From an uncultured Acidobacteriota bacterium (GTDB lineage: Bacteria > Acidobacteriota > UBA6911 > RPQK01 > JAPXNP01): a stretch of 64,000 nucleotides of DNA. Under the pieces are notes generated by a model. That model saw nothing but the letters and a program-made list of their open reading frames with translations. It made no database searches and had not been told where the DNA came from. Location: positions 320,001-384,000 of the forward strand of contig CAVZRV010000008.1 of NCBI GenBank assembly GCA_963777605.1. The letters are read 5' to 3'. Below are positions 1 to 64,000 of the stretch, piece after piece; within the stretch, counting starts at the first letter, position 1; each line of letters opens with the position of its first letter. The translations under genes were made by a program, and so were the position numbers.

Positions 1-455
1 GGCGGGTCAACCGGGATCTGGTCGGCAAGAACGCGTCGGAACTGGCCAGGGCGGCAGGCCGCCTGACCATCTCGGAGGATGTTCGGATTCTGTTCGGTGA
101 AACCGATTTCGATCATCCTTTCGTACAGGAAGAACAGATGATGCCCTTTCTTCCGGTCGTCCGGGTCAGGGATCCCCGAGAGGGCATCGAACTGGCAGTC
201 CGCGCCGAGCATGGCTATCGGCATACGGCGATGATTCATTCGAACAACCTGGAAACCATTACGGAGTTCGCCAGGGCGGTGAACACGAGTATTGTGGTAG
301 TCAACGGGTCGAGCCTGGCGGGCAATGGCCCGCCAGCGGGAGAAGGCTATTTCTCTCACACCATCTCCAGTCCGACCGGAGAAGGAGTCTGTACTCCGAG
401 GGACTTTGCCAGGGTCCGCCGACTCTGTGTCAAGGGGGCGCTGCGAATTGTCTGA
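1..455 (+). CDS. Acylating aldehyde dehydrogenase, BMC-associated EutE/PduP type (5' truncated by window)
   Basis: C-terminal motifs EEQMMPFLPVVRV, EHGYRHTAMIHS and SHTISSPTGEG typical of EutE/PduP; frame open back to the window edge; upstream of a BMC shell gene. Confidence 0.85.
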   Translation, partial: RVNRDLVGKNASELARAAGRLTISEDVRILFGETDFDHPFVQEEQMMPFLPVVRVRDPREGIELAVRAEHGYRHTAMIHSNNLETITEFARAVNTSIVVVNGSSLAGNGPPAGEGYFSHTISSPTGEGVCTPRDFARVRRLCVKGALRIV

Positions 456-631
456 GCTGCGGCTTCGTCCGGAACCTTCGATTTTCACCGCGAAGGCGCG
501 ATGGGTGCCAAGATTCTTTGGGGTTGAAAACAATGAAACCTCTGCGTTCTTAGCGTCTTGGCAGTTCACTGAATTGGATTTGAATCGTTCTTGACCTATT
601 CATTCATTAACTGAGAAGTAAGGAGAAAACA

Positions 632-934
632 ATGTCGAAAGAAGCATTGGGATTAATCGAGACTCGAGGTTTGGTGGGCGCGATTGAAGCGGCCGACGCG
701 ATGGTCAAGGCTGCCCAGGTTGACTTGATCGGCAAGGAGCAGGTCGGCGGCGGCCTGGTCACGGTCATGGTTCGCGGTGATGTGGGTGCCGTCAAGGCCG
801 CCACGGACGCGGGAGCGGCGGCGGCCGAAAAGGTCGGCGAGTTGGTCTCCGTTCACGTCATACCGAGGCCTCATGCCGACGTCGAGTCAATTCTGCCGGT
901 CAAGGGTGCCGCCAAGGCGACTGCAACCAAGTAG
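632..934 (+). CDS. BMC hexameric shell protein (EutM/PduA/CcmK family)
   Basis: [24 protein letters not shown]...GDVGAVKAA...VHVIPRPH; RBS AAGGAG upstream. Confidence 0.97.
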
Positions 935-949
935 GAAGGACGATAAAAA

Positions 950-1768
950 ATGAGTTCCAGCCTTTACGGCCTCCGGCGAGAGATTGTCGAGGCAGGCAGG
1001 CGTATCTACAACCGAAACTTCGTTGCGGCCAACGATGGGAACATCAGTGCCCGCGTGGATTCACGCCGGGTGGTGATCACCCCGAGTGGCGTCAGCAAGG
1101 GCTTCATGAAGCCCGAGGACCTGATCGTTGTCGATTACGACGGGAACGTGCTCGAAGGGCGGAAGAAACCCTCTTCCGAACTCTTCATGCACTTGCAGAT
1201 CTTCAAGGACCGGCCCGACGTCAACGGAGTGGTTCACGCGCATCCCCCCAAGGCAACGGGTTTTGCCGTGGCGGGGATTCCGCTGACCCAGTGCGTCTTG
1301 CCGGAGGTCATCGTGACGCTCGGTGGGGTTCCCCTCGCTGAGTACGGGACCCCGGGTACGGAGGAGTTCTTCAAACCGGTGCTCAAGTACCTGCAGGATT
1401 ACGATGCCTTCCTGCTCGAAAATCACGGGGCTCTGACCATAGGTCCCGACGTGATGAGTGCCTATTATCGGATGGAGACCCTGGAGCACTTCGCACATAT
1501 CGCCATGGTGGCGATCCAACTTGGAAAGCTGCAGACGCTAAAGGAGGCCGATGTCCAAAAACTGATCGGCCTTCGGGAGCGCTTCGGCATCCAAACCAAG
1601 GTGTCCTGCGAACAGTGTGACAAGAGTCAGACTCCGCAGTGCCGGATCGGCAATTCCGGCGCGAGTGATCCGGTGCGGCCGCCAACTGCCGGCTCCCTTC
1701 AGGGAGTCGATCAGCGCGCCCTCGTAGAAGCCGTTACCGCGGCAGTGATGAGGCAAATCGGCAAGTAG
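950..1768 (+). CDS. Class II aldolase (fuculose/rhamnulose-phosphate aldolase-like) with C-terminal encapsulation peptide
   Basis: GNISAR, TPSG, PSSE, HAHP and LENHG motifs; C-terminal amphipathic helix QRALVEAVTAAVMRQI. Confidence 0.92.
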   Translation: MSSSLYGLRREIVEAGRRIYNRNFVAANDGNISARVDSRRVVITPSGVSKGFMKPEDLIVVDYDGNVLEGRKKPSSELFMHLQIFKDRPDVNGVVHAHPPKATGFAVAGIPLTQCVLPEVIVTLGGVPLAEYGTPGTEEFFKPVLKYLQDYDAFLLENHGALTIGPDVMSAYYRMETLEHFAHIAMVAIQLGKLQTLKEADVQKLIGLRERFGIQTKVSCEQCDKSQTPQCRIGNSGASDPVRPPTAGSLQGVDQRALVEAVTAAVMRQIGK

Positions 1769-1873
1769 AAGTCCCGTTCGGAATTTGCGGCGGGCTTTCG
1801 GCTCGCCGCAAGATTCCTGCTGGGGCTGGCACGTCGGTGGCCGGCAAAGACATTTCGTGATCTGGAAACCCCG

Positions 1874-3104
1874 ATGAAAATCATCGTTTGCAATATCGGA
1901 TCGACGAGTTTCAAGTTCCAGTTGATCGACATGGCCGACGAATCGGTCCTCGCCCGCGGATCGGCCGAGCGAGTCGGCAGCGAGTGTGCGACTGTCAACT
2001 ACCAGGCCGACCGGTCAGCCCTTCCTCCGTCGGGAACTACCCCTGGAGGGACATCGCAGTGCCGTGGAACATGCGCTCCGGTTTCTCACCGAAGGAGACG
2101 ACCCTCTCGTCTCCGATTTGAACGAGGTCGCTGCTGTCGGCTTCAAGACCGTTCAGGCGGGAGAGAAAAACGGATCCGTGCTCCTCGACGACGAGGTGCT
2201 GGAGGCCATGGAACGGTACCGCGACCTCGCCCCGGCACACAACCCGCCCTATCTCTCTGCGATCAGAATGTTCAGGGAGTTGCTTCCCGAAACCCCGCTG
2301 GTCGGCGTGTTCGAACCCGGTTTCCACTCCGGGGTTCCGGACTACGCGCAGATCTACGGGACGCCCTGGGACTGGATCGAGGAGCACCGCGTGAGACGTT
2401 ACGGATACCACGGGGCTTCCCATCGATTCGTCACCGGGGAAACGGTGCGTTTTCTGGGCCTTCCTCCTCGCGAGCATCGCATTATTTCCTGCCACCTGGG
2501 AGGCTCTTCTTCGATTTGCGCATTCAAGAACGGCGCTTCGATCGACACCTCGATGGGATTCACGCCCCAGACCGGCCTCATCCAGGGGACCAGAATTGGG
2601 GACATGGATCCATTTGTGCTGCCCTACGTGATGGCGCGAAAAGGCATTACGCTGGAACAGGCGCTTCAGGAATGTTCATTGAACGCCGGGCTGGCCGGCC
2701 TTTCCGGTACCTCGGGCGACATGCGGGACGTCAACTCCGCCATCGCCGACGGAAGCCGCCGGGCGCTGCTGGCCCGCCAGAAATTCATCTACGACATCAA
2801 GCGGTACATCGGTGAGTATCTCGTCCTGATGGAAGGAATCGATGCGATCGCCTTCACCGGCGGAATCGGACAAAAGGACCCCGAGTTGCGAGCCGAAGTC
2901 CTTTCCTCCCTGCGTTTCCTCGGTCTTTTACTGGACGAGGAAGCAAATCGGAACGATGCCCGCCTGATCACCCTGGCCGCGTCACGGATCAAAGGGCTGG
3001 TCCTCGAAACCAACGAGGAAATCATTGTCGCCCGCGAGACCGCTCGGGTGTTGACCGAACGTACAGCCTCCGGGTTCCCGGTTGTCGATCAATCGGCGAA
3101 GTAA
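1874..3104 (+). CDS. ackA: Acetate/propionate kinase (apparent frameshift near 2000-2030)
   Basis: N-terminal NIGSTSFKFQL in one frame; APAHNP, RRYGYHGASH, CHLGGSSS, DTSMGFTP, FTGGIG and ETNEE in the next frame. Confidence 0.9.
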
Positions 3105-5185
3105 CTTTCGGAGAGATACTCCTTCATCATCCTCCGGGTCGAGAAGTCCCAGATTGTTGAGCGGATCGCCTCCTTCATTCGGGCAACCCAACCGGTCGGG
3201 ATGTCGCTCTGGTCCCGCCGGTAAAAGAGCGGGACGATCTCCTCTTCGAGAAGGCTGTACATCGACTCGGCCGCAGACTCGTCGTCATAACCCTCGATTG
3301 CCCATCCGTTCTGGCCGTTGTAGCCCTCGCACCACCAGCCGTCCAGAATGCTGAAGTTGAGCACTCCATTGAGTGCGGCCTTCTGACCGCTGGTTCCGCT
3401 CGCCTCCTTGGGAGGTTCGGGGTTGTTCAGCCAGACGTCCACTCCGGCGACAAGGTTGTGTGCCACCTGCTTGTCGTAATTCTCGATGAAAGAGACCCGC
3501 CCCCCGAACTGAGGATTGGTGCAGACCTCGTACACCTGGCGGAGAAGGTACTTCCCCGGTTCGTCGGCAGGATGGGGTTTGCCGGCGAAGATGATCTGGA
3601 CCGGCCGCCATGGATTCAGGAGAATTCGCTTGAGTCGCTCAACGTCCCGAAGGATCAGGCTGGCCCGCTTGTAAGTCGCAAAACGTCGCGCGAATCCAAT
3701 CGTGAGCGCTTCCGGGGTCAGCAGCGTCCCCTGGGCCACCAATTGGCCGGCTGACTGCCCGTAGGCCATCCAGGCTTGCCGCGCCCGCAATCGCATAAAC
3801 CCAAAGAGCTTGGTCTTCAAAGCCTGGTGCGTCAGCCAGAGTTCCTCGTCGGACATCTCGGGAACCCGCTCCCAGATCGACTGGTCATCGAAGTCGGCCC
3901 GCCATTCTGACCCCAGGTAGCGATTGAACAGGGTCACCACGCCGCCGGAAAGCCAGGTCGGCACGTGAACTCCGTTGGTGACCGATCCGATTGGCACTTC
4001 CTGAACCGGTCGCTCGGGGTAGAGGAACCGCCACATCTCCCGCGAGACCTCCCCGTGCTTCTTGCTGACTCCGTTGACCTTCCTCGCAGTTTTCAGGGCC
4101 AGGATGGTCATGCTGAACGAGGACGACTCGTCACTGCTGCCGAGGCCGAGGAAGTTCTCCCGGTCGATTTCGAGGGCCTCCCAGAAGTGACGGAAGTGCT
4201 CCTCCATCATGTGGAACGGGAATTCATCGTGTCCGGCTTTGACCGGCGTGTGGGTGGTGAAGACCAGCTTGCGGCGAGCAGCCTGGACCGAATCGGAGAA
4301 GCTCAGCCCAGCCAGTCGTCCCTCCCGGATCAGTTCCAGGACGGCGAAAGCCGCATGCCCTTCGTTCAGATGGATGACCGTCGGGTCGTATCCCAACGCA
4401 CGCAAAGTCCGAACTCCGCCGATCCCGAGGACGATTTCCTGGCGCAGGCGGACCTCGTTGTCACCGCCGTAGAGACGGGCTACCAGGTCCCGGTCCCATG
4501 GTTCGTTCTCGGGAATATCGGAATCCAGCAGAAAGATCGAAACTCGTCCCACCTGGAGCCGCCACAGCGACACTTTCAGGGTCCGCCCATCGAGTGGCAC
4601 CGTGACAAGAAAGCGGGAACCGTCATCATTGAGCAAGGGCAGAAGTGGAGTGTGCTCGAGCCGCAGCCGCTCGTAAAAGACCTCCTGGCTGCCGTCAGCG
4701 GCAACCCGCTGTTTGAAATAACCTTCCGGGTAGAGAGCCCCGACGGCAACAAAGGGAATTCCCATGTCGCTGGCCTCCTTGCAGGTGTCACCCGCCAGGA
4801 GCCCAAGCCCGCCCGAGTAGATGGGAACGGACGTGTGTACTCCGAACTCGGCACAAAAATAGGCAACCTGTTCATTCGGCCGACCTGAGTAGTGTTGTGT
4901 GTACCAGGTTTCCTTTGACCCCATGTAGGCGTCGAAGCTCGCGACGGCCCGGTCGTACAGGTCGAGAAACGGCGCATGGTTAGCGGCAAATGCGAACACG
5001 TCCGGCGTGCATTCCTGGAGTATCCGAACAGGGTTCTGCGAAGTCCGGCGCCAGAGTGTTCTGTCGAGCATCCGAAAAAGGCGACGAACTTCGGGGTTCC
5101 AACACCACCAGAGGTTGTGAGCCAAATCAGTCAAGCGGCCGATTCGCTGGGGAACAGACTCGTACTCAGGTGTCTTTATCTGCAT
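3089..5185 (-). CDS. glgP: Alpha-glucan (glycogen/maltodextrin) phosphorylase
   Basis: YSGGLGLLAGD, HLNEGHAAF, FARRFATYKRA and the PLP-site motif EASGTSGQKAALNG. Confidence 0.96.
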   Translation of the reverse strand: MQIKTPEYESVPQRIGRLTDLAHNLWWCWNPEVRRLFRMLDRTLWRRTSQNPVRILQECTPDVFAFAANHAPFLDLYDRAVASFDAYMGSKETWYTQHYSGRPNEQVAYFCAEFGVHTSVPIYSGGLGLLAGDTCKEASDMGIPFVAVGALYPEGYFKQRVAADGSQEVFYERLRLEHTPLLPLLNDDGSRFLVTVPLDGRTLKVSLWRLQVGRVSIFLLDSDIPENEPWDRDLVARLYGGDNEVRLRQEIVLGIGGVRTLRALGYDPTVIHLNEGHAAFAVLELIREGRLAGLSFSDSVQAARRKLVFTTHTPVKAGHDEFPFHMMEEHFRHFWEALEIDRENFLGLGSSDESSSFSMTILALKTARKVNGVSKKHGEVSREMWRFLYPERPVQEVPIGSVTNGVHVPTWLSGGVVTLFNRYLGSEWRADFDDQSIWERVPEMSDEELWLTHQALKTKLFGFMRLRARQAWMAYGQSAGQLVAQGTLLTPEALTIGFARRFATYKRASLILRDVERLKRILLNPWRPVQIIFAGKPHPADEPGKYLLRQVYEVCTNPQFGGRVSFIENYDKQVAHNLVAGVDVWLNNPEPPKEASGTSGQKAALNGVLNFSILDGWWCEGYNGQNGWAIEGYDDESAAESMYSLLEEEIVPLFYRRDQSDIPTGWVARMKEAIRSTIWDFSTRRMMKEYLSESYFAD

Positions 5186-5278
5186 AATCCGTCAGTCCTT
5201 CGTTTGGTGAACCCGTACAGCGGTCCCATTCCGGGACATTGGAAGCGGCAAGCCATCCAAGAGGCGCAGTCAAATCGA

Positions 5279-5566
5279 TCAATCGAGGTCAAAGGGACGG
5301 GGTGGCGGCTCGTCGAGCTCGTCTTTGGATCGAAGTGCCTCCTCGAATTTCGCCTCGAGGCTGCTTTGGCGCTTCTTTTCATCGGCGAATGCTCTGGCGA
5401 AGATTTCGTCACTCTTCGTTTTCCGCTCCTTCTCTTGGCGGAGGGCGTCGTCAAACGAATACCCGGCCTTCTTTGCGTCTGAATGAATCACCAGCCCGGT
5501 CGTCGCGTCGATAATCAAACGCGCCTGACAGCAAGGGCAGGTTACTTCAAGTCTCTTCTTTTCCAT
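5279..5566 (-). CDS. Small conserved hypothetical protein with N-terminal CxCC motif and coiled coil
   Basis: MEKKRLEVTCPCCQARLIID...PPRPFDLD; likely start ATG at 5566. Confidence 0.7.
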   Translation of the reverse strand: MEKKRLEVTCPCCQARLIIDATTGLVIHSDAKKAGYSFDDALRQEKERKTKSDEIFARAFADEKKRQSSLEAKFEEALRSKDELDEPPPRPFDLD

Positions 5567-5690
5567 GTCGCCCAGTATCTCCGTTTCATCACATCCCGGG
5601 TGCTCTCTGTCCGGTGTGACAAGGGCAATGATCGACAGAATCTCCCACAATCTATACCACAAATCAAGGAGACCTCTGGGAACAGGAGGG

Positions 5691-8057
5691 ATGATTGCCG
5701 GTCAACGTCGCGCTACACTCGGGCGTGTGAAGGAGGAAAGGGTCCCCCTGCCCATCGACGAACACCTCGAAGGAATCAGAGACTCCGTTCGCCGGCATGG
5801 GCGCCTCGTGCTGGTCGCACCGCCGGGAACGGGAAAGACGACACGGGTGGCGCCCGCTCTGCTGACGGACGGGCCGGTCATTCTGCTCCAGCCGAGGCGG
5901 GTTGCGGCGCGCGCCATCGCCCGAAGAATCGCGTTCGAGAATGGCTGGGACGTCGGACGACAGGTTGGCTGGCAGGTGCGATTCGAAAGGAACTTTGGCG
6001 TTGACACTCAACTGCTTCTGGCAACCGAAGGAATCTTGACTGCCCGGCTCCAGTCCGATCCTCTTCTGAGCGGTTTTCGAACCGTGATCCTCGATGAATT
6101 CCACGAGAGAACGCTTCATGCGGACCTTGGGCTCACCCTGGTGAAAGAGGCTTGCCTCGCCCGGCCGGATCTGCGCCTGGTCGTCATGTCAGCAACCCTC
6201 GACGGTGCCGCGGTCGCCCATTTCCTGGGTGACTGTCCCCTTGTTGAAGTTGAGACCCGGCACTATCCCGTTGAGATCCGTTACGACGAGCGAATGACTC
6301 CGGCCGACGCTGTGCGGGCGGTTGCTGCTCGCCCGGGCGGCCACATTCTCTGTTTTCTCCCGGGCAGTCCTGAGATCGCCAGGGTGTCGGCAGAGCTGGA
6401 GCGAGTGCCACCTTCCGGATCGGTCCGGGTTCTTCCGCTCCACGGGGGTCTCGATGCCGGCTCCCAGGACCGGGCCCTGGCTCCAAGCGTGGAACGCAAA
6501 GTGATCCTGGCGACGAATATTGCGGAAACTTCGCTCACCGTCGAGGGAGTCTCCGACGTCGTTGACAGCGGGTACCATAAGGTCTTGCGCTTCGATCCGG
6601 CCAGGGCGCTGGACCGCCTGGAGTTGGAACGCATCCCCTCGGATTCGGCGGAGCAGAGAGCGGGAAGAGCGGGTCGGGAAGGACCTGGCCGCGCGATCCG
6701 GTTGTGGGATCCCCGGATGAGGCTTCGACTGCGCCGGGAGCCGGAGATCCGGCGCGTGGACCTGGCCGGGCCGTTTCTGGACGTTCTGGCCTGGGGCGGG
6801 GACCCCGCGCGCCTCGATTGGTTCGAGGTTCCACCAACGGAACGAGCCGAGGCCGCCATGCGTCTGCTTGAGGATCTTCGCCTGGTCGATGACGGCCACC
6901 TGACCTCCTTGGGACAAATGGCGCATCAGTTGCCGCTCCACCCTCGTGTCGCCACGGTCCTCTTGGCGGCTGGGGCCACACCCCGAGCGGCACGAGTCTG
7001 CTCGCTGCTCTCGGAAGGCCCGGTCGGGCCGCCGGGCAACCTGGCCACGACCTGCGATCTGTTCTGGGCATCCGACAGTCCCGAGCGGCTTTCCCGGCAT
7101 CTGAACCGGGTCGCGGAAGAGCTCTTCCGAAGGGGCAGATCTGTCCAGGGGGGACGGGATCTGGACGAATCGGACGAACGCCTGCTCAAGGCACTGCTCG
7201 CGGGTTTTCCTGATCGGGTGGCTGAGCGCCGTGAAGCCGGATCCGACCGTCTCCTTCTGGCGCTCGGACACGGCGCTCGGCTGGCCCGGGAAAGTGGAGT
7301 TCACGAGGGCGAGTACCTGATTGCTCTCGAGTTGATCTCCACCAGCCGGACGGGGAGTGGGGAATCTCTGGTCAGCCAGGCAGCCATGGTCCGGAAGGAG
7401 TGGCTGACACCTACGTCAGAGTCACTGACTCACGAATTCGATCCGGAGACCGAATCGGTTCGAGCGACCAGGCGCGAGTGCTATCTGGAACTGGTCCTGA
7501 CCGAAAGGCCGGCCAAACCCGATCCGGAACAGGCTGCCCGGATCCTGGAACAGGTCCTGCGAAGTCGAGAACTGGACGAGACCTCTCTCCGCCTGCTCTC
7601 CAGAGCTGAGTTGGCAGGGATAGCGATCGACCTGGACCGAGTCCGCAGGCTTGCCTGCGTTGGACAGGTCCGGCTTCCACGGCTCGACCTGACCTGGGGA
7701 CTGGACCGGCACCAGGTCGAGGAGATCGACCGGCTCTGCCCCGAAAAAATCCGCGTGCCGAGTGGACGCAGCGTTCTGATCGACTACACCGGGGGGGAGG
7801 CCATTCTCCGGGTCAAGCTGCAGGAACTTTTCGGGATGATCGAATCTCCGCGGATAGGACATGCCCGGCGGGCGCTCCTGATTGAACTCCTCGCTCCCAA
7901 CCAGCGACCGGTGCAGAGGACCCGGGACCTGCACAGCTTCTGGGCCAACACGTACCCTCAGGTTCGCAAGGAGCTCCGCGGCCGCTATCCCAGGCACCCC
8001 TGGCCGGAGGATCCCTGGACGGCTCATCCCACGGCCCGGACGAAGCCTCGAAAATGA
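5691..8057 (+). CDS. hrpB: ATP-dependent helicase HrpB
   Basis: APPGTGKTT, DEFHER, MSAT, ATNIAETSLT, QRAGRAGR and C-terminal ELRGRYPRHPWPEDP; RBS AGGAGG before ATG 5691. Confidence 0.95.
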   Translation: MIAGQRRATLGRVKEERVPLPIDEHLEGIRDSVRRHGRLVLVAPPGTGKTTRVAPALLTDGPVILLQPRRVAARAIARRIAFENGWDVGRQVGWQVRFERNFGVDTQLLLATEGILTARLQSDPLLSGFRTVILDEFHERTLHADLGLTLVKEACLARPDLRLVVMSATLDGAAVAHFLGDCPLVEVETRHYPVEIRYDERMTPADAVRAVAARPGGHILCFLPGSPEIARVSAELERVPPSGSVRVLPLHGGLDAGSQDRALAPSVERKVILATNIAETSLTVEGVSDVVDSGYHKVLRFDPARALDRLELERIPSDSAEQRAGRAGREGPGRAIRLWDPRMRLRLRREPEIRRVDLAGPFLDVLAWGGDPARLDWFEVPPTERAEAAMRLLEDLRLVDDGHLTSLGQMAHQLPLHPRVATVLLAAGATPRAARVCSLLSEGPVGPPGNLATTCDLFWASDSPERLSRHLNRVAEELFRRGRSVQGGRDLDESDERLLKALLAGFPDRVAERREAGSDRLLLALGHGARLARESGVHEGEYLIALELISTSRTGSGESLVSQAAMVRKEWLTPTSESLTHEFDPETESVRATRRECYLELVLTERPAKPDPEQAARILEQVLRSRELDETSLRLLSRAELAGIAIDLDRVRRLACVGQVRLPRLDLTWGLDRHQVEEIDRLCPEKIRVPSGRSVLIDYTGGEAILRVKLQELFGMIESPRIGHARRALLIELLAPNQRPVQRTRDLHSFWANTYPQVRKELRGRYPRHPWPEDPWTAHPTARTKPRK

Positions 8058-8368
8058 CGGAGTGATGAATCATTGAATCCAGGAACCCCGAATGGCCAGT
8101 CGCGAACTGAAAGTGCGAAATAGAATCCGTCCCTGCGATCAGGCAAGACTTCCGCACTACGGCTGTCGCGAAAGGAGGCAACGGAAGCATTCGCTTCCTG
8201 AAGACAATCGCAACTGGTTGACGCCGGGAGAAAGCGGAAGCTGCCGCTTCGCGCACTTCCATATCGGGCGTGCGACTTTCCCCCGTCGATCGATCCTGAG
8301 AATCCAAGTCCTGCGCCCGGCCGGGCAGAGGCTCGGACACCTCGGCAGACGTTCAGACCCGGAAGGGG

Positions 8369-9286
8369 CTAAATCATCAGCAGGCGGTCGATCCGCTTGC
8401 TGACGTCGGTCAGGTAGGCGAGGTCACCCGCGTCGAGTTCGGCGATCACGGTGCCTTCGTAGCCGATTTCGTCCAGGGCCTTGCGGACTTCGGGCCAGTC
8501 GATGTCGCCGTCGCCAAGGTTGACGAACTCCGCGCTGAAGGGGCTGAACCCGGTGGTCATCACCTTGAAGTCTTTAAGGTGAACCTTCTTGATTCGGTGG
8601 CCCAACGTGCGGATCCAGTCCTGCGGGTAGCCAAAGATGACCACGTTCCCGACGTCGAAGTAGGCTCGGACCCAGGGGCTCTTGAACTCGTCAACGTAGT
8701 TGGCGAATTCCATCGGGCTCAGGAGGAACTTGTTCCAGACCTCCTCGACCGCGATGGCTACCTTCAGTTCTTCGGCAAGGGGGATCAGTTCCCGGATGTG
8801 TCTCTGAGAGCGCTCGTAGGCGGTCCGGTAAGGAGTTGCGGCATCGACCACGGCGGGGACCAGCAGCACGGCGTCGGCTCCCCACAGCGAGGCGTTGCGA
8901 AGCGACGTGCGCATGCCGTCGAGGCTCTTCTTGACGACCTCGGGATCTCCGCTCGAGAGGGGGTAGGGCCAGTGGGCCTGGTTCATCACGGAACTGAGGC
9001 GGATCCCGGCTTTCTCCGCCGCCGTCTTGATTTTCTCCGCCTCGCGCGGGTCTTCGACGGTATACCCTTCGACCACCTCGAAGCCCGCATCCGCGGCGAG
9101 CTTCAACCGCTCGTCGTAGCTGAGCTCTTCGGGCAGCATGCCCCACACCACGCCCTTGGTGAGCTTGGCCTTCTTTGGAACGGCCATCGCCGGAGGAGCA
9201 CCGGCCAGGGAACTTATGATTCCCGCACCCGCAACCACGGCACCAGAAGTCTTGAGAAAATCTCGACGAGAAGATTCGTTATTCAT
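8369..9286 (-). CDS. Tat-exported sugar phosphate isomerase/epimerase (xylose isomerase-like TIM barrel)
   Basis: SRRDFLK Tat motif; EEVWNKFLLSP, YFDVGN and VHLKDF motifs. Confidence 0.9.
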   Translation of the reverse strand: MNNESSRRDFLKTSGAVVAGAGIISSLAGAPPAMAVPKKAKLTKGVVWGMLPEELSYDERLKLAADAGFEVVEGYTVEDPREAEKIKTAAEKAGIRLSSVMNQAHWPYPLSSGDPEVVKKSLDGMRTSLRNASLWGADAVLLVPAVVDAATPYRTAYERSQRHIRELIPLAEELKVAIAVEEVWNKFLLSPMEFANYVDEFKSPWVRAYFDVGNVVIFGYPQDWIRTLGHRIKKVHLKDFKVMTTGFSPFSAEFVNLGDGDIDWPEVRKALDEIGYEGTVIAELDAGDLAYLTDVSKRIDRLLMI

Positions 9287-9394
9287 GGAAATCTTTCCTT
9301 CCGCAGGAGTTGTTGAGCAAAATTCTACCCCACAAGGTACACCCTTTGAATCTTCCGCGCGTAGCGGGAGGGGCGCCGCTGACCTGAAACTTCA

Positions 9395-9764
9395 ATTTGG
9401 ATGAACTGGAAGAACTGGATGATTTGGACGCGTTTGGATGGGAATTCGGGCGATCGGTGGAGAGCCAGGGACGTGATTATCGGCTGGATCCTGGTTCCGG
9501 GTCCGGTGCCAGACGTGGATGAGTGATGATCACAGGATCGGCGCCGGACTGGCCCCTGAAGGGGGCCTGTTTCCAGCCCAGGCATTTGCCTGGGTTCACG
9601 GCCCACCCATCAAGAATCCAGCCCTGAAAGGGCGGCACAGCTCTCCGGACGTGAAGAATCGGCGCGACCTTACAGGCCGCAATCGAAATGCAGGACCACA
9701 AACCCAGGGAAAGCCCTGGGCTGGAACCAGGGCGCCTTCCAGCGCCATGAAGCCCGGCGTCGCC
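9395..9764. mobile_element. Non-coding cassette type A, copy 1
   Basis: Near-identical to 9823-10181, 11400-11753 and 15849-16205; bounded by array repeats; contains REP-like palindromes. Confidence 0.8.
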
Positions 9765-9822
9765 AGTTTCACTCTTTGAATGGTCCGGCGGCGGCCGGGG
9801 GCGGGGCTGACTTGAAACTTCA

Positions 9823-10181
9823 TTCGAGATGAGTTGGAAGAACCTGGACGAATTGGATGCGTCTGGACGGGGATTCGGGCGATCGGTGGAGAGCCAGGGA
9901 CGTGATTATCGGCTGGATCCTGGTTCCGGGTCCGGTGCCAGACGTGGATGAGTGATGATCACGGGATCGGCGCCGGACTGGCCCCTGAAGGGGGCCTGTT
10001 TCCAGCCCAGGCATTTGCCTGGGTTTACGGTCCACCCATCAAGAATCCAGCCCTGAAAGGGCGGCACAGCTCTCCGGACGTGAAGAATCGGCGCGACCTT
10101 ACAGGCCGCGATCGCCTTGCCGGGACCACAGACCCAGGGCAAGCCCTGGGCTGAAACCAAGGCGCCTCCAGCGCCAGGTCC
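9823..10181. mobile_element. Non-coding cassette type A, copy 2
   Basis: Same sequence family as 9395-9764; bounded by repeats. Confidence 0.8.
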
Positions 10182-10238
10182 AGTTTCACTGATTGAATGG
10201 TCCGGCGCCGCCGGGGGCGGGGCTGACTTGAAACTTCA

Positions 10239-10516
10239 ATCGAGATGAGTTCCTGGTTCCTGGTTTCTCGTTTCTGGAGGGAAAGTAATCCAGGCATCCC
10301 TGCCTGATATGGCGGCCGGGCAAGCTTGCCCGGCGGAAGTCAACCTTCTCAATCCCAGGTTTATTGATTTCCGGGTTCTTCTGAAATCAGTCCGCCACCG
10401 GGACTGAATCGCACTTTCAGTGCTGCATTGCCGTCTTGGCTCCGATTCCCGGGGCGTTGCCGCCGGGCTGGAAATGACCCTGCGCCGTTGGCGCGCTCAT
10501 CTGGCGATGCTTCACC
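10239..10516. mobile_element. Non-coding cassette type C
   Basis: Unique 278-bp unit between repeats; perfect 20-bp palindrome GCCGGGCAAGCTTGCCCGGC (10315-10334) and REP-like hairpins. Confidence 0.72.
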
Positions 10517-10573
10517 CGTTTCACTGATTGAATGGTCCGGCGCCGCCGGGGGCGGGGCTGACCTGAAACTTCA

Positions 10574-10931
10574 ATCTCGGCAATTCCGCTAACTCTTGTA
10601 TTCTGTGAGAGATGCTGCTGCCGCTGAGAACAGCGAGTGGCGAGAAAAAAGTCGTCTATCGAGCCGTTTGAGCGTGATGGGGACACCACGCCCAATCTCC
10701 GCGAATCCGCATGAGCAGGCTTTTCAAAAGGGGCATGAACGGTGGCCCGGGGTGGCTGTCTGAATGGTCTATTCTGACCTTGAGGAGTGCTCCAAGAGCC
10801 TCACTAATGAATGATCGCACAGCCCGGGACCAAGCTGACTTTGGGGCAAAAATGCGCCAGTGCCTCGAGGGTCTTAACTGCCACTGCTCATGCCGCGCAG
10901 TGGATTTTAATCGATTGATGCGGCCGCGGCA
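10574..10931 (-). mobile_element. Cassette type B: transposase-free unit carrying a bridge/seekRNA-like module, copy 1
   Basis: 10771-10882 aligns by eye at roughly three-quarters identity with the IS110 upstream non-coding region 13579-13690. Confidence 0.8.
10732..10894 (-). ncRNA. Putative orphan guide (bridge/seek-like) RNA
   Basis: Conserved core shared with the IS110 non-coding end, enclosed by a 15-bp inverted repeat (10732-10746 / 10880-10894); strand assumed from transposase orientation. Confidence 0.6.
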
Positions 10932-10981
10932 AGTTTCACTCTTTGAATGGTCCGGCGGCGCACGACTGACCTGAAACTTCA

Positions 10982-11339
10982 ATCTTGGGCAATTCCGCTA
11001 ACTCTTGTATTCTGTAGAGATGCCTGCCGCTGAGAACAGCGAGTGGTGAGAAAAAGTCATTCTATATCAAGAGCCGTTTGACGTGATGGGGACACCACGC
11101 CCAATACTCCGCAAATGCCATGAGCAGGCTTTTCAAAAGGGGCATGAACGGTGGCCCGGGGTGGCTGTCTGAATGGTCTATTCTGACCCTTTGAGAGATC
11201 TGAGCTAATGGAATTTGATCGCACAGCCCGGGACCAAGCTGACTTTGGGGCGAAAAAATGCACAGTGCCTCAGAGGGTCTTGACTGCCACTGCTGATGCC
11301 GCGCGGTGGAGGCTTAATGGATTAGATGGGGCCGGGCCA
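10982..11339 (-). mobile_element. Cassette type B, copy 2 (noisy or degenerate)
   Basis: Colinear with 10574-10931 but with many small indels and substitutions. Confidence 0.7.
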
Positions 11340-11399
11340 AGTTTCACACACCTGAAATGGTCCGGAGCGCCCGGGGAGCGGGGCTGACTTGAAACTTCA

Positions 11400-11753
11400 A
11401 TCGAGATGAGTTGAAGAGTCTGGATGATTTGGACGCGTCTGGACGGGAATTCGGGCGATCGGTGGAGAGCCAGGGACGCGATTATCGGCTGGATCCTGGT
11501 TCCTGGTCCGGTGCCAGACGTGGATGAGTGAAGATCACAGGATCGGCGCCGGGCTGGCCCCTGAAGGGGGCCTGTTTCCAGCCCAGGCATTTGCCTGGGT
11601 TTACGGTTCCCCCATCAAGAATCCAGCCCTGAAAGGGCGGCACAGCTCTCCGGACGTGAAGAATCGGCGCGACCTTACAGGCCGCGATCGAGTTGCGGGA
11701 CCACAGACCCAGGGCAAGCCCTGGGCTGAAACCAAGGCGCCCAGCGCCAGGTC
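11400..11753. mobile_element. Non-coding cassette type A, copy 3
   Basis: Same family as 9823-10181. Confidence 0.8.
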
Positions 11754-11790
11754 CGTTTCACTCTCTGAAGGATCCGCGGAGGGCGCGGGG

Positions 11791-11968
<178 letters not shown>

Positions 11969-12141
11969 ATGATCGACAGCTCGGGACCAAGCTGACTTTG
12001 GGGCAAAAACGCGCCAGTGCCTCGAGGGTCTTAACTGCCACTGCTCATGCCGCGCAGTGGATTTTAGTCGATTGATGCGGCGCGGCAAGTTTCACTCTCT
12101 GAATGATCCGGCGCCGCCGGGGGCCGGGCTGACTTGAAACT

Positions 12142-13518
12142 TCATCCTTGGACCTCCACCGGAACCAGTTTGTAGCCCATGGTTTGGGCCGTGCTGGTGA
12201 GGGACTGGAACCGTTTGAGCCGGTAGCGTGCTTCGTAGGCTTCGGCGCCTTCGTCGACATAGTCCTGACCGAAGCGGAGCATGCGGTAGATGTACTGAGC
12301 CAGTTTGCGGGCGGTGGCGAAGACGGCGGTGCCCCCTCCTTTGCGTCGGGCGATGTGGCGGAAGTAGGCTCCCATCGCCGACTGCGAATGTTTCAGGGAC
12401 AGCGCGGCCATCCTCAGGACATTGGCCACGCGGGTGGAGCCGGTGCCCTGGCGCCGTTTGCGCAGGGGTTTGCCGGCGGAGTAGGCGGTCTTTGGACTCA
12501 GTCGCAGCCAGGACACGAAGTGCTTTTCGACCGGAAACGCCGACAGATCCAGGCCGATCTCGCTGAGGATGAGTTGGGCCGCCGGCGCAGCGATGCCGTC
12601 GATCCGGGTCAGGTCCACGCCGGTCACCCGCCACAGCATCGTGCGTCGCTGCTGCTCTCCCCGTTTGTTCAGCGCCCGCTCCTTGGTGGGCTGGGGATGG
12701 GGCCCCGGCTCCTGATCGGCTCGGTCGCTCGCCTCGAGTCGGTGGAGCACGCGTCCGATCTCCTCGTCATAGTCGGCCAGTTGACCCTGCACGAAGTCAT
12801 ACCACTCCAACGCTTTGCCCAGGTTGAACAGGTGTTCCTCCCGCCACGTCCCCGTCAGATGCTCCGCTATTTTGGCTTCCGACTTCCGACAGCGCCGGTC
12901 CCGCAAAGCCGCCAGTCGAAACGGATCCCGTTCGCCGCCGACCATCGCCCGCACGATCGCCATTCCGGTCTGTCCCGTCAGATCCGTCACCGCCCGGTGC
13001 ACCTGCACGTTCATCTGGTCGAGCGCCTTCTGCATCATCTGCACCGCCTGCCCCGCCAGCCTCACCAGTCCGGCCCGCTCCCGCTCGAGCGCCCGCAACT
13101 GACAGATCGCTTCGGCGGGTCGGAACGATCCCCGCAGCAAACCACAACTGTGCAGCAACTGGATCCACTGGCAATCCTTGATGTCGGTCTTGCGGCCCGG
13201 GACGTACTTCAACTGCCGCGCATTGACCAGCACCACTTCGAATCCCCGCGACACCAACAGCTCGTACAGCGGGATCCAGTACACCCCGGTCGCTTCCATC
13301 GCCACCGATTCGATCCTGTCGGCCTCGAGTCGGTCCAATACCAACTCCAACTCCGGTGTCGTCGTCCCAAAACAAAGGACCTTCAACTGGCCCGTCTCCC
13401 GATCGGGCCAACACCCGGCGCTTTCGCACGAACCCAGATCGATTCCCGCCACCCGCTCCCGGATCACTCGCAAATCCTGTTGACGCTTCCGACTTCTCGA
13501 CTTCCGCTTCGATCTCAT
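12142..13518 (-). CDS. IS110-family DEDD recombinase/transposase (458 aa)
   Basis: AGIDLG, AMEATGVYW and RKTDIKD (DEDD); C-terminal IDGIA...LSEIGLDLSAF...LSPKTAYSAGK...ATARKLA; RBS AGGAGGA; stop TGA abuts the inverted repeat. Confidence 0.96.
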   Translation of the reverse strand: MRSKRKSRSRKRQQDLRVIRERVAGIDLGSCESAGCWPDRETGQLKVLCFGTTTPELELVLDRLEADRIESVAMEATGVYWIPLYELLVSRGFEVVLVNARQLKYVPGRKTDIKDCQWIQLLHSCGLLRGSFRPAEAICQLRALERERAGLVRLAGQAVQMMQKALDQMNVQVHRAVTDLTGQTGMAIVRAMVGGERDPFRLAALRDRRCRKSEAKIAEHLTGTWREEHLFNLGKALEWYDFVQGQLADYDEEIGRVLHRLEASDRADQEPGPHPQPTKERALNKRGEQQRRTMLWRVTGVDLTRIDGIAAPAAQLILSEIGLDLSAFPVEKHFVSWLRLSPKTAYSAGKPLRKRRQGTGSTRVANVLRMAALSLKHSQSAMGAYFRHIARRKGGGTAVFATARKLAQYIYRMLRFGQDYVDEGAEAYEARYRLKRFQSLTSTAQTMGYKLVPVEVQG

Positions 13519-13541
13519 GCTAGCTTTGTCCTCCTGGTGAA

Positions 13542-13704
13542 TCGGCACAGGCTCGGGCTCGAGGTGGCGTGAATTTGGATTCTGACTTCGGGGAGTGCCC
13601 TGAGCGGCCTCGCCAATGAATGATCGCCTCACTCGAAACCAGGCTGACTTTGGGGCAACATGCTCCAGTGCACAACGGGTCTGAACTGCCCGGGCCTGTG
13701 CCGA
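13542..13704 (-). ncRNA. Putative bridge/seekRNA of IS110 copy 1
   Basis: 17-bp closing inverted repeat (13542-13558 / 13688-13704) and internal hairpins; contains GATCATTCA and AAGTCAG, which match the element junctions. Confidence 0.65.
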
Positions 13705-13793
13705 ACGCAAGCATAGCCGACTCTCGCAGGCTTGGCTCAGTTTCACTCTCTGAATGGTCCGGCGGCGGCCGGGGGCGGGGCTGACTTGAAACT

Positions 13794-15170
13794 TCATCCT
13801 TGGACCTCCACCGGAACCAGTTTGTAGCCCATGGTTTGGGCCGTGCTGGTGAGGGACTGGAACCGTTTGAGCCGGTAGCGTGCTTCGTAGGCTTCGGCGC
13901 CTTCGTCGACATAGTCCTGACCGAAGCGGAGCATGCGGTAGATGTACTGAGCCAGTTTGCGGGCGGTGGCGAAGACGGCGGTGCCCCCTCCTTTGCGTCG
14001 GGCGATGTGGCGGAAGTAGGCTCCCATCGCCGACTGCGAATGTTTCAGGGACAGCGCGGCCATCCTCAGGACATTGGCCACGCGGGTGGAGCCGGTGCCC
14101 TGGCGCCGTTTGCGCAGGGGTTTGCCGGCGGAGTAGGCGGTCTTTGGACTCAGTCGCAGCCAGGACACGAAGTGCTTTTCGACCGGAAACGCCGACAGAT
14201 CCAGGCCGATCTCGCTGAGGATGAGTTGGGCCGCCGGCGCAGCGATGCCGTCGATCCGGGTCAGGTCCACGCCGGTCACCCGCCACAGCATCGTGCGTCG
14301 CTGCTGCTCTCCCCGTTTGTTCAGCGCCCGCTCCTTGGTGGGCTGGGGATGGGGCCCCGGCTCCTGATCGGCTCGGTCGCTCGCCTCGAGTCGGTGGAGC
14401 ACGCGTCCGATCTCCTCGTCATAGTCGGCCAGTTGACCCTGCACGAAGTCATACCACTCCAACGCTTTGCCCAGGTTGAACAGGTGTTCCTCCCGCCACG
14501 TCCCCGTCAGATGCTCCGCTATTTTGGCTTCCGACTTCCGACAGCGCCGGTCCCGCAAAGCCGCCAGTCGAAACGGATCCCGTTCGCCGCCGACCATCGC
14601 CCGCACGATCGCCATTCCGGTCTGTCCCGTCAGATCCGTCACCGCCCGGTGCACCTGCACGTTCATCTGGTCGAGCGCCTTCTGCATCATCTGCACCGCC
14701 TGCCCCGCCAGCCTCACCAGTCCGGCCCGCTCCCGCTCGAGCGCCCGCAACTGACAGATCGCTTCGGCGGGTCGGAACGATCCCCGCAGCAAACCACAAC
14801 TGTGCAGCAACTGGATCCACTGGCAATCCTTGATGTCGGTCTTGCGGCCCGGGACGTACTTCAACTGCCGCGCATTGACCAGCACCACTTCGAATCCCCG
14901 CGACACCAACAGCTCGTACAGCGGGATCCAGTACACCCCGGTCGCTTCCATCGCCACCGATTCGATCCTGTCGGCCTCGAGTCGGTCCAATACCAACTCC
15001 AACTCCGGTGTCGTCGTCCCAAAACAAAGGACCTTCAACTGGCCCGTCTCCCGATCGGGCCAACACCCGGCGCTTTCGCACGAACCCAGATCGATTCCCG
15101 CCACCCGCTCCCGGATCACTCGCAAACCCTGTTGACGCTTCCGACTTCTCGACTTCCGCTTCGATCTCAT
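13794..15170 (-). CDS. IS110-family DEDD recombinase/transposase (458 aa), second copy
   Basis: Translation identical to copy 1 except one D/G change near the N-terminus. Confidence 0.95.
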   Translation of the reverse strand: MRSKRKSRSRKRQQGLRVIRERVAGIDLGSCESAGCWPDRETGQLKVLCFGTTTPELELVLDRLEADRIESVAMEATGVYWIPLYELLVSRGFEVVLVNARQLKYVPGRKTDIKDCQWIQLLHSCGLLRGSFRPAEAICQLRALERERAGLVRLAGQAVQMMQKALDQMNVQVHRAVTDLTGQTGMAIVRAMVGGERDPFRLAALRDRRCRKSEAKIAEHLTGTWREEHLFNLGKALEWYDFVQGQLADYDEEIGRVLHRLEASDRADQEPGPHPQPTKERALNKRGEQQRRTMLWRVTGVDLTRIDGIAAPAAQLILSEIGLDLSAFPVEKHFVSWLRLSPKTAYSAGKPLRKRRQGTGSTRVANVLRMAALSLKHSQSAMGAYFRHIARRKGGGTAVFATARKLAQYIYRMLRFGQDYVDEGAEAYEARYRLKRFQSLTSTAQTMGYKLVPVEVQG

Positions 15171-15193
15171 GCTAGCTTTGTCCTCCTGGTGAA

Positions 15194-15356
15194 TCGGCAC
15201 AGGCTCGGGCTCGAGGTGGCGTGAATTTGGATTCTGACTTCGGGGAGTGCCCTGAGCGGCCTCGCCAATGAATGATCGCCTCACTCGAAACCAGGCTGAC
15301 TTTGGGGCAACATGCTCCAGTGCACAACGGGTCTGAACTGCCCGGGCCTGTGCCGA
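15194..15356 (-). ncRNA. Putative bridge/seekRNA of IS110 copy 2
   Basis: Same sequence as 13542-13704. Confidence 0.62.
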
Positions 15357-15448
15357 ACGCAAGCATAGCCGACTCTCGCAGGCTTGGCTCAGTTTCACTC
15401 TCTGAATGGTCCGGCGGCGGCCGGGGGCGGGGCTGACTTGAAACTTCA

Positions 15449-15791
15449 ATCGAGATGAATTGAAGACCTAACACTTGTATTCTCGTTTCTGGAGAGATTA
15501 TTATTGAGGCATCTGGGCCAGGACGTGATTATTTCGGCTGGATCTGGTTGGTAAGGTGACTGGATGAGTGATATTTTAACAGATCGGCCAAAAGGGCCCC
15601 TAAAGGGGGCCTGTTCTTCAGGATTTACTGGGTTCTTTTTTTATCGGCTTCCACTCATCAAGAATCAGCGCTGAAAGTGCTGAACAATGCCATCTCGGAC
15701 GAATGAGAATCAGAGGGAGACTTAGCCGCACAGCCGAGAAAAAAGACTCAGTGAAGCCCTTTGATAGCGCTGAACTGGGGAAGTTTCACCA
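15449..15791. other. Chimeric/noisy cassette (patchwork of A, B and C fragments)
   Basis: Contains C-like TCTCGTTTCTGGAG, B-like CTTGTATTCT and GAGAAAAAAG, and A-like GGACGTGATTAT, GGCCCCTAAAGGGGGCCTG and CATCAAGAATC. Confidence 0.6.
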
Positions 15792-15848
15792 AGTTTCACT
15801 CTTTGAATGATCCGGCGCCGCCAGAATTAAGACTGACTTGAAACTTCA

Positions 15849-16205
15849 AAATGGATGACTGGAAGAACCTGGATGATTTGGACGCGTTTGGATGGGAATT
15901 CGGGCGATCGGTGGAGAGCCAGGGACGTGATTATCGGCTGGATCCTGGTTCCGGGTCCGGTGCCAGACGTGGATGAGTGATGATCACAGGATCGGCGCCG
16001 GACTGGCCCCTGAAGGGGGCCTGTTTCCAGCCCAGGCATTTGCCTGGGTTCACGGCCCACCCATCAAGAATCCAGCCCTGAAAGGGCGGCACAGCTCTCC
16101 GGACGTGAAGAATCGGCGCGACCTTACAGGCCGCGATCGCCTTGCCGGGACCACAGACCCAAGGCAAGCCCTGGGCTGAAACCAAGGCGCCTCAGCGCCA
16201 GGTCG
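15849..16205. mobile_element. Non-coding cassette type A, copy 4
   Basis: Same family as 9395-9764. Confidence 0.8.
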
Positions 16206-16262
16206 AGTTTCACTCTCTGAATGGTCCGGCGGCGCCGGGGGCGCGGCTGACTTGAAACTTCA

Positions 16263-16555
16263 ATTTGGATGAACTGGAAATCCTGGATGATTTGGACGCG
16301 TCTGGATGGAGATTCGGGCGATCGGTGGAACTCAGAAGCCTGGTTCTCGGCTGGATCCTGGATACCCCGATTTCAGAACGCGAGTGTCAGCGAGCGCGGC
16401 TCCGGGCGATGGTGAGTCAGCGGAAGTGCTGCCGGAGGCCGGAACCGCGGGATGGAGTCAAGATCCGAGGTGGGCGATGGATGAAGGCCTGGATACGCGC
16501 GCGCTGACTTGCGTACTGAATGCGTGAAAACCGCGATCCCGGGCCGGAGTTGGCA
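16263..16555. mobile_element. Non-coding cassette type D
   Basis: First ~95 bp homologous to type A, followed by a different inverted-repeat pair (CAGAACGCGAGTGTCAGCGAGCGCG ... CGCGCGCGCTGACTTGCGTACTG). Confidence 0.68.
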
Positions 16556-16562
16556 AGCTTCA

Positions 16563-17074
16563 CTATTCGAATGATCCCCGCAGCGCGGAATCACTGGAAC
16601 CCGCCTGAAACTCGGGATCGATCGTCGCGAAATGGAGCAGGTCAAAGAATCCCAGGCGAAGCTGCTTCAACGCAAAGCTCAAGGCGATCAGCGGAAGGGT
16701 CGCGGATACCAGCAAAGTAATCCAGAATGCGGTTGGAATCTGGATTGTGCCCTGGATCGAATCGAGGATCACTAGACTGGCACCAAGTGTCAGGACCCAA
16801 TATGCCCATAAGAGAAGGCGCTTCCAGTGGCTCGAGGCCGCAGGAGTCGTGTCACGTGCCAAGGCGGCCTCAAGTTCCTGGTCAAACTGGGGAGAGAGGT
16901 GGGGAACGGGAAGCGCTGCCAAGCTTGGGCCAGTTCCTGGTGACCGAAAAGAGTATCCCGGCACTGATCGCAGATCTCGAGATGGGACTCCCATTGCCTG
17001 CGCTCTTCGCCCGATTTGAATGCTCCTTCGAAGAACCGCTCAATCTGGCCCAGGCTGGGGCAGTACTTATCCAT
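16563..17074 (-). CDS. Zinc-finger (zf-HC2) membrane anti-sigma factor (frameshifted near 16900-16960)
   Basis: HLEICDQC motif in the 5' frame; two hydrophobic helices in the 3' frame; directly downstream of an ECF sigma factor. Confidence 0.75.
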
Positions 17075-17075
17075 T

Positions 17076-17645
17076 TCAGACCTTGCCTCTCAGTGAACGT
17101 CCCAGCAACTTTCTTGCCCGGAACAGGTGAGACTTCACCGTCGAGGATTTGAGATCGAGATACTGCGCAATCTCCGCCACCGACTGGTCAAGCCAGTAGT
17201 GCAGGAAGACGACCGACCGAGCGGGTTCGGGAAGTCTCTCCACGCACTTCAGAATTCGCTCGTCGCGTTCGTGGTCGCTCGCCTTCCGCAGGGGACTTCG
17301 CCGGGGGGATGCCTGCGAGCGAAGCGTGCTTTCGCCCGAGTGGTGGAATTTAAGGCGGGGTTTCCGGCGCCAGTCGATCGAACGATTAAATGCAATCCGG
17401 TAAAGCCACGTGCTGAAACGGCTGTCAAAGCGAAACTGCTTCAGGTCCCGGTGGACCGTCAGAAACACCTCCTGCACGACTTCTTCGGCTTCTTCCGTGA
17501 ACGAGGGCCCGAGAACCGAGAGAACCAGTCGAAACACTTTCTCCTTGTAGCGACGAACGAGAATCGCAAAGAAGTGATCCTTCCCCGTCTTCAAATAGTG
17601 CCCGACCAGTTCCTCGTCTTTCCAGAGATCGGAGTTGTCGCTCAC
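17076..17645 (-). CDS. ECF RNA polymerase sigma factor
   Basis: AEEVVQEVFL, FSTWLYRIAFN and TVKSHLFRARKLL; start codon approximate. Confidence 0.92.
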   Translation of the reverse strand: MSDNSDLWKDEELVGHYLKTGKDHFFAILVRRYKEKVFRLVLSVLGPSFTEEAEEVVQEVFLTVHRDLKQFRFDSRFSTWLYRIAFNRSIDWRRKPRLKFHHSGESTLRSQASPRRSPLRKASDHERDERILKCVERLPEPARSVVFLHYWLDQSVAEIAQYLDLKSSTVKSHLFRARKLLGRSLRGKV

Positions 17646-17713
17646 CGCAGTTGGGGGAACGGTGTCCTTCAGCGGAACACAAAAGAAGTCGAGAGAGTAA
17701 GTCGCAGACAACA

Positions 17714-18145
17714 CTATTTTGATTTTAGGTCTTCCTTGAAACCCTTGCTCAAGAGGAAGAACAGAAGAAGGCCGAAGCCACAGAGTATTGGGATCAATCC
17801 GACCGTCCAGACGGGCTGAAGATCTAAGTTCCCGGAGAAGTGAAAGGCGATGCAAATGCCGATTCCAGCCGGAATCAGGAACAGTCCGAACCCCAGAGCG
17901 ATGAGCCGAACCCAAACGAGGACTTTCTCCTGCAGCGAACCATCCGACATCACCGTGTGTTCCGGGAGTTGGAGATTATCGATCGGCAGTCCTTTTTCCA
18001 TGGCCATAATCCTTTCCTTGTGAATCATTTCCCGCTGTTTGACCAGCGTCTGATCGAGCAGAAAGCGTTTTAGCATTCCGTAGCCGACAAATCCGAAGAC
18101 GACCAGCAAGAGAAACAACAGCACTTCCATCGTCCCTACCTCCAT
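17714..18145 (-). CDS. Membrane protein (DUF6249-like) heading the ECF operon
   Basis: TM helix, then HKERIMAMEKG, then two TM helices. Confidence 0.7.
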   Translation of the reverse strand: MEVGTMEVLLFLLLVVFGFVGYGMLKRFLLDQTLVKQREMIHKERIMAMEKGLPIDNLQLPEHTVMSDGSLQEKVLVWVRLIALGFGLFLIPAGIGICIAFHFSGNLDLQPVWTVGLIPILCGFGLLLFFLLSKGFKEDLKSK

Positions 18146-18425
18146 TTCTTACGAGACACCCTTTGGACGGAAGCGGCGGAGTTCCGGTTGCAGATTTCTT
18201 GAGAACCCGGGCAGGACAGTCTCCGATGTCGAAAGTGATGAAGGCTAAGACTGGCGCGAGCATGCCGTTGCTATTGCTTCGGGTCGGGACTTCTTCTCTC
18301 CTTTCAGGATGCGTTCACCAAGCCTGAAGTCGGAGTAAACAACTCGAGCTTCAGTCTCGAGTTCCCCACGAATCGATTGACCCGGCAAGTTGGGCTCTCT
18401 ATAACTGGTGTTGCGGGAGGTTCAC

Positions 18426-20282
18426 GTGAAGCATGCTCCGATCACGGTTTCAATCGTCCTCACTATCATCCTTGCTGCGGCAGCCGGTCTGGTCCAGCCT
18501 CAGGGTGAGTTCGTCTCTCCCTTCGAGATTCGAAAGGAGATGATCCCCATGCGGGACGGAATCCGCCTGAACACTCGGATCTTCATCCCCCGCGACCAGC
18601 CGGAGCCGCTCCCCATCATCCTGATTCGGAGCCCTTACGGTGTTGCGGGGGCAGAAGGGAACTTCGTTACTGCGCTGAAGACCCTGGCTGATGAAGGCTA
18701 CATCTTTGCCTTCCAGGACATTCGCGGCAAATTCGAGTCGGAAGGCGAGTTTGTGATGCAGCGCCCGGCTCGCGAGCCAGGAGATTCCACTGCTCTCGAT
18801 GAAGGAACCGACACCTACGACACGATCGAGTGGATGCTTGAGAACGTGACCCCGAACAACGGCCGGGTCGGCATGCTGGGAGTATCCTATCTCGGTTGGA
18901 CGACCATCATGGCGTCGCTGGAGCCTCACCCTGCATTGAAGGCGATTTCCCCCCAGGCTTCACCCGCCGATATGTGGATTGGGGACGACTTCCACCACAA
19001 CGGCGCATTCCGCCTCAGCTATGCGTTCGAATACGCCTACCAGGTGGATGGTGGTAAGGCGTCCCAGCACTTTCCCTTTGACCGCTACGACACCTATGAC
19101 TGGTACCTGGCTCTGGGCCCGCTCTCCAATGTCAATCCGCGTTTCTTTCACGGGGAGATCCCAACCTGGAACGACTACGTGGCCCATCCCGACTACGATG
19201 CCTTCTGGAAGCGTCAGACTCTGATTCCCCGGATCACCGGTGTGAAGGTGCCCACCCTGAACGTCGCGGGCTGGTGGGACCAGGAAGACTTCTACGGCCC
19301 CCTGCGTATTTATGAAACATTGGAAAGGTACGATTCAGCAGGTATGAACTACCTGGTGGTGGGTCCCTGGAACCATGGAGGATGGGCACGGGGAAACGGT
19401 TCCAGCCTTGGTCCCATCCCTTTCGACAGTTCCACCTCCCGCTACTTTCGTGACGAGGTGCAGGCCCCGTGGTTCGCGTATTTTCTGAAGGACAAGGGCC
19501 GGCTGCAGCTTCCGGAAGCGCTCACCTTTGAAGCTGGGTCGAACCGTTGGCGACGATGGGACTCGTGGCCGCCCCGCTCCCGGGTCGAGCGCCGTGACCT
19601 GTACTTCAGTTCCGACGGAATCCTGGCCGATATGGCACCCGAGGAGGGAACTGGAGCATTCGATAGCTACGTCTCTGACCCGGCTCACCCGGTTCCCTAC
19701 CGCCACCAGCCGATCCAGGCGACCTATTTCCCGGGTGGTTCCTCCTGGAGCACGTGGCTTGTTGAGGACCAGCGCTTCGTCGATGACCGGGCCGACGTTT
19801 TGAGCTGGGAGAGCGCTCCCCTGGAGCAGGAACTCACGATAGCCGGGGAGGTCGTGGCCCATCTCTTTGCATCTACCAGTGGAACTGACGCGGATTGGGT
19901 CGTCAAGCTGATCGACGTCTTTCCGGAGTACTACCCGGAGAATTGGGAACTGGCCGGTTACCAGTTAATGGTCTCAAACGAGGTCTTTCGTGGCCGATAC
20001 CGGGAGAGTTTCGAGAAGCCGGAACCGATCGAAGCCGGCGAGGTCCTGGAATACAACTTCAGTCTCCACACTCAGAATTACTCATTCCTCAAGGGACATC
20101 GAATCATGGTCCAGGTCCAGAGCACCTGGTTCCCTTTGATCGACCGAAACCCGCAGACCTTCGTAGAGAACATCTTCAAGGCGGGGGCCGCGGATTTTCG
20201 GGTTGCCGAAAACCGCGTTTACCGTACCGCCGAGTTCCCGTCCGGTGTTTCCATTCCCGTGGTTGCCGGCCCTCCTGAGTGA
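18426..20282 (+). CDS. CocE/NonD family hydrolase (alpha-amino acid ester hydrolase-like)
   Basis: IPMRDGIRL, QDIRGKFESEG, nucleophile motif GVSYLG, GDDFHHNGAF and GPWNHGGW; signal peptide. Confidence 0.93.
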   Translation: MKHAPITVSIVLTIILAAAAGLVQPQGEFVSPFEIRKEMIPMRDGIRLNTRIFIPRDQPEPLPIILIRSPYGVAGAEGNFVTALKTLADEGYIFAFQDIRGKFESEGEFVMQRPAREPGDSTALDEGTDTYDTIEWMLENVTPNNGRVGMLGVSYLGWTTIMASLEPHPALKAISPQASPADMWIGDDFHHNGAFRLSYAFEYAYQVDGGKASQHFPFDRYDTYDWYLALGPLSNVNPRFFHGEIPTWNDYVAHPDYDAFWKRQTLIPRITGVKVPTLNVAGWWDQEDFYGPLRIYETLERYDSAGMNYLVVGPWNHGGWARGNGSSLGPIPFDSSTSRYFRDEVQAPWFAYFLKDKGRLQLPEALTFEAGSNRWRRWDSWPPRSRVERRDLYFSSDGILADMAPEEGTGAFDSYVSDPAHPVPYRHQPIQATYFPGGSSWSTWLVEDQRFVDDRADVLSWESAPLEQELTIAGEVVAHLFASTSGTDADWVVKLIDVFPEYYPENWELAGYQLMVSNEVFRGRYRESFEKPEPIEAGEVLEYNFSLHTQNYSFLKGHRIMVQVQSTWFPLIDRNPQTFVENIFKAGAADFRVAENRVYRTAEFPSGVSIPVVAGPPE

Positions 20283-20554
20283 CCTTTCCTCGGAATTTCC
20301 CGTTCGAGGGTAAGCCGGAATTGCAGAGGTGTATCAGAAATGAAGTGGCGGGCTGCCGCTACATCGGGATTCGGGAGCCGATTACCGCCTTACGATAATT
20401 GCTTCCGCGGCGGTCACGGAGAAGGATTGAGGTTCTTGACCGCGTTTTGAAAGTTCCCGGCTGCAGCGTCCGCGGTGCCCTTCGGGACTACGATGTCCTT
20501 GAGGTTTCCGGAAGCCTCCACCATCTCAAGGGCGCCTTTGCGTGCTTGGTTGCA

Positions 20555-21025
20555 CTACCTGGGTGGCGGCGCAACCGTCATGCCGTGCCGCCGGAAGACC
20601 TCGGTCATCTTGGCAGGATCGGGCGGACCGCCGCCGGCGCCATTGATCACCTCAGCCGCTTCACGGAAGTATGCCGGCCCCATGATTGCGGGGGTGATGA
20701 CGGCGAGTTGCTTGACGTCTTCACTCCCAAAGTTGTCGAATCGGTGTACCGCGCCGCGGGGTATGCAGAGTGCCTCGCCGGGGCCCACTTCGACGGGAGT
20801 GCCATCGACGGTCCACGTCAGGGTGCCCTCGATACCGTAGAGGACTTCCTCGTAGTCGTTGTTCCTGTGGGCCGGTGCCGCCAGCTTCTCTCCGGCCGGG
20901 ACTCGGAACTCGAAAACAGAGACGCTTCCGCGGGAATCATCGGCCGTCAACAGGAACCGAATTCCCAGCGGACCAATATGGATGGACTCTTCCGAAGGAT
21001 TCACCTGGATCTTCTGGCGGTGCAT
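20555..21025 (-). CDS. Cupin domain protein
   Basis: PAHRNNDYEEVLYGIEG and GPGEALCIPRGAVHRF; RBS AAGGAGG. Confidence 0.88.
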   Translation of the reverse strand: MHRQKIQVNPSEESIHIGPLGIRFLLTADDSRGSVSVFEFRVPAGEKLAAPAHRNNDYEEVLYGIEGTLTWTVDGTPVEVGPGEALCIPRGAVHRFDNFGSEDVKQLAVITPAIMGPAYFREAAEVINGAGGGPPDPAKMTEVFRRHGMTVAPPPR

Positions 21026-21576
21026 GATATCGCCCTCCTTGTGGACACGCCGATCTGCCGATTATGACTTTCCGGGACGCGCCATCACACTCAAAATAGG
21101 ATTTCCGGCGGGTTGGGAATTCAAACCTGCCTTCGGAGCAGCTCGCCCCTTCTCGGAGTGCCTGATGAAATTCTACACCCGCAACGCAGTTGGGTCTGTA
21201 AAGGCACTCCCGGTTGGCCACGTTTCCAAAAGCAGCTGTTTTATACCGAGCATCGTTTGGCTCTTTAGCGGGTGAAAAATGGGCGGTCTGTTTGGAGCTA
21301 AATGTCGAGTCGACCCTGGAGTTTCATTTCGTTGAGGTCAATAGGGAACAGCGATATCCGGGCCCCCGACAGTAAGGTGAAGTGCGACCTTCTCGTTATC
21401 GGGCTTGATCGGATCCGAACCGTCGGGAGCATGCCGAGGGAACGCCAGTAAGAACGTGTGCCCTTGTGCGCCAAAGACAAATCGGTACCATGCAGCTGCC
21501 ACCGATTGACTCGCGTTGAGCAGGCATATATTGTCGGACTCATACGAGCAACCTTGCTTCGTTGAGGAGGATGGTC

Positions 21577-22575
21577 ATGTCACACCGCGAGTCGCCCGCC
21601 CAGAAACAACGCGAGAATCCTTCGGAGCCGGCAAGCAGCCGGAGAGATTTTCTGAAAGGTGCTTCAACCGTAGCTGCCGGTTTGATGGTGCCGGGAACAG
21701 TGAATGCTCAGACCGTCGAGTCGCTTCCCAACATAGAATTGGGGCCGCATCGCGTTTCGCGGCTGATTGTTGGCAGCAACCCCATCTACGGGTACTCTCA
21801 CTTCAACTACATACTCGACCGGTTGATGCGTGAATATTTCACAGACGAGCGCATTGTCCAACTCATGCTGGATTGTGAGAAACACGGAATCAACACCTGG
21901 CAGGCAAGCTTTAACTACAACCTGAAGCGGCAAATCTCGAAAATTCGCGGGGCCGGCTGCAATATCCAGTTCTTATGCCTTGCCGCATCGTGGCACTACG
22001 ACGCGAAGATGGGGCGCACACCAGAAGACGTTCTTGAAGGGACTATCAAGTGTGCTCAAGCCGCGATGGAACTCAAACCGATTGGAATTGCATTCCACGG
22101 CGGCGCAACAGACATCCTCTTTCGTGCCGGAAAAATCGATCTGATCAGGACCTACATCGACAGAGTTCACGATATGGGAACCCTGGCCGGCATCTCCACA
22201 CATAATCCGAAGATTCTGGAAACCTTGCATGAGAAGGGCTTTGCCAGCGACTTCTACATGGCGGGCCTGCAATACCTGACTCGCCGTCCGGAGGAGTGGG
22301 TAAAGGAAATCGGCGCACGCCCTCTCGATGAGGGCTGGATCGACTCCGACCCTCCGCGGATGGCGGCAGCCGTGAGAAAGGTTGACAAGCCGACGCTGGT
22401 TTACAAGGTCCTGGCGGCGGGCCGCAAATGCCGGTCCGAAGCAGAGAAGCGCCGTGCCATCGGTTGGGCATACGAAAACATCAAGCCCATCGATGCCACA
22501 ATCATCGGCTTGTTCCCGAGATTCTCGGACCAGGTTACAGAAACCGCCCAGATGGTGCGCGAGGCGCTGACGTAG
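21577..22575 (+). CDS. Tat-signal protein with aldo/keto-reductase-like TIM barrel
   Basis: SRRDFLK; VSRLIVGSNP, GISTHNP and YKVLAAGR. Confidence 0.75.
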   Translation: MSHRESPAQKQRENPSEPASSRRDFLKGASTVAAGLMVPGTVNAQTVESLPNIELGPHRVSRLIVGSNPIYGYSHFNYILDRLMREYFTDERIVQLMLDCEKHGINTWQASFNYNLKRQISKIRGAGCNIQFLCLAASWHYDAKMGRTPEDVLEGTIKCAQAAMELKPIGIAFHGGATDILFRAGKIDLIRTYIDRVHDMGTLAGISTHNPKILETLHEKGFASDFYMAGLQYLTRRPEEWVKEIGARPLDEGWIDSDPPRMAAAVRKVDKPTLVYKVLAAGRKCRSEAEKRRAIGWAYENIKPIDATIIGLFPRFSDQVTETAQMVREALT

Positions 22576-22971
22576 TTGCACGTTACCTGCCTGCCGGAGC
22601 TTTGTGACTGAACCGACGTGCCCTCACTCGCTTGTTTTCTTCTCGGCGGCCCAGCGTTGCCTGACGTCTCGATAGAACGGGTCCTTATTTAGCACCCGGA
22701 GCAGATTTTCCTTCTCCCGGTTTGGGACTTCGGCAACTCCCATTTCGCGCGCGAGAAAGGCCCAGGCCTTGCCATCGTGACTGGCGTACAGCCAATGAAG
22801 ACAACCTGGAGGCGGGCCCCGCGAATCCATCCGCTAGCGTCATTGCCAAACGATTCCTGTTCTTCTTTACTCCACTGAAGCATGAGCAAGTCTTGCTGGA
22901 CCGTCTGCTGCACATGCATCGGGTCGGGGTCCGCGGGCGCATCCTTCGTGGATCTCAGATCCCCGTAACCC

Positions 22972-23003
22972 AAAGAAAAAGGGCCACTTATTCAGTGGCC
23001 CTT
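22972..23003 (-). terminator. Rho-independent terminator of tRNA-fMet
   Basis: AAGGGCCAC-N7-GTGGCCCTT hairpin followed on the minus strand by a T-rich tract. Confidence 0.8.
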
Positions 23004-23015
23004 GCTTTGATCAAT

Positions 23016-23092
<77 letters not shown>

Positions 23093-23190
23093 CCAAACAA
23101 ACCCCATTCTAGGGGCTTTTTCTGCCCAGTGCAACTTGTCCCTTTCGGCGGGAATTTGTTGATTTTCCCCCGAAAGCAGTTCGGCTGCTC

Positions 23191-24006
23191 CTACTGGGTG
23201 GGTTGAGCCCCGCCCTTCACGCAGCGGAACCCGTATCCGTACTGGGCCTTGGCCGGTGAGCCCGTACGCGAGAACAGGTACATACTGTCTCCTTTCATCG
23301 CGTAGGATCCCCCACGAACAGCGACCAGGTCACGCTTGAAGACGGACGGATCGACGGGTGTTGCTCCCGGGTACGGCTTCAGCAATTCTGAAGTCCACTC
23401 CTGGACGTTACCCATCATGTCGTAGACCCCGTAAGGGCTCTTGTCATCCGGCAGACTCCCGACTTCGATCGTGTCCCGGACCCCGTGTTCGTTGGTGTTG
23501 GCCTTGGTCCAATCGAACTGATCACCCCAGGGATACTTCAACTGCTTGTTGTCGCGAGCAGCCTTCTCCCATTCGGCTTCAGTCGGTAACCGGCCGCCGG
23601 CCCATTCGCAGTACGCTTTGGCGTCATCCCAGGTGACATTGGCTACCGGGAAGTCCTCGCGACCTATCTTGTAATAGGATCGCCAGTCACCCTCGGCCGA
23701 GTAGTCACTTTCGAGCTGAAAGCGAGTGAATTCGCCGTTGGTTACCTCGTATACGCCGATTTCGTAGGCGGGGAGGTCAACCGTTTGGGCGGGTTCCGCC
23801 AGCTTCAAATGATGGGGGTCGTTATCGGTCCCCATCACGAATTCGCCGGCCGGAATCGTAACCATCGTCCCTACTTCCGGTTTCCCTTCCATTGCTTCGA
23901 TTGGGGCCACTTCTTCCGCTGTCGTCTCTTCAGACTGCTGTGTGCAGCCCACAATCCAGATGCACATTCCCATCAAAGCAACCCAAAACAGAGCGCGTCC
24001 TTTCAT
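23191..24006 (-). CDS. Formylglycine-generating-enzyme (FGE-sulfatase) domain lipoprotein
   Basis: IPAGEFVMG, EVTN, RLPTEAEWEKAAR, YDMMGNVQEW, RGGS and GFRC; lipobox IVGC. Confidence 0.92.
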   Translation of the reverse strand: MKGRALFWVALMGMCIWIVGCTQQSEETTAEEVAPIEAMEGKPEVGTMVTIPAGEFVMGTDNDPHHLKLAEPAQTVDLPAYEIGVYEVTNGEFTRFQLESDYSAEGDWRSYYKIGREDFPVANVTWDDAKAYCEWAGGRLPTEAEWEKAARDNKQLKYPWGDQFDWTKANTNEHGVRDTIEVGSLPDDKSPYGVYDMMGNVQEWTSELLKPYPGATPVDPSVFKRDLVAVRGGSYAMKGDSMYLFSRTGSPAKAQYGYGFRCVKGGAQPTQ

Positions 24007-24174
24007 GTTGTCAACTTATATCACTCTCACCCCAAAGGGGCTAGAGGAATTTCAGCAGATAATTGATGGGAAATGGACACAAGCGGGCCTGAATTGATCT
24101 CGATTTTGTATCTGTTCGGACGGGAATCTCGGCGCCCCAATCACAAATCAAAGATCTGAGTTCACGAAAGCCGT

Positions 24175-24287
24175 TCGGCCATGCCGTTCCGCCGGGGCGG
24201 GACTCGGGAGTGGTGGTGTGCGGGAGGACGCAGGACTCCGCTGAGCTGCGTCCTGGGCCACTCCATTTCGCCCCGCAAGCGGGGCTG
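24175..24287. repeat. Dispersed REP-like palindromic element, copy 1
   Basis: Homologous to 41284-41397 (TCGGCCATGYCGTYCCGCCGGRGCGGGACTC...CAGGAYTCCGC...TCCTGGGCYACTCCAT...AGCGGGGCTG). Confidence 0.7.
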
Positions 24288-24296
24288 GCGCGGGGC

Positions 24297-24368
24297 TCGG
24301 AACCCGGAGCCCGAAACGTGGAACGTTGAACCTGGAACTTCGACCTTGGAACGTGGAACTCGAAACCA
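24297..24368. repeat. Degenerate heptamer tandem repeat (GGAACNY-type)
   Basis: GGAACCC GGAGCCC GAAACGT GGAACGT TGAACCT GGAACTT CGACCTT GGAACGT GGAACTC GAAACC. Confidence 0.75.
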
Positions 24369-24449
24369 GAAAGGACTTACCGAACCAACCGGTGGTTTTG
24401 GCCACAAGATAAGCGGGGATATCCTGCCCCGAGAAACCCGACACTCGAT

Positions 24450-25793
24450 TCAGTTGGACGCCGCGTGTTTCGGGTGCTTTCTCAGCCAGGCGAAGGCCTC
24501 TTCTCTCGTCTGAATTGATCCCTCCAGTTGCTGGTCCTCCAGATCGGTCAGGATCTCAGAGAAAAGCGGACCGGGTTTGAAGCCCTCGGAGATCAGGTCG
24601 TGACCGTTCAGGAGAGGCTTTGGACGTACTACCTCTTTGCCGAATTCTTCCAGCTTTGCTTTGCAGAAGTCGTAGTTGGAGAGATTCCGGTGACTCGAAA
24701 GGCAGTCGAGGCGGTGCAGTTCGAGGTGATCGACAAAGTCCTCTCGCCGAAGGAATCGTTTCAATGTGCTCTCCCGCATGTCCTGAACGTGGATGAACTT
24801 GAGGTGGTCGCGGACGAGGTCGACCACACGGTGCGTTAGTTCGTTCGAAAGACGCAGTTGATGACAGATCCGGTGCGCCATCTCCGCCCCCACCTCGGCG
24901 TGTCCGTCAAAGCGAATTCGCTCTTCGACCCGGAAGGTCGGAGGCTTGCCCACGTCGTGGAGAAGAATCCCCAGCGCCAGTGCGGGATTGATTTTGCCGG
25001 CGTACTCGAACATGAGGCAGGTGTGGATGAACACATCCCCTTCCGGGTGAAATTCGGGGGGCTGTTCAACGCCGGACATTGCCGCGACCTCAGGGAGAAT
25101 CACCTCGAGGATCCCAGTCTGGAGGAGCAGAGGCAGACCGCGCGCCGCGCCACTTTCGGTCAGGAGCCGCAGAAGTTCGTCACGGATCCGCTCCATGCTG
25201 ACCTGCCGGATCGTGCTCGAGAACGCGGGGATCGCCGCGAGCGTATCCGAATCGATCTCGAAATCGAGAGCGCACGCGAACCGGATCGCCCTCAGGATGC
25301 GAAGCTTGTCTTCTTCGAAGCGTTCCCGGGCCTGGCCCACCGTCCGGATGAGACGTTTCTCGAGGTCGGTCTGTCCCCCAACGAAATCCAGGATGCGCTC
25401 ACCCTCGGGATCGAGAAACAGAGCGTTGACGGTGAAGTCACGGCGCAGCGCGTCTTCGCGGGCGTCGGTAGATTCGACCTGGCCGGGATGGCGGCCGTCC
25501 TGATAGCCCGTCTCCTTGCGGAAGGTGGCCACCTCGTACTGGTTCGGGGGGACCACTACGACGATGACGCCGAACTGGGCCCCGACGGCAAGAGTTTGCC
25601 CGAATAGGCCCTGGATCACGTCCGGGGGGGCTGCCGTCGCGATGTCAATGTCGGAAAGCTCGCGGCCCAACAGCAGATCCCGTACGGCGCCTCCGGCAAA
25701 GTAGGCCTGGTACCCGGCTGCGTGCAGTCTCCGTGTGATCGCGAGAGCACCATCAAGAAGTGTCGGGTCGATCCGGCTCAGAAGAGACATCAA
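24450..25793 (-). CDS. CCA tRNA nucleotidyltransferase / poly(A) polymerase family with HD domain
   Basis: [47 protein letters not shown] and LLHDVGKP. Confidence 0.95.
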
Positions 25794-27344
25794 AGAAACA
25801 ATGACATGCCGAACCAGATCGGAACCAGGATCAGCAAGCTGTACGCCATGTACCCGAAGAACGAGGGCATCTTGATCCCGGATTGTTCGGCAATACTCTT
25901 CACCATGAAGTTCGGGCCGTTGCCAATATAGGTGTTCGCGCCCATGAAGACAGCGCCCAGGCTGATCGCGACAAGGAACGCTTCGAGGATGTCCTGGTGG
26001 CCCACCAGGGCCAGAACCGGACCTCCGGAAATCGGCAGTCCCACGGCCGTCTCGAAAAAGACGACGTAGGTGGGAGCGTTATCGAGAAAGCTCGAGAGGA
26101 CTCCGGTTGCCCAGAAGAAAGCCCTCGGAGACTCGAGCCCCAGGCTTGCCCCTTTGACGTGGAGGATTTCGATCGGCACCTGCATGCAGATGAAGATCCC
26201 GAAAAAGAGAGCCGCAACCTCGAGAATTGCGTGGTAATCGAACCGGTTCCAGAAGCGGGCACCCGGGCACGGTGGCCCGGAGCGAAAGCGCGACCACCAC
26301 CAGCATGACCATTTCCCGGAAGAAGAGAGGCACCTCGATCGAGGTCCCCGGGAACGGTTTCCCCGGCACCAGCAAGGCAACCGCAAGAACCACTCCGAGG
26401 AGCAAGATGAAATTGACTCTACCGGTCAGCTGCAGGGGACGAACCTGCGACTCGTCGCGAACAATGCTCGCAATCGCCTCACGGCTGTAAACGATCCGAT
26501 CCCAGATGTAGTAGACGACCAGCAGCGTGGCGTTCACTCCCAGGAAGTAAGGCCAGAGCTTGAGCGTCCAGGTAAAGGGGACTCCGCGAAGGTATCCGAG
26601 GAACAACGGAGGATCGCCGATCGGCAGGAGCAGTCCTCCCGTGTTGCAGACCATGAATATGAAGAAGATGACCGTGTGGACCTTGAACTTGCGTTCCGCG
26701 TTGGTGGCAAGCAGCGGACGAATAAAAACCATCGCCGAACCCGTCGTTCCAATGAAGCTGGCCAGAAGGGTTCCGCCGGCCAGAAATACGCAGTTCACCA
26801 CTGGATGTGCGGGCAGATCGCCCCGCAGACTGATACCCCCACTGATCACATAGAGGCTGAAGAGCAGGATGATAAAAGGAACGTACTCTCCGAAAATTGC
26901 ATTCCCGAAGACGGTGGTCACAGTGTTCCACCCGGGATGGCTGCTCGGTCCCTCCAGAAAGTGATCCGGGACTCCCCCCGGGTGCAGGAGGAAGTAATAG
27001 AGGATCGTTACCAAGGCCAGACTCGCCGACACGATAAAACGGTTCCGGTTCGATTCCCACCAGTGCTCGGTTCGCTTGATCAGCGGCAGGAGGGCGATGC
27101 AGAGAAGCAGGCCGACAAAAGGTGATACCGCCCAAACCGGAGGCACGTAGGCCGGAGCGTGGACGGTCTCAACGGCAGCGGCCGCCTCGGCCGCAGGCGC
27201 CTCGTGAGGAGGAGGCGGGATGATCCCGGTGAAGAGCAGGAGGAGGTAAAGCGCTACACAGGCCAGCACTGCCCAGGAAACCTGAATGGAGTTTTGCTTG
27301 ATCCTGGCGGTGGCCGCCACCTCAGAACCGTTCGACACGCTCAT
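25790..27344 (-). CDS. Putative sodium:proton antiporter (ion transporter superfamily); frameshift near 26260
   Basis: [36 protein letters not shown] and [15 protein letters not shown] distributed across two frames. Confidence 0.88.
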
Positions 27345-27419
27345 TTTTGGTGCTCACCTCTGCGTTCGCGAACTGTGACCGGAAGTCGATTATGGGAACC
27401 GGAATCCCTGCGTGACGGC

Positions 27420-27758
27420 TCAGTCGTTGACCTTCTCGACGACCATAGTGACTTCCTGCTCTCCGTCCTTGTCGTGGTAATAGACGTGGACAAGTGCCCC
27501 CGGGCCGAAGTCGCTACCCTTGATCGAACTGTCAACCATCGCGAATGACATCTTCTGGTTCTTCGCCTGGATGACAAGCGAGCTCTTGTCGATTGACTCG
27601 ACCGTACCGTACACGTCGAGAGTCTTGGTCTCTCCCGGCTTATCCTTTTTCCAAAGCTTCCAGATGCAGCCGGACTGAAGCAAGGCCAGGACCACCAGCA
27701 ACATGATGGAGCGGATCAGGTTCCGGGAATTCAGGGGAAATCTTTGGCTCAGGCTCAT
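27420..27758 (-). CDS. Hypothetical lipoprotein (OB-fold-like)
   Basis: Hydrophobic signal with QSGC lipobox; operonic position. Confidence 0.65.
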   Translation of the reverse strand: MSLSQRFPLNSRNLIRSIMLLVVLALLQSGCIWKLWKKDKPGETKTLDVYGTVESIDKSSLVIQAKNQKMSFAMVDSSIKGSDFGPGALVHVYYHDKDGEQEVTMVVEKVND

Positions 27759-27780
27759 TCGATTTGAATCCGGATCGAGT

Positions 27781-28218
27781 CTAACTGGGTTTCCGTCCCA
27801 GTGCGTTGGTTAGGAGTGTCTTGACGTGCCGCTCCACCTCGTTCCGGATCGCCCGGTAGGCCCGAATCAGTTCCAGAGGTTGGGCCCGGACGCGAGTGGG
27901 ATCGGGGATCTTCCACTCTTCGAGTTGAACTCCGGACGGGACGTTCGACAACTCCGGGAAGGAACCGTCGCCTATGGCCACGACGTGGCTGAACCCGGAC
28001 AAATTCTTTCTGCTCAGGGGTTCGGCGGTGAGATAGGAGGTGTCAATTCCCGCTTCGTTCATGGCCCAACGACAGTACGTGTCAACTGTTTCCGGATTCT
28101 GTGAGGCAGTCTCGGCCTCGACCAGCGTGCCTGCAAGGTAACGGGCGAATCCTTCAGCCATGAAGCCCCGGCATGGAGCACCTGCGGAGACAAAGAGAAT
28201 TCGAGGTTTTGTCGCCAT
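27781..28218 (-). CDS. ArsC/low-molecular-weight phosphatase-fold protein with non-canonical P-loop
   Basis: RILFVSAGAPCRGFMAEGFAR and WKIPDP...YRAIRNEV. Confidence 0.8.
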   Translation of the reverse strand: MATKPRILFVSAGAPCRGFMAEGFARYLAGTLVEAETASQNPETVDTYCRWAMNEAGIDTSYLTAEPLSRKNLSGFSHVVAIGDGSFPELSNVPSGVQLEEWKIPDPTRVRAQPLELIRAYRAIRNEVERHVKTLLTNALGRKPS

Positions 28219-28374
28219 TTTCCGTCCCGATGAGGTCAGATCGGTTAAGCTATCTTTCTGTTTTGTAAAGCAAATATCTTAACATCATGGGCGGACCGGA
28301 TAGCAACCGCCAATCCAGGTCGGAACTGAATTGAAGTTGCAGACCCGGGAGCCCAGTCAATATGATGGTGCCCC

Positions 28375-29076
28375 ATGCGCTATTTCCTGAGCCTCTGCGT
28401 CATCTTTCTAATGGGCGCCCCGGTGGCGGCCCAGTCCTCCTGGGATGTCCCCAGCCGGAACCGAGAGATTCTGATTGACGGATACCTCAAGGAGTGGGAC
28501 GGTGTCCCGGCAATGGTGATTGCTCCCGGTGTGTCCGGTCTCCGCAAAGGCGGTGAAATCAGGGGCGATAGCGACGTCAAACTCGAGGTCCAGGCCCTCT
28601 GGGATCCCAAGGTTCTCTACCTTGCCATCACTTGGCAGGATGACGTCTGGGACGTGGAGGAGGTCTCGCGGGAAAATGCTGTCTGGATCGATTCGAAGAA
28701 GAAGCGGCGAGACCGGATGTACTTCTTCGATTACCTCAAGTTCCACATTCGGGATGCCGACTACGACTACACCTTCTGGCTCTCTCCCAGAGTCGACGAA
28801 AAGGGGCCCTTTTTCTGGTGCCGGTTGCTGGAGGGCTACAAAGGGATGGAGCGGGCGACCGCTTCCCCCATGGTCACGGCCCGCCAGGAAGATGGAACCG
28901 TCACTATGGAGGTGATGCTCTTGTGGAAAGAGTTGAAGATCGATCCCAAGCCGGATCGGCCAATCCCTCTCACCCTGATCCTGTCGGACAGCGATTTGCC
29001 CGGCCGAATGCTCGAGTCCAAGCTCAATACCTTGAAGTGGATCGCCTGGCGGGGTGAGGTCCACCTGATGCCGTGA
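28375..29076 (+). CDS. Secreted protein with CBM9/DOMON-like sugar-binding domain
   Basis: Signal peptide; ILIDGYLKEW...ALWDPKVLYLAITWQDD. Confidence 0.65.
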   Translation: MRYFLSLCVIFLMGAPVAAQSSWDVPSRNREILIDGYLKEWDGVPAMVIAPGVSGLRKGGEIRGDSDVKLEVQALWDPKVLYLAITWQDDVWDVEEVSRENAVWIDSKKKRRDRMYFFDYLKFHIRDADYDYTFWLSPRVDEKGPFFWCRLLEGYKGMERATASPMVTARQEDGTVTMEVMLLWKELKIDPKPDRPIPLTLILSDSDLPGRMLESKLNTLKWIAWRGEVHLMP

Positions 29077-29153
29077 GGACTGCGGAGTGAGGATTTCAGG
29101 CCGGCCTGAAGCGCGTTGTCAGACCGGCCCGATTCTAATGCAGGGAGCGTGCC

Positions 29154-30323
29154 TTATCGGCCGATATCCTTGATGTGGATATTGCCGTTGGAAGTTTCCA
29201 GGTAGATGGCCGGCCCTCCGTTTCCGATCGGAATGTCTGCCACTATTTCCCCAGTGCTCTCATTGCGCAGCGGGTTGACGCTCTGTCCGCCGTAGAAGAT
29301 GCCATAGCGCTGATTTTCCCTTGTCCAGTTGCCGGAGACTCGGATCACGGCGTGGATGGTCGCGGAAACCCCTGATCCCACTCCCAACTGGATTTCGCCG
29401 CCGGAAGTCTTCAGTTGGCTGCTTTCGCCGTCCACCCGGGTGATCTCTGCAAAGATGTCACCGCCGGCAGTACTGGCCTGGATCGGGCCGGCTACTTTTC
29501 GCAGACTGAGGTCTCCGCCCGCAGTCCTGGCTTCGACGGGACCTTCGGCGGATTTCAGCTCGACATCCCCACCGGCCGTCTCCAGGGTGGCCGAGCCGGC
29601 GACGGCTCCGACGGAAATGTCGCCACCGGCCGTTTTGACTTCGGCGGATCCGCCGACGTTGCCAAGTTCGATGTCCCCGCCAGCCGTTTTCGCGACCAGA
29701 TGGTCTCCTACTTCGCCGACGCTGATGTCTCCGCCCGAAGTCCTGACCTCGGTCTCGCCGTTGGCGGCGGCAAGTTCGATGTCACCTCCAGAGGTAGCCA
29801 GAGAAACATTTCCCTGGACGACTCCCCCGGAAATATCACCTCCCGACGTCTTCAGACCGACCTCACCATTGACGTCCTTGAACTGGATGTCTCCCCCGGA
29901 GGTCTTGCCTTCCACGTGGCCGGTGAGCTTTTCCTCAATCGAGATATCGCCGCCGGAAGTCGCCAGATCGAGATTGAGGTTGGAGGGGATGGAAAACTCG
30001 AAGCGGGGGCTCGTTCCGCCCCACCAGCCGCTGTTTCCGTGCGGACGATAGGAGACGGTGACGGTGTCTCCCGACTGGTTGACCTCCAGGTTTTGCAGTT
30101 GTTTCTCATCCAGTCCGACGACATCGACCTGGAGGTTGGAGGCGCTGGTGCTCCGAATCAGAATGTCGCCACCCGCGACCTCAACGACCAGCTTGCCGCC
30201 ACTGCCCACGTTAAATGACTTTGAGAAACTGGCCAACTGGGAGCCCGCCGCCAGTGCAATCGACGCGGCGACAACCAGCAGAATGATGCTCAATTTGTTC
30301 TTTCTCATTGCTTGCTCCTCCAT
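29154..30323 (-). CDS. DUF4097 family beta-strand repeat protein
   Basis: Repeated KTSGGDI/TAGGDI units; signal peptide; terminal ETSNGNIHI. Confidence 0.9.
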   Translation of the reverse strand: MEEQAMRKNKLSIILLVVAASIALAAGSQLASFSKSFNVGSGGKLVVEVAGGDILIRSTSASNLQVDVVGLDEKQLQNLEVNQSGDTVTVSYRPHGNSGWWGGTSPRFEFSIPSNLNLDLATSGGDISIEEKLTGHVEGKTSGGDIQFKDVNGEVGLKTSGGDISGGVVQGNVSLATSGGDIELAAANGETEVRTSGGDISVGEVGDHLVAKTAGGDIELGNVGGSAEVKTAGGDISVGAVAGSATLETAGGDVELKSAEGPVEARTAGGDLSLRKVAGPIQASTAGGDIFAEITRVDGESSQLKTSGGEIQLGVGSGVSATIHAVIRVSGNWTRENQRYGIFYGGQSVNPLRNESTGEIVADIPIGNGGPAIYLETSNGNIHIKDIGR

Positions 30324-30354
30324 GTCACAAGTGCTTTTCGTTCAATTCCTGGTC

Positions 30355-31308
30355 CTAGTTCAGGCGGTAGCCTGCCTGCTCCAGGAATTTGATTCCCTTA
30401 TGTCTTACGTAGCTGTTCTCGTCCCGGCTAAGCTGTTCTCCCAACTGCTCGAGCACGGCATTGTCGAGCCTGAATCCGGAGTCGGCCGCTGCGGAGAGAC
30501 CGTCGATTGCCTCAATTCGGATGCGGGCGTTGCGATCGTTTTCGAGGGCATCCACGAGTGCTGCACGGATTTCCGGTGTAGACGGGTAACTCCTCAGCGT
30601 CTCCACGGCTTTCTGGCGAACCGCCGGGTTGGGATCCGTTCTCAAGGCGCCGATCAGTGCCGTACTCGTCTCCTGATCGGCCGGAGCCTGCTGTTGCAGG
30701 GCGGAGACTGCCCGCAGCCGAACCCCGGGGTTCTCTTCCGCGATCAGAGCATGGGCGAGAATCCGCTGGATCCTGGCGTCGTCAAGAGATCCTTCGAGAT
30801 GAACCTTCCGGGAAGCATCGAAGCTGAGCGCCACCTGGTTGGACTTCGGGTCAATCTGCTCGAATGAAACGCCGGTGACTCGGACCTCGGGATTCCGGAA
30901 CAGCTCGAGGGGATCCTGCCCGGTCGGGGTAGCCATTCCAAAAACCAGGTATCCGGCGACAAACCCGACGGCTGCCATGGACAGGGCGCCTCCGGACCAG
31001 GCCAGCACCCTGAATGGAGTCGCCAGCCCGTCCAACCATTCCGTCAGTCTCCGGGTCATCCTGGTTCTAGTCCCCGCTTCCCGGGGCTCCAGCGACGTAA
31101 GCACCCGGGTGCGTGCCGCATTGACGAGCTCAGTTCCGGCCTCGGGCATGGACGACGAGAGCATCCGGGCAGTCTGCTCGATTTCCTGCTCCACCTCCCG
31201 GCAGGAAGCGCACCCGGCGAGGTGGTCTTCCAGTTCTGCCGCCGCTTCCGGAGTGAGTTCTCCGTAATGTTTCAATACCAAAAGTTCCTGAAAATCCTCG
31301 TGTTTCAT
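30355..31308 (-). CDS. zf-HC2 anti-sigma factor with HEAT repeats
   Basis: HLAGCASC, one TM helix, then NPGVRLRAV / NPAVRQKAV HEAT-like repeats. Confidence 0.88.
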   Translation of the reverse strand: MKHEDFQELLVLKHYGELTPEAAAELEDHLAGCASCREVEQEIEQTARMLSSSMPEAGTELVNAARTRVLTSLEPREAGTRTRMTRRLTEWLDGLATPFRVLAWSGGALSMAAVGFVAGYLVFGMATPTGQDPLELFRNPEVRVTGVSFEQIDPKSNQVALSFDASRKVHLEGSLDDARIQRILAHALIAEENPGVRLRAVSALQQQAPADQETSTALIGALRTDPNPAVRQKAVETLRSYPSTPEIRAALVDALENDRNARIRIEAIDGLSAAADSGFRLDNAVLEQLGEQLSRDENSYVRHKGIKFLEQAGYRLN

Positions 31309-31316
31309 GGCTTCCT

Positions 31317-31889
31317 CTAACCTCGGACTTCACTGAGTTCTGACCGTAGCCGTTGAATCGCAGTGAAGAGGTGTTTCTTGACAGTCCCTTCGGCACAGCC
31401 GAGCATCGACGCGATTTCGCGCAGCTTGTGACCCTCGAAATGGCGCAGCACGAAAACGATTCGCTGCTGGGTTGAAAGCCGGTTGACGGCATTCCGGACC
31501 CGGCGGGAGATTTCCCCTCGGTACACCTCGACCTCCGGTTCAGGGCGAGAACTACTGAGAAGGGAGAGGTTGCCTGGGTTATCGGTCCAGGCTTCCTCAT
31601 CGATCGAAACCTGCCGTCTTCTCCGTTCCGAATACTGCCGGCTCAGGCAGGCGTTGGCAGTAACCCGATAGAGCCAGGTTGAAAAACTGCTTTTGGCCTT
31701 GAATCCCTTCAATGATCCGTGAACCCGGAGGAAGACGTCCTGGAAGATGTCCTGTGCGGTATCCGGGTTACCCGAATAGCGGAGCGCGATGTTCATCACC
31801 TGGCGCTCATACTTCCGGATCAATTGCTCGAACGCTGCCATATCGCCCTTCTGTGCCTGTTTTATGAGTCGGTCTTCGTCCATCTTCAT
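31317..31889 (-). CDS. ECF RNA polymerase sigma factor
   Basis: AQDIFQDVFL, FSTWLYRVTAN and GTVKKHLF. Confidence 0.93.
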   Translation of the reverse strand: MKMDEDRLIKQAQKGDMAAFEQLIRKYERQVMNIALRYSGNPDTAQDIFQDVFLRVHGSLKGFKAKSSFSTWLYRVTANACLSRQYSERRRRQVSIDEEAWTDNPGNLSLLSSSRPEPEVEVYRGEISRRVRNAVNRLSTQQRIVFVLRHFEGHKLREIASMLGCAEGTVKKHLFTAIQRLRSELSEVRG

Positions 31890-31915
31890 GGAACTTCTTA
31901 CTTACTTCGATGCAG

Positions 31916-31942
31916 TTAGACCTGCAAGGGGGGAGAAAGGTT
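31916..31942 (-). promoter_or_regulatory. Possible autoregulated ECF promoter (AAC...GTCTAA)
   Basis: Minus strand AAC, ~18-nt pyrimidine-rich spacer, then GTCTAA, just upstream of the sigma gene; fits the general ECF -35 AAC / -10 GTC pattern. Confidence 0.4.
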
Positions 31943-32004
31943 GGGGGAGAGCGCGAACACTTTTGATTCTTGATTCTGGGTTTATGGTTAGGACGTTAAG
32001 CTCA

Positions 32005-32440
32005 CCAGGAGACAGGAGACAGGAGACAGGGGAAACCAGAGGGTATGTTGCCCAAACCCGGACGGAGAGCATTCTCTCCCTGCATTGTCTCCGCATCCCA
32101 TCCCTATACGGTCCCTTCGCTTCCACACCCTGCAAACCAAGCCTCTTCCACTTTCTTCCCGCGGTCTTCGCACTTTTTCCGACACGTTCGTAATTACTAG
32201 TATGGGGTTAGGGGTTTGGCCCCGCCGGAGGCTTTGCCCGGGGGCTTGGTGCGCCCGCTGGCGGACTGGGCACGGAGAGACGTGTCAGATTTGGCTCCGA
32301 TGGCGATTTCGGCAACACACCCCAGACACCAGGAACCCGGAACCCGGAGCCAGAAACCAGGAGCCAGAAACCAGAAACCCGAAACACCGCACAACCCCCC
32401 CGGTGTCCGGTCTCCGGTCTTCAGTCTCCGGTCTCCGGTC
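32005..32440. repeat. Clusters of heptamer tandem repeats in an intergenic region
   Basis: (CAGGAGA)3 at ~32006; GGAACCC/AGAAACC/GGAGCCA run at ~32330-32385; (TCTCCGG)-type run at ~32400-32440. Confidence 0.75.
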
Positions 32441-32969
32441 TTTGGAGGGCGAGCCAGTAGATGGCGGTGATCGTCTTGCCATCCCGTATCTGCCCGTCGG
32501 CGACCAGTTGGAGGGCCTCTTCAAGACTGTAGTGCTCGATGATCAGGTGCTCATCCGGTTCGGGGTTGGCACGGACCTTCTCAACCTTCTCGGCAAAAAA
32601 GAAGTGCAGCAGCTCGTCACAGAACCCAGGCGAAGTGTAGAAGCTGGAAATTCTGCGCAGCTTCACGGGGCGAAGGCCCACCTCTTCTTCCAGTTCACGG
32701 GCGGCACTGACATCCGGGGGTTCGCCGTGGTCGAGCTTGCCTGCGGGGAGTTCGAGGATGTCCTCGTTGAGAGGATAACGGTGCTGTCGAACGAACGGAA
32801 TCTTCCCGTTTGTGTCGAGGGCGAGAATGACCACGCCGCCGGGGTGGCGGACAACCTCACGGATCGTCTGCATCCCGCTGATTTCAATTTCATCGACCTC
32901 GAGATCGACGATCTTGCCCTGGTAGACGCGATTTGCCGACAGCAGTTTCCCTCGTTCCAGTTGAGACAT
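32421..32969 (-). CDS. NUDIX hydrolase (ADP-ribose pyrophosphatase-like)
   Basis: ELPAGKLDHGEPPDVSAARELEEEVG Nudix box; SPGFCDE and IRDGKT. Confidence 0.93.
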   Translation of the reverse strand: MSQLERGKLLSANRVYQGKIVDLEVDEIEISGMQTIREVVRHPGGVVILALDTNGKIPFVRQHRYPLNEDILELPAGKLDHGEPPDVSAARELEEEVGLRPVKLRRISSFYTSPGFCDELLHFFFAEKVEKVRANPEPDEHLIIEHYSLEEALQLVADGQIRDGKTITAIYWLALQRPETGD

Positions 32970-33120
32970 GGGACAGATTCTGTCAGGTTCGTGTACCGGC
33001 TGTCCAAACGAGGCTTGTCCGGAAGGCCTCCTTTTCGAACCGGCCACTTGTTGCTGGGCCCCGAAAACATCATAGGCTTCGAACTTTTGGAGGCGTCCTG
33101 CATCATTAGGTCTTAGTGGA

Positions 33121-34524
33121 ATGAAGGCCGTATTCTTGTGTTCGATTCTGGCTGTGGTGGTGGTGCTCGTTTACCTGGGGTCTTTCCCGGGCACGTTTCA
33201 CTACGACGACTTTCCCCTCATGCTGGACAACCCGCACGTAACCGACACCCCGTTCCATTACCGCGACTTCGTCGAAATGTACGGGGGGAGGCCGCTTACG
33301 ATTTGGTCGTTCCATCTCAACTACCTTTTCGGAGGTCGATCGCCGCTGGGCTTTCACCTCGTGAGTGTTGCGCTTCACGGGGTTGTCGTGATCCTGCTCT
33401 TCCGACTTCTGATGGCCTTGGGACTGGGAGTCCCGGTTGCTTTCTCGGCCAGTCTCCTGTTCGCGGTTCATCCCGCCCTTGTGCAGTCTGTCAACTATGT
33501 TTGGGCGAGGTCGATTCTCCTGATGGCGGCTTTCGGCCTGCTGGCCCTGTTGGTTGGCCGGAAACACTTCTGGGCCGGCCTGGTCTTCTGGGAACTGGCG
33601 ATCCTGAGCCGGGTTGAGGGAATGCTGTTCCTGGTCCCCCTCCTCCTGATCGATCGGCGCTATCGTCGCGCAGGATTCCCCATCCTGGGGCTGAACCTGG
33701 CGGCCTTTCTCTACGGACTCCAGAAGTATGCCCCGTCGGAATTCGCTTTCAGCTATCCTTCGTGGCTCGATTACTGGATGCAGGCACCGGTGAGTTTCTG
33801 GCACTACCTGCAGCTGTACCTCGTCCCCACCGGGTTTTCCATCTATCACGGGCTTCCCCCGGTGGCCTCCTGGGTGGCCGCTGTCGCCTCGATCGGATTG
33901 ATCCTGCTGGTTCTGGCGGCGCTTCGCTTCAGGGACAGCCAACCCGAACTGGCACTGGCCACGGGCTGGGTCTTCATTTTCCTGGCGCCTTCCCTGGTTG
34001 TCCCAAACACGGAAGGGGTCAGCGAGAGTCGAATGTACGCGGCCGGGATCGGCTTCTGCGTTGCGGCCGCAGTCGGATTGACGCGTCTCGGGAGAAGCCT
34101 CGGTGCCCGTTGGAAGACAGCCCCCAGGTGGGCAACGGCGGTTTTGCCGGTTGTCCTCGTCGCCTTCGGATACACGGCAGTGAGCGCATCCCGGCATTCC
34201 GTCTGGGGAGATGATGTCGCGATTTGGAGGGAGGCAGTGGACCAGACCCCGAATCAGCCGCTGGCAAGCTACAACCTGGGTGCCGCCCTCAGCCGGGTTG
34301 GAGCGACCGACGAGGCCCGGGCCTCCTTCGAGCGAAGCCGGCGTTTGAACCCCAAAGACGACATGAGCTATGCTGGGCTTGGGTTTTGTGCCGAGGCCGA
34401 CGGCCTGTTGGATGAGGCTCAGCGCTTTTACGAGACGGCCTTGATTTTTAACCCGGCGAATACCTACGCCCGGGAAGGATTGGCTCGATTGACCGGGTCG
34501 TCCGGCGGAGATCCTCACAAGTGA
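33121..34524 (+). CDS. TMTC-like membrane glycosyltransferase with C-terminal TPRs
   Basis: FHYDD, RPL, LFAVHP and ESRMY motifs in a multi-TM region followed by TPR repeats. Confidence 0.8.
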   Translation: MKAVFLCSILAVVVVLVYLGSFPGTFHYDDFPLMLDNPHVTDTPFHYRDFVEMYGGRPLTIWSFHLNYLFGGRSPLGFHLVSVALHGVVVILLFRLLMALGLGVPVAFSASLLFAVHPALVQSVNYVWARSILLMAAFGLLALLVGRKHFWAGLVFWELAILSRVEGMLFLVPLLLIDRRYRRAGFPILGLNLAAFLYGLQKYAPSEFAFSYPSWLDYWMQAPVSFWHYLQLYLVPTGFSIYHGLPPVASWVAAVASIGLILLVLAALRFRDSQPELALATGWVFIFLAPSLVVPNTEGVSESRMYAAGIGFCVAAAVGLTRLGRSLGARWKTAPRWATAVLPVVLVAFGYTAVSASRHSVWGDDVAIWREAVDQTPNQPLASYNLGAALSRVGATDEARASFERSRRLNPKDDMSYAGLGFCAEADGLLDEAQRFYETALIFNPANTYAREGLARLTGSSGGDPHK

Positions 34525-35120
34525 AGTACATAAACCAGATCAATTTTACACTGGCTGCCGTGGGCATCGTCATCGTGGGCTACGCCCTGTCCCAGACGTT
34601 GCTTGCCCCGGAGGTTCGCTCGAACCTCGATCTGGAACAGTTGCGCCAGATCCAGCCCCGCGTCATTGAAAAGCCGGAGGCCACCGAGGCTCCGGCCGCC
34701 CTGCTGAATTCGACGTCAACAGCTCGACCTGCGGTAACTTCCGTCCGCGAGAACCGGCCGGCCTCACGGGTGGAGCGCCCCGCGGCTCAACCGGCGATTG
34801 CGGGACGCAACGCTCCCGCTCCAGCTGCCGGGCCCTCGCGGCGTAATCTCCAGCCGCAGACCCCGGCAACTCCGGTCTGGCTCGGGGATCGAAGTGAGCG
34901 CGCGGGACGACGTGCAGGTGGGGTTGTCACGCCCCGCTCGGCGGTAGCCGCCCAACCGGCTCTCCCTCCTCAGGGTGGCGTCCGGGGGAGTGGGGGGCGA
35001 CCGACCGGTTCATTGATAAGGCCTCCTGCGGGGGCCGAGGGATTCAAGCGTGACGGGACGAGCGATCCGGCCGCTCCGCCGGTGCGTTCGTCGATGCCCC
35101 AGACGCCGCGACGACCGTGA
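34521..35120 (+). CDS. Hypothetical membrane-anchored Pro/Ala-rich protein
   Basis: N-terminal TM helix; overlaps the upstream stop codon (GTGA). Confidence 0.6.
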   Translation: MKYINQINFTLAAVGIVIVGYALSQTLLAPEVRSNLDLEQLRQIQPRVIEKPEATEAPAALLNSTSTARPAVTSVRENRPASRVERPAAQPAIAGRNAPAPAAGPSRRNLQPQTPATPVWLGDRSERAGRRAGGVVTPRSAVAAQPALPPQGGVRGSGGRPTGSLIRPPAGAEGFKRDGTSDPAAPPVRSSMPQTPRRP

Positions 35121-35230
35121 CCGGCTCCTGGTGTCGAGGGGCGAGCGTTCGTCCGGGAGGGCTTTTTGTTCGATCCGGGATTCCCGGAGACTAGGTTGAA
35201 TCGATTGTCGAATGTTGCGGGAGTGAGGCA

Positions 35231-36088
<858 letters not shown>

Positions 36089-36281
36089 TTTAAAGGGTGC
36101 CGAGCCCGACCTGGTGCCGGCTATTCGATATACTGAACATCCTCAACACCCCGATCCGGGGTGAATCCACCGGCCGGGATTGTAACAAGACGTTTCTTCT
36201 CATCAAACGGATGAGCGAAGAGGTCTGTCTTTCAGGCTGTTTGGCGGAGAGCCGGACTCTCGCTCACGGGGGCGATAGGCT

Positions 36282-37103
36282 ATGACGGTCTATGGACAGG
36301 CAATGATCGAGGCGAAAGGGCTGAGCAAGTACTACGGCTCCTTTGTCGCGATCGAAAACATTTCATTTTCCATCCCTGCCGGTCAGGTGGTGGCCTTTCT
36401 CGGTCCCAACGGAGCCGGGAAAACCACCACCATGAAGATCCTGACCGGCTATCTGGCACCGAGTGAGGGGACGGCTGCGATCGCGGGCCTCGATATCCAG
36501 ACTGAACGGATAGAGGCGTCTCGCCAGCTTGGATACCTTCCGGAAAACGGGCCTCTCTACCAGGATCTGACTCCCGGCGAGTCGCTGCGGTTCTTTGGAG
36601 AAGCCCGCGGGATGGACGACGGGCTTCTGGGCAGCCGCATGGAACAGGTCGTTGACGACTGCGGGCTCCGGGAGGTCCTCGAAAAGCCGATCGGGAAGTT
36701 GTCCAAGGGGTTTCGTCAGCGGGTCGGCCTGGCCCAGGCGCTTCTGCACGACCCCGCTGTACTGATCATGGACGAACCGACGGCCGGGCTTGACCCGAAC
36801 CAGATCCGGGAATTCAGGCGGAACCTCCGGGAGTTGGCCCAAACCAAGACGATCCTGATCTCGACCCATATTCTGCGTGAGGTTGAGACCACCGCTGATC
36901 GCGTGATCCTGGTCAATGCGGGACGGCTCATCTTTGACGGGACGCCTGACGAACTTCGCCAGGGCGGGTCCCTGGAAGAGCCCTTTTACCGGCTGACGCA
37001 CTTCGGCCTGTCCCCCGGATCTGCCGAACCAGGGGAACCGGAGCCGGCCGTGACTGCCCCGGTGGATTCCGGTATCGACGAAGGAGGTCCCCGTGAAGAT
37101 TAA
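36282..37103 (+). CDS. ABC transporter ATP-binding protein (GldA-like)
   Basis: GPNGAGKTT, LSKGFRQRVGLAQA and DEPTAGLDP. Confidence 0.95.
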   Translation: MTVYGQAMIEAKGLSKYYGSFVAIENISFSIPAGQVVAFLGPNGAGKTTTMKILTGYLAPSEGTAAIAGLDIQTERIEASRQLGYLPENGPLYQDLTPGESLRFFGEARGMDDGLLGSRMEQVVDDCGLREVLEKPIGKLSKGFRQRVGLAQALLHDPAVLIMDEPTAGLDPNQIREFRRNLRELAQTKTILISTHILREVETTADRVILVNAGRLIFDGTPDELRQGGSLEEPFYRLTHFGLSPGSAEPGEPEPAVTAPVDSGIDEGGPRED

Positions 37104-39796
37104 CTTCGGATTCGTCAGAGCGCTCGTGATGCGGGACCTCCGGCGCTACTTCAGCAACCCCACGGGCTATGTCTTCATTACCCTGTTCATATTTCTGAGC
37201 GCCGCGGCGGCTTTCTGGCAGGACCGGTTCTTCCTGAACAACCTGGCCAACCTGGACCAGTTGAACAACCTGTTCCCGTACATTCTGATTTTCTTCGTGT
37301 CCGCCCTGACGATGTCGGTCTGGTCCGAGGAGCGACGGCAGGCGACCGACGAACTGCTGCTGACCATGCCGGCGACCAGTTTCGAAGTCGTGCTGGGCAA
37401 GTTCCTGTCCGCAATCGGCATCTACACAGTGGCGCTGATTCTCTCGTTGAGCCACGTGCTGGTCCTGTTCTGGCTTGGGAGTCCCGACCTCGGAGTCATG
37501 TTCGCCAACTACCTGGGTTACTGGCTACTGGGCGCCGCCATGATCAGCGTCGGGTTGCTGGCTTCCCTGATGACCTCGAACACGGCCATTGCGTTCATTT
37601 TCGGCGCGCTTTTCAATTCGGTTCTGGTTTTCGGTCACTCCATGCTGGGAACCTTCAACGAGACCCTGGGCATGGTCGTAGAGCCGCTCGGAGTGGTGAA
37701 CCGGTTTGGTGATTTCGCCCGGGGCGTCGTCAGCCTGCCGGGGATCGTCTACTTCCTGTCGGTCATCGCGGTGATGTTGTACGCCAACACCTTGATCGTG
37801 GACCGTCGCCACTGGCCCAAGCTGCTCGATGGGCGGCGAACCTGGGCTCATCACGCCTGCCGGATTGCCGGGGTGATTCTGATCGTGATCAGCGTCAACA
37901 CGATTCTGGCCCGAACCAGCCTGCGGCTCGACGTCACCTCGGAGGGACTGCACTCACTGAGTACCGAAACCCGGCAGATTCTGCACGGACTGCCGGATGA
38001 CCGGCCGGTATTCGTACAGGCATTCATCAGTCCCAACGTGCCTGAACCCTATGTACAGGCTCGGGTCAACCTGCTCAGCACACTGGACGAGATCGGTGCC
38101 GTGTCGGGAGGCAAAGTCGAGGTTCTGGTTGAGGACACGGTCCCTTTCAGTTCGCAGGCCCGGGACGCCCGTGAGCAGTTTGGCATCATGCCTCGGCAGA
38201 TACCGGACCTCGAGAATGCCCGAGCCGGTTTCACCGAGGTGTTTCTCGGAGTCGTGATCACCTGTGGGGCCGCCGAGCAGGTGATCCCATTCATCGATCG
38301 GGGCCTTTCCCCGGAGTATGAAGTGGCCCGCGGGATTCGGGTCGTCACCAATGCCAAGCGAAAGCGGATCGGGGTCCTCCAGACGGCCATCAACCTATTC
38401 GGAGGGCTCGATTTTCAGACCATGCGCAGCACTCCGGCCTGGCCTGTGGTGGACGAATTGAAGAAGCAGTACGAAGTGGTCCGGCTCGCAGCCCGGCGGA
38501 GAAATCCCCGACGACCTGGACGGGTTGCTCGCAGTGCTTCCGTCTTCGCTCCCCCAGGAAGAGATGGATGTCCTGTCGGATGCGGTTCTGAAGGGAATCC
38601 CGACCTTGCTCCTGGTTGACCCGTTGCCGGTCATCAACATCGGTCTTTCTCCTTCGGAGGAACCGGGTGGACCGCAGAACCCCTTCATGCGCAACCAGCA
38701 GGCTCCCCAGACTCCAAAGGGGGACGTCGGTGCATTCCTGGCGAAGCTGGGGGTTGCATGGGATTCGAAGCGGGTGGTGTGGGACTCCTACAACCCGCAC
38801 CCCGATCTCGCCCATCTTCCCCCGGAGGTGGTTTTCGTCGGGGAAGGGAACGAGAATCCAAAAGCGTTCAGTCGGGACGAACTGGCAACCAGGTCTCTCC
38901 AGGAGTTGGTTCTTCTCTACCCCGGCGAACTTCAGAAGGCAGTCGACTCGAAACTCGAGTTCATTCCGCTGGTCGAAAGTGGAAAGAGTTCGGGAGATTT
39001 CGAGTATGCCCAGGTCGTGCAGCGAAGCTTCTTCGGGACCCAGTTGAACCAGAGCCTGCCGCACAATCCTGCTGGAACCGACTATGTGTTTGCTGCAGAA
39101 GTGAAAGGAACGGCTTCGCCCGGGAAAGAGGAGGAAGCGGGCGATTCGGGAGAGCCGGCGCAGTCGGAGACGGCGTCCAGCCGGCCGCTTCACCTGATCG
39201 TCGTTGCCGATGTCGATTTCATCTCGGACCAGTTCTTCCAGATCCGGGCGCGCGGTCCGCAGAACCTGAATTTCGACAACGTCACTTTCTTCCTCAACTG
39301 CATCGATGTCCTGGCCGGGGACGACTCCTTTATCACGCTGCGTGGAAAGCGGGTCCGGCACCGGACTTTGGAACGGGTCGAAGCTCGGACGAAGAGCTTC
39401 GTCGATCAGCGGGTTGTCGAAGAGCAGCAGGCGGAGAAAGAGGCCGATGCGGCCTTGGCGGACGCCCAGAAGCGCCTTGACGAGCGAGTTGACCAGATCC
39501 GCCAGCGGCCCGATCTGGACGCCCGTACCAAGCAGATCATGGCCCAGAACCTGCAGGAGTCCGAGAGTCGGAAATTCGAGGTCCTCAAGGCCAATATCGA
39601 ATCCGAAAAGGCGGCCAAGATCCATGCCAGCCGCGAAGATACCGAGGAACAGATTCGCGGCATCCAAAACGGAATCCGTACTTACGCCGTTCTTCTTCCA
39701 CCGATCCCGGTTTTCCTCATCGGAGTCTGGATCTTCTTCCGCCGGCAGCAGCGGGAACGGGAAGCGGCATCCGCAGCAAGACGATTGAGAGTGTAA
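37093..39796 (+). CDS. Fused GldF/GldG-like ABC permease/auxiliary component; frameshift near 38490
   Basis: WSEERRQATDELLLT ABC-2 permease, RLDVTSEGLHSLS, VVADVDFISD and a terminal TM helix across two frames. Confidence 0.87.
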
Positions 39797-39798
39797 CC

Positions 39799-41166
39799 AT
39801 GACTGAAACCAGGAAAACCTTGACGATCGGAACTTTGGGCCTGTTGCTGCTGGGAATCACTGTGCTGACCGCTCCCCGGCGCAGCACACCCGACGAATTC
39901 GTGGACCGGGGGCAAGTCTTCTTTCCGGACTTCACCGATCCCAACGCCGCAACGACCCTGGAAGTAATCGAGTTCGAAGAGGACACCGCGTCGGCCAAGC
40001 CGTTCAAAGTGACTTTCAAGAATGGTGTCTGGACGATACCGTCCCATCACGACTACCCGGCTGACGGGAAGGACCGGCTCGCCAAGACTGCCGCCGGCCT
40101 CATCGGTTTGACCAAGGATGACTTCCGCACCGCCAACGTGGCCGACTACGAGGCATGCGGAGTCATTGACCCGCTGGACGAGTCGGCAACCTCCCTGAAA
40201 GGGCGGGGCAAGCGGGTCACGATCAAGGATGCCAATGACCACGTCCTGGCCGACCTGATCCTGGGCAGGAAGCTGGACGACCATCCCGAGTACCGGTTTG
40301 TCCGGGTCCCCGACCAGAAGCGGGTTTACGTGACCCGGAGCGACCTGGACGTCTCGACCAACTTTGCCGACTGGATCGAGCCCGACCTGCTCCAGGTCGA
40401 GCGCAACGACATTGACAACGTAACGATCCGGGACTACTCGATCGACGAGCGCTACTACACGGTTGACCGCCGGGATGTCCTGACGCTGGCCAAAAAGGGA
40501 GACACCTGGTCGGCCAATCGCATGGGATCGGGGCAGGAGGTTGACTCGACCGGGATGAACGGGCTGCTTCGGGCACTGGACGACCTCTCTATCGTCGGGG
40601 TTCGCCCCAAGCCTGCCGGCCTGTCCGACGATCTGAAGAAAGCCGGAGGCAAGGTTCCTTTGACCCAGGCGAACGTCCAGGCACTGCAGGAAAAGGGCTA
40701 CTACCTCACGCGGGACGGGAACCTCCTGTCCAACGAGGGGGAGGTCGAGGTCAAGACGGACAAGGGCGTTGACTACATACTGCGGTTCGGGGAAGTGCTT
40801 TACGGGCGTGGGGAATCGGTCAGCGCCGGTGACAGTTCCAACCAGGACAAGGAAGCCGGGCCCGGGCTCAATCGTTACCTGTTCATCACGGTCTCTTTCG
40901 ATCCCCACAGCCTCCGCGAGCCGAAGAAGCCGTCCAGCCGGAGTTTCGAAGGGAAGAGCGAGAGCCAGTTGACGGACCGGGAACGCGAGGACAAGGAGCT
41001 GGATGCGAAGCACCAGGAATGGCAGAAGCAGGTTGAGGAAGGACGGGAGAAGGTCCGCCAGTTGAACGAACGCCTCGCCGGCTGGTACTACGTCATCTCG
41101 TCGGATTCCTTCGACAAGATCCACCTCACGCGGAAGGACCTGGTCAAAGCGAAATCGGCGGGGTAG
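39799..41166 (+). CDS. DUF4340 domain protein
   Basis: N-terminal TM helix, WTIPSHHDYPAD; typical position downstream of GldG. Confidence 0.8.
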   Translation: MTETRKTLTIGTLGLLLLGITVLTAPRRSTPDEFVDRGQVFFPDFTDPNAATTLEVIEFEEDTASAKPFKVTFKNGVWTIPSHHDYPADGKDRLAKTAAGLIGLTKDDFRTANVADYEACGVIDPLDESATSLKGRGKRVTIKDANDHVLADLILGRKLDDHPEYRFVRVPDQKRVYVTRSDLDVSTNFADWIEPDLLQVERNDIDNVTIRDYSIDERYYTVDRRDVLTLAKKGDTWSANRMGSGQEVDSTGMNGLLRALDDLSIVGVRPKPAGLSDDLKKAGGKVPLTQANVQALQEKGYYLTRDGNLLSNEGEVEVKTDKGVDYILRFGEVLYGRGESVSAGDSSNQDKEAGPGLNRYLFITVSFDPHSLREPKKPSSRSFEGKSESQLTDREREDKELDAKHQEWQKQVEEGREKVRQLNERLAGWYYVISSDSFDKIHLTRKDLVKAKSAG

Positions 41167-41283
41167 GGCAAGCGTCTACGCTTGTCTCCGGGCCGAAGAC
41201 TTCAGGGTGACCTCCGCTCCAGGTGGGTTTTGGGCGTTGGTTCGCACTTTGGTTTGGTAATTCGACTTCGGCGTTCGGGTTTC

Positions 41284-41397
41284 TCGGCCATGTCGTCCCG
41301 CCGGAGCGGGACTCCGATGGTGAGATGTGCCGGGGGGACCCAGGATTCCGCCTTCGGCTCCATCCTGGGCTACTCCATGCCGCCCCCAGCGGGGCTG
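41284..41397. repeat. Dispersed REP-like palindromic element, copy 2
   Basis: Homologous to 24175-24287; lies between convergent operons. Confidence 0.7.
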
Positions 41398-41541
41398 ATG
41401 CCGAGAACCTGAGACTCACTCCACGGCAGAGACGGTCGGTTGTCAGGGTGGCTTCGGCCGCGAGACACGCTCGGGGACGCTTATCCTACGCTGAGCAAAG
41501 TCTCCGGTCTCACCTCCCCATCACAAATCAAAAATCACAAA

Positions 41542-42586
41542 TCAAAAATGTTTGCGGAAGAGGTAGTGGCTGACTCCCCACTCGGTGCCGTCCCGGAATC
41601 CGAAGAGTTCTTCGCAGGCCATGAAGAAGAGGCGCCAGCGGACGCGCCAGAGAGTCACGTCTTCCTCACCGTAGGTCGAAGCCAGGATTCGGTCGAGATC
41701 GTCCCGATTCTCATCCATTCGATCAAGCCAGGCACGCGCGGTGAGCGAGTAATGCCGCCCGTTGACGGCCCACTGATTGGCCAGTTCCAGGTCTTTCTGG
41801 AAGCGAAGCAGGAGTGACTCCGACGGCATGATTCCCCCTGTGAAGAAGTAGCGTCCCATCCAGTTGTCGGCCCCTTCGGTCTCGAACGGGTAGGCGTAGC
41901 ATCGGTGGGAGAAGATGTGAACGAAAAGTCTCCCGTCGTTCTCCAGCCACCCCGCGATCCTCTCCATCAGGCGTTCATAATTGCGGACGTGTTCGAACAT
42001 CTCGATCGAGACCACCCGATCGAACCGGCCTTCGATCTGAAAGTCGTTGATGTCCGAGGTGACCACCTTCAGGTTTCGGAGTCCCCGTTCTGCCGCCTGT
42101 GCTTCAATATGGGTGCGCTGTGGAGCCGAGTTCGACATGGCTGACGATCTGGGAGGCGGGGTAGTGCTTCGCCATCCACAGGGAAAGTGATCCCCATCCG
42201 CAACCGAGTTCCAGGATCGTCTGCCCGTCGGCCAGTCCGGCCCGGCTGCAGGTGAGGCTCAGCATGGCATCTTCGGCATCGTCCAGCGTCTGAACACCGT
42301 ACGGCCAGAGACAGCAACTGTACTTGAGGTTCTTCCCGAGGACGATCTTGAAGAACTCGGGGGGCACTTCATAGTGCTGTTCGTTGGCTTTGTCCGGGTG
42401 GATGGCGATCGGACTGCCTCGCAGTTCCTCAACCAGCGCATCCAGCTTCGCCCGGTCTCCTTCCGGGGAGCCGGTGTTTTCCTGTTCGAGGCGCTCGAGG
42501 AGCAGCCGGCCGATCCCTTTCCGGGAAATCCAGTCGGGGATCAGGCCTTTTTCAACGAGGCGAATGGCGGCGGAAAGGCCGTTCAT
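41542..42586 (-). CDS. SAM-dependent methyltransferase, CFA-synthase-like; frameshift near 42140
   Basis: ANEQHYEVP, KYSCC, LELGCGWGS and VSIEMFEH across two frames. Confidence 0.88.
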
Positions 42587-43377
42587 GGTTTGCCCTCCTT
42601 GGGAAACCAGGGGAAGAAGGCACTGGTGGTTTGCTGGTACCTGCGGTACTCCTCGCCCCGACTGGCCAGGGCCCGAGCTTCGGTTGCGGGGATGCCGGTG
42701 ATCTTGAAAAGAAAGAAGAACATGAGGGCGGGGGCGATCAGTGTCAGGCCCCAATAGCCGGATCCCCAGCCGAGGGCCACGTAGGCCCACCAGTAGATCC
42801 ACTCGAAGAAGTAGTTGGGGTGACGGGAATAGCGCCAGAGTCCGTCCCGGCAGGTCTTGCCCCGGTTGTCCGGATTCCCGCGAAAGCGGGCCAGTTGCCG
42901 GTCGGCGAGCGATTCTCCAACCACTGCAACGACGCCGATGGCGAGTCCCAACCAATCGTGAGTGGCTGGCGCGGGTGCCCGGGAGAACGCGACGACCTGG
43001 AACGGGATCGCAAGTCCGATAACCAGGAGTGCCTGGAACTGGAAGAAGAAAAACAGGTTAAAGTCGGTCCGCTCCCCCCAGCTTTGACGCAGCGCGGCGT
43101 AACGACCGTCCTCGGTCCCACGGAGGATGCGGTCAAACAGGAGGTAGCCGGCCAGGCGGAATCCCCAGGCGCCCGCGAGCAACCCGAGGAGGATACGGCG
43201 CGTGGGATCGCCTCCCGCGGTTGCGGCGATGAAGACCGCCATCGCTCCAAGCCCCGCGGCCCAGGCGACGTCGACGACCCCGGCGTCCCGGGTCCGGCGT
43301 TGCAGCAGCCAAAGAGCCGTCATGACGAGGAAGAGGACAACCAGACCGATCGCACTCTGTTGCCATGGTGAAAGCAT
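42583..43377 (-). CDS. DUF1295 (steroid 5-alpha-reductase-like) membrane protein
   Basis: VDVAW, EDGRY, ADRQL and GLWRYSRHPNYFFE. Confidence 0.92.
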   Translation of the reverse strand: MLSPWQQSAIGLVVLFLVMTALWLLQRRTRDAGVVDVAWAAGLGAMAVFIAATAGGDPTRRILLGLLAGAWGFRLAGYLLFDRILRGTEDGRYAALRQSWGERTDFNLFFFFQFQALLVIGLAIPFQVVAFSRAPAPATHDWLGLAIGVVAVVGESLADRQLARFRGNPDNRGKTCRDGLWRYSRHPNYFFEWIYWWAYVALGWGSGYWGLTLIAPALMFFFLFKITGIPATEARALASRGEEYRRYQQTTSAFFPWFPKEGKP

Positions 43378-43934
43378 CAGCTCTTACCTCCTTCCGCAAT
43401 TTTCGTTAGTTGAGGAACGGCAATTCCCCAGGCCACGGCGAGTGCCATGATCCCGACCCACCGGGGAGTTGAAAAGTTGACCGCTCCCAGTCGTTCTCCG
43501 GCGAGATAGGCCAGGGGGCCGAATACCGCTCCCGCGACGGTTGCCACCAGCGGGCGTCCGAGGAGCCAGGACATGGAACTGCGGAGGGTCATGGAGAAAT
43601 TGACCCACATGGCGATGAGCCAGGGCGGGCTGAGCCATCCAACCAGGCTTCCCGCGTAGACGAGGAGCCCGGTTGCTGCGAACGCAGAGTCGAAGAGAAT
43701 TCCGAACACTGCAGAAATCAGGGCCAGGCGGAGTTCGCGCCTGCGAGCAGGTTCGATGAACAGGTGTGCCGAAAAGAGCCCGGCGACGACGGCCGGGCCG
43801 GCCCAGGCATATCCGTGGGCCGCCCCCAGGATGCAGGCGAACCACCCGATCTGGAATCCGAGGAAGTTGAACGCCTTCCTCCAGGTCGGGTTGACAGCGG
43901 GAGCGGCTGAGACCGGGACGGCGCCTTCGTTCAT
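43377..43934 (-). CDS. DUF2878 membrane protein
   Basis: NFLGFQIGWFACI, PPWLIAMW and GPLAYLAG. Confidence 0.85.
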   Translation of the reverse strand: MNEGAVPVSAAPAVNPTWRKAFNFLGFQIGWFACILGAAHGYAWAGPAVVAGLFSAHLFIEPARRRELRLALISAVFGILFDSAFAATGLLVYAGSLVGWLSPPWLIAMWVNFSMTLRSSMSWLLGRPLVATVAGAVFGPLAYLAGERLGAVNFSTPRWVGIMALAVAWGIAVPQLTKIAEGGKS

Positions 43935-45196
43935 TGCCTCCCTCCGAGAGGCTTGTCGAGCACGAGGTGGACGTCGCCGATGTGCCGTTCGCTGAAGCCG
44001 CCCTCGCAGTAGCAGAAGTAGAAGTCCCAGAGTCGAATGAACTCCTCCGAGCATCCCAGCGCCCGGATCCGGTCGAGCGACTCGTGAAAGCGTTCCCGCC
44101 AGCGACGCAGAGTGAGGACGTAGTGCCTGGTGATGTCTTCAATCGACACCCACTTGAGGCTGGTCGACTGATCGACGATCGATCGCATCAGGCCGACCGA
44201 CGGCAGCGCGCTTCCGGGAAAGATGTAGTGCTTGATGAAGTCAACGGAGTGCAGCGCCTGCTCGAGGAACTCGTCGGCGATGGTGATGGCCTGGAGGACC
44301 ATGCGACCTCCCGGTCTGAGCAGGGATTCGCACTTCCTGAAGTACCCTTCCAGGAAATCGTACCCGACGGCCTCGATCATTTCGATGGAAACCAGCTTGT
44401 CGAAGGTTCCTGCGAGGTCCCGGTAGTCCGCCAGCAGCACGGTGATCCGGTCGGAGAGTCCTGCCTGCTCGATTCTCTCGCGGGCGAGCTTGTACTGTTC
44501 TGCCGAGATGGTTGTCGTGGTCACACGGCAGCCGTGACGCTGAACGGCACGGATCGCGAACCCACCCCAGCCCGTGCCGATTTCGAGGACGTGATCGTCG
44601 GGGCCGAGTTCGAGCCGGTCGCAAATCCGGTCGATCTTGGCCAACGAGGCATCGCGCAGAGACATTTCCTCGGCTGTGAAGTAGGCGCTCGAGTACATCA
44701 TGGTCTCGTCGAGAAAGAGCTGAAAGAATTCGTTGCCCAGGTCGTAATGGCTTCGAATGTTCCTCCGGCTGCCGGAGCGCGTGTTGCGCCGAAACGAGTG
44801 GAGGAGCCGAAACGCCGGCGCGGCGATGCGCCCGAGCCGCCCGTCGATCGATTCGAGGAGGCGGCGGTTTCGGACAAAGATCCTTACCACGGCCGGCAGG
44901 TTGTCGCAGTCCCAGAGTCCCTCCATATAGGAACCCCCGGCGCCCACACTCCCCTGCAACGCCAGCCTGGAATAGAACCGGGGATCGTTCACCCGTACTA
45001 CGGCGTGAAGGTCAGGATGACTGTCGGACTTGCCAAAGCTCCGGGTCAGTCCGTTCTCCACCAGTGTGAGATGCCCCTCGGACATCTGTTCGAGGACCGA
45101 GAACACCTTTCGCCGAACCAGTCCGTTGAGCAGACCGGTCCTCCTGAATCCTGGCGTGGTGGGATTCAGGGTGAGATCTTGGGCGGTCTTCATCAT
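43931..45196 (-). CDS. cfa: Cyclopropane-fatty-acyl-phospholipid synthase family methyltransferase
   Basis: HYDLGNEFF, MMYSSA, LEIGTGWGG, SIEMIEAVG and YIFPG. Confidence 0.93.
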   Translation of the reverse strand: MMKTAQDLTLNPTTPGFRRTGLLNGLVRRKVFSVLEQMSEGHLTLVENGLTRSFGKSDSHPDLHAVVRVNDPRFYSRLALQGSVGAGGSYMEGLWDCDNLPAVVRIFVRNRRLLESIDGRLGRIAAPAFRLLHSFRRNTRSGSRRNIRSHYDLGNEFFQLFLDETMMYSSAYFTAEEMSLRDASLAKIDRICDRLELGPDDHVLEIGTGWGGFAIRAVQRHGCRVTTTTISAEQYKLARERIEQAGLSDRITVLLADYRDLAGTFDKLVSIEMIEAVGYDFLEGYFRKCESLLRPGGRMVLQAITIADEFLEQALHSVDFIKHYIFPGSALPSVGLMRSIVDQSTSLKWVSIEDITRHYVLTLRRWRERFHESLDRIRALGCSEEFIRLWDFYFCYCEGGFSERHIGDVHLVLDKPLGGRQ

Positions 45197-45963
45197 TGAT
45201 CAACCTCCGGGTCGAGTTTTGCGGGATGGGTGTGAAAGGGTGTCTTCTTGAGCCAGAGAATGAAGGCGTTCCAGTAGATCGCTGCCATCACCCTGGCCGT
45301 CATCAGGGGATAGTTCAGGAGGGTTCGGTTCAATGCTCCTTCCGAGACTTCGAGCCGGCGAAGAAGCAGCGTGGCGTCAAACAATTTCCGCCCCTGTTGG
45401 AAGTTCTCCATGTGAACGTTGAGCGTGCTGCCGGGAACCGTCCAGAACCAGTCATAGTCAACCTCCATGCCCATGAACGGTGAGACGTGGAAGTCCTTTC
45501 TGAAACGGAACCTCTTTTTTCCTGCAGAACCCAGGTTGGAATCTTCGCTGAGGACGTAACAGTGGCGTTCGTCCCATGGCGTGTTGTTGATCTCCACCAG
45601 GGTGGTTTCCAGTGCCTGCCCCGACGGATCGAAACAGAAGTAGAAGGTCACGGGGTTGAAGCAGTAGCCGAAGTACCGAAAATGAGTCAGCATCCGAACC
45701 GGGCCGGAAGGAGATTTCCCGGTGAGCGTGCGGACCCGGCTGCGGACGGCATCGGGAAGCGGACCATCAACCGGTCGCAGGTAGTCTTCGCGACGGTACC
45801 GGGCGGGAGCGAACCGATCCCGCGACCAGAGCCGGCTTTGGGCCAGGAACTCTTCAATTTCATCCAGGTCGAGGTACACCTGGAAAACCCGGTAATCAAA
45901 CTCGTGGGGTCTAGGCAAAAAGCGCCGATGGCGGATGGTTCCGGTGTAGAGACAGCTGTTCAT
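45193..45963 (-). CDS. DUF1365 family protein
   Basis: HRRFLP, FNPVTFY, EINNTPW and KDFHVSPF. Confidence 0.92.
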   Translation of the reverse strand: MNSCLYTGTIRHRRFLPRPHEFDYRVFQVYLDLDEIEEFLAQSRLWSRDRFAPARYRREDYLRPVDGPLPDAVRSRVRTLTGKSPSGPVRMLTHFRYFGYCFNPVTFYFCFDPSGQALETTLVEINNTPWDERHCYVLSEDSNLGSAGKKRFRFRKDFHVSPFMGMEVDYDWFWTVPGSTLNVHMENFQQGRKLFDATLLLRRLEVSEGALNRTLLNYPLMTARVMAAIYWNAFILWLKKTPFHTHPAKLDPEVDQ

Positions 45964-47210
45964 CAGCGGAGCCTCGCACCGAGGTGTGCGCAAACGTCGA
46001 GAGCGCTCGCCACGCCGTCTTCATGGAACCCATAGCCCCAGTAAGCTCCGCAGTAGAAAGTCCGGTTTCGCCCGCTGATTTCATGTTTGCGCCGCTGAGC
46101 GGCGACCGATTGGGCTGAAAACGCCGGGTGTTCATAGCTGAGCCTCTTGATGATGCGGTCGGGGGCGATCTGTTCCTGGCGATTCAGCGTGACGCAATAG
46201 TGTTCCCGGCTGGTAAGGTTCTGCAGGGAATTCATCGAGTAGGTGACGCTGGGCCGGTTGTCGGCTCGCATGGGGAGGTGGTAGTTCCAACTGGCGCGGG
46301 CAAGGGGGCGGCGCGGCAGAAGATCGACGTCGGTATGAAGAACCGTGTCGTTGGTCGTGTACGGAATGGAACTCAGGATGTCCCGCTCTTCGTCTGACGG
46401 ATCGGTGAGCATTTGAAGGGCCTGGTCGCTGTGGGTCGCGATCACTACCTGGTCGAACCGCTCCGTGTTCCCGTCCCCGGAGGTCAGTGAGACCGCATTG
46501 GGCAGGCGGCGGATCGCGGTGACCGGCGTTTGAAGCCGGATCGAGTCGTCGAATGGCCGGGTCAGGGGTGCGATGTAGGAAGAGGATCCCCCTTTGAGCA
46601 CCCTCCACTGGGGACGGTCGGACACCTGGAGAAAACCGTGGTTGTCGAAGAACTGGACCAGAAACCGTACCGGGAGAGACTCGATCCCCTGCCGTCCGGT
46701 GGACCAGATCGCGGCGGCCATGGGAAAAAGGTGCCAATCTCTGAACTCCCTCGAGTAACCGTTCTGCTCCAGGTAGTCGCCCAGGGTCAGGTCGGTTTCC
46801 GGAGTGATGATCACTTCGCGCGCCTCCCGGTAGAACCGGAAGATTTCCCTGACCATTCGGAGAAACCGGAGGCTGAACAGGTTACGGCGCTGGGCGAAAA
46901 GGGTATTGAGAGAGGTCCCGTTATACTCCAGTCCGCTCTCTTCGTCGCGAACGCTGAAACTCATCGTGGAAGGTTCGGTTTCCACTTTCAACTGTTTCAA
47001 CAGCCGGGTGAAGTTGGGGTAGTTCTCGGGGTTGAAGACGATGAAACCGGTATCGACGTTGACCGTCTCGTCTTCGGAATCGACTCGGACCGTGCGGGTG
47101 TGGCCTCCCAAGTAGTCGTTGGCCTCGTAAACCACGACGTCGTGATCGCGCGAGAGGAGGTAGGCGCAGACGAGACCCGAAATGCCGCTTCCGACGACTG
47201 CTATCCTCAC
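45963..47210 (-). CDS. FAD-dependent oxidoreductase (amine oxidase family)
   Basis: IAVVGSGISG, GGHTRT, VDTGFIVFN and GAYWGYGFHEDG. Confidence 0.93.
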   Translation of the reverse strand: MRIAVVGSGISGLVCAYLLSRDHDVVVYEANDYLGGHTRTVRVDSEDETVNVDTGFIVFNPENYPNFTRLLKQLKVETEPSTMSFSVRDEESGLEYNGTSLNTLFAQRRNLFSLRFLRMVREIFRFYREAREVIITPETDLTLGDYLEQNGYSREFRDWHLFPMAAAIWSTGRQGIESLPVRFLVQFFDNHGFLQVSDRPQWRVLKGGSSSYIAPLTRPFDDSIRLQTPVTAIRRLPNAVSLTSGDGNTERFDQVVIATHSDQALQMLTDPSDEERDILSSIPYTTNDTVLHTDVDLLPRRPLARASWNYHLPMRADNRPSVTYSMNSLQNLTSREHYCVTLNRQEQIAPDRIIKRLSYEHPAFSAQSVAAQRRKHEISGRNRTFYCGAYWGYGFHEDGVASALDVCAHLGARLR

Positions 47211-48154
47211 AGGGTTTTCGCACTCCGGACGTGTTCGGGGACTCCTCTCAGTTCCCAGATCAGTCCAAGCCAGGATAGGACCTTGAGTCCGTAGTAGGTG
47301 ATGTCGATTTCCCACCAGTAGAAACCCTGTCGGGTGGCCGCAGGGAAATGGTGGTGATTGTTGTGCCATCCCTCACCGAGCGTGACCAGCGACAGGATGA
47401 AGCTGTTCCGGCTGGTGTCGGTTGTCTCGTAACGACGGCGGCCGAACGTGTGGGCCAGCGAATTGATGGTGCAGGTTCCGTGGAACAGGAACACGGTTGA
47501 AATGAAGAACCCCCAGACCAGCATCTGGGGACCGCTGGTTCCCAGGGACGGTGCAAGCCATCCGAGCAGTGCCCCCAGGCCAAGCATGGAGGCGGCCACC
47601 GCGACCGTGACCACGATGTCGAACCGGTCCAGGAATCGGAGTTCCGGGTAGCGGGCCAGGTCCTTGACGTACTCCAGCCTGGTCGGAAAGTTCGCCTTGC
47701 TCGTGATCCACCCGACGTGACTCCAGATAAAACCGTGCTGAGACGGCGAGTGAACGTCGTTCTCCTTGTCGGAGTAGCGGTGGTGGTAGCGGTGGTGGGC
47801 GGCCCACCAGAGCGGACCCTTCTGAATGGCGGCACTTCCCCAAAGAGCGAAAAGGAACTGTCCCACCCGACTGGTCTTGAACGTCCGATGCGAGAAATAG
47901 CGATGGTAGAAGCCGGTGATGGCGAACATCCGGACGAAGTAGAATGCCGCGGCAACCCCCAGGGCAGTCCAGCTGAAGCCGACCCAGATTACTCCCAGGC
48001 ATCCCAGGTGGAGGAAGATAAAGGGGATCACCCGAATCCAGTCCACCTCAAAGGAATCAGCGGGCACGTTTTGGTTGCCGGCCCAGCTGTCAAACCAGCG
48101 GACGAACGAAGTGAGGAAGGAGGCTGAAGGTCGCGATTCTGAGAGAGTAGTCAT
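47207..48154 (-). CDS. Acyl-CoA/lipid delta-9 desaturase
   Basis: His boxes HRYFSH, HRYHH and GEGWHNNHH. Confidence 0.94.
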   Translation of the reverse strand: MTTLSESRPSASFLTSFVRWFDSWAGNQNVPADSFEVDWIRVIPFIFLHLGCLGVIWVGFSWTALGVAAAFYFVRMFAITGFYHRYFSHRTFKTSRVGQFLFALWGSAAIQKGPLWWAAHHRYHHRYSDKENDVHSPSQHGFIWSHVGWITSKANFPTRLEYVKDLARYPELRFLDRFDIVVTVAVAASMLGLGALLGWLAPSLGTSGPQMLVWGFFISTVFLFHGTCTINSLAHTFGRRRYETTDTSRNSFILSLVTLGEGWHNNHHHFPAATRQGFYWWEIDITYYGLKVLSWLGLIWELRGVPEHVRSAKTL

Positions 48155-48157
48155 AGG

Positions 48158-48622
48158 CTAATCCTGGATTGCGGCGAGGGCCTTCTCGACACTCGCCTTG
48201 GGGCTGACCTTATAGACGGCATCGACGATATTCCCGGATCCGTCAATTACGAACTGGCTTCGAATGATTCCCATGTACTTCTTTCCGTACATGGACTTCT
48301 CTCCCCAGACCCCATAAGCCTCTGCCAGTGAATGATCCTCGTCGACCAGGAGAGCAAAGGGGAGGTCGTACTTGGATTTGAACTTTACATGAGACTGCAC
48401 CCCGTCCGGGCTCACGCCGATGACCACTGCATTGCGGTCCTCCAGTTCGGAGTGGGCGTCCCGAAAGGAACAGGCCTGCGTCGTGCATCCGCTCGTATTG
48501 TCCTTGGGGTAGAAGTAGAGAATCACGGTCTTTCCGCGAAAATCGCTGAGCTTGACCTTCTGGTTCTGATCGTCAATTGCCTCAAATTCAGGAGCCGTGT
48601 CTCCCGCTTTCAACTTGGCCAT
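48158..48622 (-). CDS. bcp: Thioredoxin-dependent peroxiredoxin Bcp
   Basis: YFYPKDNTSGCTTQAC. Confidence 0.94.
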   Translation of the reverse strand: MAKLKAGDTAPEFEAIDDQNQKVKLSDFRGKTVILYFYPKDNTSGCTTQACSFRDAHSELEDRNAVVIGVSPDGVQSHVKFKSKYDLPFALLVDEDHSLAEAYGVWGEKSMYGKKYMGIIRSQFVIDGSGNIVDAVYKVSPKASVEKALAAIQD

Positions 48623-48706
48623 AACGCCCTCCTGTTCCTGTGAACTGAATGCTTGCTAACGGTGTGAAGTTGTCGAAACTTATTGATGAAGGAATCCTGG
48701 ACAAAG

Positions 48707-48735
48707 ATTCTACCTTGTCCAAGTTTCTTTTGCAG
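48707..48735 (-). promoter_or_regulatory. Putative sigma70 promoter with candidate CarH operator
   Basis: CTGCAA-N17-TAGAAT with AACTTGGACA in the spacer; the same 10-mer lies in the carH-like promoter. Confidence 0.5.
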
Positions 48736-48872
48736 CAGCGTAGTCCAGCCTGCCAGGCTGGTATGGTGACCGGGCAGCCTGCCCGGTCGTGCTCGGAAGC
48801 CCTGATCGAGACGTCTCTTCGGGCCAGGCAAGCTGCCTGGCAGACATACCCGGCAGGGTTGCCGGGATTACA

Positions 48873-49745
48873 CTATCTCATCGCCTCGATAATCTGGCGG
48901 TAGCCTTCCCGATACGACGGGAAGCGGAATTGATAGCCGGTGGCTTTCAGCCGGTGGTTCCGGCAGCGCTTGTTTCCTCGGGTTCTGGTTGCCTCGGCGA
49001 CCCGGGCGGGCTTCGGAGCGCCCGAGTTGGTCGGCCAGCCAGTCGAGCAGTTCACAGCGGGCGACCGGATCATCATCGGATGCGATGTAGAGCGGGTCGG
49101 CCCGGTCGAAGAACAGGAGGTGTTCCAGGACCGCGGCGCAGTCGTCTACGTGGATCCGGTTGGTGTAGATCGGGTGGCCCTTCGGCGCAGACTTCCTCTC
49201 CGCGCTGAACCCTGCGAAGCAACCGGATGCGGGTCGGTCCGTAGATTCCGGAAAAGCGAACCACGGTGCCCGGGAAACTCGAGCCAAGAAGCTGCTGCTC
49301 GCCTTCAAAGAGATGTCGCCGAAAGTCGGACCCGGGATTGACCGGGGTTTCTTCGTCCACCCAGGAGCCGTCTTCAACGCCATACAGGCTCGTACTCGAA
49401 GACATGAGGATGCGGCGCGGTGTTTGGCCCTGGTCTCTGAGTCGGGAGAGGAGATTCGCCATCCCGTCCAGGTAGGCCCGTCGATAACCGTCATCGCTTC
49501 GACTGTCGCTCGAGGCGAGGTAGAAAACTGCATCGAGACGATCGGGAATCGCTGCCAGGCTTTCCGGGACCGAGAGGTCCGCGCGAATGCCCTTGATGCC
49601 ATTCGGGAAGACGCTCAATCGACCGCCTGATCCCCCAGACTTCGGCTTCTCGCTCAGAAGCCGAAGGCCGAGAGCGGTGCCCACCAGGCCACAGCCCGCA
49701 ATCAATACGCGCAGGATATTCTCCTTTTGAAAGCAGTTGTTTCAT
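48873..49745 (-). CDS. NAD-dependent epimerase/SDR (YeeZ-like); multiple frameshifts
   Basis: IAGCGLVG, SSTSLYG, RFSGIYGP, NRIHVDD and FPSYREG split over three frames. Confidence 0.8.
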
Positions 49746-50738
49746 AGGATTTCACCGGGCTCGTGCTGGCCCGGCCGAGATTTCGCTAGTACCTCAAACT
49801 GCGCAGGGTCATGCTGAAATGTCGAAATGCCCTCAACCAGGTGCGCGGAGATCGTGTTCAAAGCGGACCGGTACGAAGGAGCGGCCCGGCCGCCGACGAT
49901 CACGTGCGGACCGTCCCCGACCAGGCGACGCAATCGAACCAATTCCCGCTCCAGGTGCGGGTCGTCGGCAGGGTACACGATGCTGAGAGCGATCACCCTT
50001 ACCCCTTTTTGAACCGCCGCAGCGGCGATCTCCTCAGCGGGCAGGTTGGCACCGAGATAAGTTACTTTCCACCCTTCCGCAGCCGCGGCCGCGGCTGCCA
50101 TCAAGCCGCCGAGTTCGTGGAACTGGCGCACCGGGCTGGACACCAGGATCGGGGGGGCATTATCGGCTGCCAGAGCGGTCGCCTGGATATTGGTCAACAG
50201 GGCGCCGACCACCGCCGAAGCCATGTGCTCGTGGGTCACGCGCATGGTTCCGTGTTCCCAGCGTTCGCCGATCTCAACGAGCAGCGGGAACGATCAGGTC
50301 CTCGATCACCTTCTGGGGGCTGAGCTCAACCATTGCCCGCTCCAGCAGGTATTGGAGTTCCTGGGCATCGAGATCTTCAACCGCAGCCAGAGAGGCTGCC
50401 AGGAGAGAGCCGTTCTCGGAACGTTTCCCCCGCGGACGGGCCAGCCGCGGGGCGTTTGCGATTGCTTCCTGGTCAAGCGAAACCAGTTCCTTCAATTCAC
50501 CGGTCGAGAGATCTCCGATCTGACCGATCTGCCGTCCCGAAAGGGTCGCCTGCCGAAGCAGAATCAGCCTTTCCACGTCTCCATCGGTATAGTACCGGCG
50601 ATTCGTCCCGCTGCGTGACGGGACGATGGCACCGTAGCGCCGTTCCCAGGCTCGGATCACGTCCGGCTTCAAGCCGGTTCTTCGTGAAACGACTCCAATG
50701 GAATGTCGGCTGATGGGTCCTCTGGTTTCTCGTTCCAC
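49742..50738 (-). CDS. carH: MerR-family B12-binding photoreceptor/repressor (CarH/LitR-like); frameshift near 50280
   Basis: MerR HTH IRAWERRYG...RYY; W-x9-EH (WEHGTMRVTHEH); HELG and YLGANLP cobalamin-binding motifs. Confidence 0.82.
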
Positions 50739-50744
50739 GAGCCC

Positions 50745-50774
50745 ATCATAGGATTGCTGTCCAAGTTGTGTCAA
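50745..50774 (-). promoter_or_regulatory. sigma70 promoter of the carH-like gene with candidate operator
   Basis: TTGACA-N18-TATGAT; TnnACA units 11 bp apart; GTG start 7 nt after the -10 box (probably leaderless). Confidence 0.62.
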
Positions 50775-50872
50775 TGTACAAACCGGTTTGTTGCCGGGTG
50801 TCTCCAGGTCTGTCCAGCAGGGTATGCCTCTGGGCTCAGGATAGGACATAATTCCATTCCGGAAGTTTCTAC

Positions 50873-52843
50873 ATGTCGAACAAAGAAAACCGGTGGATTC
50901 GGCACTTTGCGATTGTGTCGAGTGTGATCGTAATCAGTCTCGTCCTGTTTCGCGGAACCTTCGAGCAGGGGATGGAGATGGACGAGGTGACCCGGGTGAT
51001 CAACCTCATTCCCCTCCTCAACGGAGGGGCGCAGCCGGTCGGGAATGCCTTCCTGAGCTTCGATCTCTTTGGGCGGAGTGTCCCCGTCATGTTCAAAGAG
51101 TACATTTCATCGGCTTACCTGCTAAGGTTCGTGCCGCTGGCGTTTTTCCCCGATCCACTGACGGGCATCCGGTTTCTCTACTGGTTCTACTTCATTGCCT
51201 CGGTGCTCGTGTTTTACGCTGTAGCGGCCCGGCATGACTGGTACGTTGCCGCCTTTGGGGCTCTCCTGATCATTTCGTCACCTCTGTTCTACCCGGAGGT
51301 CCGGATCGGCTTTGCGGACACGCTCCACATCCTCTACGTGAGCGGAGCCGCTTACTTCTTCGAGCGTTTTCTCTTTCGCGGCGAACGAAGCAGAGACCTA
51401 TTTGTTGCGGTCTTCCTCCTCTTTTTCTGTGCCAACCAGATATTCTATTTTTCGTGGGTCATTGCCGCGGTGGGGCTGTCGGCGCTGCTTCTCTATCCGG
51501 GCTATGTCTGGGAGATCTTCCGCACGCCGGGGAGGTTCGTCGTCGTTTTCCTGGCTGCCTGTGCGGGACTGATCAATTTCGTGGTCTACAACCTGGTGTC
51601 CGGGATGCCGACGCTGGTGGTTCTCTTCAATCGCTGGTTTCGACCCGAGGAATACGCCCGGGCGCCGATTGACTTCAAGGTCACCCGTTCCCTCCCGGAC
51701 GAGATCCGGACGAAACTGATTCAGTTGCCGCAGTATTTCGATGCTGCGGATGTCTATGTGTGGGGATATCTCTGCGTTGCCGCGATTCTGGTCGTCTTCC
51801 TGTTGGTCTCCCTCTCCAAGGGTCGGCTAAAATCCCGGCGGCCCTATTTCTTCCCCGTCCTGGTTGCCTTGATAACCCTTGTCCTGGTCCTCCTGACCCC
51901 GAACACAACCCGGGTCGGGCACTATGTCTTTCTGGCCCCGGCTCTGCAACTCTCGGTAATCTCGGCGATCCTCGGCCTGGCATCTCTCCTCGGCAAAGGC
52001 AGGTTGAGCCGGTCGGTGACGTGGGTGGCCCCCCTGCTTGTCCTGACCGCCAATTTGACTGTCTCGAACGAAGCGATCGCCCGGCGCAACCGAACCGGGG
52101 GGACCCGCCTCTTTACGCCGGCTGTGTTCGAGTTTTCGGACTATTTGAACGAGCACTCGATCGATTCCCGCAACATTTTGTTCACGGTCTGGGGGCTCTA
52201 TGCACAGCCCTACTTTCTGAACTGGGGAGACTTCACGATCCGGCAGGTGGTCTACGACCTGATCGATCTTCGGGACGCGGCGGCGCAGCAGGCATTCATC
52301 GATCGACTCTTCTGCTCATACCAGGCCCTGCCAATTTCGGGCGATCGGCTCTACCTCCCGCTCTACGCCGACTATCGGACCGACATCAACGACGCGTTGC
52401 TTGATTACCTGGATGTTCAGGGCGCCGAGGTCACGCTGGAGAAGAGCTTCCTTGAGAAGAACGGTACCCCGGCCATCCTCCTTTACCGGGTTGACGGGGT
52501 GCCGGCACTGATGAAGGAGTGCTGTGCCCCCATTCGCCAGGCTCCGGCCTGCAGCGATATTGCCATCACGAAGTACGGTCCGGAGTCAGTTGCGCCGGAC
52601 CGAGAAGAAGACCTGGCAATGTGGTTCATGGGAACGAACCTGACCCCTTCCACCCGGGTCACTCTCGACGGGATCCTGCTCCGAACGGTTTTCGCCGGGG
52701 ATTATGTCACGGCCCTGGTTCCCGCGGCGCGCACCCGGGAAGCAGGGCAGTACCCTCTCAACCTTTACGATTTCGGTCAGAAGTGCCACTCCAACACCGT
52801 TCAACTGAAGGTGGAAAAGCAGGCTAGAAAAGGGGATAAATGA
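50873..52843 (+). CDS. Multi-pass membrane protein, GT-C glycosyltransferase-like, with C-terminal extracellular domain
   Basis: EMDE acidic motif after the first TM helix, ~10 TM segments; divergent from carH and convergent with the carbamoyltransferase operon. Confidence 0.6.
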   Translation: MSNKENRWIRHFAIVSSVIVISLVLFRGTFEQGMEMDEVTRVINLIPLLNGGAQPVGNAFLSFDLFGRSVPVMFKEYISSAYLLRFVPLAFFPDPLTGIRFLYWFYFIASVLVFYAVAARHDWYVAAFGALLIISSPLFYPEVRIGFADTLHILYVSGAAYFFERFLFRGERSRDLFVAVFLLFFCANQIFYFSWVIAAVGLSALLLYPGYVWEIFRTPGRFVVVFLAACAGLINFVVYNLVSGMPTLVVLFNRWFRPEEYARAPIDFKVTRSLPDEIRTKLIQLPQYFDAADVYVWGYLCVAAILVVFLLVSLSKGRLKSRRPYFFPVLVALITLVLVLLTPNTTRVGHYVFLAPALQLSVISAILGLASLLGKGRLSRSVTWVAPLLVLTANLTVSNEAIARRNRTGGTRLFTPAVFEFSDYLNEHSIDSRNILFTVWGLYAQPYFLNWGDFTIRQVVYDLIDLRDAAAQQAFIDRLFCSYQALPISGDRLYLPLYADYRTDINDALLDYLDVQGAEVTLEKSFLEKNGTPAILLYRVDGVPALMKECCAPIRQAPACSDIAITKYGPESVAPDREEDLAMWFMGTNLTPSTRVTLDGILLRTVFAGDYVTALVPAARTREAGQYPLNLYDFGQKCHSNTVQLKVEKQARKGDK

Positions 52844-53021
52844 AAGGGCCGGCCGCAGTTCCACCGAGAATCAGGAGAACTCCGAACAGGAGCAGCACCA
52901 GTAGGATCGGCAGCAGCCACCACTTCTTGTTGTGACGGAGGAAGTCGATCATTTCACGGGCCAGGCCGGTGCGGGCACTGTGTCCGGCGCGTTGGAACTC
53001 AGATTCCTGGTCGTGACTCAT
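52824..53021 (-). CDS. DUF5989 / SxtK-like small membrane protein
   Basis: FLRHNKKWWLLPI...AAGPFIYPLF. Confidence 0.88.
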   Translation of the reverse strand: MSHDQESEFQRAGHSARTGLAREMIDFLRHNKKWWLLPILLVLLLFGVLLILGGTAAGPFIYPLF

Positions 53022-53041
53022 TTCAGGCTCCCTGTCTATGG

Positions 53042-53473
53042 CTAAAACTGTCGGAAGTAGTCTTTTGCCGAACGCTCCCTCTTCCGCGTCACCCAGTAAG
53101 TGTCCACACCCGAGGGTTTGCTCCGGTGCAGTGGGTCCCATCCGACCATTTTAAGGATGAGCCCGACGATTGAGAAGACGACGAAGTAGAGTATGCCCAG
53201 CAGGACGTGGCTGAGCACCCATCCGATCGGAAACGCGGCTCCCATCCAGCCGAGGTAGACCGGGCGAAGCCAGGATGGCCGAACGCTCGCGAGCAGGATC
53301 GCCAGCACGGATAGAACGAAGAAGACCAGAGCAGAAGTCGGGGGAGCACTTCCCTGGCTCCAACTTCTCCAGGCCGTGACAGCGCCGACAAGCAGGCAGG
53401 CCGCAGCCATGAGCCAGCCGAACTGGCGGAGGGTGCGCAGGTCTGGTTTCCAGTCGATCGTAATCAGGCTCAT
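53042..53473 (-). CDS. SxtJ family membrane protein
   Basis: LRQFG, PVYLGWM, DPL...TYW...YFRQF. Confidence 0.85.
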   Translation of the reverse strand: MSLITIDWKPDLRTLRQFGWLMAAACLLVGAVTAWRSWSQGSAPPTSALVFFVLSVLAILLASVRPSWLRPVYLGWMGAAFPIGWVLSHVLLGILYFVVFSIVGLILKMVGWDPLHRSKPSGVDTYWVTRKRERSAKDYFRQF

Positions 53474-53557
53474 GTAACAAGGACGCCGCCGGCCGTCCGG
53501 CTCGGGATCCGGGAGAAACGCCGACCAGGCCGGCATTCATCTCCCCTCCAAAATCGA

Positions 53558-55402
53558 TTAGTCGAGGTCGAAGCGGGACAGGTGCTCGCGCGTGCGAACC
53601 CGGTTGGCCGCCGGCTGGTCCTCCTTTCTCAACAGGTAGTCTCCCAGAACCAGCACGTCCATGTCGGTCGCCATAAAACACCGGTAGGCATCTTCGGGCG
53701 TGCAGACGATCGGTTCGCCACGGACGTTGAAACTGGTGTTGATGACGACCGGGTTCCCGGACAGCGTTTCGAACGCCCTCAGGAGCCCGTGGAACCGGGG
53801 GTTACGGGTCTGGTCCACCGTCTGCACCCGGGCCGAGAAATCAACGTGGGTTACCGCGGGAATTTCCGAGCGGCAGACGGGGAGCTTGTCGAAGCCGGTC
53901 GATTGTTCGAGCTGGTCGAGACAGTCGGTACGTATGACGTCACGGACGTCGGCAACCAGCAGCATGTAGGGGCTCTCGGTGTTCTCGCTCAGTCCGAAGA
54001 ACTCGGAAGCCCTCTCCCGCAGGACCGCAGGGGCGAACGGGCGGAAGGACTCCCGAAACTTGATTTTCAGATTCAGCTGTTTCTGCATTTCCGGAGACCT
54101 GGCATCGCCGAGGATGCTCCGGTTTCCCAATGCCCGCGGGCCAAACTCCATTCTCCCCTGGAACCAGCCCACGACCTTGCGGCTTTCGATCAACTGCGCG
54201 ACCGACCGCTGAAGTTCATCGAGGTCCTCGATGTGATCGCACCGCGCCCCGACCGAGTCCAGAAAGCGCGCGATCGAATCCTCCGTGTATTCGGGGCCCA
54301 GCAGCGTGCCCGCCTGAGCATCGTCCGGTTCCGGTTGGCGAGGGTTCTGAAGAAGCTGGTACCAGGTGAACAGGGCCGCTCCCAGCGCCCCTCCCGCGTC
54401 TCCCCCGGCGGGTTGGATCCAGAGGTGATCGACTCCCCCCTCGCGCAGGATTTCCCCATTGGCGACACAGTTGAGGGCGACTCCTCCAGCCAGGCAGAGG
54501 TTTTTCATCCCGGTTTCCTGGAGCGCGAAGCGGGCCATGCGCAGCAGAATCTCCTCGGTGACCTTCTGGATGCTGGCGGCCAGGTCCATGTGGAACTGGG
54601 TCAGGGGTGACTCGGGAGTTCGCGGAGGTGCGCCGAAAAGCTGGTGAAACCTGGGGCCGGTCATGGTGAGCCCCTGGCAGTAGTTGAAGTAGTCCTGGTT
54701 CATCCAGAACGAACCGTCCGGCTTGATGTCGAGCAACCGGGTCCGGATCAGGTCGGCAAACCGGGGTTCCCCGTAGGGTGCCAGTCCCATCAGCTTGTAC
54801 TCGCCGCTGTTGACCTTGAAACCGGTGTAGTAGGTGAACGCGGAATAGAGGAGTCCGAGGGAGTGCGGAAACCTGAGTTCGCGAATCAGTTCAATGCGGT
54901 TGGAGCGGCCCGTTCCGATGGTGGCGGTGGCCCACTCTCCGACTCCGTCCACCGTCAGGATCGCGGCCTCTTCGAAAGGTGACGGGAAAAAGGCACTCGC
55001 CGCGTGAGATTCGTGATGCTCCAGGAAGACATACCTTCCCCGGTAGGAATTGGATAGCTCCCGATCGAGGGTTTTCTGGATGAACAGCTTCTCCTTGAGC
55101 CAGAGCGGGAGGGCCCGGCTGAAGCTGCGAATTCCGCGTGGGGCAAAGGCCAGGTAGGTCTCGAGGAGGCGGTCGAACTTCAGGAGCGGCTTCTCGTAGA
55201 AGACAACGTAGTCGAGGTCTTCCGTCGTCAGGCCGGCGTGATCCAGGCAGTAGGAGACAGAAGCGGAGGGAAATCCCGCGTCGTGTTTCTTGCGTGAGAA
55301 GCGCTCTTCCTGGGCGGCAGCTGCAATGACCCCGTCCTGGACGAGAGCCGCAGCCGAGTCATGATAAAAAGCGGATATCCCGAGAATGTTCATGCCGGAC
55401 AA
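53558..55402 (-). CDS. Carbamoyltransferase (NodU/CmcH/SxtI family)
   Basis: ILGISAFYHDSAAAL, EERFSRKKH, EHHESHAASAF, GEYKLMGLAPYG, EFGPRALGNRS and NTSFN. Confidence 0.96.
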   Translation of the reverse strand: MSGMNILGISAFYHDSAAALVQDGVIAAAAQEERFSRKKHDAGFPSASVSYCLDHAGLTTEDLDYVVFYEKPLLKFDRLLETYLAFAPRGIRSFSRALPLWLKEKLFIQKTLDRELSNSYRGRYVFLEHHESHAASAFFPSPFEEAAILTVDGVGEWATATIGTGRSNRIELIRELRFPHSLGLLYSAFTYYTGFKVNSGEYKLMGLAPYGEPRFADLIRTRLLDIKPDGSFWMNQDYFNYCQGLTMTGPRFHQLFGAPPRTPESPLTQFHMDLAASIQKVTEEILLRMARFALQETGMKNLCLAGGVALNCVANGEILREGGVDHLWIQPAGGDAGGALGAALFTWYQLLQNPRQPEPDDAQAGTLLGPEYTEDSIARFLDSVGARCDHIEDLDELQRSVAQLIESRKVVGWFQGRMEFGPRALGNRSILGDARSPEMQKQLNLKIKFRESFRPFAPAVLRERASEFFGLSENTESPYMLLVADVRDVIRTDCLDQLEQSTGFDKLPVCRSEIPAVTHVDFSARVQTVDQTRNPRFHGLLRAFETLSGNPVVINTSFNVRGEPIVCTPEDAYRCFMATDMDVLVLGDYLLRKEDQPAANRVRTREHLSRFDLD

Positions 55403-55473
55403 GAATGCTCATGATATCCGATTCAGCGTAGGGCAAGCGTCCCCGCTCGCCGCGAAGTCGAAACCAGGAACAG

Positions 55474-56664
55474 TCAGGCCTCGAGCAGCAGCAACTCACT
55501 CTGAGGCGAGGTCGTGACCTCGGGTCCCGACGGCGTAATGTAGACATTGAGCTCGCTGCGGATCCCGAAATCTTCCAGGTAAATACCCGGCTCGATGGTG
55601 CACCCGATGCCGGGAACGACCTCGCGGGTGTCATGAGTTTCGAGGTTGTCGAAGTTGACGCCGTTTCCGTGTACCTCCGTGCCGACGTTGTGCCCGGTTC
55701 GATGGATAAAGAATTCGCCGTAGCCGTTATCCTGAATGACCTCGCGCACGGCGTCATCGACTTCCCAACCCTGGATCGCGTGGCCGGAGCCGATCTGCTT
55801 CGCCAGGAATTCGACGCCGGCGTCCCGGGCCCGGCGCACGATGTCGAACACTTCCTGGATCCGTGACGGGGACGATGAGCCGAAGAAGCCGGTCCAGGTG
55901 ATGTCGGCGTACACCGCCCCCGGTTCTTTCTTCTTGGCCCAAAGGTCGATCAGAAGGAGGTCACCACGTCGGATGGCGGATGCCGTGTCGGGTTCAGGGG
56001 CGTAGTGCGGGTTCCCGCATGACCGTTTGCCGCCACGATGGGAGGGAAGTCGGTTTCCATCGACTCTTCGTTGAGGCGGCGCATCAGGAAGTCCTGAATC
56101 TCCATCTCGTCAGTGGCGCCCCGTTCGTGAATGAGTTGCCGCGCCCTGTCGAAGGCCTCGTGCATGAGCCTGGTGACGATCCGGGCGGACTCCCGGTGCC
56201 CCGCCAGTTGAGCGTCGCTCCAGACGCATTCGAAGTACTGGATCAGATTGGCGGACGTTTTGATCTCGGGAACCCATTGCCGGACCAGTTCCAGGGTTCC
56301 GGCATCGACCTTGGAAACGTAGGGGATGCGCTCCGTCCGGCGAGTACTGCATGGCCAGTGTTCCGAGTCCCGCGAGAGCCGCCGCAAGGTGTTCCTGCAG
56401 AGACGGCCATCCCAGGTAGACCTTTCTTTCTCCGGGCAGGCTGTCGAGTTTTCCCCTCTCGATGCGATGAACGATTTTGACCGGGGCCCCCTCTGCAGGG
56501 ATCAGGTAGAACCAGCGGCGCGTGGTGTGAGACTCCGCGTCGAGTCCCAGAATCTGGTAGCCGATCGGGTCACTGCCGCGGAAGTCGAAGAAAAGCCACC
56601 CGTCGATGCCCGACTCCCGGAGGATGTTCTGAATTCGTTCGACGACCGCTGTACTGTTTTCCAT
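55474..56664 (-). CDS. Xaa-Pro aminopeptidase (M24 family); two frameshifts
   Basis: FFDFRGSDP, TRRWFY, SKVDAG, YADITW, HRTGH and TIEPGIY split over three frames. Confidence 0.87.
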
Positions 56665-57389
56665 CAGAGTTGATACCTTTCCAGGATAGTCTTCCTGATT
56701 CGCTCCGCCACTTCCTCGAGGGGCTCGTCCCGGTAGTCTTCATATTCAACCACCGGGTGAATCACCAGCCCCATGCGCCCGGGGTGGATCACCACCGAGC
56801 CGCGCCGGAGACGCTTATGCGCCCCGATTATGGTGATCGGGACGATGGGGGCTTCGGCATGTTTCGGCAGCAGAAAGGCGCCCCGCTTGAACCGTTCGGT
56901 GACACCGTCCATAGTACGCATCCCCTCGGGATAGATCACGAAGGACATCCCGTTGCGAATCCGTTCCGCTACATCCTGGTAGAGACGGATCGTCTGTCTC
57001 GGGTTGCGGTTGTGGACAGGGATGTTCCCTGAGCGGCTCAAGTGCCATCCCAGGAAGGGGATTCGGAAGAGGGAGGCCTTGGCTGCAAACCGAAACTGAA
57101 ACGGGATGAAACGGAGCAGCGCCCAGTGGTCAAACATGCTCAGGTGGTTGGCCATGAGCACGTATCCGCGTCCCGGTTGCAGTTTCTCGAGGCCTTCGAC
57201 ATCGACTTCGACGCGAGAGACGAGGAAGATGAATCCGGCCCACAGGCGGGCGCAACGGTGCTGCATGCGTCCCGTTCTGTCCAGGAGTGAAAAGAGGACA
57301 CTGACCGTCGATAACAGTCCCGTCATCAGAAGGATGACCGGGACCCGCCAGATCGAGTTCACGACGGGCAGAATTTCATTTCGCCGCAT
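56664..57389 (-). CDS. plsC: 1-acyl-sn-glycerol-3-phosphate acyltransferase
   Basis: NHLSMFD, YPEGMRT and FKRGAF. Confidence 0.92.
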   Translation of the reverse strand: MRRNEILPVVNSIWRVPVILLMTGLLSTVSVLFSLLDRTGRMQHRCARLWAGFIFLVSRVEVDVEGLEKLQPGRGYVLMANHLSMFDHWALLRFIPFQFRFAAKASLFRIPFLGWHLSRSGNIPVHNRNPRQTIRLYQDVAERIRNGMSFVIYPEGMRTMDGVTERFKRGAFLLPKHAEAPIVPITIIGAHKRLRRGSVVIHPGRMGLVIHPVVEYEDYRDEPLEEVAERIRKTILERYQL

Positions 57390-57525
57390 GAAGGCCAACA
57401 TTTTGGCACGAGCCTCGCCCCGTGTCGACTTGACCGTCTCGGCCGCGAGAGTAACGGATGCACGGAGCCTGGAAATGGCCTATACTCCATGCCCGAAGCT
57501 TCAATACCATGCACCCGGAGGAATC

Positions 57526-58608
57526 GTGAGCGAGGTTTATATCGTCACCGGAGGAGCCGGCTTTATCGGCTCCAATTTCGTGCGCACCTGCATGGCCCGC
57601 AAGGCCGGCCGGGTGGTCGTTCTGGACAAGCTGACATACGCCGGAAACCGGGACAACCTCGGGGATTTCGAGGTGGATTCGGATTTCAGGTTTGTCGAAG
57701 GAGACATCGCCGACCGAGAGTTGGTCCGTCGTCTGATCGGGGAAGAGCAGCCCACGGCGATTCTCAATTTTGCGGCCGAGACCCATGTCGATCGTTCGAT
57801 CGACGATCCCGAGTCGTTCTTGCATACTAACGTTCTGGGGACCTTCGTACTCCTCGACGAATCGCGGTCGTTCTGGCAGGGGCTGGAGGGAGGCGGGCGA
57901 GACCGGTTCCGGTTTGTCCAGGTATCGACTGACGAAGTCTATGGGAGCCTGGGAGAGACGGGGCTTTTCTCGGAAACGACCCCGGTCGATCCGAGTTCTC
58001 CCTACTCCGCTTCCAAGGCGTCAGCCGATCATTTCGGGCAGGCGTTCTTTCGGACTTACGGCCTGCCGACGCTGATCACCAATTGTTCCAACAACTACGG
58101 CCCTTACCAGTTTCCCGAGAAACTGCTCCCCCTGATGACGCTGAATGCCCTCGAGGGCAAGCCGCTCCCGATATACGGAGACGGGGGAAACGTCCGGGAC
58201 TGGCTCTACGTCGAGGACCACTGCCTGGGGATCCTGGAAGTACTGCGCCGTGGCCGCCCTGGGGAACGCTACAACTTGGGCGGAAAGTGCGAGAAGCGGA
58301 ACATTGAGATAGTCGACTTGCTCTGTGGCCTGCTCGAAGAGTTGAAGCCCGCCTCAAAGAACCCGGCTCTTCAGAGGGCCGGAAAAGGCGGCTACCTGGA
58401 CCTGAAAACCTTCGTCCCTGACCGGCCGGGACATGACCGGCGATACGCCATCGACACGACAAAGGTCGAGCGGGAACTGGGGTGGAGGCCGTCGCACACG
58501 TTCGAGAGCGGACTGCGCAAAACCGTGAGTTGGTATCTGGAACATCTGGATTGGTGTGAATCGGTACAGTCCAGGGGTTACCGTCGCGAGCGTCTGGGGT
58601 TGGGTTAG
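57526..58608 (+). CDS. rfbB: dTDP-glucose 4,6-dehydratase
   Basis: VTGGAGFIGS, DKLTYAG, AAETHVDRSI, STDEVYG, YSASKA and DRPGHDRRYA. Confidence 0.97.
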   Translation: MSEVYIVTGGAGFIGSNFVRTCMARKAGRVVVLDKLTYAGNRDNLGDFEVDSDFRFVEGDIADRELVRRLIGEEQPTAILNFAAETHVDRSIDDPESFLHTNVLGTFVLLDESRSFWQGLEGGGRDRFRFVQVSTDEVYGSLGETGLFSETTPVDPSSPYSASKASADHFGQAFFRTYGLPTLITNCSNNYGPYQFPEKLLPLMTLNALEGKPLPIYGDGGNVRDWLYVEDHCLGILEVLRRGRPGERYNLGGKCEKRNIEIVDLLCGLLEELKPASKNPALQRAGKGGYLDLKTFVPDRPGHDRRYAIDTTKVERELGWRPSHTFESGLRKTVSWYLEHLDWCESVQSRGYRRERLGLG

Positions 58609-58696
58609 CGCACGCGAGACCGGAGGAAGGTCCATTCCCCGCATCACCCACCCGGGGGCGAGGGCGGCACATTGATCCGAGAAGAAGGAATTGAAC

Positions 58697-59566
58697 ATGA
58701 AGGGAATCGTATTGGCCGGAGGCTCGGGAACACGGCTGTACCCCCTGACCCGGGCGGTCAGCAAGCAGCTTGTCCCAGTCTATGACAAGCCCATGATCTA
58801 CTATCCTCTCTCCGTCCTCATGCTGGCGGGGATCCGGGATGTCCTGGTCGTCACCACGCCCCACGAACAGGCCAGTTTCCAAGGCTTGCTCGGCGACGGG
58901 AGCTGGTTCGGAATGAATTTCAGCTATGCTGCCCAGCCCCGGCCCGAAGGGATTGCCCAAGCCTTCGTTATCGGGCGGGAGTTCATTGGGGCCGATCGAG
59001 TCGCCCTCATCCTGGGAGACAACCTGCTCTACGGTCACGGTCTCTCGGAGTCGCTCCAGCGCTCGGCAGGACGGGAGTCCGGGGCAACGGTTTTCGCCTA
59101 CCCGGTCAGCGATCCGGAACGTTACGGCGTGGTCTCGTTCGACGAGTCGGGACGAGCCGTTCAGATCGAGGAGAAGCCGGCCAAGCCCCGTTCCAATTTC
59201 GCGGTCACCGGGCTCTACTTCTACGACAACCAGGTGGTCGAGATCGCTGGGGCACTCAAGCCTTCGGCGCGGGGTGAACTGGAGATCACCGACGTCAACC
59301 GGGCCTACCTCGAACTTGGAAAGCTGCAAGTGGAGCGGCTGGGCCGGGGAGTGGCCTGGCTGGACACCGGCACTCCGGAATCTCTGCTGCAGGCATCCAA
59401 TTTCATCCAGACTCTGGAGCAGCGCCAGGGCCTCGCGGTTGCCTGTCTCGAAGAGATCGCCATGAGGATGGGCTACCTGTCTCGCGAGGAAGTCCGCGAG
59501 CGCGCCGAAACGATGTCCAACAGCTCCTATGGCGAGTACCTGTTGAGGGTACTCGACAACAGCTAG
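58697..59566 (+). CDS. rfbA: Glucose-1-phosphate thymidylyltransferase
   Basis: [37 protein letters not shown] and WLDTGT. Confidence 0.97.
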
Positions 59567-59663
59567 TCGGAAAGGTCCGACCAGTCCGCTTTGCCTGACT
59601 CGTCTGACGGGTTTACCCCAGGCCGCTCGGCGTCGGTGAGGCCGTGTGCTAACATTCGATTCC

Positions 59664-62267
59664 GTGGCTCGCCTTTTCTTAGTCGATGGAATGTCCCATG
59701 TTTACCGCGCCTACCATGCCATTAAGGGCCTGACCAACCGGCAGGGTCTTTCCACGAATGCGGTTTACGGGTTCACGGTGATGCTGCGCAAGCTGATCCA
59801 GGATGAAGAGCCCGAGTACCTCGCGGTTGCTTTCGACCCGAGAGGTCCGACGGTCCGTCACGAGCAGTTTGCTGAGTACAAGGCGACGCGGGCCCGCATG
59901 CCGGCCGACCTCGCCGAGCAGCTCCCTTACATCCACCGTCTCTGTGATGCGCTGAAGGTCCCAACGATTACCGTCGAGGGCTACGAAGCCGATGACGTCA
60001 TCGGAACCTTGACCCGAAGGGCCCGGGAGAAGGATCTCGACGTCGTAATCGTTTCGATCGACAAGGACCTTCTTCAGCTTGTGGATGAACGGGTTTCCGT
60101 TCTCGACACCCGGAACAACACCCTGTTCACTCCCGAAAAGGTGGCCGAGAAGTGGGGAGTGAGACCGGACCAGCTCGTGGACGTGCTCAGTCTGATCGGA
60201 GACACCTCTGACAACATCCCGGGGGCCCCGGGCATCGGCGAGAAAGGAGCCCGAACCCTGATTTCCGACTTCGGCAGCCTCGACAACCTCCTCGTCCAGA
60301 GCGAACAGGTCAGTCGCAAGAGCTACCGCGAGAGCCTGGGAGAGAACGCCGACCAGATTCGGAGCAGCCGGGAGTTGATTCGCGTCTACACCGACCTTTC
60401 GATCGATCTCGATATCGACCGACTCCAGGTAGGTGAAGCGGACGTTGGCGCGTTGCGGGCATTATTTGAGGACATGGAATTCTCCAGCCTCCTCGAGGAC
60501 CTGCCTCAGGACACCCCCGTACTGGAGCCGAGAGTGCAGCGGGTGAAGTCGGTTTCCGAGCTCGAACGGTCCGCCGCCCGCCTCAAGGAGGCAGCCTTGG
60601 GCATCGCGGTCTGGTACGAAGGGGACAGCCCCCTGAAGGGGGAGATTCAGGGGCTGGCGCTCTATCCCGGCTCCGGAGCGACCCTTTTCCTGGGCGGAGA
60701 ACTGATCCGTGAAGCAAAGGCAGAGATTGAAGCCATCCTTTCCGCGGCGGCGCAGTTGCGGGCGCATGACCTGAAACTTTTCCGGCTCGCAGCTCGACGT
60801 GCGTCCTGGGCGGTCGAACTCCCGGAGAGCCTGGATACGATGTTGATGGCCTATCTCCTGGAGCCGAATCAGCGGGACTTCTCGCTGGAAAAGATCGCGG
60901 GTGACTACCTCGGCCTCAACCTGAAGAGCCAGGCGACCGGATCCCTGCTCCAGAACGAGAAACCGGTGGACCTGTGCCGCCAGGCAATGGCGGTTTACCG
61001 CCTGGCCGACGACCTGCTGCCCCGCGTCCGTGAGAACGGGCTGGAGGAACTGCTCATGGATGCTGAGATGCCGCTGGTTGCGGTGTTGGCGGACATGGAG
61101 TGGGTCGGCGTTCGGATCGACACCGAACTGCTCGAGGCACAATCCATGGAACTGGAAGGTGAAATTGCCGAATTGACTCGCCAGATTTACGAGGATGCCG
61201 GCGAGGAATTCAATCTCAATTCGCCAAAACAACTGGCCTACATTTTGTTCGAGAAGATGAATCTCCCCAGTTCCCGGAAGACCGGGAAGGCCGGCCACCT
61301 CTCTACCGGGGTTGAGGTACTGGAAGAACTCGCGGGCAGCTTCGATATCGCGCAGCGCATCCTGGATTACCGGGAACTCGCGAAATTGAAGGGGACCTAC
61401 GTCGATGCCCTGCCGAAACTGGTTGACCCCAGAACCGGTCGGATCCATGCCTCCTTCAACCAGATGGTGGCTTCTACGGGGAGACTCTCTTCAAGTAACC
61501 CGAACCTGCAGAATATCCCGATTCGCGGCGAACAGGGCCGACGGATTCGAAAAGCGTTCATTGCCGACGAGGGGCACCTGATCCTGTCGGCCGACTACTC
61601 CCAGATCGAGTTGAGGGTAATGGCCCATCTTTCCGAGGACCCGGTTCTGGTGGAGGCTTTCCAGTCCGGAGAGGACATTCACGAGCGTACCGCCCGCGAG
61701 GTGTTTGGGGAAAGCAGCGGGCTGAGCCGGCAAGAGCAGCGGCGCCGCGCCAAGGTGATCAATTTCGGAATCATGTACGGGTTGAGTGCGTACGGGTTGG
61801 CCAAGAGTCTCAAAATCGACCGGTCTGAGGCCCAGCAGTTCATCGACGACTATTTCGACCGGTACAAGGGAGTCCAGGTCTGGATCGACCGCACTCTGGA
61901 GGAAGCGGAACGAACCGGGTTGGTCAAGACCATGTTCGGGCGAATTCGGCAGGTCCCCGAGATCAAGAGCAAGAATCGGAACATTCGGGAATTCGCCCGG
62001 CGGACCGCTATCAATGCGCCGATCCAGGGTTCGGCCGCCGACCTGATCAAGGTAGCGATGGTGGCGATCCACCAGCGGCTTCGCGATGAGTCCTGGAAGA
62101 GCAAGCTGATCATGCAGGTCCACGATGAACTGGTCTTCGAAGCGGAGTCCGGTGAGGTCGATCGGTTGGCGGCGCTGGTCACTGAGGAGATGGAGGGAGT
62201 GACCGAAATGAAAGTCCCTCTCAAAGTTGATCCGGCGATGGGACCGTCTTGGTTTGACGCCAAGTGA
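59664..62267 (+). CDS. polA: DNA polymerase I
   Basis: 5'-3' exonuclease motifs (EADDVIG, GDTSDNIPG); polymerase motifs TGRLSS, DYSQIELR, AKVINFGIMYG and QVHDEL. Confidence 0.98.
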   Translation: MARLFLVDGMSHVYRAYHAIKGLTNRQGLSTNAVYGFTVMLRKLIQDEEPEYLAVAFDPRGPTVRHEQFAEYKATRARMPADLAEQLPYIHRLCDALKVPTITVEGYEADDVIGTLTRRAREKDLDVVIVSIDKDLLQLVDERVSVLDTRNNTLFTPEKVAEKWGVRPDQLVDVLSLIGDTSDNIPGAPGIGEKGARTLISDFGSLDNLLVQSEQVSRKSYRESLGENADQIRSSRELIRVYTDLSIDLDIDRLQVGEADVGALRALFEDMEFSSLLEDLPQDTPVLEPRVQRVKSVSELERSAARLKEAALGIAVWYEGDSPLKGEIQGLALYPGSGATLFLGGELIREAKAEIEAILSAAAQLRAHDLKLFRLAARRASWAVELPESLDTMLMAYLLEPNQRDFSLEKIAGDYLGLNLKSQATGSLLQNEKPVDLCRQAMAVYRLADDLLPRVRENGLEELLMDAEMPLVAVLADMEWVGVRIDTELLEAQSMELEGEIAELTRQIYEDAGEEFNLNSPKQLAYILFEKMNLPSSRKTGKAGHLSTGVEVLEELAGSFDIAQRILDYRELAKLKGTYVDALPKLVDPRTGRIHASFNQMVASTGRLSSSNPNLQNIPIRGEQGRRIRKAFIADEGHLILSADYSQIELRVMAHLSEDPVLVEAFQSGEDIHERTAREVFGESSGLSRQEQRRRAKVINFGIMYGLSAYGLAKSLKIDRSEAQQFIDDYFDRYKGVQVWIDRTLEEAERTGLVKTMFGRIRQVPEIKSKNRNIREFARRTAINAPIQGSAADLIKVAMVAIHQRLRDESWKSKLIMQVHDELVFEAESGEVDRLAALVTEEMEGVTEMKVPLKVDPAMGPSWFDAK

Positions 62268-62349
62268 ACCGGGTGTAGAATATTTGCTCCTCGAGCTCGG
62301 AGAAGTTACGGAACTTCTAGGGCGGGCCTTCGTTTAAGAAGGTAGCCAT

Positions 62350-62952
62350 ATGGAAATCGTCGCAACATTAAGGAGTGAGGCTGGGCCTGGGGATAATGCG
62401 CTGGTTGCGCGTTACCTGGCGGGAAGTGACGACGCATTCGAGGTGCTCGTCCATCGCTACCAGGACCGCCTGGTCAATTACATCAACGGGATCGTCCGGG
62501 ATTACGACCGATCTGTCGATCTTTGCCAGGATGCGTTCATCCGCGTCTTTCGCAATGCCCATCGTTATGAGGGGAAGTACCAGTTCTCGACCTGGCTCTA
62601 CCGGATTGCTACGAATCTGGCGATTGACGAGTTGAGGCGAAGGGACCGGAAAGGGCGGTTCTTCTTCATGAACGTGCTCGATCTCTTCCAGGCGGACCAG
62701 CGCCCGTTCCCGCTTCCTGATCGACGTCACTGTCCCGAACGGACACTTGACAAGAAAGAAAAGGCGCACTGGCTTCAGCTGGCGATCGATTCCCTCGGAG
62801 AAAAGTATCGCCTTCCGTTTATCCTGAAAGAGGTTCAAGGCCTCTCCTACGAAGAGACGGCCCGGGTCCTCAACATCTCGCTTGGTACCGTAAAGTCCAG
62901 AATTCATCGAGCCAAGATACTGCTTCGCGAAAAGTTGACTGGGGTCCTATGA
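62350..62952 (+). CDS. ECF RNA polymerase sigma factor
   Basis: DLCQDAF, FSTWLYRIATN and GTVKSRIHRA; upstream GGAACT...CGTT ECF-like promoter at 62310-62334. Confidence 0.93.
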   Translation: MEIVATLRSEAGPGDNALVARYLAGSDDAFEVLVHRYQDRLVNYINGIVRDYDRSVDLCQDAFIRVFRNAHRYEGKYQFSTWLYRIATNLAIDELRRRDRKGRFFFMNVLDLFQADQRPFPLPDRRHCPERTLDKKEKAHWLQLAIDSLGEKYRLPFILKEVQGLSYEETARVLNISLGTVKSRIHRAKILLREKLTGVL

Positions 62953-63455
62953 ACTGTGTGGAGATCCAGACCAGCCTGGCCGAGAACCTTGAGGCTCGCT
63001 TCGATCCTCTGATTGCCGTGCACCTGGATGGCTGTGTCCACTGTTCTCGAACCTGTCAAGAGCTTCTCGAACTGGAGGAACTCTCCCGCAGTCTGTCCGG
63101 GCGGTTCAAAGTCCCCTCGAATTTCCGAGACGAAGTTCTGTGCCGATATGAAGAGGACAAACCCTTGCGGCGCTGGCGCATGGTGCTGGGGGTCAGTTGC
63201 GTGGCTCTCCTGGCGGCGCTGGTTGTGTTCTTCAAGCCCTGGGAGGTTAGCGGCTCCGACCGGAGCCCCTCCGCCGTTCCGAGCGCGGTCCATTCCACCA
63301 CTTCAGGGGTACTTCCGGCTGCCGATTCCGGCTTCGTGGAGATCGTGGTCCCCGGCGAGGGAGATGACGAGATGATTGTCCGCCTGCCCACCGTAATAGA
63401 AGTCCGCCGCACTCAACTCCAGGAGGATTTCTATCTCAGTAATGTCAGCCACTAG
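62949..63455 (+). CDS. Zinc-finger membrane anti-sigma factor
   Basis: HLDGCVHC and one TM helix; overlaps the sigma stop codon (ATGA). Confidence 0.85.
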   Translation: MNCVEIQTSLAENLEARFDPLIAVHLDGCVHCSRTCQELLELEELSRSLSGRFKVPSNFRDEVLCRYEEDKPLRRWRMVLGVSCVALLAALVVFFKPWEVSGSDRSPSAVPSAVHSTTSGVLPAADSGFVEIVVPGEGDDEMIVRLPTVIEVRRTQLQEDFYLSNVSH

Positions 63456-63456
63456 G

Positions 63457-64000
63457 ATGCGCCTGGGCCGAGGGTCATTGTTGCTCCTACTGAGCCTGGG
63501 TGTCGGTCTGGACTTTGGAGAGCCGTTCGCTGCCGGTGTCGAGTCCCGGGTGCCGGAGGGCGTGGTCCGCGTCCAGTTCAGGCGCACGCTCCCGGGTGTT
63601 TTTCAGGGAGAGAAGATCATCCCCCAGGCCACTGTTGTCGAAGTGACCGAATACAGTGGGGTGGTGATCGACGCTCGGGGCTACATCGCTTCCTATATCG
63701 GGAGCACCTGGGTTGACATGGGCAATGCTGCTCCCGAAGTCTCCGTTCGACTTCCCGACGGCAAATTCGTTCCGGCACAGTTGGTCGGTATCGACGAACG
63801 GGTTTCGCTGGCCGTTCTCCACGCGGGAGCGGTTTCCGGCCGTTCCGCTGTCCTGGGGCGTGCCTTCGCGAAAGAATCGGTGCAGTTGGCCTACTGGAAT
63901 TCCCCTCAAGTCAGAGAGTCTCCGGAACCCTCTGTCCTCTGGGGGAGCAGCAGAGGATCGCGGGAGAAGCCCGGCGACCCGGGATGCTGGGCGGTTACCG
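63457..64000 (+). CDS. Secreted trypsin-like (HtrA-type) domain protein, 3' truncated by window
   Basis: Signal peptide; SGVVIDARGYI...VRLPDG...AQLVGIDERVSLAVL resembles the HtrA protease domain. Confidence 0.6.
   Translation, partial: MRLGRGSLLLLLSLGVGLDFGEPFAAGVESRVPEGVVRVQFRRTLPGVFQGEKIIPQATVVEVTEYSGVVIDARGYIASYIGSTWVDMGNAAPEVSVRLPDGKFVPAQLVGIDERVSLAVLHAGAVSGRSAVLGRAFAKESVQLAYWNSPQVRESPEPSVLWGSSRGSREKPGDPGCWAVT

Follow-up and report, generated by a model that had tools for sequence, protein, structure and literature searches.

Organization of the array

The window, a 64,000-nt stretch of DNA from an uncultured Acidobacteriota bacterium (GCA_963777605.1, CAVZRV010000008.1:320001-384000), contains 12 units bounded by 13 co-oriented copies of a ~58-nt sequence at 9336-16595, the last, degenerate copy extending to 16612. 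A 25-nt pattern has 10 matches at ≤3 mismatches, compared with 0 expected from 100 shuffles, every one on the plus strand and inside 9766-16231, and a repeat finder agrees; three additional copies were recognized by direct reading or at a looser threshold (9336-9391 and 16557-16612, both degenerate, and 11341). Pattern search and direct reading together bear out the first-pass annotation of this DNA with respect to the 13 same-orientation copies and 12 units, and the order it gave (A, A, C, B, B, A, partial B, IS, IS, X, A, D) holds as well. The same annotation took the ~58-nt copy for a separate site, a reading that fails: from sequence comparison, it is the junction of two neighboring elements, made of ~14 nt at the tail of one element (its RE), a CT core, and the initial ~42 nt of the following element (its LE). 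In the sense of the transposase gene, LE starts with CCCCGCC, followed by a G+C hairpin, GGACCATTCAGAG, and GTGAAAC, then comes the body, and RE ends with GAAGTTTC-ARGTC; the core between elements is AG in this sense, which corresponds to CT on the plus strand. The features are as follows.

9336-9378, minus strand: relic of an LE, degenerate and fragmentary, preceding the first core CT (9379-9380), read directly, with a weak HMM match
9381-9806, minus strand: element 1, unit A, putative non-coding passenger with RE end GACCTGAAACTTCA and a 42-nt LE
9809-10222, minus strand: element 2, unit A
10225-10557, minus strand: element 3, unit C
10560-10965, minus strand: element 4, unit B1, without transposase; bridge-RNA-like gene at 10731-10894, guides at 10833-10842 (AAAGTCAGCT) and 10772-10781 (AAGGTCAGAA)
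10968-11383, minus strand: element 5, unit B2, ~87-89% identical to B1; bridge-RNA-like gene at 11140-11300
11386-11789, minus strand: element 6, unit A, whose LE runs into the homopolymer tract
11792-11968, no strand: 161 T then 16 G, a likely assembly artefact hiding part of the array
11969-12128, minus strand: element 7, ~160 nt from the LE-proximal part of a B unit (B1 positions 238-359)
12131-13780, minus strand: element 8, IS copy 1, 1650 nt; CDS 12142-13518, bridge-RNA-like gene 13542-13702, guides at 13642-13651 and 13580-13589
13783-15432, minus strand: element 9, IS copy 2, 1650 nt; CDS 13794-15170, non-coding LE of 262 nt at 15171-15432 (minus strand), bridge-RNA-like gene 15194-15354, guide 1 at 15294-15303 and guide 2 at 15232-15241
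15435-15832, minus strand: element 10, unit X, AT-richer and A-like (72-73% identity to A units)
15835-16246, minus strand: element 11, unit A
16249-16593, minus strand: element 12, unit D, its LE degenerate (GCTTCAC at 16557); last core CT at 16594-16595

The run of 161 T and 16 G is one of four long homopolymer tracts (five runs) in the assembly, and since the tract at 11792-11968 is read as a likely artefact, mid-array unit numbers are unreliable; all that is present of the seventh unit, which adjoins the tract, is the final ~160 nt of a B unit. By their sequence features, units A, C, D, and X are non-coding passengers bearing the ends of the IS, and end comparison confirms the shared IS termini reported at first pass. 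These and shorter units have neither a bridge RNA nor a gene, and keep the ~42-nt LE and ~14-25 nt of RE. No Pfam family was matched at E ≤ 0.01 by eight ORFs (seven from units A, B, C, and D and one flanking), and the longest small ORF shared by the A copies has its frame shifted by an indel between copies. Unit X is single-copy in the genome, while A, C, D, and B have 69, 67, 24, and 8 genome matches, respectively. The RE-end motif lies upstream of 103 of the 153 LE copies in the genome, in discrete size classes. The passengers resemble MITEs in being short and non-coding, in carrying the ends of a parent IS, and in occurring in several copies away from it.

The IS110-family element and its bridge-RNA-like guides

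The two complete units of the array are IS110-family elements of the bridge-RNA-guided IS110 group. Both match PF01548 (1.6e-20) and PF02371 (7.8e-10), corresponding to a DEDD RuvC-like domain plus a C-terminal Tnp domain, as well as NF033542 (“IS110 family RNA-guided transposase”; 220.8 bits, cut-off 140), in keeping with their earlier description as complete IS110 DEDD recombinase elements, and their similarity to the IS621 transposase (8wt6_A) is no more than distant (E 2.1e-5). The minus strand carries the transposase gene, with likely coding sequences of 458 aa at 13794-15170 and 12142-13518, a non-coding LE of 262 nt, and an RE reaching ~11 nt beyond the stop codon. A domain search found no other PF01548 gene in the genome, and an IS110-type, guide-RNA-using recombinase is the sole plausible mobilizer found for the units.

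The LE of the IS encodes a two-loop, bridge-RNA-like ncRNA with a fold of 41 pairs, 19 of which show compensatory changes. Paired cells amount to 94.2% (shuffles, 83.3%; 0/500) and the covariation score to 0.358 (shuffles, 0.157; 0/500), and slid controls reach 31-55%. No Rfam family was matched, the two sub-threshold matches being mir-4667 (25.8 bits, cut-off 68) and RUF6-5 (22.9 bits, cut-off 70). The guide in the 5′ loop (guide 1) is AAAGTCAG, plus CC, and that in the 3′ loop (guide 2) is GAAGTCAG, a nearly identical pair. By analogy with relatives, the 3′ loop guide would read the element's own RE end and core, which is the donor, and the 5′ loop guide with its CC would read the left half of the target and the core; the guide matches identified here cover the left halves of target and donor. 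All four IS copies of the genome combine the RE CAAGTC-AG with guide GAAGTCAG, and all seven full B copies have the RE CAGGTC-AG, the B guide being AAGGTCAG as read in B1 of the window. The donor guide of B thus appears to have co-varied with its own RE variant, and unit B is probably a deletion derivative that lost the transposase and kept the bridge RNA. A bridge-RNA profile search of the genome matched IS and B copies only, and A, C, and D are therefore not cryptic bridge RNAs of the IS type. The suggestion that cassettes supply alternative guide RNAs accordingly holds for unit B, which carries a variant guide, but not for A, C, and D; the two guide sets differ by only one or two bases.

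Relatives, genomic distribution, and read data

Relatives were examined at 79 loci encoding proteins 39-65% identical to the IS transposase, and in four genomes dispersed copies served to define the element boundaries. The LE and RE of the IS are homologous to those of relatives in other phyla, and the relatives share the LE motif CCCC-[10 nt]-TGGGTCCGAG...CTCCCC-[10 nt]-TCC. Guide 2 equals the RE end plus AG in the four genomes (TTTCGGGTCAG with AGGGTCAGAA, TTTCAGACAAG with GAGACAAGAA, TTTCAGGTCAG with CAGGTCAGAT, and TTTCACACCAG with ACACCAGCAT), and guide 1 of the relatives equals the left flank plus AG plus the first two nt of LE (GGTC-AG-CC, GGAGCC-AG-TC, AAGCC-AG-TC). Among the 14 distinct relatives scored in a guide scan (a fifteenth, L045, yielded no guide 1), an exact 7-9-nt guide 2 match directly after the constant GTTTC is present in 13, with L051 counted in, and missing in L071, and guide 1 matches at least 6 nt at the LE boundary in 12. 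Relatives in Opitutales and Bryobacterales MAGs also have tandem or head-to-tail copies, and in genome G029 guide 1 (AGGTTAG) matches the RE end of a neighboring sibling element. A search of this genome and its relatives for the site beside homologous IS110 genes was proposed in the first-pass annotation; this genome has 153 LE copies and G029 a variant, whereas the 58-nt repeat is not above background in the other 29 of 30 related genomes.

The 153 LE copies (142-153 when the 58-nt sequence is counted) are spread over 90 loci, which contradicts the earlier view of a system organized around one locus. The IS is found only at the array locus, its four copies all lying in the two large arrays (the window and its allele on contig C24), whereas 89 other loci hold the same units and junctions without the IS. 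About 100 complete passengers are dispersed, so that non-coding hitchhikers exceed the autonomous IS in number by roughly 25 to 1 in this genome, and arrays reach 12-15 units. Copies abutting unique DNA begin with ..CT-GACYTGAAACTTCA and end with ..GGCGGGG-CT-GACYTG.., and exact CTGAC follows 19 of 66 terminal LE copies compared with ~1.8 expected; four of the five bases are kept in 29 of the 66 and none in 18. The bases after exact CTGAC are Y (18/19), T (13/19), and G (14/19). A G at +3, often as GAA, is conserved past the guide match, which suggests that some of the “targets” may be relics of older tails. On contig C24 the units run A A C B.. IS IS .. A D. Different elements occupy one intergenic spot in C15 and C21, the sole allele pair that is informative; the array-less allele on C25 has another 1.2-kb sequence in the array's place, and no clean empty site was found among the alleles inside the bin.

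Twenty public runs, belonging to 15 studies, contain 10-26% of the sampled sequence words, with no RNA run listed among them. Short-read (Logan) contigs from four runs were compared with 11975-17300, a comparison that is silent on unit order, circles, and expression. A contig of 1644-1645 nt equals one IS unit with 23-24 differences in two of the four runs (X2 and X3), and run X4 has a 1535-nt IS-unit contig with 18 differences. Contig depth is ~17 in X2 and X3 and 7.7 in X4, with ~9-95 in junction bins, and the unique right flank of the array is almost uncovered. No circle junction was obtained; a head-to-tail DNA junction is indistinguishable in sequence from a circle junction.

Origin of the array

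We consider the array to be a head-to-tail stack of one IS110-group element, present in two tandem copies, and its non-autonomous relatives, formed with tail-aimed guides, and we assign this reading a probability of about 0.7. It builds on the anatomy of the array, the fold and covariation of the ncRNA, the guide-end matches, and the distribution of the units, from which we infer movement of the units and build-up by insertion. With a target guide resembling the donor guide, the preferred target would be another family member's tail, and every insertion would leave tails at both new junctions, resulting in a pile-up in one orientation; stacking would thus arise because near-identical guides aim the element at the tail of its own kind. 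The statement that a normal insertion splits its target still applies; the target here resembles the element's own tail. Passengers with LE and RE may be movable in trans by the recombinase of the parent IS, and the bridge RNA of unit B would have a donor guide fitting B's own RE variant. Excision, re-insertion, and shuffling of the units, as envisaged at first pass, may also take place. It is odd, if the IS aims at any family tail, that all four IS copies sit at one locus with ~100 passengers elsewhere.

IS110-linked MITE-like modules and tandem non-coding units have already been published, and the array is a rich new variant of these rather than an RNA-guided integron. ISPpu9 of Pseudomonas putida KT2440, in the available text (PMC12288879), recombines at AG and mobilizes MITEPpu9 (ssr9), which is likewise a non-coding module with IS end boxes adjoining an IS110-family element head-to-tail, with extra copies elsewhere and tandem copies in some strains; the AG core is also found here in gene sense. 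MITEPpu9 is one module type with eight copies, encodes an sRNA, and forms circles shown by experiment, whereas the array here is known from sequence and has at least five passenger types, ~100 complete copies for four IS, 12-15-unit arrays, and a bridge RNA kept in one type. Moreover, ISPpu9 targets REP sequences, whereas the IS here would be aimed at its own tail. A 2026 bioRxiv preprint, an account of expanded IS110 loci (10.64898/2026.08.14.744561), describes, in the part available, tandem non-coding units beside the transposase (n=468) and tandem whole modules (n=437), with unit boundaries that keep donor (LD) matches, as here. The target guide here matches the element's own tail, in contrast, so that a usable left half-target would stay at each junction, and that part of the account does not describe genome-wide dispersal of passengers or bridge-RNA-only units. 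IS621, as far as described in the sources available (PMC11208160; PDB 8wt6), shares the DEDD + Tnp recombinase, the LE-encoded two-loop ncRNA whose target loop precedes the donor loop on the 5′ side, and the CT/AG core, its guides include the core, and its bridge RNA acts in trans; the IS here differs in a longer sub-terminal inverted repeat (xxGTTTC / GAAACxx) and in nearly identical left guides for target and donor.

Bridge recombinases are under development as programmable genome editors, and natural cases show what guide logic allows. A natural case of coinciding target and donor guides predicts self-stacking and repeated local insertion, in contrast to a published remark according to which no target is regenerated when an IS110 element inserts. 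A transposase-less unit B with a bridge RNA co-varied to its own end suggests that bridge RNAs may persist and spread as separate genes. A broader and unlikely extension is that of a clade that has evolved tail-targeting, its target guide being a copy of the donor guide. Arrays assembled from elements and guide-RNA-only modules could then be cut out, rearranged, and seeded anew as circles of one or several units, and B units would be free-living bridge-RNA genes reprogramming a recombinase encoded elsewhere; the result would be an RNA-guided cassette system in two parts, parasitized by A, C, and D. Functionally, such a system would stand closer to an integron-like platform for shuffling than to a typical IS.

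The array may instead have grown and varied, after a few founding insertions, mainly by homologous unequal crossing-over or replication slippage between the ~58-nt junction repeats instead of guided re-insertion, which we regard as unlikely. The two strain alleles differ mainly in the copy number of adjoining units, and adjoining copies are near-identical (a3-a6 99%, b1-b3 99-100%, and IS-IS 99.9% on C24), a similarity that fits unequal crossing-over and insertion equally well; tandem duplication of IS110 modules and non-coding units is also reported as common in the available part of one account (10.64898/2026.08.14.744561). However, crossing-over leaves unexplained why ~100 complete passengers are dispersed over 90 loci, why co-orientation is strict, why guide 1 matches the tail of its own family, and why unit types differ at one array position between the alleles (X and ax, 63% identity).

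The first-pass annotation favored an RNA-guided analogue of an integron at one locus, with some cassettes supplying alternative guides; as a dedicated platform, the locus would capture, reorder, and express unrelated cassettes. The layout with one junction per unit is cassette-like, the two alleles differ in unit content, B units have variant guides, and the only IS copies sit in both large arrays. Integron arrays and CALIN likewise have one imperfect palindrome per unit, co-oriented units, and content variable between strains. Integron cassettes usually carry a promoterless ORF, and attC has the core order AAC..GTT within R″/L″..L′/R′. The palindrome here, GTTTCA..TGAAAC, reads GTT..AAC on inspection, by which identity with attC was rejected. 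There is no IntI, and none of the 27 PF00589 matches of the genome is in the window, leaving it without a tyrosine recombinase (the nearest on the contig is at C8:18557). Moreover, the “site” is built of the elements' own ends, the units lack genes and lie at 89 other loci without the IS, and the guide sets are only one or two bases apart. With no integrase, entry site, promoter, or coding cargo seen, the integron analogue is not supported and appears very improbable. In CRISPR or TIGR-type guide arrays, unique short spacers lie between short conserved repeats, a reading rejected here because the “spacers” are 280-1650 nt long and are themselves repeated families; the first-pass annotation likewise did not recognize the architecture as CRISPR, integron/CALIN, or TIGR.

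An assembly artefact chaining or collapsing dispersed copies is a highly improbable source of the array. The homopolymer run lies inside the array, three more long poly-T runs occur elsewhere in the assembly, the genome is a 53-contig bin with 5.68% contamination, and public short-read contigs end inside every junction of 11975-17300. C24, however, shows the same locus with flanks 92-99% identical to those of the window and the same overall order, unit pairs and triples occur inside long contigs at 28 other loci, and related IS are in tandem in other long-read MAGs.

Many IS110 members target host repeats, and the IS1111-attC group and REP-targeting members insert into repeated, hairpin-forming sequences owned by the host or by integrons, whereas the repeat here belongs to the element family itself. 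A host REP/BIME-like repeat merely targeted by the IS would fit the 142-153 intergenic, partly palindromic copies with their G+C hairpin, but is extremely improbable: the sequence consists of the IS's own LE and RE, homologous to the ends of relatives in other phyla, and is not above background in 30 related genomes except for the variant in G029, which also has the IS. Host REP/BIME palindromes are independent of a particular IS and usually alternate in orientation, whereas 29 of 30 multi-site loci here are co-oriented, and half-copies occur exactly where an element meets unique DNA.

The array and its IS110-family transposase

A sequence of ~58 nt is present in 13 co-oriented copies at 9336-16595 of the window, and the 12 units between these copies run A, A, C, B, B, A, partial B, IS, IS, X, A, D, which bears out the repeat array with two IS units reported in the first-pass annotation. 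Ten of the 13 copies match a 25-nt pattern with at most three mismatches (0 expected from 100 shuffles), and the remaining three are degenerate or variant. Units A, C, D, and X are non-coding passengers with the ends of the IS, and no Pfam match was found for seven ORFs taken from units A, B, C, and D. The array adjoins ordinary genes and is broken up by a homopolymer tract:

5565-8057 (+), HrpB-type helicase, array neighbour
8369-9286 (-), TAT-signal xylose-isomerase-like TIM-barrel protein, array neighbour
11792-11968, homopolymer tract of 161 T and 16 G
12142-13518 (-), likely CDS of 458 aa, one IS copy
13794-15170 (-), likely CDS of 458 aa, other IS copy
17076-17915 (-), ECF-type sigma factor, array neighbour
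18408-20282 (+), X-Pro dipeptidyl-peptidase, array neighbour

The tract at 11792-11968 is one of four long homopolymer tracts (five runs) in the assembly. Further poly-T runs are located in this bin (G000) at C7:1048962-1049350, C31:258375-258877, and C31:262596-263432, with lengths of 161-837 nt including the window tract. These runs look like assembly or polishing artefacts marking untrustworthy spots in the assembly, and the number of units at the window tract is accordingly uncertain.

The two IS units are 1650 nt each and share 99.94% identity. The protein of each, encoded on the minus strand, contains PF01548 and PF02371 and, in searches run with a 436-aa version that lacks the first 22 residues of the 458-aa CDS, scored 220.8 bits against NF033542 (‘IS110 family RNA-guided transposase’; cut-off 140) and matched the IS621 transposase distantly (E 2.1e-5). 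The left element end (LE, in the sense of the transposase gene) is 262 nt of non-coding sequence ahead of the CDS, and the stop codon lies ~11 nt from the element end. Only four IS copies exist in the genome, two in tandem in the window and two on contig C24, all confined to this one locus and its C24 counterpart, and no other PF01548 gene was found in the genome.

Element ends and their spread in the genome

Where elements abut unique DNA, they start on the plus strand with CT-GACYTGAAACTTCA.. directly after the unique sequence and end with ..GTTTCAC..GGCGGGG-CT-GACYTG directly before it. These ends indicate that the ~58-nt repeat is a junction of ~42 nt of one LE, the CT core (AG in gene sense), and ~14 nt of the next right element end (RE), rather than a separate recombination site. 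Of the 153 LE copies, 136 could be anchored; the RE of the next element follows 70 of these, and the other 66 are terminal. Exact CTGAC follows 19 of the 66 terminal copies (~1.8 expected), with Y, T, and G as the succeeding bases in 18, 13, and 14 of the 19, respectively; 29 other terminal copies retain four of the five bases and 18 retain none. The base Y tracks the unit to its right, being C before 7/7 full B units and T before 4/4 IS copies, which places the crossover left of Y, at CT. An RE-end motif is located upstream of 103 of the 153 LE copies; the background of this motif is high (276 hits vs 110 for the reversed control). The RE-to-LE spacings fall into discrete classes of 60-120 nt (19), 120-200 nt (8), 260-320 nt (23), 320-380 nt (32), and 1500-1800 nt (4). 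The junction looks palindromic because of a sub-terminal inverted repeat (RE xxGTTTC, LE GAAACxx), which covaries across relatives.

The source bin (6.73 Mb, 53 contigs, 96.7% completeness, and 5.7% contamination), in which the window corresponds to C8:320001-384000, contains 142 occurrences of a 22-nt pattern from the site, compared to 0 for the control. A site profile identified 153 copies at 90 loci, comprising 60 single copies, 17 pairs, 11 triples, and two large arrays (11 copies above the profile threshold in the window and 15 on C24), and copies are co-oriented within 29 of the 30 multi-copy loci. The unit families A, C, D, and B have 69, 67, 24, and 8 hits in the genome, respectively, every one adjoining a site in the same orientation. 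The proposed organization around a single locus thus does not hold for the sites and units; as for sites beside IS110 genes, the sites are abundant, but the IS occurs only at the window locus and C24.

C24 (13.8 kb) represents this locus in a related strain that is also in the bin. Its flanks are 92-99% identical to those of the window, and its units run A A C B B B A A A A IS IS A' A D. Its four A units are 99% identical, its three B units 99-100%, and its two IS copies 99.9%. One array position is occupied differently in the two alleles (X in the window vs ax on C24, 63% identical). A third, more distant allele on C25 (29000-36000; flanks 80-87% identical) lacks the array and carries in its place 1.2 kb of other DNA similar to C10:8367-9235. 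With these two further alleles, the bin mixes related strains or species; no clean empty site was found among the alleles of the locus in the bin. On C25, ~70 nt left of the right flank in window orientation, there is an inverted 12-nt match to the family RE end, TGAAGTTTCAA, which may be chance or a relic. Elsewhere, right after the same stop codon, C15:46500-46700 has a short element of ~150 nt and C21:3000-3900 has three units (D-like, B, and short), showing one intergenic spot with different occupants.

Public sequencing runs contain only 10-26% of sampled words. Contigs assembled from them break off within every junction and therefore do not reveal the unit order. An IS unit with ~98.5% identity is present in independent soil-type metagenomes.

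A bridge-RNA-like ncRNA and its guides

Relatives were examined at 79 loci encoding proteins 39-65% identical to the IS protein, from MAGs labelled Opitutales, Acidobacteriota, Bryobacterales, Terriglobia, Planctomycetota, and others. A common motif in the LEs of these loci includes two stretches of 10 nt that vary. In relatives with copies dispersed in unique DNA, where the element boundaries are unambiguous, the 3' stretch (guide 2, donor) corresponds to the RE end plus AG, and the 5' stretch (guide 1, target) to the left flank plus AG and the first two LE bases. Scoring covered 14 distinct relatives, a 15th (L045) having yielded no guide 1. Among the 14, guide 2 has an exact match of 7-9 nt directly 3' of a constant GTTTC in 13, and guide 1 has a match of at least 6 nt at the LE boundary in 12; no right-half guides were found. 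An alignment of the IS, the window B units B1 and B2, and 12 relatives folds into two domains, each a stem with an internal loop, that are enclosed by a long helix, with 41 pairs and compensatory changes in 19. Paired cells amount to 94.2% (83.3% in shuffles, 0/500; 31-55% in slid controls) and the covariation score is 0.358 (0.157 in shuffles, 0/500). The arrangement is that of IS621 (PMC11208160), with the target loop 5', the donor loop 3', and left guides in the sense of the left half plus core.

A profile of the ncRNA core identified 12 copies in the genome: the four IS copies, seven full B units, and one partial B unit. Unit B is thus a transposase-less element retaining a bridge-RNA-like gene. 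The donor guide of B (AAGGTCAG in B1) fits the RE variant of B itself, CAGGTC-AG, in 7/7 units, and the IS donor guide, GAAGTCAG(AA), fits its RE, CAAGTC-AG, in 4/4, a compensatory change within one genome. The earlier suggestion of cassettes with alternative guide RNAs is therefore upheld for B. Only the ends are present in A, C, D, X, and the short units, and the A units divide 13 vs 13 between the RE variants. The RNA that starts at guide 1 and reaches the 5' strand of the donor loop (window 15171-15432 (-), all passenger LEs), AAAGTCAG-CC...GATCATTCATTGG, runs parallel to the DNA junction CAAGTCAG-CC...GGACCATTCAGAG in the same sense, and the site profile even scores weakly (10.2 bits) within B units. 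This parallel could represent an extra contact with LE or a trace of the origin of the RNA.

Self-stacking and comparison with known systems

Guide 1 of the IS is AAAGTCAG(CC) and its LE starts with CC. As this guide matches the tail sequence plus the LE start, the predicted left half-target is the tail of the family itself. The IS would target that tail and each insertion would leave a family tail at both junctions, which would account for the co-oriented, head-to-tail arrays and for CT-GACYTG beside terminal copies. The array may also have grown by unequal crossing-over, which the sequence does not distinguish from re-insertion beside an existing copy. The locus is best read as an IS110-group element that stacks on itself, accompanied by a large retinue of non-autonomous elements, among them one that keeps its own guide RNA.

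The integron analogy of the first-pass annotation is only partly apt: B units with their own variant guide fit it, but non-coding units, the absence of an integrase from the window, and sites at 90 loci do not. An integron or CALIN proper was rejected on the first two grounds and because the junction palindrome is opposite in polarity to the attC consensus. A CRISPR-type or TIGR-type array was likewise rejected, in agreement with the initial assessment.

The closest described case is ISPpu9 with MITEPpu9 (PMC12288879), a non-coding module that has copies of the IS end boxes, lies head-to-tail with ISPpu9, and is also found elsewhere and in tandem. Both systems share an AG core, at which ISPpu9/MITEPpu9 recombine, and circles have been demonstrated in that case. 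A 2026 preprint (10.64898/2026.08.14.744561) reports non-coding units in tandem (n = 468) as well as tandem modules (n = 437) at IS110 loci, and states that insertion does not regenerate a target. Given copy-out and ‘half-match’ recombination, as described in 10.1101/2025.10.25.684509 and 10.64898/2026.08.31.748434, multi-unit excision from such arrays would be plausible. Among the papers searched, the ISPpu9 paper alone brought together bridge RNA, miniature inverted-repeat, and IS110, and neither bridge-RNA-only elements nor tail-targeting were described in the texts covered, including passages of 10.64898/2026.10.21.760802 (supplements aside). The kind is already known (IS110 with non-coding modules and tandem units), and self-stacking with a guide-RNA-keeping passenger is best read as a new variation.

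Tandem copies of relatives occur in Opitutales and Bryobacterales MAGs. Across 30 related genomes, a tally that takes in the unpublished G018, on which no other result draws, the ~58-nt repeat did not exceed background except for a variant in G029. The related genome G029, from the same order, has 15 IS copies at 55-56% identity. There, the RE of the sibling element next door is matched by guide 1 (AGGTTAG) and that of the IS itself by guide 2 (AGCTTAG), with another LE directly after. Relatives with two differing guides are found in other repeats or unique DNA, for example a Terriglobia and a Planctomycetota family. At L073-L076 (Planctomycetota MAG), the flanks form the palindrome GTACGGAGCC-AG-GCTCCGTAC, a REP-like target matched by guide 1. 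L052:4340-4440 (Terriglobia MAG) and the RE side of L058/L060 (Bryobacterales MAG) adjoin short tandem repeats containing their guide matches, one a 14-nt repeat, CAGTGGTCAGTTTT, and the other a 75-nt repeat ending in GTTTCACACCAGC.

Follow-up and report, generated by a model that had tools for sequence, protein, structure and literature searches.

A transposase-less cassette beside an IS110 element, with a bridge RNA probably tuned to its own end

ISPpu9 from Pseudomonas putida KT2440 is a member of the IS110 family that is inserted in REP sequences and has AG as its core (PMC12288879). At its left end lies an "A box", a palindrome that resembles the REP target (PMC12288879). ISPpu9 mobilizes the MITEPpu9/ssr9 element, which has no transposase, is bordered by IS-like end boxes and has an AG core; circles of MITEPpu9 are found only with the transposase, and the element can lie beside the IS, by itself and, in some strains, in tandem (PMC12288879). 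The small RNA Ssr9 is related to the 5′ untranslated region (5′ UTR) of the transposase, shows partial complementarity to Asr9, an RNA antisense to this 5′ UTR, and has been read as a sponge (PMC8450116).

In IS621, the left guides of the bridge RNA repeat the top-strand sequence of the left target and of the left donor, core included, and the bridge RNA works in trans experimentally (PMC11208160, PMC11208158). The order within a domain is stem, left guide, stem-loop, right guide (PMC11208158). Many bridge-RNA structures depart from that of IS621 (10.64898/2026.10.21.760802). At some IS110 loci, tandem non-coding repeat units have been found together with tandem modules, left-donor matches are kept at the repeat boundaries of the tandem units, and it has been suggested that the bridge RNA acts there in trans (10.64898/2026.08.14.744561). 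Until now, bridge RNAs have been known as parts of autonomous IS110 elements or guides supplied in trans in the laboratory.

The locus described here lies in the window (by which is meant the whole 64-kb stretch of DNA that was analyzed) and is an array of short cassettes, among them two IS110 copies and cassettes of a type designated B. Type B is like MITEPpu9 in being transposase-less and in having IS-like ends, a small-RNA gene, an AG core, an IS110 partner inserted in REP-like sequences, and a tandem arrangement. The two differ, however, in the RNA: Ssr9 has been interpreted as a regulatory sponge rather than a bridge RNA, and no matching of guides to ends is reported in the available parts of the papers on it, whereas B carries a homolog of a full two-domain bridge RNA that tracks the element's own end. 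The tandem units of 10.64898/2026.08.14.744561 resemble the array of the window, but are not described, in the part of that report at hand, as independent elements with a bridge RNA tuned to themselves or to a partner. When the full-text literature was searched for non-autonomous, MITE-like or orphan IS110 elements with a bridge RNA, the paper on ISPpu9 was the sole relevant match. Because of this precedent, the kind of element, a transposase-less IS110 hitch-hiker, is not claimed to be new. Claimed as new is, from the sequence, a transposase-less IS110 cassette with a full bridge RNA, the guides of which track the cassette's own end or that of a partner.

The comparison with IS621 has two sides. 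As in IS621, a non-coding RNA with target and donor domains is found at the left end of the window's IS, upstream of a recombinase of the DEDD/Ser type. Unlike IS621, as far as it is described in the available parts of the two papers, in the window's RNA family the guide of each domain comes after the hairpin and occupies the 3′ strand, and the domain order of IS621 was not encountered; the core reads AG where that of IS621 reads CT, both domains are surrounded by a long closing stem, and right guides were not found. The recombinases are only distantly related, the transposase of IS621 (8wt6, E 2.4e-5) being the sole PDB match of the window's enzyme.

The cassette array and its IS110 element

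The array extends from position 9376 to 16262 on the minus strand, on which all features given below are located, and consists of short cassettes parted by a REP-like repeat of ~57 nt. Read on the plus strand, the order is A, A, C3, B1, B2, A, an assembly artefact, partial B, IS, IS, C10, A, and partial A; the left neighbor gene of the array encodes a TIM-barrel protein with a TAT signal. The repeat is an imperfect palindrome with 103 BLAST matches in the genome, including approximately 11 copies in the array of the window. A right end and a left end of elements of this type make up a complete REP-like repeat, and each ~57-nt "repeat" in the array consists of one cassette's right end and the palindrome at the left end of the cassette that follows. 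On the left side of each B, this repeat is a C/T variant (GACCTGAAAC versus GACTTGAAAC on the plus strand) that accompanies B in seven of seven copies, which is an independent fit to the reading that a right end is joined to the next left end.

IS copy 1 (12129..13780; 1652 bp including one core) is defined by Pfam, covariance-model and guide evidence. It encodes a transposase of 458 amino acids (12142–13518) with the Pfam domains DEDD_Tnp_IS110 (E 1e-20) and Transposase_20 (E 6e-10). Its bridge RNA, located with the covariance model, is at 13544–13702, with a target guide at 13644–13651 and a donor guide at 13582–13589, both placed by the model alignment, and its right end, ...TTTCAAGTCAG, was found in a search that was blind to the variable bases. 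Copy 2 (13781..15432; transposase 13794–15170, RNA 15196–15354) is in direct tandem with copy 1.

Cassettes of type B had been reported in a preliminary description at 10574–10931 and 10982–11339, with a partial one at 11969–12087, and were said to be without a transposase. They are present at these positions, and the second statement also holds: by tblastn the transposase gene is found four times in the genome, twice in the array of the window and twice in C24 (see below), and these are the IS copies only, while none of the three open reading frames of B has a Pfam match at E ≤ 0.1, for which reason a coding function of B was rejected. There is no recombinase gene inside B, and the nearest one starts 1.2 kb away. 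Since no recombinase gene of its own adjoins the RNA, B is called an orphan.

The complete cassette, B1, spans 10558..10965 (408 bp including one AG core). These bounds were derived from the repeat variants that accompany B and from the analogy with the IS ends of relatives present in many copies. In the minus-strand sense the left end at 10965 is followed by the RNA, a tail of ~160 nt and the right end at 10558. The left end (10933..10965) is the arm of a REP-like palindrome and ends with ...GTGAAAC, and the right end (10558..10573) reads TGAAGTTTCAGGTCAG including the AG core. B and the IS have the same REP-like palindrome at the left end and the AG core at both ends, and their right ends differ at one position in the last 16 nt. 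The bridge-RNA paralog of B1 (10732..10894, ~163 nt) is recognized by covariation and by two covariance models. Its domain 1 contains, on the 3′ strand, a left-target guide, AAAGUCAG (10835..10842), and its domain 2 a left-donor guide, AAGGUCAG (10774..10781), both assigned by the model alignment; a small hairpin (10762–10774) comes after the donor guide.

A putative sigma-70-like promoter, TTGCCG, 17 nt, TAAAAT (10904..10932), which is a consensus match, stops 12 nt before the match of the RNA model. In B, one sigma-70-like site was found as compared to 0.4 expected in shuffled sequences. The strict form (TTGnnn, 16–18 nt, TAnnnT) is present in three of 18 lineages, all of them orphans, and in none of the 11 transposase-linked ones (shuffled mean 0.06). 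An enrichment of promoter-like sites among orphans is therewith suggestive only, and a conserved internal promoter was rejected on the ground that just three of the 18 lineages have the strict site. A scan of B for terminators found none.

The other two B cassettes in the window are less well preserved. B2 (10966..11383; RNA 11141–11300) is either decayed or badly assembled: the part at 10982–11339 is 86.5% identical, with indels, to 10574–10931 of B1, and in the alignment its RNA misses one hairpin of the donor domain. Partial B (11966..12128), a covariance-model match, is cut by the assembly artefact, a poly-T/poly-G stretch at 11794–11968, and is uninterpretable because the artefact directly precedes its start. 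The genome bin has a contamination of 5.7% and contains two versions of the array locus, C8 (the version in the window) and C24, the latter from a second strain or haplotype and with a different order of cassettes. In the whole bin, copies of B are found at C8, C21, C51 and C24; the count of seven full copies, one decayed and one partial is uncertain, due to the artefact, the contamination and the second version of the locus.

Homology and covariation of the RNA

According to the preliminary description, the core of B (10771–10882) is related to the region upstream of the IS transposase (13579–13690) and both are enclosed by inverted repeats of different sequence. The cores are indeed 76.1% identical over 113 nt (E 2e-14). 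The inverted repeat of the IS (13542–13558/13688–13704) has 17 nt and is 94% complementary; that of B1 (10732–10746/10880–10894) has 15 nt, is 87% complementary and forms the closing stem around the target- and donor-binding domains. The stem is compensated as had been claimed: comparing IS and B, five of the 15 pairs are changed on both sides and still pair, one has become a G-U pair, and pair 10 is a mismatch in both. The GAAT...ATTC hairpin is likewise conserved with a changed loop; on the minus strand it reads GAAUCCAAAUUC in the IS and GAAUAGACCAUUC in B.

A covariance model, R1, was built from eight RNAs including the window's own sequences; RNAalifold on these eight gives 36 pairs, 16 of which show compensatory changes. 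In the window's own genome, R1 matches 12 places, four of them linked to a transposase and eight not, namely B1 (144.7 bits), B2 (83.5 bits), partial B, one match each in C21 and C51, and three in C24. The cassettes A, C3 and C10 have no R1 match above 8.5 bits even with filters off, and a search of the array against Rfam gave no family at the gathering score and at E ≤ 10 chance-level matches only. Since R1 includes sequences of the window itself, the RNAs for a second model, R2, were taken exclusively from other genomes; there are 10 of them, all linked to a transposase. Run over the whole window, R2 has five matches, all on the minus strand: B1 with 113.2 bits (E 6e-24), the two IS copies with 109.3 bits each, B2 with 59.9 bits and partial B with 43.6 bits. 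The covariance-model scores for B1 are thus in the range of 113–145 bits, which, with so few matches in 64 kb and all of them on one strand, exceeds what chance would give.

The structure was tested on 18 distinct sequences, aligned with MAFFT and not fitted to any model. Excluded from this alignment were B2, partial B, duplicates, the truncated RNAs L112, L122 and L129, and the weak RNAs of G031 (27.7 bits) and Fulvivirga (24.7 bits). The consensus consists of 34 pairs in seven helices, which form two structured domains, and 18 of the 34 pairs are changed on both sides. The paired cells amount to 94.6% as compared to 82.4% in shuffled alignments, none of 500 shuffles matches the observed value on any of five measures, and in controls in which the partners were slid by 1–3 columns pairing falls to 25–53%. 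There are many G-U pairs, e.g., U-G in 15 of the 18 sequences at one pair, which on the opposite strand are mismatches; this pattern agrees with an RNA in the sense of the transposase, i.e., of the minus strand. Folding and aligning, both with RNAalifold and with the 18 sequences, reveal covariation, and the earlier proposal of a diverged paralog with a conserved structure is in accordance with both the R2 score of B1 and the compensatory changes. In the full alignment the RNA of B1 shares 65% identity with the RNA of the resident IS, of which it is no recent copy, and 74% with that of an orphan in another genome, G056. The models and the covariation support the view that B1 is an orphan, diverged paralog of the non-coding RNA of the IS, the structure of which is kept by compensatory change, and, together with the matching of guides and ends, that the RNAs of this family act in the manner of bridge or guide RNAs.

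Guides, ends and relatives in other genomes

The ends of the elements are best seen in relatives with many copies. In G029, a genome of the same order, the transposase has 15 matches at 52–56% identity, of which 14 are full-length. The eight copies compared have 1676–1723 bp in common at 94.5–100% identity, all have the right end ...ATCAAGTTTCAGCTTAG, and their left end opens with a REP-like palindrome. The left flanks share a similar 17-mer, which, as it varies between the copies, is considered to be target-derived; the right flanks are unrelated to each other. In a Bryobacterales metagenome-assembled genome (MAG; 58% identity, ~60 loci compared) and a Planctomycetota MAG (51%, ~20 loci compared), which agree with G029, the ends are ...CACACCAG and ...CAGGTCAG, respectively. 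The agreement of the ends in these three genomes indicates that crossover is at the AG core.

Two segments in loops of the RNA behave like the guides of a bridge RNA. Their positions were taken from the model alignment, and the right end was defined as the first TTT[CT]A-N4-AG downstream, a motif that is blind to the variable bases. Of 19 elements examined, 15 had a right-end candidate within the locus and four did not, and in 14 of the 15 the variable 4-mer of the donor guide is that of the element's own right end; relatedness of the elements inflates such counts of guide matches, yet there are seven distinct donor-guide 4-mers, and guide and DNA change together several times. The sole exception is a junction of tandem orphans in the Bryobacterales MAG, which carries the 4-mer of the next copy's target.

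The IS of the window has the target guide CAAAGUCAG and the donor guide CGAAGUCAG (AAGUCAG) with the right end ...TTTCAAGTCAG; the variable 4-mer is AGTC in both guide and end, and genome-wide the IS ends read AGTC in four of four cases. B has the same target guide, CAAAGUCAG, and the donor guide CAAGGUCAG (AGGUCAG) with the right end ...TTTCAGGTCAG; here the 4-mer is GGTC in guide and end, and the ends of B read GGTC in seven of seven full copies (six of six in the genome-wide count). The two donor guides, AAGUCAG and AGGUCAG, differ at one informative position, and this difference is mirrored in the ends, ...CAAGTCAG versus ...CAGGTCAG. The preliminary description had assumed that B is differently programmed via short segments that vary within the conserved structure. 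This was correct insofar as the donor guide differs at one position; the variable segments, however, are mostly not guides, and the target guide is identical to that of the IS.

Because the target guides are the same, B is directed to sites like those of the IS. In the four of seven B copies with a neighbor other than B, the left junction, ...CAAGTCAG (AGTC), equals the target guide in every case, whereas the three junctions between two B cassettes in tandem read ...CAGGTCAG (GGTC) and have one mismatch to the target guide of B. Of IS copies with a locatable left end, 45 of 57 in the Bryobacterales MAG and 14 of 14 in the Planctomycetota MAG have a left flank equal to the target guide; the left end could not be placed in three and four loci, respectively. 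In G029, the main IS type has the guide ...AAUCUUAG at the site ...CA[T/G]CTTAG, and a variant IS, 94% identical to it, has the guide ...AAGGUUAG (GG) at the site ...CAGGTTAG (GG).

A check by eye of the loop strands against the right flanks and the starts of the left ends gave no consistent pairing that could reveal right-target or right-donor guides; the candidates considered, the variable 5′ strand of domain 1 and the motif [A/G]G[U/C]GAGG of domain 2, were dropped for this reason. The donor domain shares, on its 5′ strand, a same-sense stretch of 6–9 nt with the distal arm of the palindrome at the left end; this match (mean longest common substring 6.5 in cognate versus 5.3 in non-cognate pairs) was considered too weak for a guide.

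R1 has matches in 14 of 76 genomes of the order (13 of 75 without G018, which is unpublished and supports none of the claims made here). Among 30 loci examined around these matches, 11 are without a transposase by tblastn; two of the 11 are B copies of the window's own genome and two are cut by contig ends. Some of the others are complete. For example, the orphan in G056 (L106) has both ends, the guides AAGGUCAG and CAGGUCAG and the end ...CAGGTCAG. Two complete orphans in G030 (L107 and L118) have the donor guide UAGAUCAG and ends that read ...[C/T]AGATCAG. G030, the genome of which is 95% complete in four contigs, has five RNA matches, and no recombinase was found in it at E ≤ 0.001 with the window's transposase as the sole query; elements of this type can accordingly persist as relics. 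In the Bryobacterales MAG, at least 17 matches with the orphan score of 147.0 bits are among the 100 matches listed; these orphans form runs of up to five with a spacing of 346–438 bp and adjoin IS copies, and here, too, complete elements with an RNA, both ends and no transposase are present.

Proposed mobilization in trans and its alternatives

We consider it likely that B is a non-autonomous, MITE-like derivative from an ISPpu9-like branch of the IS110 family, which has a bridge RNA of its own and is mobilized in trans. As B has both ends and, between them, an RNA programmed for the end of the cassette itself, it is better understood as a mobile cassette that is complete but for the transposase. 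The RNA of B is probably tuned to the cassette's own end and, given this match, B probably hitch-hikes on the enzyme of the neighboring IS. Where the preliminary description had a second guide RNA acting in trans, the trans-acting part of the B system is better read as the recombinase.

Mobilization could proceed as follows. An RNA would be transcribed from the B cassette and would bind the DEDD/Ser recombinase from the two IS copies 1.2 kb away. The guide of the target domain (AAGUCAG) would pair with the left half of a REP-like site, and recombination at the common AG core would excise B as a circle and insert it into REP-like sites. As a right end and a left end together rebuild the repeat, each insertion would regenerate sites, and the cassettes would accumulate in arrays. 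Transcription, binding of the recombinase, formation of circles and insertion of B are steps that we infer from the nucleotide sequence. With respect to recent activity, C24 and C8 are ~93% identical in the flanks and ~92% in the A cassettes, but 99.6% in the IS and 99.4–100% in B, and the copies of B at C8, C21, C51 and C24 are likewise 99.4–100% identical. Near-identical B and IS amid flanks and A cassettes of only ~92–93% identity are the pattern to be expected if both had been active recently. It should be noted that no clean pair of an empty and an occupied site was found for B, the intergenic regions of C21 and C15 differing beyond the B cassette, and that the one informative base at which B and IS differ in guide and end may be tolerated, in which case self-programming of B would be unnecessary.

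An unlikely alternative is that B is inert, i.e., a decayed remnant of an IS now extinct, of which only the left end is left after deletion of the gene, with an RNA that is now without function, and that it was spread by homologous recombination or unequal crossing-over between REP-like repeats. All B copies do lie between such repeats and for this reason could have spread by homologous recombination; B2 is visibly decayed, G030 retains RNAs without a recombinase detectable with the window's query, and in G044 and G067 the RNA matches are adjoined by truncated transposase genes. Against this, the RNA of B1 outscores that of the resident IS on the independent model R2 and has every helix intact, five pairs of its closing stem being compensated. 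The cassette possesses both ends, and its donor guide fits the end of B and not that of the IS. The near identity of the copies amid flanks that are ~93% identical between the versions of the locus is also against a relic, and the fact that the B1 RNA shares no more than 65% identity with that of the resident IS, as compared to 74% with an orphan elsewhere, points to a long-lived lineage under constraint.

More improbable still is that the RNA of B is a regulatory small RNA that plays no part in guiding recombination and modulates the IS, for example by titrating its recombinase or an antisense RNA. There is a model for this in Ssr9, which resides in a comparable element and has been interpreted as a sponge (PMC8450116, PMC12288879), and the B RNA, having the target guide of the IS, could compete with the IS RNA for the recombinase and for target sites. 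A pure decoy, however, does not need a donor guide that tracks its own right end, and such tracking is found in B and in the orphans of other genomes. A regulatory and a guiding role of the B RNA do not exclude each other. Very improbable is that the array is integron-like, with the ~57-nt repeats as attC-type sites for a tyrosine integrase and B as one non-coding cassette among others. Regular arrays of short cassettes, each of which ends in an imperfect palindrome, are indeed found at several loci, but the gene adjoining the array encodes the TIM-barrel protein and not an integrase, and the crossover inferred from the repeat variants is at the AG core of IS110-type ends. The polarity of the repeat's outer inverted arms appears, moreover, to be opposite to that of attC core sites.

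If B is mobilized in trans as proposed, the sequence evidence suggests that guides are also mobilized by themselves in nature, in small cassettes that track their own end. This would provide a mechanism for MITE-like hitch-hikers of the IS110 family, would explain why such elements form tandem arrays with REP-like repeats and would give a new reading of the Ssr9 of ISPpu9. Natural RNA pairs that differ at few positions and come with their cognate DNA ends are also ready tests of specificity in an architecture other than that of IS621.

A more far-reaching interpretation is that the RNA of B may be a natural case of reprogramming in trans, by which the resident IS110 recombinase is licensed to act on a second population of passengers that includes B itself; this we regard as possible but doubtful. 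The guide of the IS suits ends with ...AGTCAG and the guide of B ends with ...GGTCAG, of which there are 35 sites in the genome. Counted over all REP-like and cassette ends genome-wide, 23 have AGTC as compared to 35 with GGTC, and both types occur among them also in the A and C3 cassettes, which lack the RNA. If the interpretation were true, the B RNA and the IS would together build integron-like cassette arrays that vary between strains.

In one lineage the target guide of the orphan points at its partner IS. The target guide of the orphans in the Bryobacterales MAG, ACACCAG, is the right end of the IS, and the target guide of the IS, AAGCCAG, is the right end of the orphans, so that, if both guides act as predicted, orphan and IS would each target the end of the other and serve each other as landing pads. 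Of the 57 left flanks of the IS in this MAG, 29 read CAAGCCAG.

Orphan elements in other genomes

Cassettes that, like the B cassettes of the window, carry a paralog of the bridge RNA but no transposase (orphans) are also found elsewhere. For example, in a Bryobacterales MAG (CBDCOC01; loci L033, 1-925, and L027, 2580-3070) the guides of orphan and IS110-family element (IS) are reciprocal, and from these sequences each is predicted to target the right end of the other. Among the matches listed for this MAG, 17 are of the orphan type, forming tandem runs that adjoin IS copies, and the IS right end is found there also as 75-bp tandem repeats. In another genome (G030, 95% complete; loci L107, L118 and L127) the orphan elements are full-length and dispersed, and a search with the window's recombinase as the single query gave no match at E <= 0.001.

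A second version of the locus and assembly quality of the array

Another contig of the same genome (C24, 13.8 kb) holds a second version of the locus at window 8060-20592. The flanks of the two versions are approximately 93% identical, whereas IS and B are almost identical in both. The cassette order of C24, with three B cassettes, four type A cassettes consecutively and two IS copies, is unlike that of the window, and the array is therefore strain-variable.

Within the array of the window, positions 11794-11968 consist of a stretch of approximately 160 T and then one of approximately 15 G. Almost certainly, this run is an artefact of the assembly or the reads, because of which the partial B 3' of it (11966-12128) is uninterpretable. 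The artefact may also have affected the sequence of the nearby cassette B2 (10966-11383), which is 86.5% identical to B1 (10558-10965), with indels.

Matches of the RNAs to element ends and to themselves

In the donor domain, the 5' strand (for example, 10813-10825 of the window, minus strand) matches the left-end palindrome, in the same sense, over 6-9 nt of its distal arm (for example, 10940-10952). Lineage-specific variants occur in both the strand and the arm, namely ATGATTC in genome G029, GATCGT in G065, CCAATC in G067 and G062, and CCTTCA in Planctomycetota, although the signal is weak overall (6.5 for cognate versus 5.3 for non-cognate comparisons). By eye, the two bases 3' of the AG core in the target guide (e.g., window 10833-10834 and 13642-13643, minus strand) agree, in several lineages, with the initial one or two bases at the left end of the element itself: CC in the IS of the window and in G074, UC/TC in Bryobacterales and Planctomycetota, and UC in G031. 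Such agreement may recall the handshake guides of IS621.

In the minus-strand RNA of the IS, 13528-13538 is complementary to 13638-13648 (11 nt, 82%), a predicted pairing of the transposase Shine-Dalgarno region with the target-guide region. It would be reminiscent of ISPpu9, in which the ribosome-binding site lies buried in a structured 5' UTR. For the closing stem of B, the 5' arm (10884-10893) has a second partner, perfectly complementary over 10 nt, at 10709-10718, downstream of the RNA, possibly an alternative fold or a duplication remnant.

Other cassette types and the rest of the window

The cassettes of type A (9395-9765, 9823-10182, 11400-11754 and 15849-16206), C3 (10239-10517) and C10 (15449-15792) have the same end structure as IS and B, and a covariance-model search of the window found no bridge-RNA match in them. 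Genome-wide, BLAST gave 97 matches for A and 87 for C3, many of them partial, and the A right ends are split between both classes, with 9 AGTC (as in IS) and 9 GGTC (as in B). A, C3 and C10 are candidate passengers of the system formed by IS and B. Several conserved hairpins occur in type A. At the gathering score, the sole match of the window to Rfam is a tRNA gene at 23019-23092 (minus strand).

Follow-up and report, generated by a model that had tools for sequence, protein, structure and literature searches.

The 58-base repeat described here, on the minus strand of a 64,000-nucleotide stretch of DNA from an uncultured Acidobacteriota bacterium (the window), is in all likelihood the seam between two IS110-family elements lying head to tail, with the 16-bp right end of one running straight into the left end of the next. 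We hold with good confidence to a fuller explanation as well, in which such a seam would be recognised by a bridge-type RNA, arrays would grow at a one-sided target, and cassettes would be moved in trans. A first-pass annotation had already read a junction between IS ends at this place. Its sequence, TGA-AGTTTCA-AG-TCA-GCCCCGCCCCCGGCCGCCGCCGGACCAT-TCA-GAGAG-TGAAACT (13796-13739), was recovered letter for letter, and relatives confirm that these are ends of the IS110 family. A profile search (nhmmer) of the 6.73-Mb genome assembly, in 53 contigs, finds 160 copies of the repeat, far above chance, while the motif formed by right end and core, TGAAGTTTCA[A/G]GTCAG, occurs 11 times in the window (9379-16262) in one shared orientation. 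The central CCGGC..GCCGG hairpin proposed earlier is real and has been maintained through compensatory changes: both CCGGC/GCCGG and CCGCG/CGCGG forms exist in this genome, and between lineages the stems read CCGGGC/GCCCGG, CCGGCC/GGCCGG and CCTGCCC/GGGCAGG.

The gene that adjoins the repeat carries the two domains of the IS110 family in the broad sense, an N-terminal DEDD/RuvC-like domain (PF01548, 1.1e-20 in the domain search) and a C-terminal Transposase_20 domain (PF02371, 5.9e-10), and scores 221 bits against the model NF033542, 'IS110 family RNA-guided transposase' (cut-off 140). A tblastn search of the transposase against plasmids returned generic 'IS110 family transposase' names only. 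As had been noted, the TGA stop codon touches the 7-bp right inverted repeat, and the non-coding region of about 220 nt lies upstream of the gene, not downstream. The gene is present in two tandem IS copies (Table 1) that differ at one of 1653 bases; all four PF01548 domains in the whole genome fall in these copies, none elsewhere. Around them extends an array combining different families, here called A, B, IS and singletons, in a single orientation. The homopolymer run that cuts one of its cassettes is probably an assembly artefact, outside the biology of the locus.

Table 1. Positions in the window of the array, its elements and the parts of the junction
Feature	Position	Strand	Details
Head-to-tail array, whole, ~12 elements	9333..16577	-	two IS copies, family-A and family-B transposase-less cassettes, one singleton
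Degenerate left-end half-sites at both array extremes	16577-16557 and 9378-9333	-	
IS copy A, 1652 bp counting one AG core	13781..15432	-	transposase ORF 15170-13797, stop 13796-13794
IS copy B, 1652 bp	12129..13780	-	transposase ORF 13518-12145, stop 12144-12142
Right end, upstream IS copy	13781..13796	-	TGA 13796-13794, AGTTTCA 13793-13787, AGTC 13786-13783, AG core 13782-13781
Left end, downstream IS copy, first 42 bp	13739..13780	-	CCCCGCCCCCGGCCGCCGCCGGACCAT 13780-13754, TCAGAGAG 13753-13746, TGAAACT 13745-13739
5' non-coding region of copy B, putative bridge RNA	13519..13738	-	conserved structure and guide covariation
Left-target guide CCCCAAAGTCAGCC	copy B 13655-13642; copy A 15307-15294	-	
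Left-end-internal guide GCGATCATTCA	copy B 13627-13617; copy A 15279-15269	-	
Left-donor guide GAAGTCAGAAT	copy B 13589-13579; copy A 15241-15231	-	
Two family-B cassettes	10558..11383 (11383-10966, 10965-10558)	-	left end, homologue of the IS non-coding RNA, right end ..TTTCAGGTC-AG; without transposase gene; guide motifs at 11250-11237, 10846-10833, 10781-10771
Homopolymer, 161 T then C/G run on + strand	11792..11966	.	cuts a family-B cassette

Where the element begins and ends can be read from relatives in other genomes, whose transposases are 51-58% identical and which are inserted in unique DNA. In a Bryobacterales MAG (57-58% amino-acid identity, 52 loci) the left junctions read (C)AAGCC-AG and then TCGCGCCCCCGGGCGGGGCCCGGATCATTCGGTTGGAAACAC, the right junctions read ..GTGTTTCACACC-AG and continue into different DNA at each locus, and the inverted repeats are GTGTTTC/GAAACAC. 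A Planctomycetota MAG (51%, 16 loci) has the target palindrome GTACGGAGCC-AG-GCTCCGTAC, with uninterrupted GGAGCC-AG-GCTCC sites alongside the copies, and a left end that opens TCCTGCCCCGG..GGAAACT. The same layout recurs in a third genome, G029 (55%, 2 loci), and in a Nostoc plasmid copy (45%). AG is the sole dinucleotide common to left and right junctions in all lineages examined, and as a short core at both junctions, free of further target duplication, it conforms to the IS110 family in the broad sense. Because the relatives' left end starts right after the first ..TC-AG, the supposed GC-rich linker belongs to the left end, together with the second TCA and the left inverted repeat. By this comparison of junction sequences, the core is AG within TC-AG, not TCA, and a separate linker does not exist: the GC-rich hairpin segment of 27 nt (CCCCGCCCCCGGCCGCCGCCGGACCAT, the former linker less its first G) opens the downstream element's left end, followed by TCAGAGAG and the left inverted repeat TGAAACT. 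No empty site for this genome's own copies was found in the assembly search.

The first-pass annotation had drawn these boundaries differently, with a TCA core, ends TCA-GAGAG-TGAAACT.. and ..AGTTTCA-AG-TCA, a circle geometry of IS1111 type with 10 bp between the repeats, and a 28-bp linker outside the element, taken as target DNA of a filled 31-bp tandem repeat. TCA does stand on either side of the linker, and the IS1111 extensions of 7 and 3 bp, as described in PMC11187229, would give the 10 bp. The model is nevertheless largely refuted already, and we attach next to no credence to it. Relatives in unique DNA carry the homologue of the linker inside their left end, and their solo copies have boundaries other than those proposed, the outcome that the annotation itself had named as disproving it. 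The direct repeat TCA...TCA exists here, but its second member is not kept in all relatives, some of which have TTCGG, TTCTTG or TTCAGG instead; a staggered exchange through the linker, with recombination spanning both TCAs, was dropped as a candidate on the same ground. The linker-less circle junction that it predicted, ..TTCAAG-TCA-GAGAGTGAAAC, has no match at up to two mismatches in the window or the genome assembly, and the predicted empty site, GGAYCATTCAGCCCC, has no exact match and one unrelated match at one mismatch in the 6.73-Mb assembly. A pre-existing 31-bp tandem repeat is unneeded; Tandem Repeats Finder lists none of that length for the window, and single elements with the 'linker' beside unique DNA contradict it. 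The inverted repeats at the junction lie 41 bp apart, not 10, since the left one is 35 bp inside the left end and the right one 4 nt plus AG from the right end. The annotation's second alternative, a linker that travels with the cassette, is correct, and regeneration of an acceptor site likewise fits the evidence.

The distribution of the ends across the genome points the same way. Among 152 right ends, 65 are followed by a left end, often as two-element pairs spread over the genome, and 87 by unrelated DNA, whose information content is zero across 30 positions. Single-copy sequence lies upstream of 37 of the 72 anchored left ends, with the consensus gtttCagGTcAG, and left ends carrying the 'linker' segment persist beside such DNA. 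Many of these 'single-copy' flanks retain a weak GTTTC, and some of them may be decayed right ends, not naive targets.

An independent host repeat, either REP-like and dependent on a Y1/RAYT transposase or of the integron attC type, with the IS and the cassettes merely sitting between its copies, would offer an explanation for the 160 dispersed copies with their internal hairpin. It would also agree with the nine Y1_Tnp matches in the genome, with the integron-like layout of cassette plus repeat, and with published accounts of REPs as targets of IS110-family elements (PMC11208160, PMC12288879). We consider this explanation very improbable. At element boundaries each half of the repeat is also seen without the other, 87 right ends lacking a left end and left ends likewise lacking a right end, which disfavours a unit repeat; four other lineages have the left half within their IS, and the RNA guides described below match the halves as donor ends. 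As to REP/RAYT systems, in which dispersed palindromic units flank a Y1 (RAYT) transposase gene, no Y1_Tnp match in this genome has a copy of the repeat nearer than about 2.3 kb. An attC site has R'' (..AAC) on its 5' side and R' (GTT..) on its 3' side, and the integron encodes the tyrosine recombinase IntI. The order here, GTTTCA...TGAAAC, is the reverse, and no tyrosine recombinase domain was found among the 38 window ORFs scanned.

Folded as a single sequence, the non-coding region is no better than shuffles (z = -1.54) and thus uninformative, so that a comparative fold was needed. The consensus fold of seven sequences has 96.4% of cells paired, with both sides changed in a compensatory manner in 20 of 40 pairs; none of 500 shuffles was as good, and slid controls reached 49% at most. 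Covariation of guides with DNA ends was followed in seven sequences from four lineages. At the left junction the DNA and its guide read AAGTC-AG-CC and AAAGTCAGCC in this element, AAGCC-AG-TC and AAAGCCAGTC in one Bryobacterales locus (L002), GGTT-AG-TC and AAGGTTAGTC in another (L001), GAGCC-AG-TC and AGAGCCAGTC in Planctomycetota, and ATCTT-AG-CC and AATCTTAGCC or AGGTT-AG-C and AAGGTTAGC at the two G029 loci (L083 and L070). The right end is matched in the same manner: AAGTC-AG and GAAGTCAG in this element, AGGTC-AG and AAGGTCAG in family B, ACACC-AG and AACACCAG in Bryobacterales, ACACT-AG and TACACTAG in its locus L001, and CAGCTT-AG and CAGCTTAG in G029. A segment internal to the left end (ATCATTC, ATGATTC or CCTTCA) covaries with a third guide. 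It is because these loop motifs covary with left flank, right end and left end that we mark the region as a putative bridge RNA; a structure supported by covariation, with loops that appear to match target and donor, is what an IS110 element in the broad sense would carry.

In the putative RNA, one loop has a guide identical to the left half of the target, AG and 1-2 nt at the start of the left end. In the other loop lie a guide identical to the right end plus AG and also the third guide, identical to the internal left-end segment GATCATTCA beside the inverted repeat. It speaks against this reading that all three guides run in the sense of the transposase strand, whereas in the bridge and seek RNAs described so far each DNA strand is paired by a guide of its own (PMC11208160; PMC11187229). 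Between the non-coding region and the repeat there are no antisense k-mers of at least 6 nt that could serve as guides to the top strand, so that no right-side guide was found there, and inspection by eye of the loop sides facing the guides revealed nothing convincing. An Rfam scan of window positions 9000-17000, at E up to 1, returned no bridge-RNA family and two chance-level matches, to miRNA and Plasmodium RNA models. Four TCA-containing motifs had initially been read as guides; the first of them, GGCAGTTCAGACC, was dropped, the family-B copies having TTAAGA or TCAAGA there.

What could be the mechanism by which the arrays grow? The target of the proposed system would be essentially one-sided, CA[A/G]GTC-AG with an unconserved right flank, so that the left junction would keep a usable target after each insertion. 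The right end, CAAGTC-AG, would also mimic the target, and new copies catalysed by the transposase would therefore land beside old ones, building arrays. Survival of the left target half and AG through each insertion is the most likely cause of array growth. The circle junction expected under this model, ..TGAAGTTTCA[A/G]GTC-AG-CCCCGCC..CATTCAGAGAGTGAAACT, is identical to the tandem junction, which makes circles indistinguishable from arrays here. Nor do public contigs separate the two or place the crossover by their depth, joints or loose ends. Depth in the bins of the repeat is 185-268 (52.9-268 in X1, X4 and X6; 31.7 and 6.1 in X8) as against 5-21 across most of the IS body, the 'joints' that skip 1592 and 1586 bases are repeat-to-repeat alignments, and loose contig ends lie at the repeat's outer edges (13738/13739, 13798/13800, 15390/15391, 15444/15449).

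The same anatomy could be combined with arrays that arose solely through tandem duplication or unequal homologous recombination between repeats. The single difference between the two IS copies, the stretches of almost identical cassettes (families A and B) on contig C24, and the different cassette numbers at the homologous loci of C8 and C24 would all agree with such an origin, and tandem duplication of IS110 modules is on record (bioRxiv 10.64898/2026.08.14.744561). As the whole explanation we nonetheless judge it rather unlikely. The unrelated families A, B, IS and singletons are interleaved in one orientation, for which duplication alone is insufficient; the 65 adjoining pairs of ends include many scattered two-element pairs; and the target guide fits the left junction in its occupied state, reaching 1-2 nt into the left end. 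Identical neighbours, such as the two IS copies or the cassette runs on C24, could have come from unequal crossing-over equally well.

The repertoire of elements with these ends extends well beyond the IS. About 150 of them are without a transposase and would presumably be mobilised in trans by the one IS110-family transposase that the genome has. Family B, with seven such elements, has retained its own copy of the RNA, the donor guide of which is altered to fit its own right end. The donor guides of the IS (..AAGTC-AG) and of family B (..AGGTC-AG) correspond to the two most frequent kinds of right end in the genome, found at 33 and 39 of the 152 ends. We tentatively suggest, as a possibility with the odds against it, that one recombinase draws on guide-RNA genes of two kinds, that of the IS and those of family-B 'RNA-only' cassettes. 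The latter would act as satellite bridge-RNA genes widening the set of movable cassettes, and with a one-sided target persisting after insertion, the whole would become a self-extending, integron-like array of cassettes assembled by an RNA-guided recombinase.

By analogy, the closest precedent appears to be ISPpu9 with its module ssr9. As described in PMC12288879, ISPpu9 of Pseudomonas putida KT2440 belongs to the IS110 family and has an AG core, a 43-bp left 'A box' containing an inverted repeat and a 16-bp right 'B box', and adjacent modules have one AG in common at the B-A' junction (16 + 43 - 2 = 57 bp). The small-RNA module ssr9 is described there as lacking a transposase, having the same boxes, moving as its own circle and occurring in eight copies. 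Compared by text description, the AG core, the box lengths, the one AG per junction and the 57 bp, the length of the repeat here, are all alike. The present genome differs in its numbers, with about 150 elements that lack a transposase and arrays reaching about 15, as against the eight ssr9 copies, in modules some of which carry a guide RNA copy, and in an apparently one-sided target that is not a REP.

IS621 and the IS110 group, in the descriptions of PMC11208160 and PMC11208158, have in common with our element a recombinase of DEDD and Tnp domains and a non-coding RNA 5' of the gene with two internal loops. The guides, too, include the dinucleotide core and extend 1-2 nt onto the partner DNA in the manner of the handshake guide. 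Relative to IS621 as described, however, each loop here would have its left-side guide on the 3' side, a third guide corresponds to left-end sequence 25-33 nt into the element, the non-coding region yielded no guide complementary to the top strand, the core is AG where IS621 has CT, and the inverted repeats are of 7 bp and far apart. For the IS1111 group (ISEc11, IS4321 and others), PMC11187229 describes subterminal inverted repeats usually of 11-13 bp (7-17 bp reported), extensions of 7 bp on the left and 3 bp on the right that leave 10 bp between the repeats in the circle, and a long non-coding region downstream of the transposase, with exceptions such as ISMtsp17. Our element resembles that group in its subterminal repeats and in having the guide that matches the bottom strand 3' of its partner, as in IS1111-type seekRNAs. 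Its repeats AGTTTCA/TGAAACT are at the lower limit of the reported range, and it differs in the upstream non-coding region, in a left repeat 35 bp and not 7 bp from the end, and in the 41-bp junction spacing. Expanded IS110 loci, described at hundreds of places as tandem non-coding units beside a transposase and as tandem whole modules (bioRxiv 10.64898/2026.08.14.744561), differ from the present arrays as far as that description goes: here a one-sided target together with a right end mimicking it would regenerate the target, and the units are also dispersed genome-wide as single elements.

We regard the locus as an ordinary but instructive array of IS110-family elements and derivatives that lack the gene, and its analysis as a well-supported correction of the first reading, not as the discovery of a new kind of system. 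It provides a clean natural example for reading the ends of this IS110 subfamily, with a hairpin and a distant repeat in the left end, and illustrates the head-to-tail stacking of such elements. Should an insertion-surviving target, trans-mobilised cassettes and retuned RNA-only modules all prove true, natural bridge-recombinase systems could run as multi-component cassette systems, with a guide geometry unlike that of IS621 and a third guide directed inside the left end. This would be of relevance to the annotation of such elements in metagenomes and to their engineering.

Parts of the stretch also recur in public sequencing runs. Twenty runs from 15 studies are listed as sharing some of it, 13 of the 20 share at least half of its words, and one RNA run shares 0.08 of them. 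The IS body is covered by contigs of four runs from four studies, the longest piece being 1644 nt (13775-15418) with 24 differences.

At this locus an IS110-family element and its bridge-RNA region stand in a head-to-tail stack together with many non-autonomous derivatives. The 58-base seam between neighbouring elements, here called the repeat, reads on the minus strand exactly as the first-pass annotation had written it. Its TGA ends the reading frame of a 458-aa protein that carries PF01548 (DEDD_Tnp_IS110) and PF02371 and also fits the model NF033542, 'IS110 family RNA-guided transposase'. The repeat as observed is confirmed as real and far beyond chance by its 160 copies in the 6.73-Mb genome (profile search, 53 contigs), the uniformly oriented copies in the window and a tandem pair of 1652-bp units with 1 difference in 1653 bases.

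Coordinates of the array and of features in and around it (window positions unless stated otherwise)
Feature	Position	Strand	Description
Repeat	13796-13739	minus	TGA-AGTTTCA-AG-TCA-GCCCCGCCCCCGGCCGCCGCCGGACCAT-TCA-GAGAG-TGAAACT
Repeat array	9379-16262		11 repeats, single orientation; spacings about 335, 400-429 and 1652 bp
Family-A short conserved reading frame	within 9379-16262; example 15849-15975	plus (opposite transposase)	directly after repeat; M-D-[DE]-[WL]-x-x-L-D-D-L-D-A-x-G-W-x-F-G-R-S-V-E
Homopolymer	11792-11966	plus	161 T then about 14 G (minus: A then C)
Degenerate left-end half-site	16557-16577	minus	GGATCATTCGAATAGTGAAGC
Putative anti-sigma gene	16563-16994		ORF downstream of ECF sigma factor gene
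ECF sigma factor gene	17076-17915
Stretch collinear with contig C24	8060-20592		flanks about 93% identical
Second left end and bridge-RNA-like region	L088 (Nostoc plasmid) 1810-1960		directly after the relative

Where do the ends of the element lie? A Bryobacterales MAG holds about 50 dispersed copies of transposase relatives (57-58% identity), and in the 52 loci from which boundaries were read, mutual similarity begins at (C)AAGCC-AG|TCGCGCCCCCGGGCGGGGCCCGGATCATTCGGTTGGAAACAC and ends at ..GGGTGTTTCACACC-AG|, beyond which the DNA is different at each locus. What follows the first AG there is clearly a homologue of CCCCGCCCCCGGCCGCCGCCGGACCATTCAGAGAGTGAAACT in the element studied here. A Planctomycetota MAG relative (51% identity, 16 loci) starts with TCCTGCCCCGG...GGGCAGGAAACT and is inserted in a palindrome, GTACGGAGCC-AG-GCTCCGTAC; the same end layout recurs in G029, which belongs to the same order as our genome (two copies, 55%), and in a Nostoc plasmid copy (45%). 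None of the conclusions depends on the unpublished genome G018. Within our genome the two ends also occur separately. A search for TGAAGTTTCA[A/G]GTCAG with up to 2 mismatches returned 152 right ends: in 65 a left end comes next, in 87 unrelated DNA in which none of 30 positions carries information; 72 of 160 left ends could be anchored, and 37 of these have a single-copy upstream flank (consensus gtttCagGTcAG). The boundaries in relatives and the separate ends together indicate that the repeat joins a right end, 16 bp long with its AG, to a left end.

These boundaries lead us to reject the main model of the first-pass annotation, in which a 31-bp tandem repeat was a filled target with a TCA core and an IS1111-type 10-bp junction. 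The second TCA is replaced by TTCGG, TTCTTG or TTCAGG in some relatives, and across all lineages the two junctions have only one dinucleotide in common, AG. At the junction 41 bp separate the inverted repeats, and the left one is 35 bp in from its end, unlike the 7-bp and 3-bp terminal extensions of the IS1111 rule as outlined in PMC11187229. The predicted junction lacking the 'linker', the GC-rich segment between the two TCAs, has no match in the window or genome when up to 2 mismatches are allowed, and the predicted empty site has no exact match in the genome and one unrelated match at 1 mismatch. The other suggestion, that the linker travels with the cassette, was right: in all relatives its homologue, the second-TCA position and the left inverted repeat are inside the element. 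The earlier interpretation is, on the whole, partly supported. A host REP or attC origin of the repeat is unlikely, because its halves are found apart, the left half belongs to the IS elsewhere, and the 38 window ORFs scanned contain no tyrosine recombinase domain; the genome does have nine Y1_Tnp matches, as a REP system might, but by coordinates none adjoins a repeat copy.

The non-coding region was aligned over roughly 220 nt, from the left inverted repeat to the start codon, for the IS, one family-B cassette, two Bryobacterales variants, the Planctomycetota copy and two G029 copies. Its consensus fold comprises 7 helices and 40 pairs, with 96.4% of cells paired and both-sided changes in 20 of the pairs. 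Moving partners by 1-3 columns leaves at most 49% paired, and none of 500 shuffles attains the consensus-fold values. Kinship among sequences can beat shuffles even without structure, but in the outer helix 11 of 15 pairs are compensatory. Three motifs in two internal loops each change in step with the DNA.

Guide-like RNA motifs and the DNA that they match
Motif	Source	RNA	DNA
1	This genome	AAAGTCAGCC	AAGTC-AG-CC
1	Bryobacterales L002	AAAGCCAGTC	AAGCC-AG-TC
1	Bryobacterales L001	AAGGTTAGTC	GGTT-AG-TC
1	Planctomycetota	AGAGCCAGTC	GAGCC-AG-TC
1	G029 L083	AATCTTAGCC	ATCTT-AG-CC
1	G029 L070	AAGGTTAGC	AGGTT-AG-C
3	This genome	GAAGTCAG	AAGTC-AG
3	Family B	AAGGTCAG	AGGTC-AG
3	Bryobacterales L002	AACACCAG	ACACC-AG
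3	Bryobacterales L001	TACACTAG	ACACT-AG
3	G029	CAGCTTAG	CAGCTT-AG

Motif 1 corresponds to the left flank, AG and the first 1-2 nt of the left end, and even the 94% identical L083 and L070 copies of one genome each fit their own flank. Motif 3 corresponds to the right end plus AG, and motif 2 (GCGATCATTCA in this genome) to the left-end segment adjoining the inverted repeat, with which it covaries (ATCATTC / ATGATTC / CCTTCA). Under the rule set out in PMC11208160, guides in the sense of the top strand serve the left target and the left donor, and motifs 1 and 3 fit it; where motif 1 runs 1-2 nt past AG into the left end, it may be likened to the handshake guide described for the bridge-RNA system (PMC11208158). 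A search of the non-coding region for guides complementary to the top strand found none, and motif 2 has no described counterpart in the portions of the literature searched; both are real gaps in the mechanism.

The 62 adjacent repeat pairs delimit 38 family-A cassettes (about 150, 330 or 415 bp), 7 family-B cassettes, 4 IS copies and small groups. Family B has no transposase gene but shares homology with the non-coding region of the IS along some 220 nt; its donor guide, AGGTCAG, is the same as its own right end, and AGGTCAG (39) and AAGTCAG (33) are the two commonest types among the 152 right ends. Since the only four PF01548 domains in the genome are all in these IS copies, roughly 150 other elements, if moving, would have to use this IS protein in trans. 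ISPpu9 of Pseudomonas putida, with its AG core, 43-bp A box containing a palindrome and 16-bp B box, seems the closest precedent: its transposase-less ssr9 module has the same boxes and a B-A' junction with one shared AG, as outlined in PMC12288879. That junction is 57 bp, about the length of our repeat, the likeness being one of box layout as described. No description of transposase-less cassettes with their own bridge-RNA copy was found in the literature searched.

Several short observations concern the cassettes. The homopolymer interrupts a family-B cassette mid-RNA and was most likely introduced during assembly or polishing. Several GC-rich hairpins follow the putative family-A frame. The half-site overlaps the last codons and stop of the putative anti-sigma gene, whose 3' end may thus have been supplied by the array's first element. 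The second module on the Nostoc plasmid shows no obvious transposase gene within the part of the sequence that was read, suggesting that RNA-only modules may be common in this IS110 subfamily.

How could such arrays grow? We infer that the target is one-sided and survives insertion: the left junction would still be target-left plus AG, now before nucleotides also matched by motif 1, and as the right end CAAGTC-AG mimics the target in this genome, both junctions would stay usable. This would account for the frequency with which right ends adjoin a left end (65/152), for the interleaving of unrelated cassette families in one orientation, and for tandem copies in the Bryobacterales relative, where a right end runs through AG straight into a left end at 5 of 52 loci and a variant left end comes next at another 3. 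A 2026 preprint (10.64898/2026.08.14.744561) reports IS110 modules in tandem, as well as non-coding units repeated in tandem beside IS110 genes; it states that the target is not regenerated, and here our system seems to differ. Duplication alone cannot produce mixed arrays. Unequal crossing-over surely contributes too; C24 is collinear with the window locus and differs in cassette number.

This contig (13,845 bp) has more family-A and family-B units, and the tandem pair of IS copies stands at 99.6% identity against about 93% for the flanks. Either the bin (contamination 5.68%) contains a second strain or the IS has recently spread into both. In Bryobacterales loci L028, L017 and L018 a duplicated 37-bp stretch of flank lies between some copies, and others are joined to a transposase-gene 3' fragment at a GCA-AG-GCG site; these arrangements resemble the products of off-target or half-site events at AG. 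The IS is represented in contigs from soil, wetland, rhizosphere and salt-marsh metagenome runs (X1-X19; 0.34-0.76 of sampled words), and in X1, X4 and X6 the repeat bins have about 8-35 times the depth of the IS body; the cassette family thus appears to be widespread and to outnumber the transposase gene by far.
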